A DNA stretch of 64,000 bases from Paragordius varius (Eukaryota > Animalia > Nematomorpha): positions 9,052,001-9,116,000 of the forward strand of contig OZ176050.1 of NCBI GenBank assembly GCA_964247055.1. The letters are read 5' to 3'. Within the stretch, counting starts at the first letter, position 1, and each line of letters starts with the position of its first letter. The position numbers were made by a program, and so were the translations under genes. This document shows, one piece after another, positions 1 through 64,000 of this stretch. The notes beneath the pieces are model-generated. The model saw only the letters and a list, made by a program, of their open reading frames with translations. It had not been told where the DNA came from and did not search any database.

Positions 1-698
1 GGCAAGAAATAGTAGTAAGATAAAGAAGTTATCTTACAATAATTATATTAGATTTACCTGCTCTGAAAGGGCCGTGATTTTATAAGCCAGTCTTTCAACT
101 GAATATTTATAATATCCTTAAATACAATAACTGAAGATATATTTTATCAAAAATCTGCAATATGACATCATATAAATTTTTTCCATCATCATGTAAAACC
201 ATTATAAATGGTAATATGAGGAGTACTATCAAGTATTGTTATTAATTTATATTTTTACTCTGCTGAAACTTTTGGGACTACTGCTCTGCCACATGTTAAT
301 CCTCTGGGTGGGAATAATCGGTAATATATCCTTATCAATTTCTATGTAATAATTTTTACGTTTCGTTTAATATTTTTAGCTCTGTTGAAACTTTTGGGAC
401 TACTGCTCTGCCACATATTCCATATACAATTACCGGTAGAGAGCGCGGGTATTATATTGTTTATTTTCAGATATAATATTTATATATGTGTGTGATTTTG
501 TTTTATATCAAAATAGCAAGGACAGGGCAATTATAATGTCGTGCGCCCCATAATAAGCTTTTTTAGGATCACGGATTTAATGATTTTTATTTTTCGTTGC
601 AAAAAGTCTGTACCATATATTTCCGATTTTTATATAAATATGGGACATTATTATATGTAATAGTTGACAAACAATATAATTAGTTTTAAAATATATAT

Positions 699-1938
699 AT
701 GACAAAATTTTTTGGTGTTCCAAATTGGTCCTTAAATCTCAAGGCCAGAGATGTCCGACTTAAATGCTTGCAAGGGCCGCATGTTGGTTGCTGCTTAAGA
801 AATGTGAAATACATGTTTTATTTTATGCATAAAATGTATGTTAATATACTTTTAAGGGGTAACCGAAAACGCAAAATAAGAAATCGCCGAACAATTCCCA
901 CATATGATATGCCGATATTATTACGCAATACAACAAATGCATTAGATTTTATTACTAATGAAATATACCCACCTGGAACAAGAAAATTGCGCAACGGATC
1001 ACTGTCCTATAGAGAGCGGGTGGAGATATATATAAGATATCTATCGGATCCTGGCTACCAATCAGGAGTGGCCCAGGACTACGTTATAGAACGTAGTTCT
1101 TTGACCAAAATAGTGCAGGAAGTTGCTCCACTGTGTTCTAACTTGCGCATAAAGTGGATGCAACTTCCCCAGGATCGAAATGACATGGAGAGAGCTAGAA
1201 ATCTTTGGCTATCCCGATTCAAGCTACCTTATATTGTGGGTGCAATTGATTGCACTCATATTGAAATAAAACAGCCTACACAATTTCTCCAATATTATAT
1301 TAATCTTAAAGGATATTTTTCATTGAATGTCCAAGTCACTGTTGACGCCGAAAAATTTACCTCCATAGAGGTTAATTCACCGGGAGGCATACATGGTGCC
1401 AGGATCTATAGCAACTCTCTTATCAGATCGATCCTGGAAGATATGGCAGAGTTGGTAGTTTGTTAGGTGATAGTGTGACAAAAAACCATTATCACACTAT
1501 TAAAGACACCCACAGCAGCGCACGAGATAAGGTATAATTATCTCCAGAGCAAAGAACGCATGTTGGTAGAGCGTGTGCTCGGTCAATGGAAGAGGGTATT
1601 TCCCATCTTAGGCAATAAGATCCGTGTCAAGACGGAAATCGTCACTGATTTGATACAATCATGTGGGGTATAGTTCAATATAGGTATATTTTATATTTAA
1701 TATGCGAATTTTACAGCATTTATATATCTATCTATAAGAAATATGTTCATTTTAGTTTGTACTCCATGAAATTATTTTTAATATTATAGGGAAGTACCTA
1801 AAAGCTATCGGTAATATTGAGGAGAACGAATTTGTAGGCCCATCAGACGATGAGACGGAGCCAATATCCAGTAGTCGGCAGGCAGGAATCGATAGAAGGA
1901 ATGATATTATGCTATATATTATTATTAATAATTTATGA
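699..1938 (+). pseudogene. Harbinger (DDE_Tnp_4/HARBI1-like) transposase of copy A, frameshifted
   Basis: Motifs GAIDCTHI, YINLKGYFSLNVQ, PGGIHGARI, and downstream ERMLVERVLGQWKRVFPIL. A small deletion relative to B near 1460-1480 breaks the LLGDSGY motif and the frame. The last exon ends in TGA at 1936-1938. The true start is uncertain. Confidence 0.85.
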
Positions 1939-1984
1939 TTTACTATATTTATATAAATGCCAAATATATATTTATAACATATAT

Positions 1985-2762
1985 TTATCTTGTAAAATAT
2001 TTAACATTTTAAGGTATGATAAAATCTCTTTAAAATAATCCTTGCAATTCGTGTGAGATTCTCTCGGCTCACATACCACACAGGAGCCCGTTACATCTAT
2101 AATAAATTATAAATATAATTATAATATTTTTGCCAATATTACTTAAAACAGATTCATCAGGTATATTGGGCTTTCAGGATTGTACATCCTGGTAGCAAAT
2201 AGTGATAATAAATTACAAAAAAAAATTTTTTAATAAAAATCCATATATTATATTTGAAATTTCTATAATATATATATATATACTGGGATAGGTGTGCACA
2301 GGACCTGGATATTGAGAATTAAATGTATTGTCATGTATTGAAATAAAATTATCTATAAAAGTAAAAATGAAATATACACCGGTGAATACGGAATCCGTGG
2401 CTGTATGAGTTATTTCTGAATTTATATATTATGAATACTTTTTCTAACGGCAGATTCTCGAACCCCCGGAAGACACCAGTTTTTGGGAGATTTACGGTAG
2501 TGAAGCAAATTACTCAGAACCATTTCATGCCTGAGCAATTTGGGGGACGCCCTATTACCCGTCCTCCGGGCCATATCATTTTTTCTTTTGATACAAGCCC
2601 GAATATTGTCGTACATTTTTCGAGCACTTCTCTCGCATATATCATCATATCCCAAATTTCTCATTTCGTTAGCTAACGACTTGAAGGCCTTAAGCCTTTC
2701 TCCGTTAGTAAATTTATTAACGGTATTCTGAAATATACACGGATAGCTATAAATAAAACTTA
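1985..2762 (-). pseudogene. Myb/SANT-like DNA-binding protein of Harbinger copy A, split by the insertion of B (first exon at ~6305-6358)
   Basis: YPCIFQNTVNKFTNGERLKAFKSLANEM...RRTGN matches the B gene. Its first exon (MENTFSSARDLFVGLIK) lies on the far side of B, with ATG at 6356-6358 on the minus strand. Confidence 0.85.
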
Positions 2763-2879
2763 GGCCCATGTGAATGAGCCTCTTTTCAAGCTCATTCACA
2801 TGGATTATGGATTATGAAATAACATATGTTTGAGGGATGTGATTGAGTTTTTGAGGCGGGATTTTTGAAAAATCATATA

Positions 2880-3791
2880 ATGGATAATACTTCCTCTTCT
2901 GCACGCGATTTATTAGTCGGTCCCATTAAAGAGTTAAGTTTTATTTATTTATAGCTATCCGTGTATATTTCAGAATACCGTTAATAAATTTACTAACGGA
3001 GAAAGGCTTAAGGCCTTCAAGTCGTTAGCTAACGAAATGAGAAATTTGGGATATGATGATATATGCGAGAGAAGTGCTCGAAAAATGTACGACAATATTC
3101 GGGCTTGTATCAAAAGAAAAAATGATATGGCCCGGAGGACGGGTAATAGGGCGTCCCCCAAATTGCTCAGGCATGAAATGGTTCTGAGCAATTTGCTTCA
3201 CTACCATAAATCTCCCAAAAACTGGTGTCTTCCGGGGGTTCGAGAATCTGCCGTTAGAAAAAGTATTCATAATATATAAATTCAGAAATAACTCATACAG
3301 CCACGGATTCCGTATTCACCGGCGCCAGTATATTTCATTTTTACTTTTATAGATAATTTTATTTCAATCATGAAAAATCTTTTAAATCTCAATATTTAGG
3401 TCCAGTAAACACCGGTGCCAGTATATTTCATTTTTAATTATATAGATAATTTTATTTCAATAGATGACAATTCTTTTAATCAATATCCAATAAACACCGA
3501 TGCCACTATATTACATTTTTAATTTTATAGTAAATTTTATTTCAAATCATGAAAAATCTTTTAAATCTCAATATTTAGGTCCAGTAAACACCGGTGCCAG
3601 TCCTGAAAGCCCAATATACCCAAACGAATCTATTTTAAGTAATATTGGCAAAAATATTATAATTATTATATTTATAATTAATTATAGATGTAACGGGGTC
3701 CTGTGCGAGAGCCGAGAGAATCTCACACAAATTGCTTTTTCAAAGAGATTCTATCATACCTCAAAATGATTTTAAATATTTTACAAGATAA
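2880..3791 (+). CDS. Myb/SANT-like (MADF/Myb_DNA-bind_5 type) accessory protein of Harbinger copy B, apparently intact when spliced
   Basis: Exons 2880-2932, 2955-3262, 3286-3327, 3400-3420, a fifth exon from 3579 and a last exon ending TAA at 3791 give an open frame: MDNTSSSARDLLVGPIKDYPCIFQN...RKMYDNIRACIKRKNDMARRTGN. GT-AG introns include 22 nt (2933-2954) and 23 nt (3263-3285). Confidence 0.75.
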
Positions 3792-3841
3792 ACACATGTT
3801 ATAAATATATTAAATTAGCATTTATATAATAAATATAGTAA

Positions 3842-5091
3842 TCATAAATTATTAATAATAATATATCGCATAATATCATTCCTTCTATCGATTCCTGCCT
3901 GCCGACTATGGATATTGGCCCCGTCTCATCGTCTGATGGGCCTACAAATTCGTTCTCTTCAATATGACCGATGGCTTTTAGGTACTTTCGTATAATAGTA
4001 AAAATAATTTGATATGGAGCACAAACTAAAATGCACATATTTCTTATCGATATATGTAAAAATGCTGTAAAATGCGCATATCAAATATAAAACATACCTA
4101 TATTGAACAATACCCCACATGATTGTATCAAGTCAGGTACCATTTCCGTCTTGACACGGATCTTGTTGCCTAGGATGGGGAATACCCTCTTCCATTGACC
4201 GAGCACACGCTCTACCAACATGCGTTCTTTGCTGTGGATATAATTATAACGTATTTCATGCCCTGCTGTGGGTGTCTTTATTGGTGTGATTATGGTTTTT
4301 TGTATACCATAACCACTATCACCCAACAGACTTCCATACTCTGCCACATCTTCCAGGATCGATCTGACAGGAGAGTTGCTATAGATCCTGGCATCATGCA
4401 TGCCGCCCGGTGAATTCCCCTCTATAGAGGTAAATTTTTAGGCGTCAACAGTGACCTGGACGTTAAGCGAAAAGTATCCTTTACGATTTATAAAATCTTG
4501 GGCAAATTGTGTAGGCTGATTTATTTCTATATAAGTGCAATCAATTGCACCCACAATATAAGGTAGCCTGAATGATAGCCAAAGATTTCTAGCTCTCTCC
4601 ATGTCATTTCGATCCTGGGGAAGTTGCATCCACTTTATGCGCAAGTTAGAACACAGCGGAGCAACTTCCTGCACTATTTTGGTCAAAGAACTAGGTTCTA
4701 TAACGTAGTCCTGGGCCACTCCTGATTGGTAGCCAGGATCCGATAGATATCTTATATATATCTCCACCCGCTCTCTATAGGACAGTGATCCGTTGCGCAA
4801 TTTTCTTGTTCCAGGTGGGTATATTTCATTAGTAATAAAATCTAAGGCATTTGTTGTATTGCGTAATAATATCGGCATATCATATGTGTGAATTGTTCGG
4901 CGATTTCTTATTTTGCGTTTTCGGTTACCCCTTAAAAGTATATTAACATACATTATGTATAAAATAAAATGAAACATGTATTTCACATTTCTTAAGCAGC
5001 AACCAACATGCGGCCCTTGCAAACATTTAAGTCGAACATTTCTGGCCTTGAGATATAAGGACTAATTTGGAACACCAAAAAATTTTGTCAT
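3842..5091 (-). pseudogene. Harbinger transposase of copy B with premature stop
   Basis: GAIDCTYI, FINRKGYFSLNVQ, MHDARI, LLGDSGYG, YNYIHSKERMLVERVLGQWKRVFPIL. An in-frame TAA at 4438-4440 separates ORFs 4438-5022 and 4081-4401 (copy A has GAA there). Confidence 0.88.
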
Positions 5092-5124
5092 ATATATATT
5101 TTAAAACTATTTATATTGTTTGTC

Positions 5125-5356
5125 GTATATATTAAGGTGTTACAACTAGGGTTGTGCATTTGACTGCTTTCTTCAAAAGTCCGGTCAGACCATGGTTATG
5201 ACAACTTTTTAATTTATTTTTATCAAAACAATAGAAAAATTTAATTAGATTATATTATATATATATAAATATTTAATTATATATTTAACGGATATATTAA
5301 AAAATAAAATCCTACTATCTCATCCAAAAAAATTTAATGGTCACCAAAACCCTATC
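5125..5356. mobile_element. ~230-bp insertion in copy B only, MITE-like
   Basis: Absent from the matching position of copy A (GTTTGTC|AACTATT is contiguous there). Short inverted ends TAGGGTT (5147-5153) / AACCCTA (5348-5354). No clean TSD seen. Confidence 0.55.
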
Positions 5357-6373
5357 AACTATTACATATAATTATGTCCCATATTTATATAAAAATCGGA
5401 AATATATGGTACAGACTTTTCGCAACGAAAAATAAAAATCATTAAATCCGTGATCCTAAAAAAGCTTATTATGGGGCGCACGACATTATAATTGCCCTGT
5501 CCTTGCTATTTTGATATAAAACAAAATCACACACAATATATAAATATTATATCTGAAAATAAACAATATAATACCCGCGCTCTCTACCGGTAATTGTATA
5601 TGGAATATGTGGCAGAGCAGTAGTCCCAAAAGTTTCAACAGAGCTAAAAATATTAAACGAAACGTAAAAATTATTACATAGAAATTGATAAGGATATATT
5701 ACCGATTATTCCCACCCAGAGGATTAACATGTGGCAGAGCAGTAGTCCCAAAAGTTTCAGCAGAGTAAAAATATAAATTAATAACAATACTTGATAGTAC
5801 TCCTCATATTACCATTTATAATGGTTTTACATGATGATGGAAAAAATTTATATGATGTCATATTGCAGATTTTTGATAAAATATCTTCAGTTATTGTATT
5901 CAAGGATATTATAAATATTCAGTTGAAAGACTGGCTTAAAAATCACGCCCCTTTCAGGTAAATCCAATATAATTATAGTAAGATAACTTCTTTATCTTAC
6001 CACTAATTCTTGCCTAAATATATAAAAATATAGCACTAAAACATTATTACCTTTCGTAAGCATTTGCCCGAAAAATATTTTTTAATCCATGTCCAAAATT
6101 TCCAAAACCTACCATATACATATATTAAATATACTTTATTTAGGCTAATACAGTTTGCAGATTCCAAAAATTCTTCCTAGTTCTCGAGACGGCTTTTGTA
6201 ACAACCTTAATCCTGAAAAACCAGGATTAAAAATTCCTCCATCTCAACAGGATAAGGAAGGCTCATTCACCACCTGCTCAACTGGCTCATTCACATGGGC
6301 CTTAACTTTTTATGAGACCGACAAATAAATCGCGTGCAGAAGAGAAAGTATTTTCCATCATATGATTTTTCAA

Positions 6374-7845
6374 GCAAGTAAACAAGTAAAGGGTGTAGCG
6401 TCGGAAGATCGTCGGCCACCTGCCGTCAAGGCAATCCCTACCCACCCGTAATGCATTGAGCTTCAGAGCGGGGAAACACATCGGAGGTTGGGTTTGACGT
6501 TAGTATCTACATACATAATTAAAAGCCTTCATGTTAGTTGTGTTAATGGGAGTTAGTATAGTTAATAAGCTATATATATATATACATATATAGATATATT
6601 AAAAGAAATGTTAATTTCGCCTTGTTAAGTAGGTAAAAGCAATATTTGAGTTTAAATAACCGTACAAACAGGGTTTGATTACTCCAGAAAGTAATGTCAA
6701 AGGTCTATGTCGGATCAAATGTAGAGTTAATTTTAAGCTCTTATCTTTGGTGTGGAAGGGGGTCTTCTTTTGCTTCTAAATGAGTGTGGCCTTTAGGTAA
6801 ACCAATTTTGGAGATATTAGACATTACAAGCGTCAACGTTACCCCTTCGTGCGACCATGTTTCAGTTGTACCTTCAAATGGGACGCTAACCCGGGATAAG
6901 TGGTCGTTGAGCTTGCTCTGAGCTAAGTCTCAAACTCCGACCAACAGAGATGTCGGAGATTGGTAACCAGCCCTGCTCAAATATCAGCGGCTTTAACATT
7001 GCTTCCCAGGATGTCGTCCCACAAGGATTGGCTAATAGTCTAATCAGAGTCGCGTCTTGCATGCTTTATTTATACATTCAGTGGTACATTTTGTTCGTGG
7101 GATATCTGTGGGAAGCAGTCTATATTCTTAACTAACTGTATAGATGTTTACCATTAACAGATTTTGTTGTAAATATTACATCAATACCAACTGATTTTAA
7201 GAGAGCGTTGTAAAATAAAAATTTATACCTTAATTGCATCAATACTAACTGACATTAACAGAGCGTTGTAAATTAAAATTTATACCTTAATTACATCAAT
7301 ACTAACTGACATTAACAGATTGTAAAATAAAAATTTATACCTAAATACATCAATACTAACTGACATTAACAGAGCGTTGTAAAATAAAATTTATACCTTA
7401 ATTACATCAATACTAACTGACATTAACAGAGCGTTGTAAAATAAAATTTATACCTTATCCAGCAGTGGGAATTAACCTTAAAATACTACCGACTTAGCAA
7501 TAGTCCCATTTAATCTGGAGCAAAGTATCCGGTTCAAATAAAAATTGAATGGGAATCAGCCCTCAAATATCAGCGGTTCCGATGTTATCGTCATATAGCA
7601 GGGAAGTTTTGCGTTGGTTTCCAACGGGATAGGATTAGTAACTGGTGCGTTTCCTCGTTGTCAGGGGCTTAAAAGTGATCGAGGTTATCGGGGTATAATC
7701 GTAATCGCGTTCATCAGCACAGCCTCAAGAGCTCAGTTGGCCACAGTTATTGAAGTTTTTTCGGTAAGTTTTAAAGATCGGGGTCATTAGGAATTTACAT
7801 TCATTGTTCGATTCTAGCCTGGAGAGGATGTTGCGTCAGCCGGTC
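6374..7845. mobile_element. 1472-bp non-coding retroposon-like insertion with a 13-bp target-site duplication
   Basis: TATGATTTTTCAA is duplicated at 6361-6373 and 7846-7858, and the host Harbinger sequence resumes on each side. CAAGTAAA is doubled at the left end; no TIR, LTR or long ORF was seen. Confidence 0.75.
7152..7458. repeat. Tandem repeat, ~57-bp unit, ~5 copies, inside the 1.47-kb insertion
   Basis: The unit ACATCAATACTAACTGACATTAACAGAGCGTTGTAAAATAAAATTTATACCTTAATT is repeated, with one copy shortened. Confidence 0.92.
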
Positions 7846-9659
7846 TATGATTTTTCAAAAATCCCGCCTCAAAAACTCGATCACCTCCTAAGCATATGTT
7901 TTCTCATAATCCATCCCATGTGAATGAGCTTGAAAATAGGGTCATTCACATGGGCCTTAATTGGTAAATTTTTTTTATTATTGTAGAAAAATGAAAATGC
8001 CAAAGAGAAGAGAAATTAAGGAAATTGATTATTTTTTTAAAACAATGGGGCAGTTGGATTGATATGCAAAAAATCAAGTGTCTTATAATTTGCTTCAGTA
8101 CGATGCGAAACATTAAAATAAAGGCAAAACATAATTGATTTTTGCAAAAATTAGAGTATCAATAAAATATTTTTAAACAACCAGGAAAAGCTGAATAAAC
8201 CAAAATCTCCTTTAATTTTTAGAAATAGATTGCAGAAAACAATAAACCCTATATAGGTTTATCAAAAATGTATGGTTGCCATTCAAGAAATTTGCCCTAT
8301 AATATTAAAAAATTTTATAATTCTATTGTGTCATACCACAGGGTAATATTGAAAATGGCCAATATTGTAAAATTAAAAAAAAAATTCTTTCAGATTTGAA
8401 TATTTGAGCGCTGGATGAGCGCATGATATAGCAAGTACTCGTTAATTAATTTTTGCTTAACACTCCTTACCGTGAAAAAGTTACAGCTATTGAGTCTAAT
8501 TTAATAATATGCTTTCTTTAATCTTTTTGGCGCATTAGACAAATGTAAAAAAATTCTTATCTCAAACTTTTTTGCCGCCTTTTTTTCCATAAATTTTTTA
8601 AATTTGCTAATGCAAGACGCAAATAAATGGTTATGGTTAAAAATCTAACTAATTAACTTAAAACAGGCTACATTTTACTAGCAAAAATTTTATATATTTT
8701 GATTTAAATATCAGCTGTTCGTTTCAATCATGTTTTGGAGCTGATTATACTTTCTAAACTTGATCAAATTTTTACTTGAATATCAAGAATAAATTCTGTT
8801 AATAAATTTAAGGCTTATTTTGTGGAATCCGCCACTGCGCGAATGGCTACATTCACAAGCATTGGGTCCACAACCCCATACCGTGATTCGAGCAAAAATT
8901 AAATATTAACCAATTAAAAATAGACCAATTTTTAATTTTTTACCGCAAAAGGAATCATTTATTTTTTTACAAATCAGAGTAATTTAAACAAAGGGTTTAT
9001 TTTAAATTTTAAAATATTTTTTTATGGTTTAACAAAAGTAAAATATAAATATTAAAAATATCTTTTTAATATGAAAAAACAATACAAAAGTCAGCGCACC
9101 AGGCGCAGTTTTTTTTAACTGAGAGCCATTACAGTATTGCGAAAAACAGCCCATCTGGTCACATTGTATCCAAGTGTTAATTTTTTGTTTTATAGAGCTA
9201 AATTTTATGATTGTTTTCAAGGTTCTAGCCTTCCTAAATTTAATAAAATTTAAACATAACCTTAAACTCGTTTTATCGACATTTTAACGGTCATAAAAGT
9301 ATTTTATAAGCTGTTACAGCTTCTAACTTTCATCAGTTTAATAAAAAAGTATCTAATATAGGTTCCATTAAAAAAATATCTTTTAAATATAAATAACATT
9401 GTAAAAAAATGTATATCTCACAATTTCTTGATCGATTAAAAAAAATCTAGTGAGCTACCCATTCATAAAATAAAAAAATTCAATTAACTGTTCACTATCG
9501 TATATTTTAATATGATTAATTAGGTTAATGCGTAAATGGTATGTTTTTAATATCAAAAAACTGGAATGTAAAACAAACTATTGTCGTTCAATAAGCATTT
9601 TATGGCCTTTGGTTTTATTATATTTTACTACCTGCCAAATAAATGAGATCATAATAATA

Positions 9660-9807
9660 TACCATTTACAGTTCAAATTTACCCTTGAACAATTCAAATT
9701 TACCCTAAAAATAAATAATGTGTTTTGAACTAATATAACTCATTATTAATTAATAATATATTTTTATGGCATAGTTTATTATTTTTTCTGTATCATTGTA
9801 AATGGTA
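9660..9807. mobile_element. MITE family 1 (TACCATTTAC termini), internally deleted copy
   Basis: Starts TACCATTTACAGTTCAAATT, ends TGTAAATGGTA, flanked by TA; shares sequence with 22550-22921. Confidence 0.75.
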
Positions 9808-10253
9808 TATAAATATAAGCAACTTTATAAATATGAGATTTTAGAAGATGGTAATTTTGCGATTTAAAGTAACACAATATAAAAAGGTTGTGGTTGCATA
9901 ATATTATGTTAGATAGTAACTACAGAAAGTTATCTTGAGAAATAATTTACCGGTTAATATATCCCTAAAAATTTTCTATAATATGCATTTAAATAAACAA
10001 ATGAAATGAATGCAATTTTTTTAGGTTTAAGTATTTTAACTATATTTACCAAGCGATTAATCCAATTTCTGATTTATTAAGAAACTCAGATTACTGGTTA
10101 TAAAGAATAGAAAATACTATTTGAGGAGAGAGTTGTCATTATAAAAGCTAATTTTCAAAGAGATTTTAATTAAACTAAAAAGATTAAGCTATCAAAATAA
10201 TAGTCACGATAAAAATTTGGAAAAAATTATGATTAATATAATATAAGAATACT

Positions 10254-10597
10254 TTATTTTATGAGTTTTATATATAAATATAAAATTGTCAATATTAGAA
10301 AACAAAATAGTAAAACTCGTAAAATAAATTTGTCTTTTCCCAGTAAAGAAATTTTTCGAACACGATTTATGGATGAGGCTAATAGACTTTGTGAGTTTTC
10401 AAATCCATGATGCATATCATTCAAAAATGTCGTTTGGTGTTTTATCTCAGATCCAATATCAATGGATAACTACGGTATAAAGAATTTAAAATAACCGATT
10501 TTAAAGCGGAAACTTTATTGGATAGTTCTTCAGTTAAATCATCATTATTTTTAAACTGTGAATATTCTTGCCAATTTTCAAGGTTCGATCTACGCAT
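10254..10597 (-). CDS. BET1: BET1-like Golgi/ER Qc-SNARE, 105 aa, two exons
   Basis: Exons 10597-10496 and 10469-10254 are joined across a 26-nt GT-AG intron: MRRSNLENWQEYSQFKNNDDLTEELSNKVSALKS|LSIDIGSEIKHQTTFLNDMHHGFENSQSLLASSINRVRKISLLGKDKFILRVLLFCFLILTILYLYIKLIK. This matches the BET1 SNARE pattern (KV..LKSLSI.IG.E.K.Q) plus a C-terminal TM anchor. Confidence 0.92.
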
Positions 10598-10730
10598 CAC
10601 ACGTGTAAAAGAGTGTAATAAAATTTTGTATCATCTGAATACGGCGTTTGCGTTTTATATTGTTTACTTGTTATGATGCCTAGAAGCTTTTATATAAATT
10701 AGCTATTTTATTATTGTATTCCATATAGAA
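10598..10730. promoter_or_regulatory. Putative bidirectional promoter between BET1 and SEC63
   Basis: Only 133 bp separate the two divergent ATGs (10597 on minus, 10731 on plus). Confidence 0.6.
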
Positions 10731-13700
10731 ATGGGACGTGCTCAATTCGAATATGATCAAAGTGGAGGAACATCATATTATTTTATTACAACATTCGTTT
10801 TATTCACCCTAATTCCAGCCACATATTATTTTTGGCCCAGGAAAAAACGTGAAAGTATAATATATTTCATAGATATTTAGGTAAGAAATCAGAGGAAGAT
10901 TGCCATTGTGATGGATGCATTATCAAAACAAAAAACTTAAATAAGATTAGTCCACAAAGCAATTTAAAGAATACTTTGATGTAAATTAAAATTTAATATA
11001 TATGGTAGAAAATTTCTTATTATCCTTGTTTGGATTTTATTTTTGTATATCGCATATACATCGGCTAAAATTGAAAGAAACTATGCGGAATACGATCCCT
11101 ATGCTATATTAGAATTGGATAAGGTAATGATTTCTAAAACCCTATTAAATTACACTATATAGTATTTTAGAGGACAATATTTTTAAACTCTCAATATTAT
11201 TTATATTCTCAACCTTATTTTTGAATTATAAACTATTTTAAATATATATATATTAGGGTGCCTCAACATCAGAAATCAAAAAGAAATACCGGCAGTTAAG
11301 TGCGAAATTCCATCCCGATGTCAAAGAAACTGGTGATCATGATAAATTTATGAAAATAGCAAAAGCTTATGCGGCGTACGTAGATTTATTTTATAAAATC
11401 AATTAATAGTAATATACAGAATGCATTGTAATGGTTGCTTATTTCACACTATAGTTGGGCAATCTGCACCAGTAGTGAATGGAAAAAAGAAAGGAAATAT
11501 TTATTCAACGTTTTGTTGTTTTTTCTATACGCTACTGTGTTGCAAATTGCCCAACTAAAGTGTGAAATAACCATCCAATAAAATGCATACTGTATGTTTT
11601 AATTATATTTTCCAATTTTTTTAGTTTAACGGACGAAGCATCCAGAAAAAATTGGGAAGAGTTTGGAAATCCGGATGGACCCACTGGTAAATTTGTTTAC
11701 TTAATTTACACAAAATTTGATTAAATTTATTTAATAAAGCTCTTGGTAAATTTATTAAATTATAAATTATTTTAAAATATTTGTAAATATTTTTTCCCAT
11801 TACTTTAGCTACAACATTTGGTATTGCTTTACCAGCGTGGATTGTTGAAAAAGGGAATTCGATATGGGTAATATATTTTTAATTTTTTTACCTTATTCAA
11901 AAAATGTATAATTGAATTGCCATTAAATTTTATCTGATACATTATTGACTATTGCGTTAATTTTTTTTAATGTTTAATACAGGTCTTATCCGCATACGTG
12001 CTCGTTTTTATGATCATTCTACCCGTTATTGTTGTAAGTTTAGCTTTTTGTCTATTGTTATATAAATAAACGGAATATAATATTATTATATTTAGTTTTT
12101 TAACCATTAAAATATATTGTTTTATGTTAGGGAACATGGTGGTACAAATCTATCAAATACAGCGGTGATAAAGTTCTAATTGATACAACGCAAATGTATA
12201 TGTACTTCTTTCATAAAACTCCAAATATGATGCTTAAAAGTAAACTAATACTTTTTTTGATATTTATTTTAAATCTACTCATGATTTGTCAATATAAGTT
12301 TTACTTTTCTTTACAGTTTGCATTAGAGTTATTATTGTTTAATATAATATCTTTTTTATGAGTTTGTAGTTTTTTTTTGCGGAGACTTAGTTGTAACTAA
12401 TTTACATAATGGGTTTTTATATTTTAATTACTCTTTTGATGCCATATTTTATTTAATATATATAAGGCGGTGTTTTGAACAAAAGTAACGGATCAATTTA
12501 AACCGCATATATTATTATTTGAAATAAGATTAAAGAATTTTTTATATTTAGGAGTTTTAATGATCCTTGCCGCATCATTTGAGTTTTGCAAATTTTATAA
12601 CACAGAAATCCATGAAAGGCCTAGTGATAATTTAGAATTACCTCAAGTACTCTTATATAAATGATTTTATAATCGATAATAACGATAAAATTAATTTATT
12701 TTAAAATTTTTGGGTCTAAACAATAATGTAAAAATGTTTTTATTATTGAAGTGTCGATTTGTGGATATTTCTGTGTATTTTCACCAGTTTGTTTGCATTG
12801 TTCGGGGAATCAGTTGATGTATGACTACTTGGTTTTTTCGATCAAATCATTCAATGTCTTTTCTGGAACCTTAGACTTTTCATGTCATCAGCTGGTATTT
12901 TAAGTTATTATTTTAGGACATGTGTCGAACAAACGTATGTCGGTTTCGATTTTATAAAGAATTTCAATGATTTATTTTATCCTTCCAATCGATTCGCGGC
13001 ATCTTTTTTCAACGCTACATTTCGAATGCAGCATATAACTTCACATTGTTCCTTCATTAATTTTCGAATAAATTAGGATCCGGTTTAGTTTATAAAATCA
13101 AACCCCTTCGAAATTTTTTAATCAGCCCATGTTTGACAATAAAACTTTCATAATCAGCTGATGGCAGGGAAAGTAGATAATAAGCGAAACGCGTCAGATT
13201 GATGATCGTGGAACTGATTCAACAACTGATTTCCCCACATCTAACCGCAACAACTGGTCGAAATACATTTACGAGATAAGCGGCAAATCGACATCCTTGT
13301 CTATAAAAACAATAATAATTTTAAACTTGCTTTGAATTATTGGAAAAAAATCTTGATAAATAAATTGATTTTGTCGCTACTACTGTAAATAAAATGATTA
13401 GATTCTTTATCGACCAATCTTTAATAACTGATTTTTCTTCATTTAGCTATTGAAAAGGCTTACAAATTTGAATGAAAAAAATAAGGAAAGACCGCTATCT
13501 GCTCCTTACAGTGTTAAAGCACGCATTTTGCTCCATGCTCATCTCACGCGTTTAGATTTACCTCCAAACACTTTGGAATTGGGTTTCAATATAAAACTAT
13601 ATTTTTTTACAATAGTAGCACTTGACTATAAATTTGCGTTATTTAATTATCTTTTATGTTATTTTAGACAAACAATATATTTTGAAAAAGTGCCCCCCTT

Positions 13701-16700
13701 TATTGAATGAAATGGTTAATTGTGTGGCACAATTAATGGCGCTTGCAAGTTCTGGACGAAGTATGATTGCACAAAATTTATAAAAAAATATTTCGATATT
13801 CACTAAATCCAACTCACTTTTATCCATTATTTTATTTTACTTTACAATATCGCAGTTCAACACAGTCCAAGGTTAGAAACGATGGAAAATGTTATAAAAA
13901 CATCTCAAATGATAATTCAGGGTTTATGGGAATTTAAAAGCCCTTTGTTACAATTGCCACACATTACGGAGGATACATTGAAACATTGTATTAATAAAAG
14001 GGTATTTTAACATATATTTATTACGGTAATAATTGAAATATGAAAGCGTAAAAAACCTAGAACCTTAATTCATAATATGACTCATATTGTGTTGCAAAAT
14101 AATTGATACAGATGTGGAACACACTCAAATATATATATATATTATATATATATCAAAATTATATTTATACTTAAGAAAATAAGGGTTAAATATCTTTAGT
14201 TTTACGTTTTGTATGTATGATATTAATTTTTACTGTAAATATAAAATTTAGTATTCAATAAGAACTATCAAAGATATGGTGACTATGAAAGAAAATGATC
14301 GAAAACACCTATTATCAAAGTTGATTGATAAAGAGTACAAAGATATATGTTTTGTTTTATCCCGTATGCCTCACGTGGATATTGACATTACATTTAAGGG
14401 TAAGATATTTAATGTTGGTATTTTAAAAGTTTATATTAAAAGATTTTTTTGCATAGGACATTTTATTTTTTATTTTAATTATAGAATGTGATATAATATA
14501 AAATGTGTGTGTTAGAAATTTACATCTATTTTTCTCTTGTCGCAATTTATAACAACAGAAGATAATCTTTAAAAAAATTAAATTTGATTTTTTTAATACA
14601 TATTTGGTTTTTACCGTACATTATATTGGTTATAAAAATGTGTACATTATGATCTTACCCAAATTATTAGATTAATATTAAATAAATTTATAAACTTTGT
14701 CAAAAATTCCGTGAGATAGCAGTCAAAGTAAACGAAAAAAAAAACAAAAAATCAAAAATTAACGTATAAAACATTATCGATTCCATAAATTATCTATCAC
14801 ACATTAAATAATTAGTTATTGATGATGAGGATACTCAAACTATAACAGCCAATAGTATTGTAACTGCGACAGTAACATTGACACGTAAATCAATGTCCGT
14901 TTTTATGAATGATTCTTCTCATACAGCAAATGGTATTGATGAACAACAGCAAACTATTACACATAATAATAATAATAATTTTACTGGTCAACAAAATAAA
15001 AAAATGGAAAATCGCCTATCAAACGGGTTTGTGGGAAATAAACCGATTACCGTCATAGAAAATGAGGTTTATAAGGGTTTCAATTACTTATAGGAGCGTA
15101 ATTCGGCCCAATATTTATTTATTTATGCCAATTTAATTAATGTTTTTTTATGTATATGGCTATAATTTTTCATCTTTTTGATTTGTTATAAATCAATGTT
15201 TGTGCCGATCGTTATTAGTTATATTTGAGAAACTACTCTCCATCATTGCATAAACACATTTTTATGAATTATATGTGCAATACGAGAACAGTCGTATTCT
15301 AGTTTTTCTATTAACAAAAATAAACACTTATAAAACTTATAATATGGCTGTTCCCTGAAGTAATATAAATATAAAATTTTAATTTTTATTATTTTTAGGC
15401 TGAAAATGATGATGAAGCCCTGGATTCTGATACACAAAAACCGACAAAACAACCCGTCTATAAACCAAAAAAGAAAAATTTCCCCAACAAAAAAAATAAA
15501 AAGAAAAATCAAAATATTAAAAATGTATAATTTATTGTATTTATAATTTACTAAAATAGTTAAAATTGTTGTTTTAAGATATTTTGTTAAAAATAAGTAT
15601 TAGATATTTAAATTTTATTTAATTAATTTGAATATATGTAAACAGAAACAATCAACCCAAGTCAAAGAAAAACTTGCCATATCTAACAAGGAAAACCCTA
15701 AAGAGGATGAAAAACCAAACGAAAATATAAAAGAGTAGGCAGTTTGTTGATTATAAAAATATCTATAAATTGAAAAAAAATGAATATTCGGACACACATT
15801 GTAATTTGCTTTATAACAATTAAGAAACTATGGTGATTTACAGTAAAAATTAATTTTATAAAGACCAAACGGTTTAAATCAAAAGACCACATAAATTTTG
15901 AATATTTCGATATGTCCTATATGATTATTGTAAGTGTATAATTGACTGTGGAACCAATTTACATTTTTTATTCACATTTTGCTACCCAGAAAGATAAGGT
16001 TTAATTAAAAAATGGATAAACTTCTAGTTTTGATTTTTCTTTATAATTTCAATCCAGGAAAAAAGAAACCACTAACAAAAATGAAAGTGACAGCGAATCC
16101 ATGTCGCAAACTAGCCCAAGTAGTACCGATAGTGAAGAATATTCCAGCCAAGACGAAGATGGTAAAGGTGGCGTCTTATAAATATTATATTTGACATTAT
16201 CTTAACAATCTCTTATCATTATTAATCCGATACAGGGGTGTCCAATACAAATGGCTTTGCGGGCTGCATTCGTATAAATTGGCACTAATTGTATATATAT
16301 TAGATTTTACACATATGACTGTAAAAAACAATATAAAAAAATTTTCTAGTTCGTCGCCAATTTAAAATTCGGAAAATTTGTTTAAATATAATCAATTTTA
16401 CCACGATATGTGAGCATATATTTTGTGTAAGATTTTTAAATTTTTTGCTAGCCGCATATAATGTCTCTGAGAGCCGCATGCGGCCCATACAATATGGATA
16501 AAACTTTGTTTTTTATTATATTTTTTCCGATAAAAAAAAAATCAGTAATTTAACCTAAATAACGTTTTATTTTAGACTCTCTATAAAAAATTATTATAAT
16601 TTAATTGTTTTTATTAGATATGATAAATAAAAATTTATTTATGTTTGTATATTAATATAATATAGAAGAATTCAAAAATATAGAGTAAATATCAGTCCAT

Positions 16701-19498
16701 ATATTTTGTTTCGTGAAAAAAATCTATTTTAATTTACAGCCATGAAATAATATTATATAGTACTAATATATTTGTTAAATATTTTTTAAAAATTAATATA
16801 GATTTGGAAACTAAACAAGAATTGGAAGAGGCTATGGCAATGGCTGCTTTTGAGGCGGCAGACGATTCCTGTGGATCATGTGATGGCGGTATCCCATATG
16901 GTGCTAATGCGCCTTTGATGTTTGGTAAAATTGTGCCGAAAGGTAAGAAAACGGTTGAACATAACTCACCCTCTGAAAGTACCGAAATAGATAATCACAA
17001 AGCTAAAACACAATCGCACAAAGAATCAAGTATTATGCTTTAAAATTTGGTAACATTGGTTTTGGTTAAAATCAAAATTTTATTATACATACATAAATTA
17101 TATGTGCAGATATAAAAACGAAAGCATCTGAAAAATCTAGCAAGATTGGCAAAAAAACAAAAGGTTTATATTTAGAATATTGTATCTATTGTTTTGATTT
17201 ATTTAATAATTTTAACAAAAATGATGTTAAACACAAATTTAGTTCACCAATTTACATTTTTCACATATTCGTGTCCTATTTATTTTGTTATTAACTCTCT
17301 ATATTTGTTATTACAATTTTTGACATTACTTCAAACATGTTTCATTTGCAAGTTAAACTATGCCTAAAGAAGGCTCCGAAAACAATTATATATTCCCTTT
17401 TCCAGATAAAGAACCAGGTGTTGGAAAAAAGAATGGCACAACAAAAGAACCCGATAAAAGCGACGCTGAGTCAAATCATGAAAAAGAAAATAGGAATAAA
17501 AAGCATTCATCAGAAGCCGGAAACGATAACAATAATGAAATGGACGACGATGACGATGAGTTGTGGGATGAGGAATTCCAACGGGATCTCCGGAAACAGG
17601 AAAAAGTCCTGTTTGAAGGAAATAAACCGCTTGATATTTTTGAAGTCCATGCACCATATTTCCCTGAAGTAATCATTGTTTTTGCTTTACTTGGGTTTTG
17701 GATTTATGGGAAAATGATTGGGAGGTGTTATTTATCATAATAAAAGTTTAAATCGCGGACAATACATTTTAATTTCTTTGCAAACATATGGATGGCCCGT
17801 TTTTATTTTTTTATTTAGGGTTTTATCAAAAAATATAAAGCTATCTTTTTTTCAAACGACTTAGCCGTTTGTTACAAATACAAAGTGTACTATAAAAATG
17901 ACTATATTTTAGCACTCAAAAATAATGATTTTTATTACGTCTTAACTTATTTTACGTAGAAAAAATTTGAGAGATGGTGGCTTTATATGGCAGATCGTAA
18001 ACATAGTTCCCTCATAACTGCGCCAGTTTACATCACTAGCCTCAATGAATCTGAAGAAGTATTTAAAGCAATTAGTTATTAAAAACAATTTTTTATTAAA
18101 TGATCCGTTTCATTTTAGTTTCTGTGCACTAATTATATATTTTTAATATTATTAGTTTCAACTTAAATTCCCAGCCCCACCCAAATCCGGTTTATATGTA
18201 TTTTCCGTGGTTGTAAAATCGGATTCATATTTGGATTGCGATTTTTCTCGTACCATAAAGGTATCATTTCATGCACTTATTTCACATAATGGGTAAATTG
18301 TTAACAAGGGATGTTTTAACCCATTAAATATTTTTAATCCAGAAAATTTTGTGGTTTTTTCTTGTTTTATTTATTTTCCTTGCTTAACATTTTTATTTAT
18401 ATTAATTTGTCAAATGTTTTTTAGGTTTTAATCTTTGAAAAAAAATTGAGTATTTTGCCGAAAAATAATATTTCTACCCATTTATTAATTCTATCTTTTA
18501 TGTTTTAGATTATGTATAATTATTTATTCCCCCCCCCCCCAAAAAAAAAAATAAAGGATGTTTTAATCATGTGTGTTTTTTTTGTTGTTTAGTTGGATGT
18601 TAAAGAGGAAAAGGTGATGGATAAACATCATCCACAATGGGATATTTCTGAGAGCGATAATGAAGGGGGTGGCGATGCTTTTGCCGATTTCTTCAAGGCC
18701 GGTGGGCGGACCAGAACCAAAAAGTTAGTTTTGGACAAAAAATATAATTATTTTTTAATTTTATGATGCATACGCCGCCTGTTTGATTTACACTATGAAA
18801 ATTTAGATTTTAACCTTTAAGTTTATATCTAAAAACAGGGGATATTTTGCTGTTTTTTAACCATTGTCTTTCTAATTTGGTGATTCAATTATTCAACGCG
18901 GTTATAGCAAGTGTTATTAACCGGATTTGATTTATATAATATCTATTTTTATCATTACCCGAATAATAATGTTATTCCATAACTCTTTGATACCTTTGAT
19001 AAAATCAATAAATGGGGGCCATAAAAAGAAATATTTCAAACTTGTTTATAGGAAGTTATCCTATTATTTTGTTTTTAAATCTAGAAAACGATCTTCTGGA
19101 TCATCATCCGATTCCGAATCTGACAGTGAAAATCGTGTAAATAGCAGTTCTAATCCCAAAAAGTATAATACCTTATAATGAAAAATTTAAAATATTTTAT
19201 AATTTGAAAATATGACTATTTATTGGTGAAAAAAATTTCTATACTATACATGTTTAGAATTTTTTTTAATTTTAAAAAATTTATTGCATTATATAAAAAT
19301 GTTCGTTTTGATAAAATTGATTGGAATGGTTTAATCAGAATTTAATCAATATCTGTAATACATCGATGGAAAAGGAGGCTAAAATTTTATAAATGCATTC
19401 CATATATCATACTTTTTAGAAAACATCATTTATCGGATATGGAATATACAACTGAAGAGGAGAGTGAGGATCCTACGGAAAATAAAAAGACCAATTAA
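10731..19498 (+). CDS. SEC63: Translocation protein SEC63 (J domain, Sec63/Brl domain), about 20 or more exons
   Basis: MGRAQFEYDQSGGTSYYF...IPATYYFWP; J domain YDPYAILEL..GASTSEIKKKYRQLSAKFHPD; LTDEASRKNWEEFGNPDGP; FGIALPAWIVEK; KARILLHAHLTR; QGLWEFKSPLLQLPH; VHAPYFPE; ERWWLYMAD; LKFPAPPKSG...SDSYLDCD; acidic tail ending TAA at 19498. Confidence 0.96.
12751..13296 (+). mobile_element. Degenerate Penelope-like element relic in a SEC63 intron (inverted pseudo-LTR pair, hammerhead-like motif)
   Basis: CTGATGG (13158-13164) ... GAAACGCGTC (13186-13195) on plus. A diverged inverted copy of 13155-13293 lies at 12751-12895, with CTGATGA on minus at 12885-12891. Between them is a weak GIY-YIG-like string, GILSYYFRTCVEQTYVG. 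Confidence 0.55.
16233..16505. mobile_element. hAT-type MITE remnant in a SEC63 intron
   Basis: Starts CAGGGGTGTCCAA and contains GCGGGCTGCATT and GAGCCGCATGCGGCCC, like the copy at 20131. The right end is degenerate and its coordinate approximate. Confidence 0.55.
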
Positions 19499-20130
19499 AC
19501 ACAGTTTCCAATCTCATTTTATTTGAATGAAATGGGTATAACATACATTATAACGCAACACTTGTGGATAGTCATATTTATTATTTCAAATTCTATATTC
19601 CTCGTTTACCATTCATTCATTTAGTAGACGAATAAAATTTTGTAATGCCTTCATTAAACTATTATTATTATATTAGCAATTTTGATTGATGCAGTGAGGT
19701 GTTTGCCTATAAAAAAACAACCATTTTTTAAAACTTTTCATATGACTGATTAATTTTATTTACATAGATGCAATTATTTTTATATTAATTAGCCCATTTA
19801 TATACTTTATATGTTGTCAACGTTATCTCTTTTACAAACTATTATTACTATGATTTTTGGCATCATCAAATCTGTCATTACCATTCATTTATTCATTGTA
19901 AACATTATTTATACAATTAGAATTAAATTTATTCGAAATAAACTAAAATTATATATATATATATATATATATATTAACGTCTCTTTTTTTTCATGTTATA
20001 TTAGGCAGGACTTGTGAAAGTTTTAACACTCGCCCGCTCATTGAGCAATGATGGAAAAAATGTGCAATTTCGGCGTTAGAGCTTAGTTCTTTCTACCCAG
20101 TGTAATAGTAGAGCGCCCTATTTATTACGC

Positions 20131-20387
20131 CAGGGGTGTCCTACAAATAGCTAGACTTAAAAAACAGCGGACCGTATTCGTACATATGGACTTTCAGACT
20201 TTAGGCAAAAGACTGAAAATGCAAACACAATGTAGCGATTTTTATAATTCTTGCCAACTGAATAGACTTTTTTTAAAAATTTGTTTAAGAAATATCAATT
20301 TTACTAAGATTTTATGTCCAAAATGAATTCCAATTTTTTTGGGGGCCATACACAATGTGTCGGAGAGCCGCGTGCTGGACACCACTC
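20131..20387. mobile_element. hAT-type MITE
   Basis: CAGGGGTGTCC ... GGACACCACTC imperfect TIRs; 8-bp flanks TATTACGC / TACTACGC. Confidence 0.75.
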
Positions 20388-20553
20388 TACTACGCCTTCG
20401 TTGTGTGTTTGTTCTATGATTAAACCAATAATTGATTGGTGACTTTAAATGTTGGCAAATTACTATGATTAATAATTCTTTTATCTACCAAGCTTAGATT
20501 GTAACATCAGTAACATAATAAGATTGGATGGAATATTTATTATGATATAATAT

Positions 20554-23500
20554 TTAATGAGGCGTTTCAAGATTTTCTAGCGATAACATGCTGTTGTACA
20601 ATGTTAGATTTGTCACATTGGCCCACTCCGGGAATTCATTAAATTTAAATAGGAGATTACCATAGGTATTTACAGCCAAAATGGAGATTGCGTATGAGAT
20701 GAGATTGGCGAAAATACCTGGAATAACCTAGATTACAAAAATGCCAAAATTAATTTTACCCCTCTTACCCAAGCTGTATCGAAATGCAGAACCCTTATAC
20801 TAATCTAATTTGAAAAGTATACGGCTAATAATCCGCATCATAAATTATAAAAATCTTAATTGACCTTACAATTGTTATATATTATTTGATAGCTTACGTT
20901 CTCCGGGAAGCACACACATATCTTATAAGTTATATTAAAAAAACTGTCAAAAATTGGAAAGCAGTATGATAGTCAGAATGAGCTAAATTAGTTAATAGGA
21001 TCTGTTTAAAAAGATATATTAAAAAATGAGGTGAGCTGCCGCCCTAGGTATATGTAAATGAAAAAAAAACCATTTCCCAAAAACTAAATTCTCCAACAGT
21101 GTAGGCTATAGCATTTGGGCCTGCGCTTATGGGTAACATGTATGAGAATGATGATGAATGTGTTATTGGTAGAGCAAAATACAAAGGGTTTTCTTTCAGC
21201 ACGATAGCCTATTTAATAATGATTAATTTCTTTATTTTACATATCTGACCTTAGTTTTTAATGGAAAAAAATGATAATAAAGTATACCAAATGTAATGTA
21301 ATTGGAATGAGTATACTAGCCGTGGCTACGTTATTTAACAATTCGGTTAAAATGGTGGAAAATGCGGAAAGGATGAGCAATTGTACTTTTTTGTCATTCA
21401 CGCTGACCTTGTCAAATAAATTTGCTATCCTTAGCGACAATCCTGAGTCCTATGAATGCGACATAAATGCTAACTTTTTAATTAATATTGTAAAATTTGC
21501 CCTATCAATTATAGGTTAAACCTTGATCATTAGGATATCTACATGCAGGTTTTTGAAAACTTATTTAATTTAAGGGATATTGACCAATGTAATAATTTAT
21601 GATTCACCATAAAATCTAACTGAAATTTTTTCTTTTTCGCTAAATGGGTATTATTTTTGGTAAAGAATGGAAAAAACAAGAGCTCTATGGTAATAACAAT
21701 ATCATATTCATTAAAAAAGTATAAAAATTATCATAGAGCTGTTTTTTCCATTCTTTAACAAATATTTATATCCATTTAACGAAAAAAATAAATTTTTGAT
21801 AAAATAAAAGGATACATCACTGTATTTGGTGCTTATTATGTATAAGGAAATATGTGATAAGTTTAAAAAGCAAACATTATTTGGGCAAAATGGTATAAAT
21901 ATTAGATTAAATAAAGATGCATCAAATATATTCAGTTTATGATCATTTTTTTGAATAAGCAATTGAACTTACAATAAAAGCCGCTCCAATAGCTAAACCG
22001 GAACCCATATACAGGATAACCTCCCAAAGAATTTTATTCTGTAATTTGTTCCAATACACAAGCGGTTGATACCTTAAATCTATCATTTCATTTATTGTGA
22101 TTTAATAGTTTATAAAATTAATTACAATAAATTAATTTTACAAAATTAATTTTTATTTTTTTTAAATACTTCCAGTCCATTGTGTAAGGGATCGATAATC
22201 TTTGGGTAATATGAATAATATGATGCACATCAAGATGGGGGGAGTTGAGTCTGTGATAAAGCTATTAAAAAAAAAATTTTTATTGGATTATTATTTTTGG
22301 AAGTTATTATTAAATTTTCGATAAAACAAAATATTAATATGCCTCTTAACGGGCGTAAAACATGAGGTTAACTATAAGTTTCAAAGCGTAAGGCGTCAAA
22401 CCACCAGCTACCTTAAATCATAACCTTCATTGGATTTTATTAACCCAATCTAGATATATGGTTAACATGTAATCTTAAATTAAAAAAATTAGTTGAATGC
22501 TGTTAATACAAACGGGAGATTTATATAATAAATAAACTAATGTTTGATATACCATTTACAGTTCAAATTTACTTTTAAACAATTCAAATTCACCCTTGAA
22601 CAATTCAAATTCACCCTCGAACAATTCAAATTCACCCTAAAAATAAATTATGAAATTTCGGTCTAATATAACTCATTGTTAAAATTAATTATATTTTTAT
22701 GGCAAAGTTTATTATTTTTTCAGTTTTATTTTGATTACATACAAAATTTCTTTTTTAAAAAATATAAAAAAGTATAGGTAATATATCATTTTAAAAAACA
22801 CATAATTTATATTAGGGTGAATTTGAAGTTCGAAGGTGAATTTGAATTGTTCAAGGGTGAATTTGAATTGTTCAAGGGTGGATTTAAATTGTTCAAGGGT
22901 GAATTTGAACTGTAAATGGTATATTAACTCAAATATAATTAAATTATTAAGGTATAATTCATAATCAGTTGTTACTCTATATATGCACACTTTATAATTC
23001 CTTGATATTACCGTTAACATATCAATATAGAAAAACTATATATTCTACTCATAAATGAAAAGATTAAGAATGCCAATGTTTTTAAATCAAATATGGACTT
23101 GTGTAATCAAGTGAAAATTTGAAATGTCAAAATTTAGTTATATGAACACAAAAAATAAAACTGTCATTTATATATAGTGACACTTTGGTGTAAATAGACT
23201 AATCCAACCAGGAAAGCTTTTAGGGTTTTGAAATCCCCAAAGTACCAGCAAAATGATAATCAGAACCCATATTGTGTATTCTTCACTCCTAATTTAATTT
23301 AAAAAAAATAAAGTATGTCAAATCAAATCACATCTAAAATTTAAATAAATGATCAGTGCTAGATATCAGTTACATCCATTTTGTTAATTTTATTATTTCT
23401 AATTTTTCGACCTCTGTACAAACTATTCAAAAATATCTAAAAAAATAGGCATATTTTATTTTTGAAGAGAGCAGATTTTTTGTTTTGAAGTATTAAAATG

Positions 23501-26237
23501 ATTAGCATATACTTCATTTTCCCTAAAGCATGTAACTGGGTTCGTAGAAAGGGTTTCGCATCATCAGTGTCCATTTCTTTGCCCATTATTTGTCCTATTG
23601 TCGTCCTTTGATAGAAACAATTTATTTTTTATATAAAATAGTACTTTAAATATGATATTTCTTATTTTAAAATTAAAAATAATTTTCATATCGTTGCATC
23701 TTTTCTCGATTATCAAATCTATTTGAATTATACTCATAAAAATGTATACTATCGACCTATCTGTTTGCAAATTTAAGTTTCATTAATACAAAATTTAAAT
23801 TAAAAATTCTAAACCACTGACTAATAAATTTCACTTTTAGATCGTGAATCACCAAAACGTGAACAATTTTTCGGCTTCTAAAGCTGGTGGTTTTCAAACG
23901 AAAAATTGCACGCATTTGGTTTTAATGTGTAAAAATTTACAATTTTTATTAGCAAATACCATATTTTTAAGCCAAAATTTAACAGACTCTGAATTAAACG
24001 GCTTAAGTAAATGTTGATTAATTGAATATGGAAAAACATAGTAATATTTTAAAAATTACATTTTTGGCCGTTATTTAATAAAAAGCTGCGCCTAATATCA
24101 CGAATTCATAACCATAATAAAAATTACCCAATTTATCTATATATAAGTGAAATATAAAGAAAGATTGAAAAAAATAATAATAAAATATATTATACTTGAA
24201 TCCCATGTAATAAAAAGATAGCATAACCCATAAAATAATCAACAAAAGAAACTCCACTGGCAAGGAGTATACAATCCAATCCAAAAATTTAATACTTCCC
24301 TCTTCGCCAAAAATTCTATTTAATTTTTCATATATATAAAAGGATAAATTTAAATCAATTTTGTGTTGAGTCCTGAATTAACAAAATTATATAACAAACT
24401 AATATATATATAAATTAGTTTTATAGGTAGATAATACTCTGTCAATCTTTTGTTCAGAATTATATTTGTCCCTGATCCGATAGAAGTAGCCGTACCACCG
24501 AGGTTAGAGGCGTAAGCAATTCCAATAAATAAAAAGCATTTGATGCGAAACAACTGATGACCAGCAAAACTATGTTTTTCTCTAAGAAATATTATTTGAA
24601 ATATATTTCGATATTAGTTCAATTGGCTGAAACAAATTTCATCAGCCATGTAAAATTACTAGCTGACACATTCTTCAGAAAAAAATAATTAATACGAAAT
24701 GGTGAAAATAATTGGACTGGTAAAAAATATACAAATTTTTTAAAATTAATAAAAAAATCATTTTTTTAAGTCCTGTATCTAAAAATATAAAAATTAAATA
24801 TGGTCTAATAAATCCTAGCTTGAGGGCTTATTTAACCTTAAAATTATTTCCTATTTATAAATATTTATTTTAATAGATATATTTACACTCGGGTTTATTT
24901 AAATATTTTATGCAATAAAGGGTACCTGTGATCGCTTTCAAAATTTACTATACATTACTTTTAACCATATGTTAAAACGAATGTCTTAAGACCGATATTT
25001 CCTTATATAGATATATCTCGATAATACCTTAAATTCTATTGATTACATATGCTAGTAATGATTAGGGAATGTATAACAAATAATAACTTGATGTATTGTT
25101 TGTATCGTTCAGACTCAGTTGCTCCAGATTCTATTATTAAAAGATTTTTAAAGACAATCGTTATAAACTTTTTCTTTCAGATGATCTCAATAATACAAAA
25201 AATGGAAAAATACAGGATTTCCATGTCTTAAAGATCAGATATGTTTTTATTATCCTTAAGTGAAAAATAGTTTACTAATTTGTTTTGTCAGGCACTTATG
25301 CAATTTTTCGAAAGTACAAACCAGAAAATATAATAACTTCCTTTACCAAACCACGATTTCTAACCGCAGTATATATCATTTACACCTCAAATTCACCCTT
25401 AAACAATTCGAATCACCCTAAAATAAATTATGCGTTTTTAATATTAAAAATTCCTCTATTATTTTATATTTTCAAAAAATGAAATTTCGCTTTAACATAA
25501 TATCGAAAAAATAATAGACATTGCCATAAAAAAACAATACATATTAATAAGAGTTATATTACTCTGAAAACATAATTTATTTTTAGGGTGAATTTGAATT
25601 GTTCAAGGGTGTTGATTTGTTTGAGGATGCATTTTGGGTGTAAATGGTATATTAGATTTCAAAAATCATTGTTTTTTTGGGCCTTGTATATAGGATCAAA
25701 CAAAAAATATTGTACTGCCCTTATTTATGCCTTAAAAGTACAAGTATTTTCAGAGTTATTTTTGGTCGTGTGATATCGCTATGGTTTCACACATTTTTAA
25801 GGACCTTAATATGGATATCTTACGTAATTAACACATTGTTTAAAAGTCCTAACCTTTGAACATAATTTTTTCGACTAAATTATTTAAAACCCTATAAGGT
25901 TATTAAGCTTTAAAATGGTCCAATTTTATTTACGAGCTTATTCATAACTCTCACTGCTTTTTAAAAAATAAAAAATTATCATTGTTCATAAATTTTTGGA
26001 TGTAAAATAAATTTATCTCAAAATTGTACCATTTAAGTCGACCGATATGGATGGAGATGCTTTATTGGGATTTTCAACGATGGCTTTCAAACCGAGTTTT
26101 TCATATATTTTCTTATATTCATTCATTAAACGCAGTCCTATTGGCATCATGAGAGCAGCCGACGCAGCATCATTGACCCACATAGATATTAAAAACGTCA
26201 TTATCATTAGGCCCAAACCTAACCTTTGTGATAATCA

Positions 26238-26294
<57 letters not shown>

Positions 26295-28604
26295 ATAAAA
26301 AAATCATACATATTATCCTACACCCTGTGTCTTATTAAATATGTCAACTACTAAATAAGTCGAATTTTAACATAAACAATATAAATTTATAAAATGTCCA
26401 TGGATAGCACAATAATTTGAATATTTTATAAACTAAATAAGATATATAAATTAATTAAAATTAAATTTTAAAAATTGAAGCATAATATTAACACAAAATG
26501 TTCTGTAATTATGGGTTGATATTAATTTGGTTTAAAAGTGACAAGCCTATTTATTATAATTAAGGCACCTCTCTAAAATGCTTAAATTTCTGAGAAAAAC
26601 TTACTTCTTTTTGCATTTGTATTTGAATTCTTTTAAAAATATTCCTTTGCTTTTAAATAGTGATGATTTTAATTTTTATTTTTCTCATAGATGCTAATGA
26701 AAATAAAATATAAAATAAAAATTATTATATAATTAACACTCTACTATATTTATACATAATTGGTTTGGAACCCATGAAGAGCAATAATTTAAGAGCTATC
26801 CTATCTTGCATCTCGATATATTCCATAGCAGCTGCTATTACCATTGAAGAAAAATACAGTGTCATAGGATCCTATATAAAATCAATTTATAATGGTTTTA
26901 GAACTAAAAATCTTCCTATCAAAATATTGGTCAAAGGGTTGGTTTTCTTATATGAGCCTAATTTAATTTGATTATTTGTTTATGCAGGAGTTTAAAAACG
27001 CATTTTTCTATAATGTAAATAATTCATTTGAAATTTATTGGTTTAAACGAAACATACAATAAATGTCAAATATCCACAGACCCCCTGCAAAAAAGCAAAA
27101 AAGGACAGAATTATACGTATAAAATATCCAAATCCAGCTGTAGATGCTTGTAGGTGCTTCTCTTTATTAAGTAGGAACTAGAATCTGGGTATTTCCACTG
27201 CAAGATTTAATCTTAGAGTCTTTCCTGCCATAAACATGCCCCAAACATGAAAAACATGAATATTTTAAAGGGGCCCAAAAATATTTTGATTTGGTGTTAG
27301 CTGGAAATAAAACCGTAAATATTGGAAAAGTATTCTTAAAAAATATGGATTCCAGAGGCAACAATGATTTGAAACCGGAGCTAAAAAGGGTTATGGTTTT
27401 TAATTTATTTAATATAAATATGGCACATTGGTAATTATTCAAATTTGCTCCTATATTTTAGGGTTTGGTAACAACTATGGAGTCGTATATGGAACATTTG
27501 TGGGGAATGGACCCTAGGGGTTTTTTTTAATTAAATGTACACAAATTGAAATGGGGCAAATTATACTTTGCGAAAAAGCACTCTTATAAAATTAAATCTC
27601 ACTTTAATTCAACAAGCATTCGCTTTATATAAATATTGTAAAATTTGGAATAATACAGAGAATATGGTAAAAACATAAAGGCAAATATTTTTTTCAAAAG
27701 ACCATTAATCATACTTTTTTAACCTTGGCTTTTCCTATATAAATGTTTAATTACATCGAACAATATATAATTGATTTACCAATTTCCTGATACTTTGCAA
27801 GATAAAACAATAACTTATATTTAAAGAAATCAAGTGGGAAAAAGTATAGCGGTCTTTTGAAAATTAATATTTGTCCTTATGTTTTTTCTGTTTAATTTCA
27901 ATACTGTAATAATATTATTAGCATGTTTTAGTTGTAAAAATTTAGTTTACCTTAAAATAATATTTGGAGACATCATCGCTGCTCATGACAGAAAAGAGGG
28001 GAAAAAATGCAAGTGGTATCAATGATGCGATCGATAAAGGCAAACTTTGTATCAGTAGCAGACCAACCATTATTATTGTGATGTATAGACATTTGAGATC
28101 CTAAATAGATTTCATAAATTATACCATTTACACCTCATATTGACCCTTGAACATTTTGAATTTACCCTTGAACACTTCAAATTCACCCTGGAATATTTTA
28201 TATTCACCCATGAACATTTCATAGTTTAAAATATCTAAAAATATAGGTAACGATTGATATCCAAAAATACAAATTATTTTTAGGGTGAATTGTTCAAGGG
28301 TGAATTTAAAATGTTCAAGGAAGAATTTAAGTATTAAAGGGTGAATTTGAAATGTTCATGGAGGGATTTGAGGTGTAAATCTGCTATAATTTGAGCGATT
28401 GCATAATTTAGATTATTTATTAGGATGATTATTGTATATAACCTTTCCGGGATGCGTTAATCCACAAAACAGAAAAAACATCAAAAAAATTGCTATTGCA
28501 CCAAAAAAGCTTGCATTTCTCCAATAATATTTGCATAAATGTTTGACAAATTTAAAATTGATGCTCCCTATACACTTCAAATTGGTTAATTTGATTTTGT
28601 ACAT
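20554..28604 (-). CDS. SLC13/DASS family Na+-coupled di/tricarboxylate or sulfate transporter (INDY-like), about 13 exons
   Basis: Exons translate to LPLSIASLIPLAFFPLFSVMSSDDVSKYYFK; DPMTLYFSSMVIAAAMEYIEMQDRIALKLLLFMG; FLISMWVNDAASAALMMP; IAYASNLGGTATSIGSGTN; KILWEVILYMGSGLAIG; TELLNNVATASILIP; FSYMLPISAGPNAIAY; NTYGNLLFKFNEFPEWA. Stop at 20554-20556. The paralog cannot be assigned. Confidence 0.92.
21630..21822. mobile_element. MITE family 2 (Tc1/mariner-type), left end degraded
   Basis: Shares AAAAAACAAGAGCTCTATGG...CATAGAGCT and the GGATACATCACTG|TA end with the copies at 49684 and 57547. The left boundary is approximate. Confidence 0.7.
22550..22921. mobile_element. MITE family 1, most complete copy, with 21-bp subterminal tandem repeats
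   Basis: TIR TACCATTTACAGTTCAAATT / AATTTGAACTGTAAATGGTA, TA on both sides, and arrays of TTCAAATTCACCCTTGAACAA facing inward at each end. Confidence 0.85.
25374..25649. mobile_element. MITE family 1, diverged copy
   Basis: TATCATTTACACCTCAAATTCACCC ... GGGTGAATTTGAATTGTTCAAGGG ... GTGTAAATGGTA. Confidence 0.75.
26243..26289. repeat. (AT)n microsatellite
   Basis: Uninterrupted AT run of about 23 units in an SLC13 intron. Confidence 0.95.
28122..28387. mobile_element. MITE family 1, diverged copy filling most of SLC13 intron 1
   Basis: Starts TACCATTTACACCTC; inward-facing ACCCTTGAACA / TGTTCAAGGGT repeats; the right end GAGGTGTAAATCTG is degenerate. Confidence 0.7.
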
Positions 28605-29299
28605 GTGTAATATCACTTGATTCTAGAAGCAATACATGCTTATATAACAATTTATAAACATGAGACATATATATACTTGAACATTATATAAACATATATA
28701 ACTTAATTGGATACATTTCAGTTATAGTACAATTTCTGATGATATAACTTATTTGGAACGTGGCTTTATTGCTTCTTGTTTTGGCAAAAAATGTTTATAT
28801 TTCATGCATATGATTATGTAGAAGGTTAGTGTTGACAATGTATAACGATTTTGAAAAATTTAGGTCAACTGCCTGCCCTCACATAATTAAGACAAATTTC
28901 TAAGTTATGATTAGTAGCTCTTAAAAAGCTCGTCTTTTTGTTTTATTATGTGGGGAGTTTAAAGCCCGAGTTATATATTTGAAATGCTATTATTTCCTTC
29001 CGAAAGTTAAATAAAAATTTGATTCCTGAGATTTGAGCGGAAGCTGTTGAAAACTAACCTTAAAATTATGCATTATAGTTTAAGCCAATTAAAATTATTA
29101 ATACCAGTCTAAGTTTATTAGTATCCATCGCTTTTTGTGAAAAATTATATTAGTAATCGGGTCAAAATCATGATCAAGAAAATATTCGTCAAAATTGCGC
29201 TTATTTCAAATCTATAACAATATAAAAACCATTTATTATAATAATATGAATACAACATACAAATATATAATTTATTTAAAATAATATTACAGGATACAT

Positions 29300-30111
29300 T
29301 TAGCTTGTAACACACATTTTACAATGTAGACAAAATCTGTTAACACCATTTTTTCCCGTCTTTGTTATGTAATCGACAAAGTTATAAAATGCATTAAAAT
29401 TATGCGTGGTTTCGTTATAATACACAATTTTTTCCATCAAATCCATGTAATTACTGTGTTTGGAAGAGGACATCAATGTTGTTTTATTGTGTTTTTGATA
29501 CTTTCTCAATTTTCTAACCAATGAATTTTGCGATTTTTGCTGTTTTTTATAGGGTAATCTAGCTTTTCGGGATTCCTTTGCGCACCTATTTTTTTCAATA
29601 TTCGCTGGCTTGCCAACTGATTTTATAATAGATCCTCTGATGATGGTAGGACATGGTACTTCGGTTGAATTCCTATCTTTTGATTTATCATTATGTAATT
29701 CTTCTTTTTGATCGCATACGGTAATTGGTGAAGATATTGTTATGGGATCTGGGAATGTAGAAAGCAATGCTTTTAATCTCATCTTTGGAGGGAATTTGGA
29801 TATATCATTTTTGTGGTACTGCCGTTTCATGCTTAGGATGGATTCATTGCAGTTTGATATTAGAAATGAATTCATTGGCGTTTCTTTTTTGATACGGTTC
29901 TTAAATGCGTGGCGACGATAGTGCGTAAAACAATTTTCATTGCAAAAATTGTCAAAACCATTTGTCTTACCATCCGTTTTCCCGTTATTCTGGGTATTTT
30001 TGATATGGCTACACCACAGACAAACTATGTTCGATAAATAAAATTTCAGATACTTTAATGGTACGAAAATTTTAAAGAGCGATTTAAAAATTAATTAATA
30101 CCTGATTCCAT
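29300..30111 (-). CDS. FCS-type zinc-finger protein, SOBP (sine oculis-binding protein)-like, ~244 aa
   Basis: Exon 30111-30102 (ATG GAA TCA G) spliced to 30024-29300 extends the listed ORF: MESVCLWCSHIK...FCNENCFTHYRRHAFKN, which resembles the first SOBP finger (C.WC...FCSE.CF..CRR..FKR). Further upstream exons are possible. Confidence 0.55.
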
Positions 30112-31733
30112 ATATTAAGAGGTTTTTGGATTTAAACGAAATATACAGGAATATGTTAAACCAAAGTATCATATATCATTCTAGGAAATTGAGGCGCTTA
30201 GATATAGTAATTTATATTGGTATTTTCAATCACTAATATAAAACTATAAACTGAAGTAAATAGTAATAATTATGATCAGGCACAATAACAGACTTCAGTC
30301 AGTTTTGTCTTTTCTATATATTGCAATTTTTTATAAAATTGATTAACTGATATAGTGTTGTAGACAAAGATAGCTGATATTCAAATTTACAAAATTTTAA
30401 AATAATATTCTTAGATTTAATAAATAATTTATGAAAAAAACTAAACGGTAATGAATATCTTTTTAATGTGGGATTTTTAATGTCGAATATTTTATTGTTT
30501 ACATATGCAAGGAAAATGGAAAATTATTATTTCTCTTATAACTTTTACAAAAGTATTAAATATCAAATCTCTATGGAATCAGATTACAACGAAAAATATT
30601 GAAACATGGTTTCAATATTCTAAGAGACACATTTAATGTTCCGCTTTCACATCGTAAAAAGGCATATTATGAAAATTGAGATTTCACAATCACTAATTAA
30701 AATATTATTATGTTACCCGAATAGGGTTCATTTTTTGAAGAAATCATGGGTAAAATCGATCATTCTCGGTCTGACCTTAGGTCACAACCATGGTGGTTGA
30801 CCACTTTTTTTAGAAACATATGTGTAAATAATTTAATATAACTACTCATTTTATCGATAAATAAGTCATAAAAAAATATTTGATATTATCATGTATTTAT
30901 TCAATGTTTCCTAGATATTGATTATATGGGGGTAAATTTGTTGTTTGGACGATTTTTTCTTGAAGCATAGCCCTTTATTTAAATTTTGACACTATAAATG
31001 AATAATTGAAGCATTTTTTGAAATGTTTTACTATACTATATAACATAAGAATAATAATGTCTGCCTCTCAATCTCAAACTTGTTGTATCGATGTCCTTTT
31101 GGAGATTGTATTTAATTATTATACTTTTTCCTTGTAGATGAATATATATTGGCCTGGTTTTGCCTCGGAGCTTAAAACTTGATGAACAATATTTATGAGA
31201 ATCGATTTCAATAAAATGTAATAATTTACTTATTTTTGAGTTATTTTCCACATCAAAGCTATCTCTTATATTTAACCAATCAATATACTTGTGTGATATT
31301 TTAGGGACAATTTTCAAACAAAATATTTTTATAAAAAGGTAATTTAAAAACATCCTTACCTTGATAATTACCGCCATATATTTATACAAATTATTGTAAA
31401 ATAGCTAAAAAATCTGGCAAAACAGCAAATTTTGATAATATTAATTAGATGCACAACACAATCCGATTTGGGTTATTTTGAGTTTTTTTTTATTTTCATG
31501 GTTACTTCGGCCGCATTACACTGGGCCTAAAGACGGGGGGTAAAAAATATCCTGAATAAATTTATATATTCTGATGCTTTTGTTTTGCGCCTTACCAATG
31601 ATAAAAGAAAGTTAGTACCTTTTTTGTGGTAGTTACTTAATATCAGAAAATGGCAAAACTGAAAGCATGCTTCATTCCAAAAAATATCAGTAAATCTATC
31701 ATAAAAGTAAAACAATATAATAAATTTTAATTC

Positions 31734-32290
31734 GATGTGGCCACCAAAAGTCTGAAATTTTCGGACATGTTGGGTATTTTTTTTAACCTAAACGCAAAAA
31801 TTCCGATATTGAGCAATAAAAATAATTAAGTGCTAAATTTTGATATCAATAAAAGTGGTTATGGATTCCTTTAAAATTTAATTTTTACAAATTGGTAAAG
31901 GGAGATTTAAGGTATTTTGAAGCATAGTGGCAACTGTAAAAAAAACACCTTAAGATTGTCTATACAATTCGATTGCGTTGAAAAGTTCTCTTCAAATTTT
32001 AAATCCGATTTATCGATAAACAAGTCTTTTCTAAGGTGATAGAAATATTTATCATCAAATTAAAAAAATTAATTTATATTTAGAGTGTTTTTACAAAATA
32101 TGTTAAAAGTCGCTTCACTAAAAGCTATAAATATTATTTTTAATCAAAATACACAATATTTCGGGAAAAAATTTTTGGATGTAGAATTAAATAATTAAAA
32201 ATTTATCGCCGAACATAGTTTTTTTGCGTTTAATTTAAGAAACCTGCCCATAGACGGGTCCGAAAACTTGCATTTGTCGGTGCCTATATC
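31734..32290. repeat. Diverged inverted repeat pair (old foldback/MITE)
   Basis: 31734-31800 (GATGTGGCCACC...TTTTCGGAC...TAAACGCAAAAA) is an imperfect reverse complement of 32221-32290. Confidence 0.5.
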
Positions 32291-32385
32291 TAAATTTTAA
32301 ATTATAAAGAATTAATGATAAAGAATTTAGCTTTCATCATAAAAAATACTAGCAAAATTTACGTATGCCATTTTTAGATGTCTAG

Positions 32386-32914
32386 TTACCAAAAAAGTTG
32401 TAATAACTTTCTTATATCACTCGTAAGGCCCGAATCCTGATTCAGGATGTATTTTTGTCGGCACAGTATTATGAGATTTAACTCATTTAAGTACTCCTTG
32501 ATGCCGAGAAAGGTAAGCGGTGCATGTAAAGGAGGCCAGAGAAGAACAAGGTGGATGGAAGAATATTCTAAAAGAAACCAATTCATCTTTTGCAAAGCTT
32601 ATTATAAATATAGTAATTTATGAAATTTTGTTTACAATATTGAATAAGTTGACTTTGGCTGTAGCACCATATCCATCCCGAATAAATATTAAAATCTAGA
32701 CTTTTTTAATAAATATTTTAGTAAAACGTTTAATTATAACAACATCTATTTTTATGTAACATAGTGTCCACAAAAATATATATCCCGATAAAATATACAT
32801 ATTCTGATGGGAAAATGTATCAGGCTTATTATAGTGCATTTGGTTTCTTAGGAGTACTTTTTTGGCAACTGCTCCATACAAAAAATGGCAAAATTTGTGA
32901 CATTCTGTCAGCAA
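32386..32914 (-). CDS. Unidentified small spliced gene candidate
   Basis: Three minus-strand blocks join in phase across two GT-AG introns (...SGYIFLWTL|YFNIYSGWIWCYSQSQLIQY|SLQKMNWFLL...LLQLFW*). A competing plus-strand splice model exists, and no family was recognised. Confidence 0.3.
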
Positions 32915-33719
32915 AAAATTTTTTGGAAGCTAAATGCTTTATTCCAAAATTTAAAACTATAAATCTTATACACTATGTATCAAAAACAAAATAATATTTT
33001 TACAAATTTTAATTTTTAGATGTCCCGAAAATCCGTAATTGTTTCTGCCCTTAAAATATAGATATACTAAATTTTAGATCCAAAAAAGTTCCAAAAAATT
33101 GGATATTTGGCATAAACTTAATTTTATATCATATTTTTGTTGTAGCGTACTTCATACTCATTTGAGAAATGTTGGAAATGGCATAAAAACGCTTTACGAT
33201 GCTGAATATTTCTATCACATCCGAATTTTAAATTAAAAAATTGGTTAGTCCATAAATTTATATATAAATTGTTGTTTAAAAAATTTACCCAATTTTATAA
33301 GCAAACAAACTTTTAAATTAAAATTCCGAGGAATAAATGTTTAGCATCAAATTGTATAATAAATGTAAGCAAAACATCTATTTTTACGGTAATTCATGTC
33401 AAATTTATCATATTTTTTAAAGTTATATGTGCAATCTGAGCATTTTTACGCTTATTTTTAGAAAAATAAGAAAGTCAAAATATGTAATCCTTTCGCCTAT
33501 ATCAAATTAAAATTTTATAAAAATAATGATTTTCTATTTTTATTATTTTATGATTTAAGGGATATTTTCTAGAATAAAGCATTTAGCTTTTATAAAAAAA
33601 ATATATTTTACAAAATGTGCGATTATTTTCTGATACGGAGCAATTACCATAAAAATGTTAACTTTTATAAATCACTTGTGAGATTAAAATAAAGCACTGT
33701 AATTAACCAACTTATTCCA

Positions 33720-33756
<37 letters not shown>

Positions 33757-34277
33757 TCAGGATATTTACCCCCCAATTTGAGACGCATTGCAATCAATTA
33801 CAATTCAAAGTTCTGGGATAATATTTTTGGCCTTTAAGTATATTATGGTTATAACCACTGTTCTACAATAAAACTCAGGCATCAATGACCAAAAACGATA
33901 TAATATTAAAATTTTAATTATTTTATCGTAAACATTTTGAGGTAGTTTATTTATTTTGGTAGACACTTTAGCATTGATTAAAATTAAAAACGATATATAA
34001 TCATATAAAGTTTTATATAGTTTTTAAATTTGAATAGGGACGACACCCAATAGTATCCGTCTAAAAATAAAAAGATAATTAATTGCTGCATACGATGATA
34101 TAAAAATAAAGAAGTTTCTAACTAATATACTTCATAAATTTATAAAAAAATATAAGCATTAGACTTTGTTTTAGAAATTTACAAATTATATATATTGTAT
34201 AGAACTAGTTTATAGATATAAATAAAAAAGATCAAGTAGGTTTAGACAATTTGCTGTTCCATCCGTTTGGTGTCAAT

Positions 34278-35459
34278 ATGGCCGACTTCTCACAAAAGGT
34301 GTTCATAGGTGGCCTTAGTTTGGTAACTGATGAAAATTCTCTCAAAGAAACATTTACAAGATTTGGTAATGTAGTTGACAGTGTTATTATGCGTGATCCA
34401 ACCACAAACCGTAGCCGTGGTTTCGGATTCATTACATTCGACAATGCTCATTCAGTTGATCAAGTTATGAACAATCGTCCATATATTATTGATGGCAAAA
34501 AAGTTGATGCTAAAAGAGCAGTTCCTAGAGTGGTTTATATATTTGTTCATTATAGGGTAATAACGATTCTTTTTCATCCATGCCCAAAATATTTGTTGGG
34601 GGTTTGCGAGAAGGTGATACCGAAGATTTAATTAAGGATTATTTTTCTAAATACGGAAGAATTGTTGACGTCAACATTAAAACAAACCCTGTTACAGGGG
34701 CCCCACGTGGCTTTGCTTTTGTCACATTTGATGAAAATTGTCCGGTAGATAAATCCTTACGTAAATAAAGTATGTATATATAGCTCTTAGTGCTTGAAAC
34801 GCACTTCATAAATAATCATAAAGTAGATTTGAGAAAAGCTTTAAATAAATATGAATTAACTCATGTAAATGGTGGTAAATTAGATAATCCTTATACTAGT
34901 AGTAGTAATAATAGCTTTAAAGGTATATATGATTTTAATATTAAACCCATATAGATGCTTGGTCTACTCCCACTATGCCTATCAATAATAGCGTACCAAG
35001 TTACATTGGAAGTAAGGATATATTTAGTTGAATATGATGAAATTATGATAGGGACAAATGAACTTATGATTTGTTATCGATCTGATTTAATACACTTTTT
35101 AATTTTTTATGTATAATAAAAAAATATTTTGAAGCAGGTTATTCAAATCAAATTATGAATCATCAGCAACCTATGATGAATTCTTATCAGCAAACAACCA
35201 TCAATCCTTATGCTGCCACCGCCCAAAATTATGGTTCTGTCGATCCTAACAGTAAAATCTTACATTATTAATTTAAATAATTTCTTAAAAAATTTGTGTT
35301 TTTTATTATATAGGCCAAATGATGATGTATAATATGATGCAAAATTATTCCCCCATTGGAATGCAATCCAATCCTGGCTATAATAATAGTTTTATGTCTT
35401 CTGGACCGATAAAACATGACAAATTTGGGGTGCGATATAATCCATTAGCCCCAAAATAA
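34278..35459 (+). CDS. hnRNP A/B-type RNA-binding protein (two RRMs plus a low-complexity tail)
   Basis: KVFIGGLS...RDPTTNRSRGFGFITF...IDGKKVDAKRAVPR; KIFVGGL...RGFAFVTFD...HKVDLRKAL; N/Q/M/Y-rich tail ending GPIKHDKFGVRYNPLAPK, stop at 35459; introns of 26, 30 and 32 nt. Confidence 0.9.
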
Positions 35460-36282
35460 ATAGCAGATATTAATTGGTTTTCTATTGTTTGTACAAATTC
35501 ATATTTATTATACGTTATTCGAATTTTTGGAATTATAATAAATATGTTAGAACAAACTTTTGTATAATTGTAGCAAAATTATGGTAAAATATAATATATT
35601 TGATTAACACTTGAATACAACACATTCATTTCAGTCCTTTGATTCAGAATTAAATATTTTAAAAATATGGAATGATACCATGGCAAAGGCTTGCGCTTAT
35701 AAAAAATTGATTACTTGCCTAAAGGTAAAACTCAAAGGGTAAAATTTAGACAACATGTGTGCAAAAACTAAATATAAAAATAATGCATAATACCAGTTTT
35801 TCTGTTTATATCAATGTTAAATGTGATTTTTAGAAAAAGGTAATGCTTAATTTTACGCTTACAATCAAATAAACACGATATTTTTCAAAATTTCAAATAA
35901 AAATGGTCTCCAAGTAGTTTGATACGGAACTTTCTTTCCAAATTTAGAAATTTTGTCTTTTATATATAATTTTTATTAGGACAGAAGCATAAAATTAAAT
36001 TGGAACCGTTTCTTTTAGTAGTTTTTTAAAAATATCAATTTAATATTACTTGTTTGAATCGAAGTTTTAAGTCGAAAATAATTATAGCTATTTAGTACCC
36101 TTGATAAAAATCTAAAACCATATGCTATATTTAACATTCAAAAGAAATTTATATATTCGTCACAGCGCGTTTTCTCAATCGATGTTAGCTGAAATATAAT
36201 ACATTATCATTTTACTAGTATATCTATTTTTCGCTTTTCATTTATAACATCCTTTATTTGCAGCTTTGAAGGGGGCCTAGAG

Positions 36283-36486
36283 CAGTGGTACTCAGCAAAA
36301 AAATTAAAAGGACAAATTTTTTCTCAAGGGCCATAATAATACTGATAATAATTTCATAGCTGTATTACACATTTGTAGATTTTTATACTCCAAATATGTA
36401 CATCAAAAAGGTTAATAAATAATTTAGGGCCATAAAAAACCACTTTTAGGGACGCATGCTGGTGGATTGTGGTTTGAGCATCATTA
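36283..36486. mobile_element. hAT-type MITE
   Basis: CAGTGGTACTCAGC ... TTTGAGCATCATTA imperfect TIRs; 8-bp flanks GCCTAGAG / GACTAGAG. Confidence 0.65.
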
Positions 36487-38228
36487 GACTAGAGCTTATA
36501 GTTACATTTTTAGAAGGTAATAATTATCTGACGACCGTTGATGAATCTGGCTTGCACAAATCAATCTTTTAAAAATTTCAAAGTTGCACAATCTTACTGA
36601 TAAAAGATCTCCCGCACATATTTTTTCTGACAGTTTATTAAGTTCGAAACATCTCTATGTTGAGGCAAAATTTCGGAAAGTGTGTGGTCCTATTCAAAAC
36701 TATTGTCTCATGCTAAAATGCAGAGCTAAAAAAATTCAATAATTCCCCTATTTTTGATAATGCATTTCAGAAATCATGTTTTTGGGATTAGAAATCCTTG
36801 TAGAACAGGCATCATGGACACTGGGCAATATTTACGAAAAATATTGGGCCATTTACACTTAAGTCATTTTTGTTTTATTAATACACATGTATAAAATTAC
36901 CTATAATAAGCACTACTTTTTGTTTTAGCATAAATAGTCCGATTTAAAGGCGTGCGGTTTCTTAAAAAGAACATAGAAAAATTGGAGTTCTTGATAATAT
37001 TATGTACGCCCTTCTGTAATCTTTCGATACGAATCAAGGTATTTGACGACCCAGGCCTTTTGTGTATCAAATATCTTAATAATATGGATTGTATTGAATT
37101 TATAATTTTTTCTGTTAATATCAATGTTATATGTATTTCAAAGAATTAACTTAAATTTTATTGTTAAAACCAAAAAACACGATTTTTCGCTCGAAATTTT
37201 ATGATAAAGTTGTGCCGAAGTAGTTTAATATGGAAATTTTTTCATTTATAATATATTTGGCTTTGATTATTTTTATCAAAAGAGAAATTTAAATTGATAT
37301 TACCCGCTTTGGTAGTTTTTGAAAATATCAATTTAAAGTCAGTTGGGTATCCAATCACCCCAATCTGTATTGAAGTTGTTAAGATATAGAACCAATTTGC
37401 TTAAAATAATTCTCCAAAAAGACTACATGAAAATCATTTTAAAATATTATAATTTATTTATAAATTTTAGATCTATATTTTTGAGTTTATTACGAATTTC
37501 TTATGGCTTTTGAAAATATAATCGGCTAAGAGAGCTATCCTATACAATTTTTTGATAATTATTTTTGTTATATAGAATTTATCATTATAATATTATATTT
37601 TGCGTAACATCAACCGCATACAATATCAGTAAAAATTAAGAGCCGTTTTGAACAAAATAACCGAAAACGTTTCTTAAAAATATAATTTTTTTAGTTTTTT
37701 ATATTAAATTGATTATGCATATAGTAGCACTTTTTATTTTAATTTTATCTCCTATTTTGAACATTTAAATTATGAAATTATTTGTCGATATTTTAGAGAT
37801 TAGGAAAATTTCAATATAAAAATTTATAAAATCTTGCCGAACCAGTACCAAAAACGGTTCCGGTTTCCACCCGGGCAAAACGTTGCGATTTAATAAACGT
37901 TGCCAGATAACATTTACAGTAAAGGACTGTATTATTACTGGTTAAAAGCAAGAAATCGCGCAAAATTACTTTTTTTCTATGGACCAATTAAGTCAATAAT
38001 ATTGCTAACTAAAGTAAATATTTGGCTATAAGAAAAACTGGCAAGTTCCCTTAAAATCTAAATATATACAGTCAAATTTATTCATCCAAGTATTTGTTTT
38101 TATCCATTTAAAACAGTTTACTACATGTCAGTTGAATATTTTGCTACCCCTATAAAACCAACTTTTATGTTTTTCAAAATTTGTCTTAATTAAATGATTT
38201 TCTCTATGTTGATTTTTAACTTTTATAT

Positions 38229-40364
38229 CAGGGGTGGCCAACGAGGTGACCGCGGTCACTTTCGTGACCGCGACAACTCAAAAAGTGACCGCCTGAAAAT
38301 ATTTTTTTTTAAAAATTTTATTGATTTTTTTCGGATAGTTGGCTACTTCTGAGCGAATTTAAATTTAAAATACAAAAAAATACGGTTTAAATTTTAAAAA
38401 AACGTCTAAGAAAAGGGTGTAAAAAAATTATTTTATTAATTATAATTTATATGTTTTGGAGCATTTGCATTAAAACTTAAAATCAGTCATTTCCCTTGAA
38501 TATATCAAAACTTTGAGCAAAGCTTATTCATAAATCAGAAGCATAATCGTGAAGTTAGATTTGATTTGATACACCAAAAGTAGGTTTTTAAAACTTATAT
38601 TTTAGAATGAGCCAAAAAAAGTTTTACAGATACAAGAAAGATTGGGAGCATACTTTTTTATTATGATAAATGAAACATGCACCTGTCTAATATGCAATAG
38701 TACTGTTGCTTTGCCCAAAAAGTCAAATATTGAAAGACATTATAGATCTCTGCATCCACATTACTCCAAAAACTACCCCTTACAAACTTAAGAACGGAAC
38801 ATTAAAGTAAAGGAATTAAAAGAACAATTATCCGCCTCACAAAATAGCATACTTAAATACAACTAAGACTATAAAAATGCTACGATTGCTTCATTCAAGG
38901 TAGCGGAAATACTCATTCGGAACAATAAGCCATTCCAAGATGGTGAAATATTTAAAGAAGCCTTTATTAGCGCTTGTGATATTTTATTTGAAAATTTTGA
39001 TAACAAAAATAATATTATGACAGCTATTAAAAGCATAAGCTTATCGAGAATAGGCAACTTTTACCACAAATAGAAATTTTTTTAGAGAATTCCAAATTTT
39101 CATACCCTGAATTGAAAGATCAAGATTGGCTGCTTGATCTAGCATTTTTATGCGATATCACGGAAAAATTGCATAAATTAAACATCCAATTACAAGGAAA
39201 AGATAAAACAATAATGGATATGATGGGTGCTTTAAAATCTTTTAAAGAAACACTAACAGTAGTAGAAACACAATTAAAAAACCGAGATTTAAAACATTTT
39301 TTTAATCTGGCAGCGGTGTCTGAAAAAATAGAGAATCTCTCTTTTGAAAAATATGCAGATGATATTGGTCTGCTTATTAATGATTTTGAAAAACGATTTT
39401 CATCTATAAATAAACTTAGGGACATCGCTATTTTTTTATCATGCCCATTTAATAATAATAATACTGTTGAATATATTGCTCAAAAACTCAGCCACTTTCT
39501 TCGTGTACCAAATTTAGCAGAGTTGGAAGAGGAATTAATAAATGTTAAATGCGATATCCATCTAAAATCATTAGGATCAGATATATATAAATTTATAAAT
39601 AAAGATAAATACCCCCATATTTGGAAAACCGCTGCATTATTCAATTCTTTTTTTGGATCCACATATTTATGTGAATCGGCTTTTTCAATTATGAATGCTA
39701 TCAAAACTAAACAGAGGTCACAATTAACTAATAAACATTTAGAATCATATTTGAGAATTGCTTTGACTTCATTTGAACCTAATTTAGATAAACTTTCTGA
39801 ATTTTTTCGCAGTCGGGCGTTTTAAATATTTTTTTTTATTAAATATGGATGTTTATCGAGTTGTATTTTCGCTTAGGAAAAAGCCGATTTACTAAAAAAT
39901 ATGTGGATAGAATTAAAACTGATACAATTTTAATGTACTCTTATTTATGTTCAAATTATGGTTCTAAATTGGAATGCTATTTTTTATTTCTTTTATTTTT
40001 TGTATCATAATGTATTCTCCCCTGTAATTTCAAATGCATTGTTTAAATTTTTATATTGTAAAATTTCATATAATAGAAATTTAATAAATAAATATTTTGA
40101 AGTTTTTTATGTTGGTTAAAAAATTAAGGTAGTTAATAACCCGTTGTCTTTTAATTAAAATTATTTTTGTATTTGGTTGATAGATAAAAAAATTACAATT
40201 TTAAAATGGTTTAAACAAGTCACTCTAATCTGTAAACCAGGTATATACATCATTTAAAGTGTTGATTGAGTTTTTTTGATAAATATTTCTGGGTGACCGC
40301 GAACTCTTTTTTTAACAAAAAAGCCAAAAAAAAGCTCGCGACAAAAAAAGTGTGGCCACCCCTG
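38229..40364 (+). mobile_element. hAT (Charlie/SPIN-group) DNA transposon, internally deleted, 2136 bp
   Basis: Perfect 12-bp TIRs CAGGGGTGGCCA / TGGCCACCCCTG; perfect 8-bp TSD TTTTATAT (38221-38228, 40365-40372); repeated GTGACCGC subterminal motifs. Confidence 0.95.
38607..39825 (+). pseudogene. hAT transposase (GTF2IRD2/ZBED5-like) lacking the central catalytic region
   Basis: The N-terminal zinc-finger part (CLICNSTVALPKKSNIERHY; KPFQDGEIFKE; ISLSR) has stops and a frameshift and is fused near 39050 directly to the C-terminal part (WLLDLAFLCDIT; LNIQLQGK; FGSTYLCESAFSIMNAIKTKQRSQLT). Confidence 0.9.
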
Positions 40365-41567
40365 TTTTATATCATTTAATTCATCCTATTTGGTAAAACG
40401 GAAACGAAACTATTATTCGATTACCATATTTGCCGAAGATTGACATGGAAATCGCAAAAACACACTATATTTATACTATATTAGTTTTAGTTAAGCGAAA
40501 TTGAAAAATGATCAACTCTTTAAAGAAAAAAATATTCCGATTTTTTTGAATTGGTTGTGCACTGGAGTCCGAGATCATGTTCTCTAAGATTATGTTCGAG
40601 ATGTTTTTGCAACTATGTCCACATGAATTGAGTTAATAATTTATTTTTGTAAATGATTCTTTTTTCCTTTTTTCTCTTCATTTTTTTATTCACTTTGTCT
40701 AAACATTTTGTGTGACATCAGCTTTTTCATCGTTACCTTTCTATATCGGATTGTGAACTTTACTTCCGTTCATCCGGTATTTTATAATATTTTATGAACA
40801 TTTTCCAGAAAATTATTTTTTGTCTTATATCTCATTTGATAAAATTTCTTTCTTAGTTATTTAGTTGTGAATGTCTGAAATACTTAAAACATCATCATCT
40901 AAGTTAATTACAATCAATCCTTTTTTTGACGTTTCCTTCATCTGTTTTTCGTTTATTCATGTTTAGCATTCAATTATTTTTACATCTCTCCGTCTTAATA
41001 TTGGTACAAGCATTCACTTATCACGCACTTGGTCTCAATTTTACTTTATCCATTTATCAAGCTAGTAAATCAGGCTTGTTGCCATTTCGTCAACTAATTA
41101 CATTTACAAATTTGTGTTTTCCGTTTTACGAAAAACTTTACGAATAAAATGTGCTGATACGATATCTCTGTGTACCTTGCCGTCTTTGACAAACATTAAA
41201 TTTTGAGACGCCAATTAATAAACGTTTTAGACCATCTTTCCCTACTCCAATATATTAATTAATGTTTCCGATTTTTAAAAAATTCTTAATGTCGATAATT
41301 GCTTGCTTAATTATCTTTTTCGTTTCTAAACCGGTGTTTTTCTACCATACCAAGGTTCAATCTTAATTAAAATTATTACATTAGAATCATCTCTCCTTAT
41401 TTATGATCGATAAAGTTATAACATTCTCTTATCAAGTCATTTAATTTAAATATTGAGGTCATTATTTCAATTTTGAAATGAGTTAATTGATAGTTGTAAA
41501 TAAATTTGGATTAATATCATCGTGCAATTGTTTAATGGTATTCTGTTTTTTTCGCTAATATCTACAC

Positions 41568-41862
41568 CCGGGGTGCCAAAACAATTGGCCTAAAGTGTTG
41601 CATATACGGGTCAAAAAATCCGACGGGCCGCATTCACAAAATACATGGGCATTAACAAATATTTTATTAGTTTTTAAATATAAGACTGTAAAAACTACTA
41701 TTTATTTTAATATTTTTGCTAGTTCATTGCCAAAATTTGGAAAGATTAATTCGGAGTTTGTTTAGCAAAATCGATATAACTTAGATTTGGTTAAATTTTT
41801 TAACTTAAATTTCTCCTGGACCCTGAGAAATATTTTGGAGGGCCGTGTGCTGAGCTCCCCTG
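41568..41862. mobile_element. hAT-type MITE
   Basis: CCGGGGTGCC ... GAGCTCCCCTG ends, internal GGGCCGCATT / GGGCCGTGTG, flanks ATCTACAC / ATCTAGAA. Confidence 0.7.
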
Positions 41863-44800
41863 ATCTAGAAAAATATAATTTTAATTTAAGTATGTGCAAA
41901 GGTCTCTCAGGCCTTTTTAATGACATAATAGTGGATTAAAGACAACTTGAAATATGAAAAAGATTATATGGCTTTTCAATATATATTGAATATGAGTATT
42001 AGATTTTAACAAATATAATTACCCCTCAATATGGATTCAATTTAAGTTGAAATAAGTATTATATTTTTATTTAGTTTTCTCATTTTCTTAACAGCTCACA
42101 GTTTAAGTTAATTAATAAATTTTTACGATATGGTTACATTTATATAATATATTTGTTCATAACTCTATCTATATGCTTAGGGCAACATCAATTTATCTGT
42201 AACCTTAATGTGTCATTTAATTTTTTAGACCAAAACAATGAAAAGAATGTTTACATAAATCTATAAAACGTTTATGCATGAAGTATGGTTTTTTAATATA
42301 CATATGAGCAGGAAATATATCTTTCGGACAAATAATCATTTTTCTTTGAAATAATTTGCATTTTATTAATTTTACCTATCCTATTTATTAGGGTAATTTA
42401 ATAATGCCTATTTCTTTTTCCGTACAGTTGTCATTAAAATAGTTTTGGTTAAAAGTTGTCTCTAATCTGTAAAAATGTGGCGTCTTAGAAAATTTTGTCC
42501 TTAGAGAAGCTAAAAACCAAACAGATATAAAATTTTTATGCACATAATTTTGGCGCCTATTATTACACAAAAAAGTATAATAAATTATTTTTAAACACCT
42601 TAGTTTTTGTCTATCATTGTCTAGTACAAAATAAAAAATTTTTTAAACCAAAATAAAACAAAGTATATTATATATAGATCCGTTCTTTATCATATTGACA
42701 CTTTTATTTCTTACATATTTATTTATCAATATAAACATTAAAAAATCTTATGAAACAAATAGGATTGAATATTTCAGCGGTTAAACCGTTCAAATTGTTT
42801 TTAGTATTTTCAATAATATATTAGTAACAATTACTAAAATTCGATAAAATTTGATATAATTTTATATTTTTTCCAATTAAAAAATTCTCTATTAAGATTG
42901 AATCCTAATAATGATGTGATAAATGTGTTTGTAATTTTTCTAACAGGTCAGACAAAACCTTGAAAACACGTTTATCAAAGTCCATTGCTTGAAACATTGT
43001 TAAATTATAGTATGTACCAATTTAAATTAGTGTAAATTGAATTTTTGCAAAATAATGATAATTAGAAATACGGTTCTGTTATGAATAAAATAATTAGATA
43101 TCTAATTTTATAATTAAATAAAACGCATAACCAGTATAGAGTTAATTCAATTAAAAAGTTTGAAGCACAAAAAGAGGCGTATTCTACATTTTTTTCAATT
43201 TGACGCACATTTCGGTATCAAATAACACATCCATTTTCAAATACATATTATATTTATGAATATAAAGTAATTTTTTATTTATACAGTTTAACATATAATT
43301 TTCTTTTCTCCTACCTTTAATGTGTTGTTATCCATTGTGCAAAATTTTTTAATTAAATTACCCTTAATTACAATAAAATAATACATAAGCGGAATTTATG
43401 TTTATGTTCCTGCCTCCTCCTACTTGAAAAATTTAATTAAAATTATAATAAATTATTTAATGATATACAGTAAATAATAATAATGTTTGGTAATTAAGTG
43501 TGTTTTAGTATTATTTTTATTTAAGTAGAATATTTTAGTGTCAAATAAATACTACCTTGTTAAGACGATACCTGTTTCTTGTACCTGTAAAAAAGCAAAC
43601 AAGCAGGCAAGCAAGAAATTAATATTATTATTATTATTATATAATGTTGTTTGGAAAACATAATAATAATAAGAATAAGAAAATGAAAGAAAGGATATAA
43701 AATGAATATTTTCCCGAAAATTAGCAAGCATTACTTACTAATTTATTAAAAAAATATATATATTTTTTTAAAAATTAAACGTCTTTAAATATGCCCTATG
43801 TGTATTTGTCGCTTTCTTCCGCTATTAGTATACTTTTTTACCCTTTGTTTAAAAACACAATTTAGATTTTCAAGGGAATATAATCAATTTAATGGCTTTT
43901 TGACCTTTTTTATATCTTTAAAGTACATCCGATTTTTTGTCCCCTCTCAAAAAGATAATTTTATAAAGATTCGTTAAAGTAGATTCCTCGATTTTCTAAA
44001 AATCATCCTAACTAACAAGGTAATTTTAAACGTTATAATATTAAATAAAATTATTGATTGATTTAAATTCTTGATATAATTCTTTGAATATTATTTTGCA
44101 ATAAATTGATTTGAAAAACTTATATTGGTATAATATTGGTTAACCCCGATATATTTTGTCGTTCTTCTCATAAGGTTTTAGTGTTTAGCTAACGGGTTTT
44201 TGGATATTAATTTTAATTAGGTATTCCCCATCCAGTCTAGTTTATTACGACATAATATGACACTTTAATGCAATCTAATTATTTTAATGAAACTCATGCT
44301 TTTCTCTGTTACTTCTTATCTCAAAACATTATTTTGGTATCGTGAGAGAGTTTAGATATTAACGACAAGGTGTTAAATTTTACACTATATTAAAAAAACT
44401 GTTATAGAAAGACTCTGCCTATACCATCGTTTGAAGGATGTTTGTTTTTATTTTGTATCCAAAACATCTAACATTTTTTTGTTCATATTCATTTAGTAAA
44501 TGTAATATACCTAAGGTCGTCTTGTAGTACATAATAATTTATGGATTTAATTCCCAGAGCCAATGAAATAATTATATACTATAAAATTCTAATTATAATA
44601 TATTTTTATATTAAATTATTTTGTGGTTGAATATAAGAGTGTAACTTCTTCAATATTACCAATTGCAGTTAATTTAATTTATTACAATTTAAAATTACAT
44701 TAAAATCATATTGTAAATCGGTTAACAATACAACAATTTAATTAACTCTCGCAGAATACTAATTGCTTTTTGACGAAATGCTGCAGGATTTCTTTTAAGA

Positions 44801-46779
44801 ATTAATATTTTATTCAATCATATATGTAATATTCATTTTAGGGTTGTGTTGAGTTAATTTAATTTTACTTTTAATATACAAGTTTAATGAACCATATATA
44901 TCGTATCATGTCACAATCATTAATGTTTAATAAATTAAGAAAAAACTCGAATGTTCTTATCCATATTTATGCATGTAGGTATTGTTAGTTATTTACATAG
45001 GATCAATCTAAGAATGAACACTATTACAAATATACATTATCTTTACACCTTTTGAGGTATAAAGTAATATATCGTTTGATCAAAAACTTATTGTGTTAAC
45101 AGAAAATTAGCATTATTAATGTAATGTAATAGTAAGATATTCAAAATTAGTATTTTATTAAAAAGAAATTTATGCATAAAAGTTTTACTTATCGGTTAAG
45201 TTAGATCAGTATTATTTATATGAAGTAAATCAGTTTATAATGTAGCAACTATTTACAACTTAAGTAATCAATCCCTTTTAAAAGGCCAATTAATACTATA
45301 TTATGTCACTTAGGTCAATAGAGTTTATCAACAATAAAAACCGTTTATTAAAGGACTTTCAATATAAGTATAAAATATCTTAGATATGTTCGCACAATTC
45401 CTAAATATCTTATATTTTTCAGTTGACCGATTACAAACTAAATTTAAATAAAAAAATAAGTTACAAGGTAATCTGATGTAAAACACCTACTGCGGCAATA
45501 ACCATTTAAAAAAATAGAATTTTATTTTTTAACACTTTTTTCCCTTAACCATGGAAATACAAATTCAAAAATTTAGGTAGGCCTACAGTTTACGGCTAGA
45601 ACTTATAGACTATTCGTAATATCTTATGTTTGATTTTCATAATAAACAAGGTATATATATTTATGTACCATTAAGTTAAGTTTTTGACTGACCAAAAAAT
45701 GATACCCCGTCTGTCTGCTCAGTTCATAATCAATAATAAATGTGAAGATATGTTGATAAATGAAATGATGTATTTAACCCAATGTATTTTTCTGGCTATT
45801 AATATATCAATAACAATCAACAAATATTTGATAATATTTGTGAAATTTATAAATTTAAGTTTTATAACATTAGTTTTGTACCTATATCGGGCAAGAAACA
45901 TAGAGCCCAAATATATTTTTCTAAATCCGTTAAAGTCCAAAAATATATAAATGCATTTTTAACCGATTCTAGCCAGCCCTATTACCCTATTCGATGATTA
46001 ATCATCTCAGCACATGATTTTGAAAATATGGCTACCAGATTATATAGGATGCTTGTTGCAAAATTTAAGAAATTGTGTGTTTTATAATGATGATATAAAA
46101 CACAAATTTCCTCAAAATAAATGTTTTAAAATAGATTACACATTTATAGTTTTCTAGGAAAATTTAGACAAATATAATTTATACTCTTTGATGGCACCTC
46201 GTTTTAACATAGAGAAGGCGTCTATACAAAATGCTCTGATCGCAAATACCTAAACAACTAGAAACATTGATAGAAATATTTTTTTGCTTTGACTGTTGTT
46301 GAGCCCATAAATTAATATCTTGTTGCTGCTTCATTTGTCTACCCTCTGGAATAGGCGCAAAAACCCGGATAAAAAATAATTTAAAAATGGGGGTATCAAA
46401 TATTCAATTTGTTAATGATTATGGTTGAAAGTTTATAAAGCAAGAGATTTTAATGTGTCAGAATTAGAAAAAAAATGAATATGCAAAAAAGGGTCTAATT
46501 TTTCATAATATTGACTTAACTAAACAATATGGTTTAAAATATTACGTTTCAATAATCAATAAAATGTCGCTAAATATATTAATTTACTAGCGTATATGTC
46601 GGGCTGCGTAGCAGTGAAGGGGGGAAGGGGGCTATTTGAAAAAGGGATCAACAAAATTGTGATCCATATATGTGGATTATTTCGAAACATGATTTAATAA
46701 TTATGATCTCATACGATTTTTAAAACGGTGCTTTATAAAATTTTCAAAACTGTGCATTCATACTAATATATTGTTTACT

Positions 46780-48700
46780 GGTGTGAAGGCCCCAAATTGC
46801 GGCTAACGGAAAAATCCGCCATACTATAGTTTTTACCTTTTTATGGGTATTATTTAAAGCCTTTATTGAACTCGTATGTCTTCTTAAGTTTTTTAAAAAT
46901 TAGCTCCAAAACCACGCCATTTTTGTATGGCGTCTGAGTTTTAAACCGGTAGACCCCTACCCATAGACCTATATGGAAAAAGCGCTGAGTTAAATTCGTT
47001 GCCTTTATAGGGCTAATATTTGGAATCATTTTTGATACCATCGTCTCATGGGTTCACCTCAACACTTGGCGTATTTTTAGGGCATAAAGGCCCAAAATTA
47101 ACAGCTAACAAAAAAACCCTTAATTTTACCTAGTTACGGGTAATATTTCACGCTTTTAATGAGCTTATATGGCTTCATAAATTGTAAACTAGCTCCAAAA
47201 CAACGCAATTTCGCAGTTTTTGGCGGGTAGCTCCATACCCAAGGGCAGGTATAAAAAAACGTTGGCCAAAATTTTTGCCTTTATATGCAAACCTAAATGT
47301 TATCATGATTCCAATATCTTAGAAATATTGCTTCAAATCTAAAAAATTGTTCTATGGCGGCGCATTTTTCAGGGCGTAAAATTTTATTTAACAACTCATT
47401 ATAATAACCCCCACGAATATTGTTTTTTAAGGTGTAATAAATATTGTAGGCTCTTGTTGAAATCACATAGTTTCATAGGATTTCTGAAATTTGGCTCCAA
47501 AAGCATGCTGTATCGATATGGGGACGCAGTTTTACGCGGGTAACCCCCTAACCAGGGGCGAATCAAAAAAACGCCCGATTAAAATTTTTGCTTTAATTCG
47601 GATAATACCTGGAATTATAATTGATTCCACATACTCTTGTGAGATTTTCCTAAAATTGCCTCAAAACCAAAAAAAATAATTCTATGGCGGCGCATTTTTC
47701 AGGGCAAGGGCCTAATTAAGGGGTAATTCGTAAATATTTGCCTTTTTGCGGGTAATATTACAACCCTTATTGAACTCACATATGGCCTGATAAGTTTTTT
47801 AAAATTTGCCTCCGAAGTCACGCTGTATCGATATGGTCCCGCAGTTGTAGGCGGGTAGCCCTTTACCCAGAGGCCAATATAAAAAGGACGTTCGATAAAT
47901 ATTTTTGCCTTTATAGACGAATACCCGGAATCATCATTCATTTCATATGTTCTTATTAGTTTTTAAAAGAATGACTTTTAAACTATATAATAGTTCAATG
48001 ATAGCGCATTTTTTTTAGCGTAGGGCCTAATTAACGGCTAATTTTAAAAAACCGCTCGACTAAATTTTTGCCTTTTTACGGGTAATATTTCAGGCCCTTA
48101 TTAAACTTATATGGCCTGATAAGTTTTAGGAAATTAACTCCTAAACAACGCGATTTCGATATAGTGGCGCAGTTTTGGGTGGGTACCTCCCTGCCCAGAG
48201 GCTGATACAAAAAAGCGCGTGAAAAATTTTTCCTATCGGAGAATACCTGGAATCATGGTTGATTCCATATGCTCTCATTAGTTTTTTAAAAAATTGCCTC
48301 AAACTTAAAAAATCCTTCTATGGTTTTTTCAGAGTGTAAAGGGCCTAATTAACGGCTAATTTTAAAAAACCGCACGACCAAAATTTTTGCCCTTTTACGG
48401 GTAATATTTTAAGCAGCTTTTGAACATATATGGCCTGATAGGTTTTCTAAAATTTAGCCCCAAAGGCACACTATTTCCATATGACGGGGCAGTTTTTTGC
48501 CGGTATCTCCCTACCCAGCAGCCAATATAAAAGAAACGCACGACTACAATTTTTGCCTTTTAACAGGGAATACCTGGAATCATTTACGGTCTCATACCTT
48601 GGACGAAAAATAGATTTAAAATATTTTTGCGAACTTTTTAAAAAAGGGCATTTTACGGGGGGAACGGCTAAAAAGAGGGCCTAAATTAAAAAAGCGAGCC
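46780..48700. repeat. Diverged tandem array, ~300-325-bp unit, 6-7 copies, built from two ~160-bp subunits
   Basis: Recurring blocks GGCGCATTTTT, GGGCCTAATTAACGGCTAA, AATTTTTGCCTTT(TACGGGTAATATT) and GAATACCTGGAATCAT. The AATTTTTGCCTTT block recurs twice per unit. Confidence 0.85.
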
Positions 48701-49683
48701 AACTATGTTTGGCGCAATCGAAAATGAGTAAAAAAATCATATTTATAATCAAATGATTAACACCTTTTTCCGGAAAATTGTCTCAAAGACACGATTTTTG
48801 TGGACTTAGTTCTATAAAAAAATGGTTAAACAGTTTTTACAAAAAACATTATCGATTCCATAGATTACCATATATAATATAATGCATTGTAGTATATAAA
48901 TATAAACCATTCGTGTTAATTGAATCAATAACTGCACACATTATAATATTTTTTGAATTTGATTTATAAATCAATATTAATGGACACTAATCAATAAATC
49001 ATTAATTTCTTGCTGAAGTTGTATAATGAGTATTGACATTTATACATTTATTTATCTTGATGGAAGATACAAATTATACTAAAAATCCCTAACCATTTTT
49101 AAGGTTTATAATATAATTTTTAATGAAGTATTGATTGATGAGATCATTTATATCAAACATATCTATTTTGGTATATTTTACATATAAATATATGGTAATT
49201 TTGACAGAAAAATAATTTTTGCAGTTGTTAAAACTTAATTATATAAAAGTGAGCCATTAGTCGACAAATTTATCTTAAAAGATTCCACTAATAAGATTGG
49301 TTTTAGTGTCAATAATCAAATAATAAAATGAATTTAATTACCAAATTTGTAAGCTTGAAATCGAACAATCGCATTTCAATTTTTGTAGTTATTGAAGCAT
49401 GTGATTAGTTTATTTATTATTCTAAGGGGCTCGTAAGTGGGATTAAGTATTGATATAAATCAAAATAACTTAAAATTCATATTGGCGTTAGTTCTTAATA
49501 TAATATATTCATATTAAATTAATTTCTGCATATTGACCGATCAACTCTTTTTGTACACAGTCTAATATATAATTTAACCAATTTTGTAATAAACAATAGT
49601 GGTTATATTGTGAGACTCAAGGAAGAATTTGTCTTTTAAACAAATTTTTATAGTTATCATTTTAAATATGAAATGTTTATATA

Positions 49684-49905
49684 CAGTCATATATCCTTTA
49701 TTTTATCAAAAATTATTTTTTTTCGTTCAATCGGTATAAATATTTTTAAAAAATGGAAGAAACAAGAGCTCTATGGTATTAACAATATCATATTCATCAA
49801 AAAAGTATAAGAATTATCATAGAGCTCTTGTTTTTTCCATTCTTTACCAAATAATACCCATTTAACAAAAAAATTTTTTTTGATAAAATAAAGGATACAT
49901 GACTG
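49684..49905. mobile_element. MITE family 2 (Tc1/mariner-type, long TIRs)
   Basis: TA|CAGTC ... GACTG|TA, near-palindromic, with AACAAGAGCTCTATG / CATAGAGCTCTTGTT inner arms. Confidence 0.85.
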
Positions 49906-50396
49906 TATATAGGGGAATTAGTTGTTTCTCAATTTAGCATTTTCATTTATATTTATCAATCAAGAGGGTTAGGTTTTTGACCAGTCAAAAATATTTGTTT
50001 GAATGCAATTATTATACCAGTCGAGTATTGCCCTAATTCGAAAATTTTACAACTTAATAAAAAACGTATTACCTAAAAAGTCTTAAATAATGTTAATAAA
50101 ATTTTAAAAAATATTATTATATTATATACTGTTATTTGCGTTATTCGCCGATTTTTATCATGTGATAAGCATATAGATGTAAATTGTTTGTGTACCTATA
50201 GCGGTCAAAATTAAGATCATTAATGCAATGATTATCAAATAGTCAATTAAATTATCAATAAATTTATATAAATAATAAATAGCGCAAAACTTCTAATGGT
50301 AAATCTTTTTCTTTTTCATAGACTGCGCTGGCAAGATTAATAAAATTTATATTGGTATTATAACTATTTTTTGATATCCTTATATTAGGGGTTCAA

Positions 50397-53300
50397 ATGG
50401 AAGAAAATTATGAAAAGTCAAATCATGCTCTTCGTAGCGTTAACGTAGCTTTCAACTCAGTTTCTACTCAAACACTTGATTTAATTGACGAAAGCTGTTT
50501 ATATGGCCATGACCAATCCTTGGGCAAGATTAGTGTCCCTCATTGTCAAAAGCACAAAAAATCACACTTTAAAATGCCGCTAAATACCATAGGTGATAAA
50601 TCGAAAAAAGCAGCAAATTCTCTACTTAAACAAAGCCAATCTGTGCTTAACAAGTTAAAACATGGTCTTGAATCCACTATTGCAATCGAAAATGAATTTG
50701 ATAACAATCATTATGGTGTGTTTAAGCGTTTTAATTCGTTACGTGGGTCAACTCGAAGTGTTTTTAATGTAACCGCCTCAACCAAAACATACGATGAGTA
50801 TTCTCTTTCGCAAAATAAAAAGACGTCGGCTGTTTCCAAGTGCATAGCAAAAGTAACTCCATGGACACCAAGGCTAAGTGCCCATTCAGAAGAAAGTGAG
50901 AAATGTGTTCCAAGTTTTAATAATAATATTCTTTATCAAGAATCTCTCAAAAGATCTGGGAATTCTAGCAATCATTTTTCCATTTTAGAAAGGCGGAAAG
51001 CTTTTTGCCATCAAGATACCTTGCATCACAACATATTTTCATCAGTTAGGGTCAAATCAAAGCATCGCTGTATAGATTCTAACTTCGATGAAATAAATCC
51101 AAGTTTTAATATTAACTCTTACGTTTATTCCAATATATATGGAGAACATTTGAACCAGAATAACACTCTTCGAACCAAAGTTAATAAGGAGACATCATTG
51201 GAGAAAAATAATTTTAAAACCCTTTTGTCATGGACCAAAACTCAAGGTAAATTCATTTTAATATGATTAGATTTTAATTAAAAATCCGATAATTAAAAAA
51301 TCAAATTTAAAATACACGGCTTTATTTTCAATATATAACTTTCCCTATTGATTCTTTAACCAATAGTAATATTTTTAAAATTTAATGTATTCAGGATTTT
51401 TTGCTTTTTAGGTTAATATAATTTTTATGACTTTTTACCTGAAAATTTAATTAAATTTTTTTATCTAACCTTATTAAAAAAATATAATTTATGATTTCCG
51501 TTTTTCCACTTAATATTGAATATGTATTTCTCTATTGTAGTGTGAGCATATATTTGAAACTAAATTTTTTGAATTTTTAATATTAATCGGAATTACTGTG
51601 TAATAATAATAAGGGTTGAGTCTAACCGGGTAATGCTGTTATCATTATTATAAATAACCTTTTAAAAGTAACGGGCAATAATATATAAGGTAATAAATGT
51701 GTAAATCCATTGTAAATATGTAAAAAAAATTTGATTATTGATAATTTAAAACCGGCTTCAGGTAAATATTTTTATCAAACTTTACATTTTTTACCTGGTA
51801 TAAAATTCAACTTTAATAACAATAAAGTTATAGTAGGGACTGATGCGAATTCGATTTGATATATAAATAAAACCGTATATTTGAATAAATATAATTAATT
51901 GAACAATGGAATAGATTAATGTTTGATATTTATTTAGTACTTAACATTTCAATAACTTTGTTTCAAGACTTAAGAATGATAGCCGAACATTTTAAAATTT
52001 ATATAAAATATTTTATAGATTCATATTTAATTGGGATAATTTTTGATTCGATCTTGGTGGTAGCTCAATTTAGATTTCAAATGTTTTTCTGATACTTAAA
52101 TTTTTTCTAACCATTAATTTTGAAGTTATAGTTTATTTGACATTTCTGTGTGACCCTAATTACCTTTTACCTCGTGTTGTGTGTGTGCAAATAATTTTAT
52201 GGGAAAGAAATCACGTTTTTCTGCTAAAACTAATGAATGATGTGTTGACAACTTTAAATGCTTTTTTTGCTTGCTTGTCTGTTGTGTCCCAAGGCGAAAT
52301 ATTTGGGAATTTTTTGTCATTGCAATATATACAAAATTTGTTTTGGGCCTGGGACAATTTATTTTACGATATGATATGATATAATATTGTTATCCTTCCC
52401 GTATAATTAGCATAAATAAGCAAGCAAGCCTTTATTGTAGAAATTCATGCTTTTACGTTTAACAAGATAATGGCCGGAACTTGTTATATACTAATTAGAA
52501 ATATATAATACCGAAACAATATTATTCATTTTTTAAACAATTTTTATATACCTCCCATTAAACATTATTAAGCTGTTAGATAACCATGACTTAAAATATG
52601 AACGGAATTTGTATTGTTCACTAAATTATATAACGTTTATGGAAATATTATATCAAACATAATTATTAACCATTCCTTAAATTGTAAAAGTTATTTTAGA
52701 GTATATGATATAGGTACACTTGTCGATTTTAAATTCGTACCCACATAACAGAGTGTCGTCTAAATAAAATTAAAAAAAGGTTAGCACATAAAAGCTAAAA
52801 AAAGAATTAACTAGATTCTATTTGGATAATTAAAATTTTATAGCGTGCGCACTTATTAACTTATATATATGGTATTTTTACGGTCAATGACCATGTGTTA
52901 AGCTAGCTTTATTAATTTTGATATATACGGTAGGATATTAGCTCTTTTTCGTTATTTTAATTTGATTTTCGCAGAAAAGAAAATAATCGTAATTTTAAAA
53001 AGGCACACTCTGAGTTAGAGCTATTAGGGCTATTGTCTAAAAGTAATTTACCTGTATGTTGCCATGTTTGAAATTTTTCCTTTTATTGATTTCATTTAAT
53101 TAAACACTATATTTTTTCCCATAATTTTCAAAAATGTAAATAATAAAAAAGGAAAATCACATAATGGCAACGGACATGAAATTTATATCGCTTTTTAACC
53201 AATTAAGATAGCGAAATGGCTAATAAAAGCTTTCGTTATGTATCCTATAAGAGTTCCTTCTTTACACATTTGTAAATCATGAATTGATTTTTATACGCTT

Positions 53301-56300
53301 TTTTAAAGCGTCCCATTGAGTAATAATATGAATATTAGCCAATCCTTTTTGTCTGACTAATAATGTTAAACGTTTAAAATCATATTGATATGGCGAAGAT
53401 GAATAATCCCATTTTTTAATATTATTGTTGTCCGGAGTCATAAATAACCGTTAAAAAATAATGATGTAATTGATTTGATTATTTTAAAAGCGTGGGGTGA
53501 AAGTTGTTTAATTATTTTTTTTTCAAAAAATTCTCATCTCACACATACTGAGTTTTATACATAAATCTGCGATTATAAAAAAGTACTAATACCTATTTAT
53601 GATGAGAGAATTTTTTCGTTCGTGTATATTTTTACCATACACACCTAGATAGTAGTGTATAGTATTGTTTGCTTATACTTACACACATATTCATATTTTT
53701 TATGTTACTGAAATTCATTTTTATCTGTGTGAAACCATCTTGAAAAAAAAGTTTTACATTATAAAAAGTAAAAATTAATTTTTTAATTTTGAAAATTTTA
53801 CACTATCACGTTATTGCGAACTCATTAGATATTTATATATCTATCTGATTTTGTGGCGCACTTTATCATTTCTGCATTTGAATCTTCCAAAATAAAAATA
53901 TTTTTTGAAATATATCATATTATTTTGCCGAAATTCACTTTTTATCATTTTTTACGACTTACAAAATATTTTATTCAAAAATTCGTAACACAGGGAGGCC
54001 CAAACATCACATATGGGTTTATTAATTTTGTCTGTCTGTTGATGAACGGAAGTTTGGTTAAATGTAATAAAAAATCTGCGTCTGTAATTATCCAATCCTA
54101 AGATACATCTATTATTTTTAAAGTGTAACAAAAATTAAAAGAGCATTTATCCCATTTTTATATATTCTTTGGTAAAATGCCCTCCTTTTTCAAATCTAAT
54201 AGTAGTAAAATTTTGAGGAAGGCTAGTATGCGGTATACAGAAACAACGACAAATTCACATCATAAAATATCTGCTCCTTTACAAAATTATTCAACTATAA
54301 ATTCAAATTCAGGTAAATATTAGTAACTATTTTGTAAAATTTTTTATTACACAATGGTCCAATTTTAGATTTTTTTGTTTTGAATTATTGAAATAGATAA
54401 CATTTCTTAGTTTTGATACATTTTAATTATTAATACAAATTTGAGAATTTCAGACCCCTCTCTCTAAGCAATAAATTAACCCAATTTTTTATGATTATAT
54501 TACATATATAAATAATGATGCTCTCATCTATGATGAGATTTGAGATCCATTATACCCTATAAAAACACTTAATTTTTGTTTTTCACGCTTAAGTGTGAGA
54601 ATTATTATATATGTATAATATAATTATAATCTATCCCAACAGAGATTATAATTTGTCATCAAGTGCTATCAAAATAATAATTTTGTCACACACCATTTTG
54701 TACATCAATACAATAGAATTATAAAGCCAAAACTCCTTATTAATGAAAGCTTTTAAACTTAAACCTTTAAGAGTGTTTTTGTGTGTGTTTTATTTTGCTA
54801 CACATTAAAAGCTAGCAATTAGTTTTTTTATAGTGTTGTTACAAAGGTGAGTTGTTTTTTGTGTTGATTTTTTTCACACGCATTACCTGGCTTTTTTATC
54901 CTTGAAATTTTTACTAATATCTCTCTCTACCTTTTGTCACCATAACATAAGTAAGGCTTATGTCACCTTTCAAAACTTTTGTCATTATCCATTCTAATTA
55001 AGATGTATCCCAATGAATTAAATATAAACAAGTATACCTCAATATTGTATTATCGTATGAAATGGCTAATAAAAAGTAGTTTGAGAAAAAATTGCCCCTA
55101 CACAAAAACAAATAAAGTATGTTTAATAGGGAGGTGTGGGAGACATATAAGAGATATTAAAATGATAAGGGTCTAACAGAACTTAAATTTGTTTGTTTTT
55201 ACAATATATATCTTAAAACCAAAATATAACTGTGTGTGAACATTTTTATCAACAATCTTTTTATGTATATATATTGTTTTAGAGACCCTTGAAAAATTTT
55301 CCCACTTTTTTCCCTTAAATTAGGGAATTTGTTGTAATTTAGTTTATTCATTCATGCATGACAAAAAGATGTGATACTTTGATTAACAAAAAAATAATAA
55401 TTTTACCTAAGTTTAATAATGCTACAATATTGGTATGTCTTACATATTTTTAATCTTTTACATGGAGACAAACTTCTTGGCACAAATTTTTTAAACAAAA
55501 TAAAATAATATGTTGTCTTAAAGCTATGCTATTTTATACATATATAGACCGCAAAAGGTAGATATGTCCTTTATATACACACATTAAAAGAAGTAAAAAG
55601 TCATTTTAAATAATTACATAGAGATAATTATAGAATAATTTATTAAAAATTATATATTAATTTTATTATACAAATATATTTGCAGCAAATATGAAACTTA
55701 CAATCTAACCTTTTTACTTCTTTTTTCTTTGATGATCAATATTGGTGACAACAATTAGCATTATAAAAGACTTGAAACATACATATTTCTTAATATAATA
55801 TTGGTTGTCTCTGGTAAAAACCCATAAAATTAAAAGTTTTATGTTTCTTTTATAAATTAAACGCCATCGTGTCGCGAACATTAAATATTCAATATTTTTA
55901 CAATATTTTTATTTTATTTTAAACAGTGGTATATTATATTTTTCATGGTTTTTTTTCTTTTTTAAGGAATGCTGTGTGCTGGTTTTATTACAGTCATTAA
56001 ATGCTATTCTTACACATATTTTGAAGTTAATTACCAATCATAAATATGGTAAATTTATAGGTCAAAAATGCCCTTAATGGGTATTGAGAAATTGGTATTT
56101 ATTTTACAGAAAAATACCACGTTTATTAAAAGTATTAGTATCTAAGAAAAAAATTCTCAGGTTTAGTCTCCTGCTGTGCTTACAATATAAGCTATTTTTG
56201 TAAATAGTCAAAATTACAAAATTCTTTCACACAATCAGAAAAGTTTAGAAGATAATTTAATTTGTTGATGCGTAAGGTAGAGTACAAATTATATATTTAT

Positions 56301-59300
56301 GATAGTTTTAATAATTCTAAGATTAAAATATACATCTAATTATTTCTAAGCACTAATGACTGATATGTCAATTATAGTTAAAAATTAAAATCAGCGAAAA
56401 GATAAGGAATTATGTAACGTGAGATAAGTGATAAACAATTTTCCTGGAAACCTATATTCTTTCTCTATTAGAAAGATCTGTGCAAGAAAATTATCACAGT
56501 ATAAAATTATAATTTAGAGTTCAAACATAAATATATTATTAACTGAAATTTTAAGGTTTAATTAAATAATAAATTTGTTTTTAGTATGTTAGGAGACAAA
56601 TTTATAAATAAATTTGTATGCTGAAGCGCGATTACATTAGGTTACAAGTATTTTTTTATTTGATATTTTTGGATGCGGATACTCACCAGCTTTTAGCCTG
56701 AAAAAATTTTAATCACGTTGAATATAAGGAAATTAAGCTAAACAATGATGTATTAAGCTGTTTAAAGAATTTTTGTTAAAATTTTACGATTTCAATAGAG
56801 TAATCATAAAATTATAGGCTTTTGTTTCAAAAAGCTTCGACATTTATTTAAAATTTTAACTATCAATCAACCTTGAATGAATAAAAGATAATAATGTATT
56901 CTCTAAAAATATTTAGGATCAGACGATTTGGGTTATGAGGGTTCTATCGGTTCGAATGACACTTCACCCTACAACACAAATAGCCACCAATTTCAAAATT
57001 TATCATCTGTTGTAAATGCAAGCAAAAATCAGAATAGAAACGAAAATCGTAAAACTTTGATTTCGGAAGATACCTCTGATAATAATGTAAAAGATATATA
57101 TGGTTTTTTGGGAAATCAGTCTTTTTCCCAACTAACCACGAAAAACATATTATTGCCAAACGAAAGTGTGGTAGATTCCAGTAAAAGAAATGAACCAATT
57201 TACGCTGTACCAGAGGCTATTGTACCAACTTTACACCCAATTTTTCAAGAGACCCCAAGTAATTTCAAAATTTATTAATTGTTTAATTTTAGCACAAAGC
57301 AATATAATTTGTAACAAGTTATAAGCTAAATATATTCAATAATCAATTTTTTCAATGGTATAGAGAGACCAACTTTCGATGTATACGGTGAACCCAACAA
57401 TTCGCAATTATTCACTGATTTGTTCCCAGAATCTAATGATGATTTGGGTCCATTTATTGGTAGAAAGTGGCTATTTTATGCCCTTTATCAGGTAAAAAAA
57501 TTAATCAGCAAATATATTATAAATTTAGTTTTAAACATATACAATACAGTCATGTATCCTTTATTTTATAAAAAATTATTTTTTTTTGTTAAATGGGCAT
57601 AAATATTTGGTAGGGAATCGAAAAAACAAGAGCTCTATAGTATTAAAATATCAAATTCAACAAAAAAGTGTAAGAATATAGAGCTCTTGTTTTTTCCATT
57701 TTTTACCAAATATTTATACCCATTTAACAAAAAAAATAAATCTTTTATAAAATAAAGGCGACTGTAATATACAATGTAATTTATTATTTTAGTTTCTGTC
57801 TGAGAAATCACAACACAAAATATGTATAATTAGCGGAGCGAGAGGAAGTGGTAAAACTTCTATCATTTCGCAAATCGTCCCTAAAAAATCATGCCTCTCT
57901 GGCTCACTCGAAAGTTCAAAAGGTATGGTTATTTTTGACTTTTAATTATATTATTATGCGAGTTTAATTTTTTAATATTTGAAAAAAGTTTAATTATAAT
58001 TATTTTATATTATAAAATATTTAGAATCCACACGATTTCCGTTCCCAGGCAATCCACCAATTTATGCCATTCCCCGTTCATCAAATACCAATAAAGAACG
58101 AGATGTCATCAACCCAACTATTGTTGAAAAAATAAATATGCACAATAGAAAAACTGGTCTTAAGTTAATGAATAATTCAGCATCTTTCCGAATTACGAAT
58201 AATTCTGGCGTCCGGGAACGACTATCCGCAATGCATGGAAAATTGAATCGAAATGCCTTCACAGATGATATGTGCACACCACCTAAAAAGCAAAACATGG
58301 TGCAACCTATATCACCCAATCTAAGTGGTTATTGTATGACAGAACTAATAAATAAAATTAACCAATTGGAAAGCAATAGCAGCATTGATGTCCCCAAATG
58401 CGAAGCAGAAACCTCCTTTAACGAAATAAATTTTGCCACAGAAGTTGGGGCAAGAGTTTTGGCCGTGTATGCTAGACCTAATATAACTATGCACAAAATT
58501 TACCAGGAGGCAGAAAGTAACAAACAGTTTATCTGTGAATTGGCAAAGAAAATTGGACGCTTCGTATCTAAATCGAACACCCTTAATTTTGAATATGACA
58601 GGACGTTAAATGAAGCCACCAATTTTTTAAATTTAATTGTTAATCCGCTTAAAAAGTTAAGATTAAGTTTATCTACCCCATGCGCCATTGTAGTTGATAA
58701 TGCTGATACAAAACTTTTAAATTTTCTAACTACTTCGTGTTGTTTGGTGCTTTCACCCTGGTTGAAATTTATTGTGACATATTCAATTTCGCATTCGAAC
58801 GAATATAGGACATTTCAAACAATCATTAATAATAATTATAAAGACGTCCTGTCTTTATCTTTGGACACAGACACGCTGGGAAATAAGGACACTGTTTGCA
58901 ATGATGTTAATCAAGATGTGTTAGATTACATAGCTTGGCGTGTTCAAAATAACCCTAAAGTTTATGAACCATTGGGTGCTGCAGCCGCCACTTCTACTGC
59001 AAGCCATCAGCCAATATATGGTTACAGCAAAGGAACACAGAACATTAACAATTCGATAGATTCCAATAATGATGCAACCTCGACTTATAAATCTTCAACT
59101 TCTTCAAATTCCTCTGAAAACAATTATACCCGTAAATTTCAAAACAGTAGTAGCAGTGAAATTGGAGGGAAAATCAAAATCAAATCACCTGGCACGAAAA
59201 TTGGGCAAGATTATCAACAACAAATTAACGCCGCTACAGTTTGGCCCAAATTACAAGAACGTATTAAGGAGTTGTGTGGAGGCAATTTTTTATATCTTCG

Positions 59301-62300
59301 AAAATTGCATGATTTGATTGAGAACGGTACTTTCGTTATCAAGAACATGTCATTCAAAGTTCTTCCACAATCCATCAATGAAATATATTCCTTATTGTTT
59401 GGTCGAGCCTTTCCAATTCCCACAATTTTTATAGAACGTGGATACAACTATGCCCTATCTGCTTTAGCAATAACTCCACTAACTATCGAACAGTTCAAAG
59501 GAATTTTTGACCGTCATTTTGCTCAAAATAAGCTGCGAAGACAAAAAGATGCCCAAATTAAAAGGGATTCCCTAAATTTTGACGATTTATTACACGCTAT
59601 GCCCGATGAAACAAGCAATTCCAATTCATTTGAATATGTCAATGAAAGCTCCGAAATAATCTATATGGAATTTTTAAATACCCTAATAAACTATGATATC
59701 ATCCGAGTATCTGGGAACAATGTGTATTGCTCCCATCCATACTTTGCAGATTGGCTTTTTGAGCAATCTCATAACATATTGACACGTTATGAATTAGATT
59801 CAAGGTAAATTTCATAGCACTAAGTTTTATACTTTATAAAAAATTGATATATGTATATTTAACAAAATTTGTTATTTCTCTCTTTAGTTATGGGTATACT
59901 GCCTTAGCTCTAGATTCAATTTTGCGTGATAGCAAAACAATATCGGATGCAGCACTTTGTTTCCTACCATTTTCAAATACAAAAGTTATTTTGGAGTTTT
60001 TAGACAATAGAGCATCCAAAAATATTTCCAACAAAAGTTTGACAAAATTACTTTCCCACTACGTCAATGGTGAAAACGTGTCACATTTAATCGATTTTAT
60101 AGATATGTTTGACATATCTCTGCATGAGTTAATACCCATATCCTCAAACCAATGTGATAATAATCATAATCCTAAACAGAATCAAAGCATGACATTATTA
60201 CAATGGTTAATTACTGTGACCAAAACAGATTCAATTGTATGGAATAAAATTATCAAAACGATGCAAAAACAATCATTAAAAGTCTCAACCCAAGACATAG
60301 TTATTTGTTCCAAGTACAATAACACAACTGCATTAAGTCAACTCATACCCCTGTGCACAAATTTTGTTAATGTAAGCATTTTATTTTTGAACACTTGATA
60401 ATTTAAAATTTAAAGATTTCTACCAAAAGACTTTAGTTATGATAATCTACATTATATATATATATATATATATATAAATATATGTAGATTTGGGGATTGG
60501 ATCATACATATCGGTGTGCCCTTGATTATGCCATAATGTATAATCTAAGGGAAATTGCCGGAATCATTTGTAAACCAACGTTTTTGCCCAAACATGGTCC
60601 GGAACTTTTAGCAGTAACCGAACAAATCAAAAAATCGTTGGTGCATGCGTGTGCTCACATAAATATACAGGTAGATAAACATTTTTTTTGCTACATAAAC
60701 TGGTTCAATGTTAATTTTTACATATTAATATATATGAATAATATTTATACAACAGTTTGTGAAAATGATGTTGGAATACTTACGTCTATCTTCCAAACAT
60801 CAAACATTGCCAACCACAATATTAAGTCATAACATTAAAGTGCATGGTTCTGATTGGTTATCTGTTAACCTTTTTGGTGCTACACTGCTAACACAAAAGG
60901 GTATAGATTTGCTTCTCACCTCCTCAAAATCATCTCAACAAATTGATGTAAAAATACTGCAAAACATTGTTCAAATGTTGACACCCGGAGAAAGAATATC
61001 TAGGGAACAATTACTTAAACTGTTGCTTGACGAGAAAATCGGAGATCTAGAACAACCAATTTTAAGTGTCTCCAAACATGTATTGTCATCAAATGACATA
61101 TTAAAATGTTGCAATGCCGCTACTCTTTCCATACTTTTAAATGATTCAAGCGCATATGAACTCTTACACCAAAACCAAAATAATGATAATAATGAATTTT
61201 GTTCGATTTCAGCCGTAAATTCTCGGTCTCCGTTACTTCTAGCAGCTTCCATCAACAATTTAACCATATTCGAACAGATACTGAGAAACGGTAATTATTT
61301 TATCCACAAAATCTGTTTTAAAAAATAATTTTTTTTCGTTAGCAATTTCAACAATCATATTTTTTATTCATGTCCATACTATAGGAACCGAAAAAATCAC
61401 TACAATAGACTCTCAGGGTTGGTCTGCACTGCATTGGTCCGTATTTAATGGAAGTTTCGATATAGTAAAATGTATATTGGCACAATCAGATTGTCACTTT
61501 CTCCTAAACTTGGTAGATAATCAAGGGCGGACGCCATTACATTTAGCTACTCTCTCAGCTCACCCCAACGAAATGGTAATATATAAAGTTTTTTTAACCA
61601 TTTATTTCAGAAGAAATTTAATTTATATCCATATATAATAATATATAATTTTATTTGCAGTTATCACTCATGCTGGAAATCAACCATAGTACGGATATTT
61701 TGGATAAAAATGGAATGTCGGTTTTGGATACTTCGGTTGCAGTTTATTTAATCAATCTTATCATAAAACACCCAAACATCACAGATTTATCCGATTTACC
61801 TCAAGATCTAGCCAATATAAATAATAATTTATTATCATTGAATGTGTCTTCAAACGGAGAAAATAAATCTACAATCATCCATAGTAATAGGAATACCATA
61901 GAAATATTGTTGAATAACGGTTTCAAAATTCGACACTTTTGCTGGAAACAAATGAGTTCATGCCTTCAATGGTGCATTGAAAAATATAATGATGCCAATC
62001 GAAATAATCTTTACAATGAAAACAATTTAACATACCAGCAACTACATGATTGTGTGTTAGACCTTTATTATATGTTTCTTGCTAAAATTGTGAAAGATGC
62101 CAAACACATTGCAACAAATCCAACTCCCGACAATATATCTAGCGCTATATACCGTTACGAATATGCGCTTCGTGTCTACCCAACTCAAATAATTGCCCAA
62201 ACCAATAAAAAGCCAATGAATACTGATTCCACCCACTCTAAATTAATAGAACTTAAATTACAAACCTTAGTCAATGTAGCGAGATGTCAACTCTATGTCA

Positions 62301-62814
62301 AGGTAAACTTAGATAATAATTATTCTATATATTTAATTTTTATATCCATTTATCTATGTTTTGCAAAGCCAAAATTTTGAATAGATTTTTATATATTTTT
62401 TTAAACAATAACAGGATATCGATTCTGCCATGAAATCAACGACCGCTGCCTTGGAACTTAACCCTGTTTATTTCGACGCATTGTACCACCGGGCCCTTGT
62501 TAACAAAAAATTAAAGTAATAATAATTAATGTTTTAGCTTTTCATCCGCTAAAATTTTTTTAATATATTATATGTTTTTTTTAAAAAAATAATCATAATA
62601 ACTATATATATAAATATTAATTTATCTATATAGCAAAATTGAGCTTGCCTTGTATGATATTCACCTCGCCAGACAACACATAAATTCCCAATATAAAAAT
62701 GATGTATTTGCTTCATCCGAAATGGAAATGAGAAATAACCAATTAAAAAATAACCATAACTTATTGAATCAATTGGAACACAGTTTATACGCTACGAAAT
62801 CTGTCCCGGTTTAA
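50397..62814 (+). CDS. TANC: TANC/rolling pebbles-like scaffold (P-loop NTPase, ankyrin repeats, TPR)
   Basis: FIGRKWLF; Walker A GARGSGKT; IVVDNAD; PWLKFIVT; DYIAWRV; GNFLYLRKLHDLIENGTFVIKNMSFKVLPQSINEIY (TANC signature); HPYFADWL; ankyrin GWSALHWSVFNG and QGRTPLHLA; TPR RYEYALRVYP and ALELNPVYFDALYHRA; stop at 62814. TANC1 versus TANC2 cannot be assigned. Confidence 0.9.
54177..54312 (+). CDS. Candidate alternative first coding exon of the TANC gene
   Basis: ATG at 54177, open for 45 codons (MPSFFKSNSSKILRKASMRY...), ending in a phase-1 donor G|GTAAAT compatible with the acceptor at 56917, as is the 50397-51246 exon. Confidence 0.5.
57547..57764. mobile_element. MITE family 2 copy in a TANC intron
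   Basis: TA|CAGTC ... GACTG|TA, with the same long inverted arms as 49684-49905. Confidence 0.85.
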
Positions 62815-64000
62815 TACATATGTACACAATATTTCGTTTGCTACTCTCATTGTATTTTATTTTTCTAAAAACTGTATTATTATTAAGCCCATGTATACTA
62901 TATATATAAAAAATTATGGCATTACACGTGTATTTATGAAAATACCATAAATATATAATAAATTTTTAATAAACAATTATATATTTCTTTATAAAGTATC
63001 GAATTCGATTTAGTATCCAATAACCGTAATCACTATTTAATGGAGAATCGGATCGGTCGCCGATTTCAAAAAAGGATAAATTAATGATACAAAATAATAT
63101 TGTCATACACTTACAAAATAACCAGAAATTTTTTAGAGTAATATTTTACATCCAAGTATTTCGGAGTATGAAGTGTTTTCAGACATTTTCAGATATTCTA
63201 TACGCACATTTTTTTGTAATACGATGCTTCTGAACATTTCTATCTTCTCATTTTAATTATATAAAGTGTTTTTGGAAAATATATACTTAAAATTGGAAAT
63301 GAACAAATGCTTTAATATAAAATCTGAGGTCGTAAATACCATAAAATACGGTTCATCAATAAAAATTTAATTTTTTAATAAACTATACATTTTCAAAATA
63401 TTTTTTTGATGTCATAATCTACCATATATTAAAAAATTCTTATCGCTAAATTTCGGCATTATTGCGTTTGTTAAAAAAACTAGCCCATTTTGGTGGAAGC
63501 CAAAAATTTGAGACTTTCAGAGCGCGCATCTAAAAATTAATATTTTTGATAAAAATAATTTTTTGCTTTTTAAATGTAATATATATATACATTTAATGAT
63601 TTAATTTTTGCAATGAAGCAATTAGCTTTCACGAAAATTTTTTATTTAACATAAATGCTCAAATTTTGCTATTTTTTATATGGACATTTACCCCCATATA
63701 TTAAAAGCCAAAAACCAAAGCACCACAAGAATCCTGATATATTTAATCAGAATCAGGATATTTTTGAGCTCAAATTGCACAGTGTATATTTAAAAAGCAA
63801 ACTCAGCCTATTACGCTTCGCTGTGATGTAGTTTCACTGATAATGAATCCGTCCAATAAAATTTTGCCTTAAACCGATGAAATCAAAGAAAGCTTATGCA
63901 ACCTTATCATATAAGGATGTTTTAACCATTTTTTACAGGATTTTGCATTCGCTAAAATATGGTAATTTACGCATTGCTCGCATCAAAACTGTCGTTTACT

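Follow-up and report, generated by a model that had tools for sequence, protein, structure and literature searches.

The analysed window, a 64,000-nucleotide stretch of the Paragordius varius genome (contig OZ176050.1, positions 9,052,001 to 9,116,000), opens with a clean nest of two elements, in which a complete PIF/Harbinger transposon, copy B, sits in inverted orientation inside a member of its own family, copy A. We conclude that the locus is probably the relic of a self-insertion and most likely inert today. The initial annotation had already read it as an inverted insertion into a relative, and this is supported by the presence of a DDE_Tnp_4 domain in both copies and by 3-bp target duplications. 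The nest consists of the following parts.

1..2759, plus strand: left part of copy A, forming the left arm (reverse-orientation blastn blocks against B)
2760..2762, no strand: left TTA of the B target-site duplication (read directly)
2763..6301, plus strand: copy B, complete 3539-bp PIF/Harbinger element (whole-genome DNA search)
2763..2779, plus strand: left terminal inverted repeat (TIR) of B, 17 bp, exact reverse complement of 6285-6301
6285..6301, minus strand: right TIR of B, 17 bp, exact reverse complement of 2763-2779
6302..6304, no strand: right TTA of the B target-site duplication (read directly)
6305..6373, plus strand: copy A resumes (reverse homology to B 2865-2934, blastn, 90.5% identity)
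6374..7845, plus strand: 1472-bp non-autonomous retroposon-like repeat nested in A
7859..7956, plus strand: right terminus of copy A (blastn and alignment)

The bounds of copy B, 2763 to 6301, stand as first given, with exact 17-bp TIRs and a TTA at both flanks. In a whole-genome DNA search, B matched only itself over the full length (1-3539) with both ends, and is the sole such copy in the assembly. Next to its left TIR, at 2790-2803, lies an inverted subterminal copy, and the two create a terminal hairpin motif. When B and one TTA are removed, copy A rejoins, as had been proposed, and is colinear across the junction with B and with a third family copy on contig C3; in the alignment, the site homologous to the B insertion is a single TTA in both B and the C3 copy. 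The earlier extent of copy A, 1-7956, was correct at its right end but not at its left, where the element actually starts 271 bases outside the window, at window position -271 (G000:C1:9051729). Copy A is flanked by TTA on both sides, the right one at 7957-7959; its right inverted end (7940-7956) differs from B's end by one mismatch, and most of the left one has been lost to deletion.

On either side of the retroposon-like insert in the right part of A lies one copy of a 13-bp direct duplication (6361-6373 and 7846-7858), and the insert holds a 57-bp tandem array at 7175-7457. Once the insert is taken out, A again matches both B and the C3 copy colinearly at this site. Relatives of the insert comprise approximately 20 near-full-length copies (query 2-1471) of 87-94% identity, plus truncated or split ones; in the three copies that were read (L038-L040), the target duplication measures 10-13 bp, and the 3' tail varies between copies. 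No tRNA or Rfam family match was found in 1-8200, so that a tRNA derivation of the insert is unsupported.

The family is a genuine PIF/Harbinger family with MITE derivatives, an assignment based on the DDE_Tnp_4 domain, the 3-bp TTA or TAA duplications, the short TIRs, and the MITEs themselves. Dozens of these derivatives, ~1-1.5 kb long, match only positions 1-278 and 3013-3539 of the B element; their ends are B's 17-bp ends with 0-2 mismatches, and they also share the terminal structure of B's left end. About ten of the 16 MITE loci retrieved carry the same 3 bp on either side, usually TTA or TAA; several have wider flanks in common, and not all are therefore independent insertions. Two other loci of B's family, C3 and C6, show zig-zag rearrangements with inverted junctions lacking terminal repeats. 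The genome also contains other Harbinger families with open DDE domains.

Each copy carries a transposase remnant and a small, second, Myb/SANT(MADF)-like gene with weak family matches.

699..1466, plus strand: A transposase remnant, DDE_Tnp_4 (Pfam PF13359, E 5.5e-08)
3799..5022, minus strand: B transposase pseudogene, DDE_Tnp_4 (PF13359, E 5.9e-16 and 2.9e-04)
2880..3279, plus strand: B Myb/SANT(MADF)-like gene (exon 1 2880-2932, exon 2 2955-3279)
2422..2759, minus strand: exon 2 of the A Myb/SANT(MADF)-like gene (alignment across the junction)
3308..3601, no strand: intergenic tandem repeat of B, 85-93-bp unit in three copies

In a six-frame search, B matched the full DDE_Tnp_4 profile (1-158, 98.9 bits) with one TAA, the in-frame stop at 4438-4440; its transposase further shows a 1-bp deletion at ~3908 and a putative 33-nt GT-AG micro-intron at 4065-4097. 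In A, the transposase is broken at 1453 (1-bp deletion) and at 1478 (8-bp deletion), with further stop codons downstream, and that of the C3 copy contains two stop codons, as seen in a three-way alignment with translation. All three coding copies of the family thus carry stop codons or frameshifts and, judged from their reading frames, are dead. A whole-genome DNA search with translation of the copies found no intact transposase of this family. The Myb-like gene of B has an open frame with a putative 22-nt GT-AG micro-intron (2933-2954), which contains the TTA (2934-2936) that corresponds by homology to A's insertion site. This gene was searched exon by exon: exon 2 of B alone matched MADF (E 0.021) and Myb_DNA-bind_4 (E 0.091), in each case below the Pfam cut-off, and its nearest Atlas clusters were all Myb/SANT-like (top score 0.90). 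In A, the open reading frame 2422-2799 gave a weak MADF match, likewise below the cut-off (E 0.0057); its exon 2 is separated by the B insertion from exon 1 (~6310-6360), which falls in the resumed stretch 6305-6373 and has a 1-bp deletion. Copies of the tandem repeat are fewer in A, where gaps of 52, 13, and 7 bp occur. Elsewhere in the window, the open reading frames 13450-13710 and 14276-14491 had been considered as Sec63/Brr2-like exons, a candidate that was rejected when Pfam and PDB sequence searches returned nothing. No part of the window resembled human sequence.

The inverted arms around a spacer that the initial annotation described are present, but they are longer than was given there, imperfect, and separated by ~175 bases, which represent the terminal segment of B. 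Within the window, the repeats run from an outermost pair at 1-60/5955-6014 to an innermost pair at 2379-2757/2944-3322, and by blastn they continue past the window edge, where position -256 pairs with 6270. In total, the arms measure ~3.2 kb and are 93.8% identical, with reverse-orientation blastn blocks of 94.8%, 91.2%, and 96.8% identity between B and the extended locus. Of 3172 aligned columns, 196 (6.2%) are mismatched. A further 37 indel events separate the arms; in the largest, A has lost 232 bp corresponding to B 5125-5356. The identity is patchy, with perfect runs of 478 and 253 bp, neither of which was attained in any of 20,000 shuffles; the longest run in shuffled data had a mean of 91 and a maximum of 229. 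Blocks in which A equals B alternate with a block at ~3340-4600 where B groups with the C3 copy. This patchiness, including the middle part in which B resembles the C3 copy more than it does A, suggests that the arms underwent gene conversion after insertion, although B could instead have descended from a recombinant master copy and have been a mosaic before it inserted.

The sequence shows that the complete related copy B hit the older copy A by ordinary cut-and-paste transposition. B would have landed in a TTA within the 22-nt micro-intron of A's Myb-like gene, ~170 bp from the end of A and in opposite orientation, duplicating the TTA, and this would have left inverted arms of ~3.2 kb lying ~175 bp apart. 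Patches of the arms may later have been homogenised by arm-to-arm gene conversion. Both copies have since gained disabling mutations, A has lost most of its left end, and the retroposon-like element has entered its right part. By a rough estimate, well under 0.1% of the genome belongs to the family, and a chance landing in its own kind is improbable; B may therefore have hopped locally or been tethered to the resident copy. Since direct repeats are lost when they recombine with each other, the inverted orientation may simply be the arrangement that survived.

Could the mirror repeat have arisen with no insertion at all, as a fold-back or mis-repair duplication, or as an assembly artefact? The inverted junctions at C3 and C6 would fit such an origin, as would arms of 99-100% identity in other families. 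At this locus, however, B retains both ends exactly and is bracketed by a duplicated TTA, A picks up again beyond B to re-form a colinear copy, and the arms differ by 6% plus 37 indels. Arm divergence, clean ends, and target duplication equally argue against a fresh duplication or chimeric reads, and on this junction anatomy, fold-back and artefact were rejected as scarcely credible. The claim that the locus assembles three or four compatible ends fared better in part: three near-intact ends, at 2763, 6301, and 7956, lie within 5.2 kb, but the left end of A is deleted. It is very improbable that these ends make the locus a live substrate for alternative transposition, in which compatible ends are paired to rearrange it. 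Their proximity and the zig-zag rearrangements at C3 and C6 favour this reading, and in maize, inverted duplications are produced by alternative transposition (bioRxiv 10.1101/2020.01.07.897926). It has to contend with the loss of one end and with the failure to find an intact transposase of the family, and one ordinary insertion suffices for the present structure.

Cruciforms generally require near-perfect arms and a very short spacer, and the suggested cruciform is unlikely because the spacer of ~175 bp, the 6% mismatch, and the 37 indels depart from this. A hairpin RNA would be physically possible if the locus were transcribed through, and thermodynamically trivial: the inner 1179 nt are predicted to fold into a ~480-bp stem (-864 kcal/mol). 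The ~3.2-kb inverted repeat, at 93.8% identity, covers both transposase remnants, as in a Mu killer-type locus. Read-through hairpins might be cut by Dicer into siRNAs that silence the Harbinger family in trans, and the locus might have been retained for this reason; we regard this as unlikely. The strong predicted fold and the long perfectly complementary runs (478 and 253 bp) agree with such a role, and maize provides established cases of this mechanism in MuDR (PMC3440606) and Ac (bioRxiv 10.1101/2020.01.07.897926). That every coding copy of the family is dead also fits such a role, but a dead family needs no silencer. The arms are decaying as neutral DNA would, and neither a promoter nor a host-gene context was identified at the locus.

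Genome-wide, neighbouring DNA-transposase copies form 27 inverted pairs and one direct pair, which would suit a silencing function but is also explicable by recombinational loss of direct repeats or by the mode of palindrome formation; a reverse-transcriptase control for this orientation bias scored only 150 of 1712 candidates and is uninformative. One Dicer gene and only two Argonaute genes, both AGO-type, were found, which is compatible with the siRNA route. No match to a PIWI-clade gene was found in the genome, nor to an RdRP gene, for which the search controls cannot validate absence. Given this gene set, inverted DNA-transposon pairs, this locus included, might be the main source of transposon-directed small RNAs in the animal, a reading that is unlikely as well. 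If true, it would amount to a genome-wide hairpin immunity like that of Mu killer, and would explain the excess of inverted pairs. Should small RNAs show that such loci feed Dicer, maize Mu killer would have a natural counterpart in an animal. Taken alone, the locus is a clean, datable case of a DNA transposon landing in its kin, useful for teaching and annotation and unsurprising; in its setting, it is one well-resolved example from a genome unusually rich in transposon palindromes, in which piRNA and RdRP machinery went undetected.

A nested self-insertion is a known kind of event, and a silencing role is a proposal. Self-insertions of DNA transposons have been documented for P elements (PMC4744444), and nested PIF/Harbinger elements have been described in Medicago (PMC2213677). 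As in those nests, one element, complete with ends and target duplication of its own, lies inside another, and its removal restores the host; here, however, host and guest belong to one Harbinger family, in an animal and in inverted orientation, and their mosaic identity suggests later gene conversion. The composite Ac/Ds insertions, products of alternative transposition, arise during replication as fractured copies that lack full ends (bioRxiv 10.1101/2020.01.07.897926). The present locus likewise brings several compatible ends together with inverted sequences able to form dsRNA, but the ends of B in A are intact and bordered by a target duplication, and alternative transposition is not required. 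Mu killer of maize, a partial inverted duplication whose transcription comes from a flanking gene, has been shown to yield siRNAs and heritable silencing (PMC3440606). Our locus resembles it in having a long inverted repeat over a transposase gene and terminal region, with the potential for a hairpin RNA of several kilobases, and differs in that the repeat comes from the nested insertion of two diverged copies and that its transcription, siRNAs, and silencing are hypothetical. Within this genome, it resembles other palindromic DNA transposons (Tc1-like, hAT, Chapaev, and other Harbingers), which have mirror-image transposases and spacers of 90-2000 bp, and is unlike the C3 and C6 palindromes, in which a mirror copy, rebuilt or duplicated, makes up one arm and the seam lacks terminal repeats.

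Copy B, the inner PIF/Harbinger element (2763-6301, 3539 bp), has perfect 17-bp terminal inverted repeats, 2763-2779 being the exact reverse complement of 6285-6301, and a TTA at both borders (2760-2762 and 6302-6304), as the initial annotation had described. Its second claim, that B lies inverted inside copy A, a member of the same family, with long inverted arms, was borne out by repeat finding in the window, which gave a continuous series of inverted matches from 1-60/5955-6014 (outermost) to 2379-2757/2944-3322 (innermost), and by a blastn search of B against the extended locus, where negative positions lie left of the window start:

B 182-680: copy A at 2757-2264, reverse orientation, 94.8% identity
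B 839-2362: copy A at 2179-666, reverse orientation, 91.2% identity
B 2593-3507: copy A at 667 to -256, reverse orientation, 96.8% identity

Since, in addition to these blocks, the first 176 bases of B matched 7956-7846 and 6373-6301 by blastn, copy A extends from -271 to 7956, and a TTA flanks it on either side. A was rebuilt by excising B with one TTA, and also 6374-7845 with one copy of a 13-bp duplication, and was aligned with B and with a third copy of the internal part, the best one elsewhere, on contig C3. The three sequences were colinear at both junctions, and where A has two TTAs bracketing B, B and the C3 copy have a single one; removal of B and one TTA thus rejoins A, as had been proposed. 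Junctions of this kind are the mark of a single ordinary transposition event in which B entered a copy already in place, and the colinear rebuilt A and the TTA pattern rule out a fold-back duplication as the origin of the nest. The observation is confirmed and the structural interpretation of the nest is supported. The TTA used by B overlaps the splice donor of a micro-intron in the Myb-like gene of A, ~170 bp from the end of A. Further left, a minus-strand ORF (-2239 to -1997) resembles by eye a non-LTR reverse transcriptase in its C-terminal part, and had no Pfam match at E 0.01.

The genes of the two copies are as follows:

699-1466, copy A: DDE_Tnp_4 (Pfam)
4438-5022 and 4081-4401, minus strand, copy B: DDE_Tnp_4 (Pfam)
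2880-3279, copy B: second gene, with start codon ATG at 2880 and stop at 3279, interrupted by a putative 22-nt GT-AG micro-intron (2933-2954)

Exon 2 of this second gene alone gave MADF and Myb_DNA-bind_4 matches in Pfam, both sub-threshold, and its closest Atlas clusters were all Myb/SANT-like. Another putative GT-AG micro-intron in the transposon's own genes measures 33 nt (4065-4097). The first micro-intron is 18 nt in A and the second 28 nt in the C3 copy, length changes that appear to be tolerated as intron indels. None of the coding copies of the family (A, B and the C3 copy) was found to encode an intact transposase. In B, an in-frame TAA (4438-4440) falls within the DDE domain and 1 bp is deleted near 3908; the transposase of A lacks 1 bp at 1453 and 8 bp at 1478 and has further stop codons, and the C3 frame has two stop codons. 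Copy A has also lost 232 bp opposite B 5125-5356, its left terminal repeat is down to 7 bases, and its Myb-like gene, besides being split by B, has a 1-bp deletion in exon 1.

By its features, the A/B family qualifies as a PIF/Harbinger family with Tourist-like MITEs. A DNA search of the whole assembly (110.6 Mb, 44 contigs; G+C mostly 23-31% along the window) found the internal part at only three loci, the window, C3 at ~1.60 Mb and C6 at ~3.42 Mb, and dozens of ~1-1.5 kb derivatives retaining the ends only. In about 10 of the 16 derivatives fetched, the ends were the same and the 3-bp flanks agreed with each other, being TTA or TAA in most cases. Several MITE copies share flanks beyond the 3-bp duplication and are therefore copies of a larger MITE-containing repeat, so that not all are independent insertions. 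At the Myb-gene end (2763-2803; 7916-7956) the terminal repeat is followed by a 10-nt loop and then by an inverted subterminal copy, making a terminal hairpin, whereas at the transposase end there are two subterminal copies, both direct, an asymmetry also present in the MITE derivatives.

The 1472-bp non-coding repeat nested in A (6374-7845) has ~20 near-full-length genomic copies at 87-94% identity, plus truncated or split ones, and contains a 57-bp tandem array (7175-7457). It looks like a non-autonomous retroposon, because its 5' end is sharp, its 3' tail varies and its target duplications measure 10-13 bp (13 bp in A); no tRNA or Rfam family matched it.

A and B differ by 196 mismatches in 3172 aligned columns (6.2%) and 37 indel events. 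These differences cluster strongly: the two longest stretches of perfect identity measure 478 bp (B 5422-5900) and 253 bp (2932-3188), and when mismatch positions were shuffled in 20,000 trials the longest run averaged 91, with a maximum of 229. When the C3 copy was added to the comparison, A and B were the same in blocks at ~2930-3340, 4600-4850 and 5400-5900, and at ~3340-4600 A was the outlier and B grouped with C3. This mosaic suggests different sublineages as the sources of A and B, and later gene conversion that homogenised parts of the arms; alternatively, B may already have been recombinant before its insertion.

Inverted transposon pairs were also counted across the genome, a pair being neighbouring transposase copies within 8 kb. 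The DDE_Tnp_4 census was a six-frame Pfam search with all 108 candidates scored (~70 copies once exon pieces were merged); pairs of the other superfamilies were picked by eye from hit tables.

Transposase pairs within 8 kb among the candidates scored
Harbinger (DDE_Tnp_4): 12 inverted (8 divergent, 4 convergent), 1 direct
Tc1-like (DDE_3), 150 of 200 candidates, by eye: 13 inverted (all divergent), 0 direct
hAT, 150 of 400 candidates, by eye: 1 inverted, 0 direct
piggyBac, by eye: 1 inverted, 0 direct
Total: 27 inverted, 1 direct

In the sampled inverted loci, arm length ranged from 300 to 4067 bp, arm identity from 82 to 100% and the inner gap from 90 to 2000 bp. Some Tc1-like elements themselves form large palindromes, each arm carrying an open transposase gene (C2:4376215-4378245, C9:1406528-1408558, C1:13995616-13997645 and C11:1383523-1387046, C1 being the contig of the window), with identical spacing at several loci; in one, a 260-bp spacer separates 4067-bp arms that are 100% identical. 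The sole other internal-part loci of the A/B family, C3:1597800-1603700 and C6:3423000-3427700, are zig-zag arrays of truncated Harbinger copies in alternating orientation. Their inverted junctions lack terminal repeats, with one seam on a subterminal repeat motif, and arose differently from the nest in the window.

The initial annotation had further proposed a cruciform, a self-silencing hairpin RNA and alternative transposition, and these functional inferences are unsupported. Cruciform extrusion is unlikely given the ~175-bp spacer and the imperfect arms. The inner 1179 nt, folded computationally as RNA, form one long stem (-864 kcal/mol), so a hairpin would be certain provided that a transcript crossed the spacer; no promoter, host-gene context or known RNA could be shown at the locus. 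Alternative transposition would require a transposase that the A/B family no longer encodes. Only two Piwi-domain genes were found in the genome (C2:3353388-3355921 and C1:12319268-12326618), both with an AGO-type C-terminal signature, the latter matching AGO2 at 4.9e-29 versus PIWI at 6e-11, together with one Dicer, as a Dicer_dimer match at C4:9128416-9128589. No PIWI-clade gene was matched in the assembly, and neither was an RdRP, an absence that the search controls were unable to validate; RdRPs have been reported missing from Nematomorpha (PMC13650160). The genome-wide excess of inverted pairs, with no PIWI or RdRP gene found, slightly raises the modest interest of the locus.

Self-insertion and nested transposition of transposons have been documented (PMC4744444, PMC2213677), and the structure in the window is of this kind. 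In maize, siRNA silencing triggered by inverted transposon duplications is established for MuDR (PMC3440606) and Ac (bioRxiv 10.1101/2020.01.07.897926); the locus described here resembles those duplications only in its long inverted repeat.
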